From Lepidodermella squamata (taxonomy: Eukaryota; Animalia; Gastrotricha): a stretch of DNA of 20,025 nucleotides. The notes beneath the pieces are model-generated. The model had not been told where the DNA came from. It did no database searches and saw only the letters and a list, made by a program, of their open reading frames with translations. Position 1 is the first letter of the stretch. Every line of letters begins with the position of its first letter. A program made the position numbers and the translations under genes. Shown piece after piece: positions 1 through 20,025 of the stretch. Where the stretch lies: assembly GCA_047495785.1 (NCBI GenBank), contig JBLDXI010000098.1:1-20025 (forward strand), written 5' to 3'.

Positions 1-15
1 ACACATCTCGTGAGA

Positions 16-1273
16 GTACGGCAGTTGGAATCGTAGATGAAGCGGCGACGAGGATCGCAAATATTGAGAGGTATTGCCCGGCGACCAAGCTGCTTTGTTC
101 TCATCTTTTTGTTCGCAGGCCGTCTGTTCTTCCTTCAACAAATAATTCTCTCCACAGTAAAGAAATAAAGTAATATCGCGCTGCTATACGATTATTGAAA
201 CCTGGAATATATAAGAGCTGACAGGTGATGATGATGATCGCCCTCCGCTGGGTGGATTTGAAACAAGTACCTGATGACCATAAGGCACTCCCTTTGGCGG
301 CTTTTGGTGAACGCGCGGCTTAGACAAGTGCCGGTGCGCACCAATAAAGACACTTCAAAGCCGTTACAAATATAGGTCGCTTCAGCCTATCGCGAACTCA
401 CAAGCTACCGACAGGTGTAATAAACGTGACCTGGACACAAGGGAAGGGAACGATCGCGATCATTATTTCTCGGTAATAACATCGGCGGCATCTCGGAAAT
501 TCGCCCGTTCGAGCCGAAAAAATTGCCGCAACTGTTTTGTTTGTTATTTACGTGTGCCGTAAGTAAAGATGGAGTTGATGGCGATCGCAGACTGTATTAT
601 GCCGATCATCGGATATTAGTTGTTTTGTCGAAGAAAACAAAGGAAAATCTCGTTGTTATTCATGCCGACGGAATTTATTGCCTCACGCGCTGCCGAAGGC
701 TGGTTTTCGTGTTGTTATTGCCGTCATCGCCGAAAATTGGCGCGGTCGCAGTTCTACGACGGTCTTTCTTTACCTTTTCTTGCGTTAAATAATAAATTAG
801 ATCCTCAGTGCTCAGTGTACAGGCGCAGTATTTGCTAGTCGGGAGTCTGCTGCTGCTGCTTTGGCTGTGTCGTCGATCTCGCGGCGCGTGTTTTCTTTTA
901 TTTTGCTTTTCTTTTTGTCTTTTTCTTAGGTATTGTAATCCGCGGCGGCGCCCAAAGACCGAACCGTGAGCAAACCGGCAGCGCTCCAATCGATAGCGCG
1001 GCGCTCCCGACGTGCATACTTGATGACGTGTGTTTGTGGTAATGTGTATAAAAGGTGACGGGAAAAAGAACCACCACCAGCAGCAGAATGCTACGGTGCA
1101 TTCGCAACTCGATCTATTATTGCTTAAATTACTGTGGAGAGAATTATTTGTTGAAGGAAGAACAGACGGCCTGCGAACAAAAAGATGAGAACAAAGCAGC
1201 TTGGTCGCCGGGCAATACCTCTCAATATTTGCGATCCTCGTCGCCGCTTCATCTACGATTCCAACTGCCGTAC
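16..1273. repeat. Perfect 145-bp inverted repeat pair (16-160 and 1129-1273) with a 968-bp spacer
   Basis: 16-160 (GTACGGCAGTTGG...TCTCCACAGTAA) is the exact reverse complement of 1129-1273 by base-by-base comparison. Identity stops abruptly on both sides and no flanking target-site duplication is visible. Confidence 0.95.
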
Positions 1274-2252
1274 CGATCAGCTTATTGTTATTTGCAGCTC
1301 GCAAAATAATGCGCGCTCTTGGATTCTCTCAGCACAATGTGCCACCCGCCTGACATGGTTAATTCGATTTCGCATAATATTCCTCCTCTTACCTTTCTAT
1401 TCTTCCTATTCTTCCTTTCTTCCTTTCTAATCTTCATTTCTTCCCTTTTATAGGTAGAAAATTTCGGGTGTTTTGAGCTTGGATAATTGCTTGAGCTTGG
1501 ATACAATAAATGTATGTCTATTCCTCCAAGGTTTTGAGTCACTGGCGCGAGCCAATCACCTTTCGACAAATTTCAATTTAAAAATGGTTAAAAGGCGCGA
1601 TTTTTTTTAACATTTTTATTCTTCTCGAAGACTGAATGCGTGCACTCAGGTATTACAAGGCGAAATTCGACTGCCGTTGCTTTTTGCTGTCCACGCGCAC
1701 AGCACGACGATTCTCAAAAGGCGGGATGTAATAAGAAAAACAAAAACAGAAAAGCAGATAATGACAAAAATGCGGTAACAATCCGTCAAACGTAGCTTGA
1801 AAGAAATGAAAAATCAAAATTAACAATATAAAACCCTCGGATCGCCGGCTTCGGCGGACTCGCCCGGACTTAAAGGAAAATCAGCGCTGTCATATCGACC
1901 CCTCTACTAGCCATCGGCGAATGCGACTGATGATACGGACGACGTTTCTGTTATTGAAACCAACATTAGCAGCAGTCAAAACCAGCCTTCACTGATCATC
2001 TCTCTTCACACCGGGAACTTAGATTATATCAACGAAAAGCAGGAATTTATAATCGAAATCACAAGGGTTCGGAAACTCGCACGTTTATTGTTCACCTCTA
2101 GCTGATGATTGAAATGATGGTGGCATTACTGTCACTGCCACTGATACAATTACAGAGCTCACGATTATCATTTTTTGGAAAAGAAAACTCAAAGCAAAGC
2201 GTTCAAAGATTCAACGACTGGATTTGAGTACAATAGTAGTTATCTGCAGTCG

Positions 2253-3607
2253 TTACCGTCTCGATGATCTGAAAATGGCAATACAAAAATTGAAACAAAT
2301 GGGTGAAAAAGCATTAGCTGGTCTCACTTGTGGTGATCATTTTTATCGATCGGTGACCGTGAGCGCGATCGATTTCGCTGATCGGGCGACCGGTCCCGTT
2401 GTCGGCGACGGCGATCTGCCGAGCCACGCGACGAAGCCGATGAAGAAGACGAGCTGCCAGAGCCTGAGGATGAGCCGGACGCAGATGAGCCCGACGAGCT
2501 CGAGTCCGAGTCGTCAGACGAACCCGAGTTAGAAGAAGCGGACGAGCCGGAGTCATTCCTGCGATGCGCATCATCCAGATCATGCAAAAGACAAAAGACA
2601 AAAACGTAAAAATGATGAAAGACCGAATTTTCAAAATGAAAGGCACAGATTGGACGATGGATTTTGTTTGATTTGCGCAATCTCTACAATCTCTACGGTC
2701 ACAAGCAGGCAATGTATTCGCACCGCTCCCGTGAAGACTTCGTCTTGGCATCCACCAGATCGGCCACGTCGTCTTCATCCAACAAGTTGTACTTGTCCAG
2801 ATCGGCGTCGTCACCATCATCATCATCATCGTCGTCCTCCTCTTCATTTTCCTCTTCGTCATCATGCTCGGCGTCCTTCTTATCGGCTACAGGACCCGCA
2901 GTAAGCTTCAATTAAAACAATAAGACATGGTTGATCTTTGATATAGGGTTATTTACTTGAGGTTTGTCGTTACTACTCTCGTGATCGTTGCCATTTTGAG
3001 AGCTGTCGTTGTCACCGCTTGCAGCTCCGCCGCGAAATTTCTTCTTGATTAGCCCAAACTAGATGAAAATATTAATTATGAAATTGGATTTAAGGGTTAA
3101 TTGGTATTATTTACTTCGTCATATTCGTCGTCAGATTCGTTGCGTTCCTTGTACTCGACAACGTCATCGCGGTCTTTATAGCCGCCACCGAGCCCAGTCC
3201 GATTTTCGGCTTTCGCCAACTTGGGCGTATTGCAAACGTTGCACTTGAAGCGTCGAGCCCAGTTGACGTTACCACAACTACATGGAGGAATCGATAATTA
3301 AGAAGCGCATTGAAAATGATGAGAAGAACCTTTTGCAAATCCAGTCATCAGGATTGAATAAACCGCCTGATTTCTCAGCTTGTTGTTTGCCAATTTCAAT
3401 TCCGGTTTTCTTGAATACCCAATCTTTCTGAAGCTCTGTTCCGCATTTGTTACATTTCGAACGGCTGCTGAAGTTTACATTGCCGCAGCGACCATTCGCT
3501 CTAAACGATGGAAACTTTGAAAAAATTGGAAGAAAACATTTAGCAGCGACTTACGTTTTACCTTGGCAAATCCAGTCACCTTCATTTGGCTTGACTTTTG
3601 CAGCCAT
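2253..3607 (-). CDS. ZRANB2: ZRANB2-like splicing regulator (two RanBP2-type zinc fingers, acidic region, Ser/Arg-rich tail); multi-exon, 3' end uncertain
   Basis: Manual splicing from ATG 3607 gives [38 protein letters not shown]...EIGKQQAEKSGGLFNPDDWICKSCGNVNWARRFKCNVCNTPKLAKAENRTGLGGGYKDRDDVVEYKERNESDDEYDEFGLIKKKFRG...DDADLDKYNL...RNRSRSRSP. This matches ZRANB2 motifs as I recall them (GDWIC, CGNVNWARR, RTGxGGG, YDEFG, DDADLxKYNL). Introns are GT-AG (first 3554-3501). The stop at 2253-2255 assumes a short last exon (KSSRR*). Confidence 0.9.
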
Positions 3608-3844
3608 TTCAAAAATTATTCTAAATTAGCGAGAAAATAAGCATTGCAGATTTAATTCAACTCCGTAATACAAAATTGAATTGCACCGATAGCTGATAAA
3701 TGATGGAAGCTCATAGTTCAGAAAAAATAAATGAAGATGCCGCAATTAGGCGGAGATTTTTTTTTAGCCTGAAAGGCATAATAAGATGATAAATAAGAAT
3801 GTCTCAGTTTGTAATAGGTCTCATTATCTCGAGCTCAAGCCGTT

Positions 3845-5260
3845 TCACAGCTTAGCAAGTTGACCGTTGAGTGTTTCGGCAAGAGCGTCCATGAATTCCT
3901 GGGTGTTGAGATATTCGCGTCGATCGACGGCAGTAGAACCAGGATTTTTGCACAAGGCCAAGTCCTTGGTCATTTTTCCATTCTCGACAGTAAGTACGCA
4001 TGAAGCCTCCAGCTGCTTGGCGAATTGCGCCAAATCAGCGTTGTTATCCAAAGCAGCGCGATGCGACAGAGCACGAGCCCATGCAACAACGGATGCGATA
4101 GGGTTCGACGAAGTCTCCTTTCCTTGTTGATGCAAGCGGTAATGACGAGTAATTGTGCCATGGGCTACACTTGTCACGATTAATGAAAGAGCTAAATTAA
4201 TACGCATAGCCTACCTGCTTCGGCAACTCGTGTGCGACCATCAGGGCAGATCAAAACCGAAGACATGAGACCCAATGAACCAAAGCCCTGTCGAGTTTAT
4301 ATTATAGCAAATCAGTAGCAGAATTGGCCTGAATCTTACCTGGGCAACCATGTCAGATTGAACATCCCCGTCGTAGTTTTTACAGGCCCAGACGAAGGAA
4401 CCCTCGCTTTTCAGGACATACGCAACCATGTCGTCGATCAAGCGGTGCTCGTATGTGAGACCGGGCCAGTCTTTGGCAACGGCATCAAAAATTGAACGGA
4501 AACGTCCATCATAGCTCTTTAAGATGGTGTTTTTCGTCGTGAAGTACAGTGGCATGTTGCGTTCGACGGCGAGACTGCAACATGACTTGGCGAAATCAGT
4601 AATCGAGGCATCCAAGTTGTACATCAGCAAAGCAACGCCCCCGGTGTTATCCGTTCCGGGCAACGGGAAATGAATTGATCGGAGTTCCTTCGATACGTTC
4701 GATCCATCGGGTTTCCACTGAATCGACAAAGTGCCGCTTTCACCGTGTGGCAAGAGCGCTTCCAATGCGGCATATTGGTCGGCGAAAGCGTGGCGACCTA
4801 CAATAATCGGGTGCTTCCAGTGGCTAACGACACGCGGAATGTTGGAGCAGATAATCGGCTCACGGAAAAGCGTTCCGCCGAGTTGGTTACGGATGGTTCC
4901 GTTCGGAGATTTATACATTGATTTCAAGCCAAACTCCTTTACCCGAGCTTCGTCTGGAAAATTGCAATAGATGCACAGTTATCATTGGCCACCACCGGCA
5001 AAGAAACACTTACCAGGGGTGATGGTAGCACATTTGACACCAACACCGCATTTCCTGACAGCCTCGACGTACTCCATAGTAACTTTATCGTCCGTTAAGT
5101 CGCGATTTTGAATAGAAAGGTCGAATGTTTGAAGTTCTATATCCAAATATGGCAGAATCAGCTTCTCCTTAATAAGGTCCCAGATAATTCGCGTCATCTC
5201 ATCTCCTTCAGCTTCTGCCACAACGCCGCAACGAATTTTACCGTTCGGAACGTCTCGCAT
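3845..5260 (-). CDS. IDH1: NADP-dependent isocitrate dehydrogenase, cytosolic/peroxisomal type, ~417 aa, 4 exons (5260-5014, 4953-4340, 4287-4215, 4164-3845)
   Basis: Motifs [90 protein letters not shown] and MTKDLA are all in frame after removing 60-, 52- and 50-bp GT-AG introns. An in-frame stop just upstream of ATG 5260 means no mitochondrial leader, and the C-terminus AKL is a PTS1 signal. Confidence 0.96.
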
Positions 5261-6355
5261 TTTCAATTAATGCTAAAAATCTAGGAGGAAACGCAATTGA
5301 GCTAAAAACGGCCTGAACTTGAAGACTTAGTTTTATGCAAGGGAAAAACAGTTATAAAATTAAACTAAATGCAAAACCGACTTCCTAAATCGATCAGATT
5401 ACTTCACCATATGATCCATTTAGTATCTATTTTCATAACTTAATTTTGAATATGGCAAATGGCGCAAAAGCCGATTACGCTGCGAACAGGTCGATGGCGT
5501 GGCCATGGGCTCACCTTTTTGTCCACCTATGCCATCATGCAAAACCTAGGGGAGTAACTCGAGGGAGACGATAGTACCTATATCCCAGCTATATCACATT
5601 TAGTCAAACAAGGTTGTCATTATCGCCGCGGCAAATCGTCTTTCGGCGGCGGACAATCCAGCAATGAAAGCAAACAACTGCTTCGGGCTGAAACGGAAGT
5701 CAGCCTAAGATTCTGGCCACCACGTGCTTATGCTTATGGCTCGCTATCAGAGGGTCAAGGTTAACGTTAACGTTAGGTTGGGGTTAGGTTGGGAGTGGGG
5801 TGCCCTCTGAGAGGGCACTTCTACCAACGAAATTGGAGGAGGCCAAAACGACAACGACTACATGACGCGGCAGCCGTAGATTTATCACAATTTATCATAC
5901 AGAGCTCGTACATTTGAGAGCCCTGGCAAGTAACACGAAAGAATCTATGCCTCTGTTGTGGACGCGGCGAAACCCTCGGAGCTCTGAGTGGAAATCCATC
6001 GCCCTAACTTGTTAATGATGTCATATTTGGCCTTTACGGCACGAATTACGGAATGGCTTTTCGGCACGCCTTTGAAAATGCTGATAGCCCGATCGTCGTT
6101 GGGAGCTGGGTGTCTTCAAATTAGCCAAGATCCAACCAAGATCAAAGATCGATGCCTGGATAGATAACGAACCCTGCCCTCCGCATCCCGCGTCGGAAAG
6201 CGCGCGCGCAAAAATTTAAATTAAAAAAATTAATTTGTCAATAATCATTTCAAAATTACTGAAACTTAAATATTTGGAAAAAATTATTAAATCTGTCAAT
6301 TTTTTATGGGTTTGCGTCGGTTTATTTTTCAAGTTTTTGTTTTTGGCGACTGAGT

Positions 6356-6486
6356 CCCTAGCAAACCCGTCCGGCGTTCAAACGGACAGTTTTCGTTCAG
6401 TTTCCGCACTGTGCACTGTTAGATCAACTGTTCGGAAACATGCAGTCTCCTGTCCGTTTGAACGCCTGAAACAGACAGTTTCCGGT
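6356..6486 (+). repeat. Transposon terminus with subterminal repeats (17-bp inverted pair 6373-6389/6450-6466; recurring CAGTTTYCG motif)
   Basis: GGCGTTCAAACGGACAG and CTGTCCGTTTGAACGCC are exact reverse complements. CAGTTTTCG/CAGTTTCCG occurs three times in about 100 bp. Subterminal direct and inverted motifs are typical of CACTA ends. Confidence 0.8.
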
Positions 6487-6932
6487 TAGTTTGGTTGAAA
6501 AAATTACAAAAATTGACCAAACCTCCGCTTACCGAAAATTCTCACGCCTGCTTTTCGGCCGACTTGGTAAAATTGTTGTACGAGCTATTTTGATTATATT
6601 TTGAAGATTATGATAAATAATTTAATAAATAATTAATTTCGCAGCTTTTGGGGATGTGCTTTGTTTGAAAATCTGCTAAGTCCGCGATGCATATGAACTG
6701 CTGACAGCCGCCTTAACCTTTCACTGCTAACTTAGTTGATTACATGCAGGTTGCTTCATGTTTTAAGTTGAAAAAATTAGTTTCTAGTTATTATGATCGT
6801 TCACGCCTAGTGTTTATGATTGCTCTGTACCTATGTCCATATGTTCATCTACCCATATTGCATGCTTTATGCCTTTAAGTGCAGCTTTTTCAAAGGCGCG
6901 TCTCATTTACCATCTATTTTGTTAAAATCTTC

Positions 6933-7350
6933 ATGAGCTCAAAGTCGTCTGACTCTGACGCTGAAGATGTGACCTCAAGCAGTTCAAGCTCCGAGGCTCC
7001 TCAGCCACCCATTAAAAAACGGTTAGCAAACTATTTTCAAATGTCTATAAGATTGAGAGTAGTCTTACGTTTATTCTAGCAAAGTTCCGGCTAAGGGGCG
7101 GTTGATACCCGCAGACTGTTTCTCATGTCAGTCATGCGATTTTTACTCCGACGAATGGTTGACGGTGCAGGCACATGAGCGAAAAGAACATAATAGTAGT
7201 TTTGTGTGCCCTGTATGCGATATGAGTTTCAAGTCCAAGTATGAGCTTGAGAAGCATGAAACTAAGCGACATCCGCTAGCATTCCCGCCAAAACCTAAGA
7301 AACCTAAGGAAAAATCCAAAAAATCCGCAAAGGGACATATAAAGGATTGA
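6933..7350 (+). CDS. Transposon-encoded small protein with two C2H2 zinc fingers and a Lys-rich tail (~119 aa; exons 6933-7021, 7080-7350)
   Basis: MSSKSSDSDAED...PIKKR joins through a 58-bp GT-AG intron in frame to KVPAKGR..FSCQSCDFYSDEWLTVQAHERKEH..FVCPVCDMSFKSKYELEKHETKRH..PKPKKPKEKSKKSAK. No GT donor follows the second finger, so it appears to end at its own stop. Confidence 0.75.
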
Positions 7351-7458
7351 TATGATTTCTTGCCACGAACGATACATTGAACCATTTGTCTTATTGATTA
7401 CTTAATATGTTTTAGGAAATTACTTTTCATTGTTCAACTGTACCCTGTGCGTTTGCTT

Positions 7459-10234
7459 ATGCCGCCAAAAGAGGCTCGAAAAGAGATCGATTTGTTACTC
7501 CAACAGCTCGGCGGAGCTGAAGAAGAAGAAGAAGAAGAAGAAGAAGAAGAAGAATCCGAATCGGACGTTGGGTTGTCGGCTACTCAACGAAGAATAGCTT
7601 CAGCTACGTTAATTAGGTCGTTGGAATGTGGTGAGAGGCCAACAAACGTTCAAACCACGCATTCGGTAATTGCTGATAGGCCGTCTACCTCATCCGAGTC
7701 GTATGAGCCTGCTCCTGAGTTTGCTGAAGCATCCTATACGGCGCATGGTGAACAATGGCCCATCAGTGAGGAAGAATCAGATGAAATCGACCTGCCTGGT
7801 CAATCAGGGATGGACGATGAGTACGAAGTGCTTTCACAGTCATCTTGCGACTCATTCCCAAGTGATTGGGAGGTAAACCAGTCTGATTTCGAAATGGACG
7901 AGGCCGATGAGGCCGACGAAGCCCCACGAACTTCAGTTCCAGCCGGCGCGAAAACAAACATCACTGACACGGCGGATCGTTTTGTTCATGCTGAAATAGT
8001 AAAACAGCCCAATCCAGACCCGAAGATCAACAGCTATTCGCCCATGTCGGTTCTTCGTGCGCTTGAAATTGATCATGGCCTTGCGCAGGCAGGCTTGGAT
8101 CTTGTAACGAAGGGCTTTCGGGAGCTTGCCAAAGGTGATGCTGCGAAGCTGGCCTCGATTCCGTCCTCGTTGAAATCTTACAGAAAAATGCTGACTGGCA
8201 TGGGTGACGTGGTTCTTCCTCAAATTTTGCAAAGTTTATGCCCGTCATGTTTTGTGCAAGTTGATGCTGCAAAGAAATGCGGGCAATGTGGAACAACATT
8301 ATCAACGGCTAGTATGGGGGAGATCATCGTGCCCTCGTTAGCCTGGCAACTATTGGTAATATTGAGTGACTTCATCGACGCTGGCGTTGTACCTCTCACT
8401 GATGTTCACAATCTCGATCTTCAGCTACAAATAAATTTTGATGGTACTACCTTGTCAAAGCGAGCGGGAACTGGAACAAACGTGTGGCCTTTGCTGGCAA
8501 CCATCAAGAATCTGCCTGAATATGCAAGGTATTTAAAAACATAGAAGAAGAAAACGGTGATTAGTGTGTTAATTATGTTTCAGGTACAAGCCGGAGAATA
8601 TGCTCCTCCTGGGGATTTGGCAGGGACCTACCAGTCCCAAGTACCAACAATTCCTCGATCTTTGTCTCTCGAACACAGTCGCAAATTTTGAGGTCAAGAA
8701 GAGACTGGTTACGAAAAAGGGGGCAGAGGTAGACTTTACTGTATGGCTCTTCTCGCTCATTGCCGATGCGCCTGCAAAATGCGACTGTCTCAATATACGC
8801 AGCTTTCACGCCGAGTATGGCTGTCCTTTCTGCTTCCTCAAAGGAGATCATCTTTTTGGCAGCCGTCGATATCGATTCGTCGAGGATTCCGAGTTTGATT
8901 TGCGTCCACCCGATGAAATAAACAAAGTCGGCCCTGAAATCGATAGAACTGGAGTCGTAGTGCATGGTATGAAAGGCTCCTGTGTGCTCTGTAAACGCCG
9001 CATGTTGCTTCCTCGAGATGCACCGGTCGACCACCTCCATTGCATCTGTGAAGGCGTAGCTAAGCAGGAGTTGCGCAGTTCTATTCAGTACGACGACATT
9101 TTACCGATTCGAATTCGTAATTACATCGCCCGAATACTTCGAGAAATACAAGTTCCCAGGCAGATGCAGTCGGTTAGGCTGAAAGTATTTGGCGAGACCG
9201 CGGCGAGCCAGTTCAAAGGGAAACATATGAAGTTTTGGGTTGGCTACGTCCGGGTCCCCGTCCTTGCGCGATTCATGCCAGATACATACTTTCTACTCAC
9301 CGTTTGCCTGTCTCTTGCTTTTCGCCTGTTGATCGAATTCGATGAGGAAGATGCTGACAAAAAACTCAAGGCGATACAACAATCTCGGTCTCTTCTGAAC
9401 GAATATCGCCGTTTCTTCCCAATACTGTACGGTGGCGTGAAAACGGAGACCTACAATTTGCATACAGTGGGACATTTACCGGCTCAAGCCGAGCGTTTCG
9501 GGCGAATCGACAGCTTTTCGGCTTTTCCTCACGAAGGGTTGATTGGATGGTTGAAGCACGTGTACGTAGGAACGCAACACCAGATACATCGTATGTTGGT
9601 GGCCCTTCATCGACGTCAGTTGAAAGGTGACAGGGACTACAGCAAGCGCCTTACTGTTGTGCTCTCCAACGCGACTCGCCCGGATTCGGAGCAGCAAGCT
9701 ATCCTGAACTCTGTCTGTGTCAATGGCGGTTATACTATTTTTACTACTGCCTACTACAAATCTCAGCGTTTTGATGGGCTATGGTTGAAATTCGGCACAA
9801 AGCGACGGTTACCTCGGTCGTTCGCCGTTGAGTTCAAACTGGATGACGGTACTTCAGCGTGTGGAGAAATTCTCGGTTTCGTGAGAAATGCAGCGACTCC
9901 CATGGTTGTTGATAAGGCATTAATTCGACGCTATGTCTGTCTTCCTGATGCTGGTGTCATTTTGCAGCGACTTTCCTCTCTGTGTGGTTCTACCGAGCTG
10001 GCAACTGAAGCCAAGACGCATCTTGCGAATGCCATCGGCAACGTTTTATCGGATGATTTCGCTAGGAACATCTTCCGCTCCTACACTATTTCTAATTTGA
10101 GAGATAATGCCGGTTATTGTTTGATTGATTTGGAAAAAATCTCATCAAAACTAGTTGTTATCCAACGTCGCCCCTGCAATGACAACTATATATGCGACGC
10201 CATTCCTTGGGGAATTGGGGCTGACCTTTATTAA
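7459..10234 (+). CDS. CACTA/EnSpm-type (CMC) DDE transposase, ~906 aa (exons 7459-8528, 8584-10234)
   Basis: A 55-bp GT-AG intron joins the two ORFs in frame (LPEYARYKPENMLLLGIWQG). CMC motifs present: CPSC...CGQC, QINFDG (D1), VWPL, LIADAPA (D2), GCPFC, VDHLHCICEG, YNLHTVGHL and SAFPHE (E). The N-terminus is acidic and starts MPPK. No stops or frameshifts. Confidence 0.92.
7519..7554 (+). repeat. (GAA)12 microsatellite encoding poly-Glu in the transposase N-terminus; mirror copy at 15901-15936
   Basis: Read directly; the unit count is 12 in both arms. Confidence 0.95.
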
Positions 10235-10298
10235 ATTTTTTACTACGAAAGTTTTTACTGCCTTGTTAATTATCACATGATATTTTATAGATTTTTAA

Positions 10299-12001
10299 AT
10301 GAGTAATAATCCTGTTCGTCAACAAAATCCCAACCTGGTTATTCGGAGCGCGTGCCCGAATTTGATAGTTGCTTTAACCTCAAAAGCGAGAGCTCAAGGA
10401 GCCAATGCCCAAGCTATTTTGGCGGCGTATGGGCAACCTTCGGCCCATCTCAATATGCAGGGTGCTAACCCACAGCGATCGTCAAATCAGACCGGCCGAG
10501 GTGGAAACAGCTGTTATTCCGAACAGCCGCCCGCAGCGGTTAGTCAGGCCGCCGCTTCTGGCTTCGTAACCCAACCAACGTCCCAACCAAACTCGCAAAA
10601 ACCAAATCAGCGCAATGCTGTGGGCTTCGGCCAACAGTCAGTCCGACAGACTACTCAGTCCGCCGCTCAGTCCGCCGCTCAGTCCGCCGCTCCATCCGGC
10701 TCTCAAGCAAGCTTTCAGCGTGGCACTACGTCTCGTGCCCTGTCCGGCGCCCAGTCCACTTCTCAGCTCGATGCCCCGTCCACTTCTCAGTCCGATGCCC
10801 CGTCCACTTCTCAGTCCGATGCCCCGTCCTCTTCTCAGTCTAGTGCTGAGTCTGGTCAAGTGACACTTAAGGTGAATTTAGATTTGGAATATGAGATTGG
10901 AAATGCGTTATATTTTTTCTGTAGCAAATCAAAGTCCAACTTGACCAGGGTTTTGGCAATCAGAAAAAGGTGAGTAATTCGGCCGAAATTAGTTAGCTTA
11001 TTACTCATTACATGGTGAATTTTCCAGTTTTTGATGTACTTGAAAAAGCACGGCGTCAAGGAAGCTGAGATATCGGAACCTTTTGTAATTTGTGCAGAAA
11101 AGCCGCATGTTGTATGTTTATATATCTCATGCTATTATCGATTAAAAATTGGATTTTCTTTCAAGTACATAAACAACATAAACTGGACTGCTCGTATAGA
11201 ATCAAAATTTGGCACATCAAATGACCCCATTGAGGTGGGAAAATTTGTTGCAGATATATTCTTACCTGTTAGTGTATCTGTTACCTGTTTATGATCACTG
11301 AAAACAGAAATGCTTTTGTTCAACAGGATGATTATCTCGCGCTTTATCTAGTTGAGCCAAAAAGGTGGCGAGCGGCTTCAAAAATAGTCGCCGATCAAAC
11401 TCTCGTCAACGGCGTGAAACGTAAGTTAGCACAACATTCAGTCAGTAGTTAGTATATCTCTGTCTTTTCAGTTTTCTTAATGTTGTTGTTTCGTCATCTG
11501 ACCTCTGGTCAGATGACTGATTTGTGGAAAAGGCTGCGCAAAGTCTTAGCGGACCACGGCGACGATATTCGACGAAAGATTCGCCGCTCAAATCCTGATG
11601 ATGCCAGACTCCACGGCCCGGCGCCATTCCCTTATCAACACGCCTATTATACTGAGTATAATGTCCCGGATTTTATGGAGTTTCGTCCCGCATTAGACGA
11701 TCCGGAGATGGCGGCAATTGTTGCCAAGCTACCGCTGATGCCGCCGCTTGACGACGATACTGTGAACGCCTTAAATCAGTTGAAGAATGTGATGCAACAG
11801 CAGCAAGATCCAGCGCCACAGGGCCAACCGCAGGGCGAGCAGCCGCAGGATTTGAGCGGCGAATCTTTCGTCGAATATCGTCGCCGTGGTCCGCTAAGAC
11901 TTTGCGCAGCCTTTTCCACAAATCAGTCATCTGACCAGAGGTCAGATGACGAAACAACAACATTAAGAAAACTGAAAAGACAGAGATATACTAACTACTG
12001 A
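10299..12001 (+). CDS. Transposon accessory (TnpA/ORF2-like) protein with S/Q-rich N-terminus and BEN-like domain; native C-terminus replaced by read-through into the opposite arm (~475 aa)
   Basis: Six exons (10299-10871, 10925-10969, 11028-11111, 11166-11267, 11327-11420, 11472-12001) with five 51-59-bp GT-AG introns keep one open frame: ...DPIEVGKFVADIFLPDDYLALY...KIVADQTLVNGVKLFLMLLF...MTDLWKRLRKVLADHGDDIRRK... The BEN assignment is by eye from the helix pattern. After 11845 the frame reads antisense arm sequence. Confidence 0.7.
10656..10840 (+). repeat. Coding tandem repeats in the accessory gene: 12-bp CAGTCCGCCGCT x3 (QSAA) and 24-bp unit x3.5 (STSQxDAP)
   Basis: 12-mer at 10656-10691 (four copies in the other arm, 12752-12799); 24-mer TCCACTTCTCAGTCCGATGCCCCG from 10755. 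Confidence 0.92.
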
Positions 12002-13156
12002 CTGAATGTTGTGCTAACTTACGTTTCACGCCGTTGACGAGAGTTTGATCGGCGACTATTTTTGAAGCCGCTCGCCACCTTTTTGGCTCAACTAGATAAA
12101 GCGCGAGATAATCATCCTGTTGAACAAAAGCATTTCTGTTTTCAGTGATCATAAACAGGTAACAGATACACTAACAGGTAAGAATATATCTGCAACAAAT
12201 TTTCCCACCTCAATGGGGTCATTTGATGTGCCAAATTTTGATTCTATACGAGCAGTCCAGTTTATGTTGTTTATGTACTTGAAAGAAAATCCAATTTTTA
12301 ATCGATAATAGCATGAGATATATAAACATACAACATGCGGCTTTTCTGCACAAATTACAAAAGGTTCCGATATCTCAGCTTCCTTGACGCCGTGCTTTTT
12401 CAAGTACATCAAAAACTGGAAAATTCACCATGTAATGAGTAATAAGCTAACTAATTTCGGCCGAATTACTCACCTTTTTCTGATTGCCAAAACCCTGGTC
12501 AAGTTGGACTTTGATTTGCTACAGAAAAAATATAACGCATTTCCAATCTCATATTCCAAATCTAAATTCACCTTAAGTGTCACTTGACCAGACTCAGCAC
12601 TAGACTGAGAAGAGGACGGGGCATCGGACTGAGAAGTGGACGGGGCATCGGACTGAGAAGTGGACGGGGCATCGAGCTGAGAAGTGGACTGGGCGCCGGA
12701 CAGGGCACGAGACGTAGTGCCACGCTGAAAGCTTGCTTGAGAGCCGGATGGAGCGGCGGACTGAGCGGCGGACTGAGCGGCGGACTGAGCGGCGGACTGA
12801 GTAGTCTGTCGGACTGACTGTTGGCCGAAGCCCACAGCATTGCGCTGATTTGGTTTTTGCGAGTTTGGTTGGGACGTTGGTTGGGTTACGAAGCCAGAAG
12901 CGGCGGCCTGACTAACCGCTGCGGGCGGCTGTTCGGAATAACAGCTGTTTCCACCTCGGCCGGTCTGATTTGACGATCGCTGTGGGTTAGCACCCTGCAT
13001 ATTGAGATGGGCCGAAGGTTGCCCATACGCCGCCAAAATAGCTTGGGCATTGGCTCCTTGAGCTCTCGCTTTTGAGGTTAAAGCAACTATCAAATTCGGG
13101 CACGCGCTCCGAATAACCAGGTTGGGATTTTGTTGACGAACAGGATTATTACTCAT
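11673..13156 (-). CDS. Second copy of the accessory BEN-like gene, more truncated (~402 aa), with its tail read from the antisense strand of the spacer
   Basis: Mirror of 10299-11597 with one extra QSAA unit. After ...IRRSNP it continues AAARPAVGP... to a stop at 11673. Confidence 0.65.
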
Positions 13157-13220
13157 TTAAAAATCTATAAAATATCATGTGATAATTAACAAGGCAGTAA
13201 AAACTTTCGTAGTAAAAAAT

Positions 13221-15996
13221 TTAATAAAGGTCAGCCCCAATTCCCCAAGGAATGGCGTCGCATATATAGTTGTCATTGCAGGGGCGACGTTGGATAACAA
13301 CTAGTTTTGATGAGATTTTTTCCAAATCAATCAAACAATAACCGGCATTATCTCTCAAATTAGAAATAGTGTAGGAGCGGAAGATGTTCCTAGCGAAATC
13401 ATCCGATAAAACGTTGCCGATGGCATTCGCAAGATGCGTCTTGGCTTCAGTTGCCAGCTCGGTAGAACCACACAGAGAGGAAAGTCGCTGCAAAATGACA
13501 CCAGCATCAGGAAGACAGACATAGCGTCGAATTAATGCCTTATCAACAACCATGGGAGTCGCTGCATTTCTCACGAAACCGAGAATTTCTCCACACGCTG
13601 AAGTACCGTCATCCAGTTTGAACTCAACGGCGAACGACCGAGGTAACCGTCGCTTTGTGCCGAATTTCAACCATAGCCCATCAAAACGCTGAGATTTGTA
13701 GTAGGCAGTAGTAAAAATAGTATAACCGCCATTGACACAGACAGAGTTCAGGATAGCTTGCTGCTCCGAATCCGGGCGAGTCGCGTTGGAGAGCACAACA
13801 GTAAGGCGCTTGCTGTAGTCCCTGTCACCTTTCAACTGACGTCGATGAAGGGCCACCAACATACGATGTATCTGGTGTTGCGTTCCTACGTACACGTGCT
13901 TCAACCATCCAATCAACCCTTCGTGAGGAAAAGCCGAAAAGCTGTCGATTCGCCCGAAACGCTCGGCTTGAGCCGGTAAATGTCCCACTGTATGCAAATT
14001 GTAGGTCTCCGTTTTCACGCCACCGTACAGTATTGGGAAGAAACGGCGATATTCGTTCAGAAGAGACCGAGATTGTTGTATCGCCTTGAGTTTTTTGTCA
14101 GCATCTTCCTCATCGAATTCGATCAACAGGCGAAAAGCAAGAGACAGGCAAACGGTGAGTAGAAAGTATGTATCTGGCATGAATCGCGCAAGGACGGGGA
14201 CCCGGACGTAGCCAACCCAAAACTTCATATGTTTCCCTTTGAACTGGCTCGCCGCGGTCTCGCCAAATACTTTCAGCCTAACCGACTGCATCTGCCTGGG
14301 AACTTGTATTTCTCGAAGTATTCGGGCGATGTAATTACGAATTCGAATCGGTAAAATGTCGTCGTACTGAATAGAACTGCGCAACTCCTGCTTAGCTACG
14401 CCTTCACAGATGCAATGGAGGTGGTCGACCGGTGCATCTCGAGGAAGCAACATGCGGCGTTTACAGAGCACACAGGAGCCTTTCATACCATGCACTACGA
14501 CTCCAGTTCTATCGATTTCAGGGCCGACTTTGTTTATTTCATCGGGTGGACGCAAATCAAACTCGGAATCCTCGACGAATCGATATCGACGGCTGCCAAA
14601 AAGATGATCTCCTTTGAGGAAGCAGAAAGGACAGCCATACTCGGCGTGAAAGCTGCGTATATTGAGACAGTCGCATTTTGCAGGCGCATCGGCAATGAGC
14701 GAGAAGAGCCATACAGTAAAGTCTACCTCTGCCCCCTTTTTCGTAACCAGTCTCTTCTTGACCTCAAAATTTGCGACTGTGTTCGAGAGACAAAGATCGA
14801 GGAATTGTTGGTACTTGGGACTGGTAGGTCCCTGCCAAATCCCCAGGAGGAGCATATTCTCCGGCTTGTACCTGAAACATAATTAACACACTAATCACCG
14901 TTTTCTTCTTCTATGTTTTTAAATACCTTGCATATTCAGGCAGATTCTTGATGGTTGCCAGCAAAGGCCACACGTTTGTTCCAGTTCCCGCTCGCTTTGA
15001 CAAGGTAGTACCATCAAAATTTATTTGTAGCTGAAGATCGAGATTGTGAACATCAGTGAGAGGTACAACGCCAGCGTCGATGAAGTCACTCAATATTACC
15101 AATAGTTGCCAGGCTAACGAGGGCACGATGATCTCCCCCATACTAGCCGTTGATAATGTTGTTCCACATTGCCCGCATTTCTTTGCAGCATCAACTTGCA
15201 CAAAACATGACGGGCATAAACTTTGCAAAATTTGAGGAAGAACCACGTCACCCATGCCAGTCAGCATTTTTCTGTAAGATTTCAACGAGGACGGAATCGA
15301 GGCCAGCTTCGCAGCATCACCTTTGGCAAGCTCCCGAAAGCCCTTCGTTACAAGATCCAAGCCTGCCTGCGCAAGGCCATGATCAATTTCAAGCGCACGA
15401 AGAACCGACATGGGCGAATAGCTGTTGATCTTCGGGTCTGGATTGGGCTGTTTTACTATTTCAGCATGAACAAAACGATCCGCCGTGTCAGTGATGTTTG
15501 TTTTCGCGCCGGCTGGAACTGAAGTTCGTGGGGCTTCGTCGGCCTCATCGGCCTCGTCCATTTCGAAATCAGACTGGTTTACCTCCCAATCACTTGGGAA
15601 TGAGTCGCAAGATGACTGTGAAAGCACTTCGTACTCATCGTCCATCCCTGATTGACCAGGCAGGTCGATTTCATCTGATTCTTCCTCACTGATGGGCCAT
15701 TGTTCACCATGCGCCGTATAGGATGCTTCAGCAAACTCAGGAGCAGGCTCATACGACTCGGATGAGGTAGACGGCCTATCAGCAATTACCGAATGCGTGG
15801 TTTGAACGTTTGTTGGCCTCTCACCACATTCCAACGACCTAATTAACGTAGCTGAAGCTATTCTTCGTTGAGTAGCCGACAACCCAACGTCCGATTCGGA
15901 TTCTTCTTCTTCTTCTTCTTCTTCTTCTTCTTCTTCAGCTCCGCCGAGCTGTTGGAGTAACAAATCGATCTCTTTTCGAGCCTCTTTCGGCGGCAT
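13221..15996 (-). CDS. Second copy of the CACTA/EnSpm transposase (exons 15996-14927, 14871-13221)
   Basis: Reverse-complement copy of 7459-10234 with an identical translated sequence; one synonymous difference seen (7467 A versus 15988 C, i.e. G on the minus strand). Confidence 0.92.
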
Positions 15997-16104
15997 AAGC
16001 AAACGCACAGGGTACAGTTGAACAATGAAAAGTAATTTCCTAAAACATATTAAGTAATCAATAAGACAAATGGTTCAATGTATCGTTCGTGGCAAGAAAT
16101 CATA

Positions 16105-16522
16105 TCAATCCTTTATATGTCCCTTTGCGGATTTTTTGGATTTTTCCTTAGGTTTCTTAGGTTTTGGCGGGAATGCTAGCGGATGTCGCTTAGTTTCATG
16201 CTTCTCAAGCTCATACTTGGACTTGAAACTCATATCGCATACAGGGCACACAAAACTACTATTATGTTCTTTTCGCTCATGTGCCTGCACCGTCAACCAT
16301 TCGTCGGAGTAAAAATCGCATGACTGACATGAGAAACAGTCTGCGGGTATCAACCGCCCCTTAGCCGGAACTTTGCTAGAATAAACGTAAGACTACTCTC
16401 AATCTTATAGACATTTGAAAATAGTTTGCTAACCGTTTTTTAATGGGTGGCTGAGGAGCCTCGGAGCTTGAACTGCTTGAGGTCACATCTTCAGCGTCAG
16501 AGTCAGACGACTTTGAGCTCAT
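16105..16522 (-). CDS. Second copy of the 2xC2H2 zinc-finger gene (exons 16522-16434, 16375-16105)
   Basis: Mirror of 6933-7350; identical translations in the ORF track. Confidence 0.75.
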
Positions 16523-16968
16523 GAAGATTTTAACAAAATAGATGGTAAATGAGACGCGCCTTTGAAAAAGCTGCACTTAAAGGCATAAAGCATGCAATAT
16601 GGGTAGATGAACATATGGACATAGGTACAGAGCAATCATAAACACTAGGCGTGAACGATCATAATAACTAGAAACTAATTTTTTCAACTTAAAACATGAA
16701 GCAACCTGCATGTAATCAACTAAGTTAGCAGTGAAAGGTTAAGGCGGCTGTCAGCAGTTCATATGCATCGCGGACTTAGCAGATTTTCAAACAAAGCACA
16801 TCCCCAAAAGCTGCGAAATTAATTATTTATTAAATTATTTATCATAATCTTCAAAATATAATCAAAATAGCTCGTACAACAATTTTACCAAGTCGGCCGA
16901 AAAGCAGGCGTGAGAATTTTCGGTAAGCGGAGGTTTGGTCAATTTTTGTAATTTTTTCAACCAAACTA

Positions 16969-17099
16969 ACCGGAAACTGTCTGTTTCAGGCGTTCAAACG
17001 GACAGGAGACTGCATGTTTCCGAACAGTTGATCTAACAGTGCACAGTGCGGAAACTGAACGAAAACTGTCCGTTTGAACGCCGGACGGGTTTGCTAGGG
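16969..17099 (-). repeat. Second copy of the same transposon terminus with subterminal repeats
   Basis: Reverse complement of 6356-6486, ending GTTTGCTAGGG. Confidence 0.8.
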
Positions 17100-18302
17100 A
17101 AAGCATGCTGCAAACGGGTGTCACGTGACAAAGGTGATACATTTGTTTTTGACATTTATTTTAAAATGTGATTTATTCGTCTAAGTATTAAATGATGTTT
17201 TCTTAACAGTCTTTGATCAGTAATATTCCACAATAATTAAGTTTTTATGAGGGGTTAGTGTTGGTTATCGAAATCTATGAAAAAATGAACCGAATACGGC
17301 TTTTTTCTTGAAAAAAGAAGGAATGAGTGTGTATGCGCGTGAGTTGTTGGATGCTTTTGCGTAAGCTTTCATACCTTCCGCGACCGTGACTGATAGATGA
17401 ATGTTCCGAGTCGAAGCACTTCTCATGGCTGTGAATCAGTATTCTAGATACACTATGATCTCATGTATAATGTGTTGGTGCCCTGACTTTGACTTGGATT
17501 TGACTAATGACTTGGATGGATTGGATGGAGTTCAGATGCTGAAAGATGCTTTCAGGGCAAAGCTTTTACCGAGGAAGCGCCTCACAGTAATATGTTTTAT
17601 ATCGCCGTCTCTAGTGAGAATGGGCAAGCAACGTTTTTTATGATAAGTATTCATCGATTCATCGAATAAGTATAGGAATATATCAGCTGTTACGTCTTCG
17701 CTTGCATTCAATTGATAGACTGGTTTATCGGTGCTTATTAGGTTACTCTTTATACTGTAGTGTGGAGATTTGTCGCGTTTTATCCTTTTCCTGTCATTCC
17801 AGCCGAGCTCCTTTGGTGCTTTGCCAAACACCAAATAATTACTTACCTCTCTTAAGTCTTAAGATTGAAATCTTTCATTATTTCGCAACATGCAACATTA
17901 ATACGTGTATTGAGTCACTAGTCGGTAATAGTGGTCAATAATTGTTTTATTACCATGATAGTGAGTTTTGGTAGTTTATCCACTTGTTTGCATTATTGCA
18001 CTACCATGAAATGAGGAGTGGCGCTAAGTTATAGCATCAATTCGAACTCTGAAATGCGGAGCAGTCATTGAAATCTATCATATCTAGATGCGTTTTCATG
18101 TATTTTTCCACTTGCTTTTTGCTTAGTTGCTGTGTTATGAAGGTTTTCCTCATTTACTGCCACCTACGATATGCGGGTTAACTTCAGTTTGAACCTTTTC
18201 AGCTTCATATACGACCTGAGTTATCTTTACTTAGCATTGCCCGTAACTCTGTTTTGTATTGACTATCTTGAAATTCTAGGTTAACATTGTTTTCTGTTAT
18301 AA

Positions 18303-18926
18303 ATGGCTCAAAGGAAATTGGCTGGCAAGCCAGCCCCGCGGAAACGCGCTCAACGTGCGACATCCAACGTCTTTGCCATGTTTGACCAGGCTCAAATCCA
18401 AGAGTTCAAAGAGGCGTTTAACATGATTGATCAGAACCATGATGGGTTCATTGATAAAGAAGATTTACACGAAATGCTTGCTTCTATGGGTTCGCAACCG
18501 TTATATTAAAACAATACAAACAATATTAGTGCTTTTTGCAGGTAAAAATCCCCAAGACGATCAGCTCGAGCAGATGCTCTCTGAAGCGCCAGGTCAAATC
18601 AATTTCACCATGTTTTTGACCATGTTTGGTGAAAAACTAAATGGAACTGACCCTGAGGATGTGATAAAGAACGCCTTTGCGTGCTTTGATGAAGACGGAT
18701 CTGGGCGAATATCCGAAGAAAAGCTACGAGAAGTTCTCACTTCCATGGGTGATCGCTGGAGCGATGAGCAGGTATATCAATATATCCAGCTTTGACTGTT
18801 TGATCGCGTTTCATTTTCTAGGTTGACGAAATGTTCCGCGATGCTCCCATTCGCGACGGCAAGTTCAATTACATGGAATTCGTCAAGATTCTCAAGTACG
18901 GAAAGAAGGATGCCGATGACCAATAA
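18303..18926 (+). CDS. Non-muscle myosin II regulatory light chain (sqh/mlc-4/MYL12 family), ~173 aa, exons 18303-18489, 18542-18771, 18822-18926
   Basis: [42 protein letters not shown] (Thr/Ser phosphosite plus EF-hand), [27 protein letters not shown] and [25 protein letters not shown]. The 52- and 50-bp GT-AG introns preserve frame. Confidence 0.96.
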
Positions 18927-19764
18927 AACACATACTTTGAATTTTGCTATCAATTTTTATTACCAATGATTTCGCTGCAAAACAACGTTTATTACCGATG
19001 TGTTAAATTGCTGTTTGTCTCTTTTCTAGTTTACGTGCCCTAGGCTACTGTAAAATTGTGCTTGGTGCTTTACCTTCGGTGGCTCTTCTGTGGCAGTCAT
19101 TAAATTACATTTTCCCATTGGAAATCGTGTTGCCATTATTTGGCCAAACTTGTATCCCTTCGTTGCAATGTGCGCGCCATGCCTGAACGCTAATTTCACC
19201 CGTCTGTGTCTGTATCTTTACGCTGGCTTGCATTGAGTTTCATGGTTCACGCATTCCAACTATTACTTATTCATACTTAGGTCTCCTCATACATCTCGGT
19301 ATTTGCATGGTAGCAATGATATAAAATGTGCTTGTTTAAGCGTATGCTATGCGTCGAAAAGGTGGTCATAATCATCAACTATAAACCTACTATATTTATG
19401 TGTATGTATGTGTGTACAAATAGCGTCGAAGTGTTGATGTGTGATTAATGATGAAATTGATAGATTCTCTTCATGATAGTTTGTAAACGATGCAGTGAAT
19501 ATCTGAATCTGCTATTTTTTATGCCAATACCCGATTCGTCTATACCGGAAAAATGCGAAGCGAAAAATATGCGTTGGCCAAATTTGATGATCTTGTGAGA
19601 CTTTCTTGTCTTCCAAGTCGCTCTTGCATTCAGTGCAATCGGTGTAAACTGCTAAATCTGCTGCATCAATTATTTCAACTACTGCATGTCATTGCTTGGA
19701 TTTGGAAATAAACTACGGCTTTTTATTGCGACAAATATTCATCTGTACTATTCGTGTTATTTAG

Positions 19765-19984
19765 ATGGCCAAGTTATTTGGTGCATTCAAAGCTTCGCTA
19801 TCCTTTCAACCACCCACAATCACCCTTGGTTCAGAACCTAAGAAACCAGTGGTCGAAAGGTTGGTATATTCTTGGCTCTCATATCCAAATAATCGAATAT
19901 ATTCATACCTGACAGATCGCGCAAGGAAAAAGAGGCGTATTGCAGCAATGCAGAGAAAACAATTGTTGAAATTTTTGGAGCAAA
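19765..19984 (+). CDS. Possible first coding exon of an unidentified gene continuing beyond the window
   Basis: ATG directly after a TTATTTAG acceptor, an open frame of about 73 codons with a basic RARKKRR stretch, and a candidate donor GTTAGT at 19985. No recognised domain. Confidence 0.35.
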
Positions 19985-20025
19985 GTTAGTTTGACCTAAA
20001 AATATTTATATGGGTGTTGTGTCGT

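Follow-up and report, generated by a model that had tools for sequence, protein, structure and literature searches.

A near-perfect 10.7-kb palindrome in a Lepidodermella squamata contig is most likely an amplification fold-back inside an ordinary, transcribed CMC-type transposon

The window, that is, the whole stretch of 20,025 nucleotides of Lepidodermella squamata DNA that was analysed, contains two long inverted arms around a short spacer, and each arm carries three genes that all run in one direction, the third of them being interrupted by the junction in both arms (Table 1). The boundaries, obtained with a repeat finder and a global alignment, agree exactly with what an earlier note had read from the letters, namely inverted arms of about 5.25 kb, a 248-bp spacer, limits at CCC and GGG and an absent opposite end: the window has one transposon end only, and the other is missing from the palindrome. 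In the global alignment, the only differences between the arms are a synonymous SNP (A at 7467 versus 15988, C on the forward strand) and an additional copy of a 12-bp tandem unit, at 12790-12801 (3.2 versus 4.2 copies). The left arm also has a subterminal 20-bp inverted pair (6370-6389 and 6450-6469), and the right arm holds the stub of gene 3 (11846-13156), the transposase gene (13221-16008) and the zinc-finger gene (to about 16522). Both arms contain an identical two-exon transposase frame, so that the further claim of an intact transposase in each arm also holds.

Table 1. Features of the window (X1 is the DNA sequencing run introduced in the text)
Feature	Positions	Strand	Description
PacBio barcoded-adapter remnant	1-17	+	Barcode 1003 with the overhang T of the adapter; occurs once in the window
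Second fold-back	16-1273	.	16-160 and 1129-1273 are perfect inverted repeats around a loop of 968 bp; the barcode truncates the fold-back
Left arm of palindrome	6356-11597	+	5242 bp; 5' part of a CMC-type DNA transposon; starts CCC
Gene 1, small C2H2 zinc-finger protein	6933-7350	+	Predicted; start codon and first exon from sequence
Gene 2, CMC-clade DDE transposase	7447-10234	+	Two exons; 55-bp in-phase intron 8529-8583
Gene 3	10299-11849	+	Six exons; frame open to the junction; truncated in the window
Spacer between arms	11598-11845	+	248 bp; regular continuation of the last exon of gene 3, i.e., the fold-back loop
Fold-back junction	11846-11849	.	CAGG, shared by the returning arm and the real continuation; complementary to 11594-11597
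Right arm of palindrome	11846-17099	-	5254 bp; inverted copy of the 5' part in the left arm; ends GGG
Right flank	17100-17250	+	Two alleles in X1

Three sequencing runs from three studies contain the stretch, and the contigs of two of them, X1 and X2, were mapped to 11451-17450; the data are Logan contigs and not raw reads, and rare variants are dropped from them. X1 is DNA, as its retained introns show, and it contains 92% of the stretch; X2, which comes from another study and sample (2015), is RNA, since six GT-AG introns are skipped in it.

Gene 1 matches the Pfam family zf-C2H2 (E 1e-6, 7102-7347). For the transposase and gene 3, searches and alignments were made exon by exon. The transposase, whose intron is spliced in X2, displays the motifs FDG, DAPA, CxxC, DxxH, HxxxH and E, and although a Pfam search of its exons gave no direct match, a search with its second exon found 2138 relatives (E<=1e-3), the best of which (E to 2e-28) carry PF02992 (Transposase_21), PF06869 (DUF1258) and PF13960 (DUF4218). 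Among the aligned relatives, D332 of exon 1 is conserved in all 29, and in exon 2 the conserved residues are D56 (39 of 40), C75 and C78 (40 of 40), H288 and H292 (39 of 39) and E312 (40 of 40). Since the marks of CMC/CMCT transposases are a DDE core with C(2)C and H(3-4)H motifs (PMC12730594), gene 2 is, as judged from its sequence, a CMC/CMCT transposase gene by motif as well as by family similarity, and the assignment to CMC made in the earlier note is borne out by the nearly invariant D, D, CxxC, HxxxH and E and by the PF02992 and PF06869 relatives. The closest proteins are only 24-33% identical, and relatives match both PF02992 and PF06869, which fits EnSpm or Mirage; an exact look-up of the transposase reading frame in public assemblies returned no record. 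Gene 3, with no family match exon by exon in Pfam and Atlas, has its five introns spliced in contig 8 of X2, and the complete gene extends beyond 11849 within a PQGEQ repeat.

The animal carries an ordinary, one-way, three-gene CMC-type transposon, which is transcribed and spliced and continues past 11849, its 3' end lying further on than the loose end there. X1 also contains internal deletion derivatives of it (in left-arm coordinates, 6438 joined to 10093 and 7327 joined to 10049), such as a normal, active family would produce, and the true element most likely transposes by the usual cut-and-paste route, with short TIRs at its ends.

Does the one-way element coexist with a palindromic form? 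A palindrome on even one haplotype would cause contigs to break at 11597 and 11849 and would give rise to a junction contig. In X1, however, arm and spacer lie unbranched in contig 1, which ends at 11849 in a loose end of 119 bases; in X2 they are likewise found in one unbranched contig with the identical continuation after 11849, and this continuation extends the frame of gene 3 as further PQGEQ repeats. No junction contig was found in X1 or X2, and 11850-11992 has no contig coverage. Depth in the bins 11651-11850 and 11851-12050 falls from 111.2 to 32.4 in X1 and from 48.3 to 6.8 in X2, values that in both runs equal the share of a single contig to the decimal, so that no contig crosses the junction. 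The "opposite strands" joints at 11451/11993 and 11472/12023 reflect nothing more than a contig that runs on into the mirrored arm where the mapped stretch ends. A weaker check points the same way: a homozygous palindrome predicts an arm-to-spacer ratio of 2:1, and in X1 the spacer has the depth of the arm (as a weak measure, 112-126 in the element core against 121 summed over the two right-flank alleles). The earlier note had named as a refutation that no native long reads cross the 11845/11846 junction, or that it appears in amplified libraries only, and the junction is indeed missing from X1 and X2, as far as contigs show. An old palindrome maintained by gene conversion was also considered and rejected, given that the junction is missing from both runs.

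The sequence around the junction suggests how it arose. Four bases of exact microhomology lie at the turn, 8 of the last 11 bases pair, and the loop measures about 250 bp (248-252). In MDA, over 85% of chimeras are inverted, with priming on 2-21 nt (PMC1855051), and in inverted chimeras distances peak at 250-300 nt and overlaps are most often 5-8 nt long (PMC9984789). During strand-displacement synthesis by phi29, a displaced 3' end with the CAGG at 11849 would mis-prime on the complementary 11594-11597, 250 bp back, and would then copy the element in reverse. In a second step, either the assembler would overlap the returning arm with reads of another insertion of this young element, situated beside the gene for myosin light chain, or priming by the 3' end would take place directly on that second copy; on this view, the SNP and the 12-bp unit would distinguish one insertion from the other. 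This second step, assembler overlap or intermolecular switch, is suggested by the exit of the contig into the other flank at the exact element end. A simple single-molecule fold-back was rejected, since it would mirror the left flank.

Further indications come from the start of the window. Its first 17 bases match the end of bcAd1003 at 17/17 positions (sequence from bioRxiv 10.1101/2023.02.19.526140), and the second fold-back follows, which implies that the piece starts with the untrimmed end of a read from a folded-back molecule. The assembly probably is, on circumstantial grounds, the one obtained from a single animal by REPLI-g MDA, HiFi sequencing and hifiasm, beside C. elegans, with 157 contigs, 43.3% GC and 3% heterozygosity (PMC11660948). 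These grounds are a run dated 2024 with a second run of 101 million letters, from another organism, in its study, earlier runs dated 2014 and 2015, about 44% GC, 147 pieces and divergent haplotypes. Counting against chimerism, the authors' own screen reported no chimeric contig, though its criterion was read ends on different contigs (PMC11660948). With the same kit type, about one third of the reads from tardigrades were palindromic (PMC13265396).

Taken together, the lack of a junction contig, the colinear continuation, the microhomology and loop size, the barcode with its second fold-back and the absence of a TSD make it very likely that the palindrome results from a fold-back during MDA, within a young but otherwise ordinary CMC transposon of three genes, and from a join to a second insertion; the option of an artefact, one of several in the earlier note, is thereby supported by contigs that lack the junction and by the one-way form in DNA and RNA. 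The likeness to MDA inverted chimeras (PMC1855051, PMC9984789, PMC13265396) covers the inverted repeat, the loop of 248-252 bp, the few bases of microhomology where the strand turns, the repeated occurrence of fold-backs on a single piece, the absence from independent data and the probably amplified library from a tiny animal, and among the contigs the colinear form is present and the junction absent. Unlike in those chimeras, the returning arm ends here at a transposon end and enters another locus, which needs a repeat-mediated join. Some points count against a fold-back made during amplification: the overlap of 4 nt is slightly under the reported mode of 5-8, natural fold-backs also use microhomology, the join to another flank calls for an additional step, contigs drop rare variants, and X1 is probably, rather than certainly, the source run of the assembly. 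Still, the palindrome is very probably absent from the living animal; it is most likely not a real feature, and the jumping gene beneath it is real and transcribed.

The flanks bear on how the two arms came together. Arm symmetry stops at CCC...GGG plus one further T/A pair (6355/17100), and the element itself ends in GGG, since another flank of the same end in X1 begins with T. No TSD of 2-10 bp was found at symmetric end offsets from -4 to +4; the left flank ends GT and the right flank starts AA, so that the 10.7-kb unit lacks the 2-5 bp TSD of a CMC element. The left flank carries an IDH gene, whose exon gave best hits of no more than 60% and so said nothing about the species, and the right one a myosin light chain gene. 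In X1, one right-flank allele (loose end at 17101) is preceded by DNA unlike the element or the left flank of the window, and at 17099 a loose end leads from the element into a third flank. When the loose ends were searched in the window, only that at 11849 matched (23/30, in the PQGEQ repeat) and the others stayed at chance level, so the idea that the empty allele of the right flank is the left flank was rejected. Because the TSD is missing and the right-flank allele has a different upstream neighbour, the two flanks are not halves of one insertion site, and the right arm probably derives from a second insertion of the element.

These data leave hardly any room for a self-mobile palindromic element, in which the 5.25-kb arms would be giant TIRs and the whole would transpose as a 10.7-kb unit. 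The identical, correct transposon ends facing outwards and the two intact transposase frames would suit such an element. Nevertheless, it is extremely unlikely and largely refuted, given that there is no TSD, that DNA other than the left flank precedes the empty right-flank allele, that the junction is missing from both runs, that gene 3 is broken at the centre, and that core coverage about equals the two flank alleles together, with no room for a multi-copy family (depth being a weak measure). The earlier suggestion of a mobile unit with whole-cassette TIRs thus fails for want of a TSD, of flanks that are halves of one empty site and of a junction in any run. A different route to an artefact would have the inverted copies truly close together, with their 3' ends and the DNA between them, and a chimeric molecule that skipped the loop, the flanks being truly linked and only the centre false. 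It would explain, with no misjoin by the assembler, why the contig leaves into a different flank, and most MDA chimeras are inversions inside one molecule and within 10 kb (PMC1855051); it is nonetheless very unlikely, since nothing places both flanks on one chromosome segment and a single continuation is seen at 11849.

Could the palindrome be a real rearrangement? Two nearby inverted copies (after a local hop) might have lost the intervening DNA by microhomology deletion, or alternative transposition with re-replication might have fused two 5' ends. The outcome would be a locus like Mu killer: transcripts of gene 3 converging from both arms would pair into a hairpin RNA and silence the family. 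Two templates fit the fact that the flanks differ and that a SNP and 12 bp set the arms apart, and long palindromes can be under-amplified. Such loci do exist in maize, as Mu killer and the Ac composite insertions show. Mu killer comprises two TIRA ends with two incomplete copies of mudrA (PMC3440606), and so resembles the palindrome in its two outward-facing copies of one element end and its inverted partial gene copies. However, it is a genetically proven heritable locus with arms of about 1.3 kb and a truncated transposase (PMC3440606), whereas the arms here have 5.25 kb with whole transposases and a junction missing from DNA and RNA runs; in X2, which is another sample, gene 3 continues normally and there is no fold-back contig, contrary to what a silencer of the Mu-killer type would show. 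Ac composite insertions, formed by sister-chromatid transposition, carry inverted 5' ends and keep an 8-bp TSD (bioRxiv 10.1101/2020.01.07.897926); they share with the palindrome the inverted 5'-end repeats fused at the centre, yet they are hAT insertions and proven heritable loci, unlike the palindrome here, which has no TSD. A literature search for sister-chromatid inverted duplications of CACTA elements found none.

The contigs weigh against a real rearrangement as well. There is no junction contig in X1 though the window's own right-flank allele has good coverage there, spacer and arm lie within one unbranched contig, a heterozygous palindrome predicts a junction of about haplotype depth and a branch at 11597, the TSD retained by Ac composite insertions is lacking, and the barcode and second fold-back stand on the same piece. 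A real rearrangement is therefore quite unlikely, and the option of aberrant transposition is not supported, as the non-palindromic progenitor is the only form in DNA and RNA contigs. There is accordingly a slim chance that the junction is real and was lost from the contigs, in which case the locus would be a newly formed, Mu-killer-like derivative of an active CMC transposon, with two complete transposases, outward-facing ends, the capacity to form a hairpin RNA and possibly the ability to move as a unit. If the junction were real, it would be a rare animal case of a transposon becoming its own silencer, or a new construction of a mobile unit. As an artefact, it means that near-perfect kilobase palindromes in this assembly, especially those with barcode remnants, need a junction check before any biological reading.

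Beyond the palindrome, the three-gene CMC element is itself new, and its clade is already known. With the CMC/CMCT clade (CACTA/EnSpm, Mirage and Chapaev; PMC12730594) it shares the DDE core, the C(2)C and H(3-4)H motifs and the presence of extra genes. Its end, of which only one is seen, is CCC, in contrast to the commoner CA of the clade, and internal deletion derivatives are likewise common to both (PMC12730594).

The piece opens with a remnant of PacBio barcode 1003, which is the mark of an untrimmed read end, and immediately after it starts a second fold-back that, judging from its sequence, is probably a further chimera of the phi29 whole-genome amplification (MDA).

Features of the window outside and at the end of the palindrome
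Feature	Position	Strand	Remarks
PacBio barcode 1003 plus T	1-17		remnant at start of piece
Second fold-back	16-1273		exact arms, 145 bp each; loop 968 bp
ZRANB2-resembling spliced gene	2324-3608	-	read by eye only
NADP isocitrate dehydrogenase gene	3845-5266	-	
Subterminal inverted pair, 20 bp	6370-6469		inside element's 5' end; encloses additional hairpin
Myosin regulatory light chain gene	18303-18925	+	EF-hand matches

Within the element, the subterminal pair offers candidate transposase binding sites, and the DNA run X1 contains, besides several diverged subterminal variants of the transposon family, two internal deletion derivatives (6438-10093 and 7327-10049 in left-arm coordinates), one of them with a 10-base filler. 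Between the end of the transposase and gene 3 (10299-10460; mirror 13000-13156), the depth of the RNA run X2 drops almost to zero, and the X2 contig of gene 3 begins at mirror position 10402, shortly after an AG at 10397-10398; such a pattern would be compatible with an operon-like transcript being processed by trans-splicing, although contigs are unable to reveal where transcripts start.

As for the host genes, the isocitrate dehydrogenase reaches at most 60% identity to database proteins, pointing to a lineage that is either fast-evolving or sparsely sampled, and the ZRANB2-like gene appears, by eye, to encode a protein that has two zinc fingers of the RanBP2 type and a tail rich in RS. The right flank (17100-17202) is represented in X1 by two alleles differing at 6 of about 75 bases, and carries a perfect 12-bp palindrome, TGTCACGTGACA, near 17119-17130.
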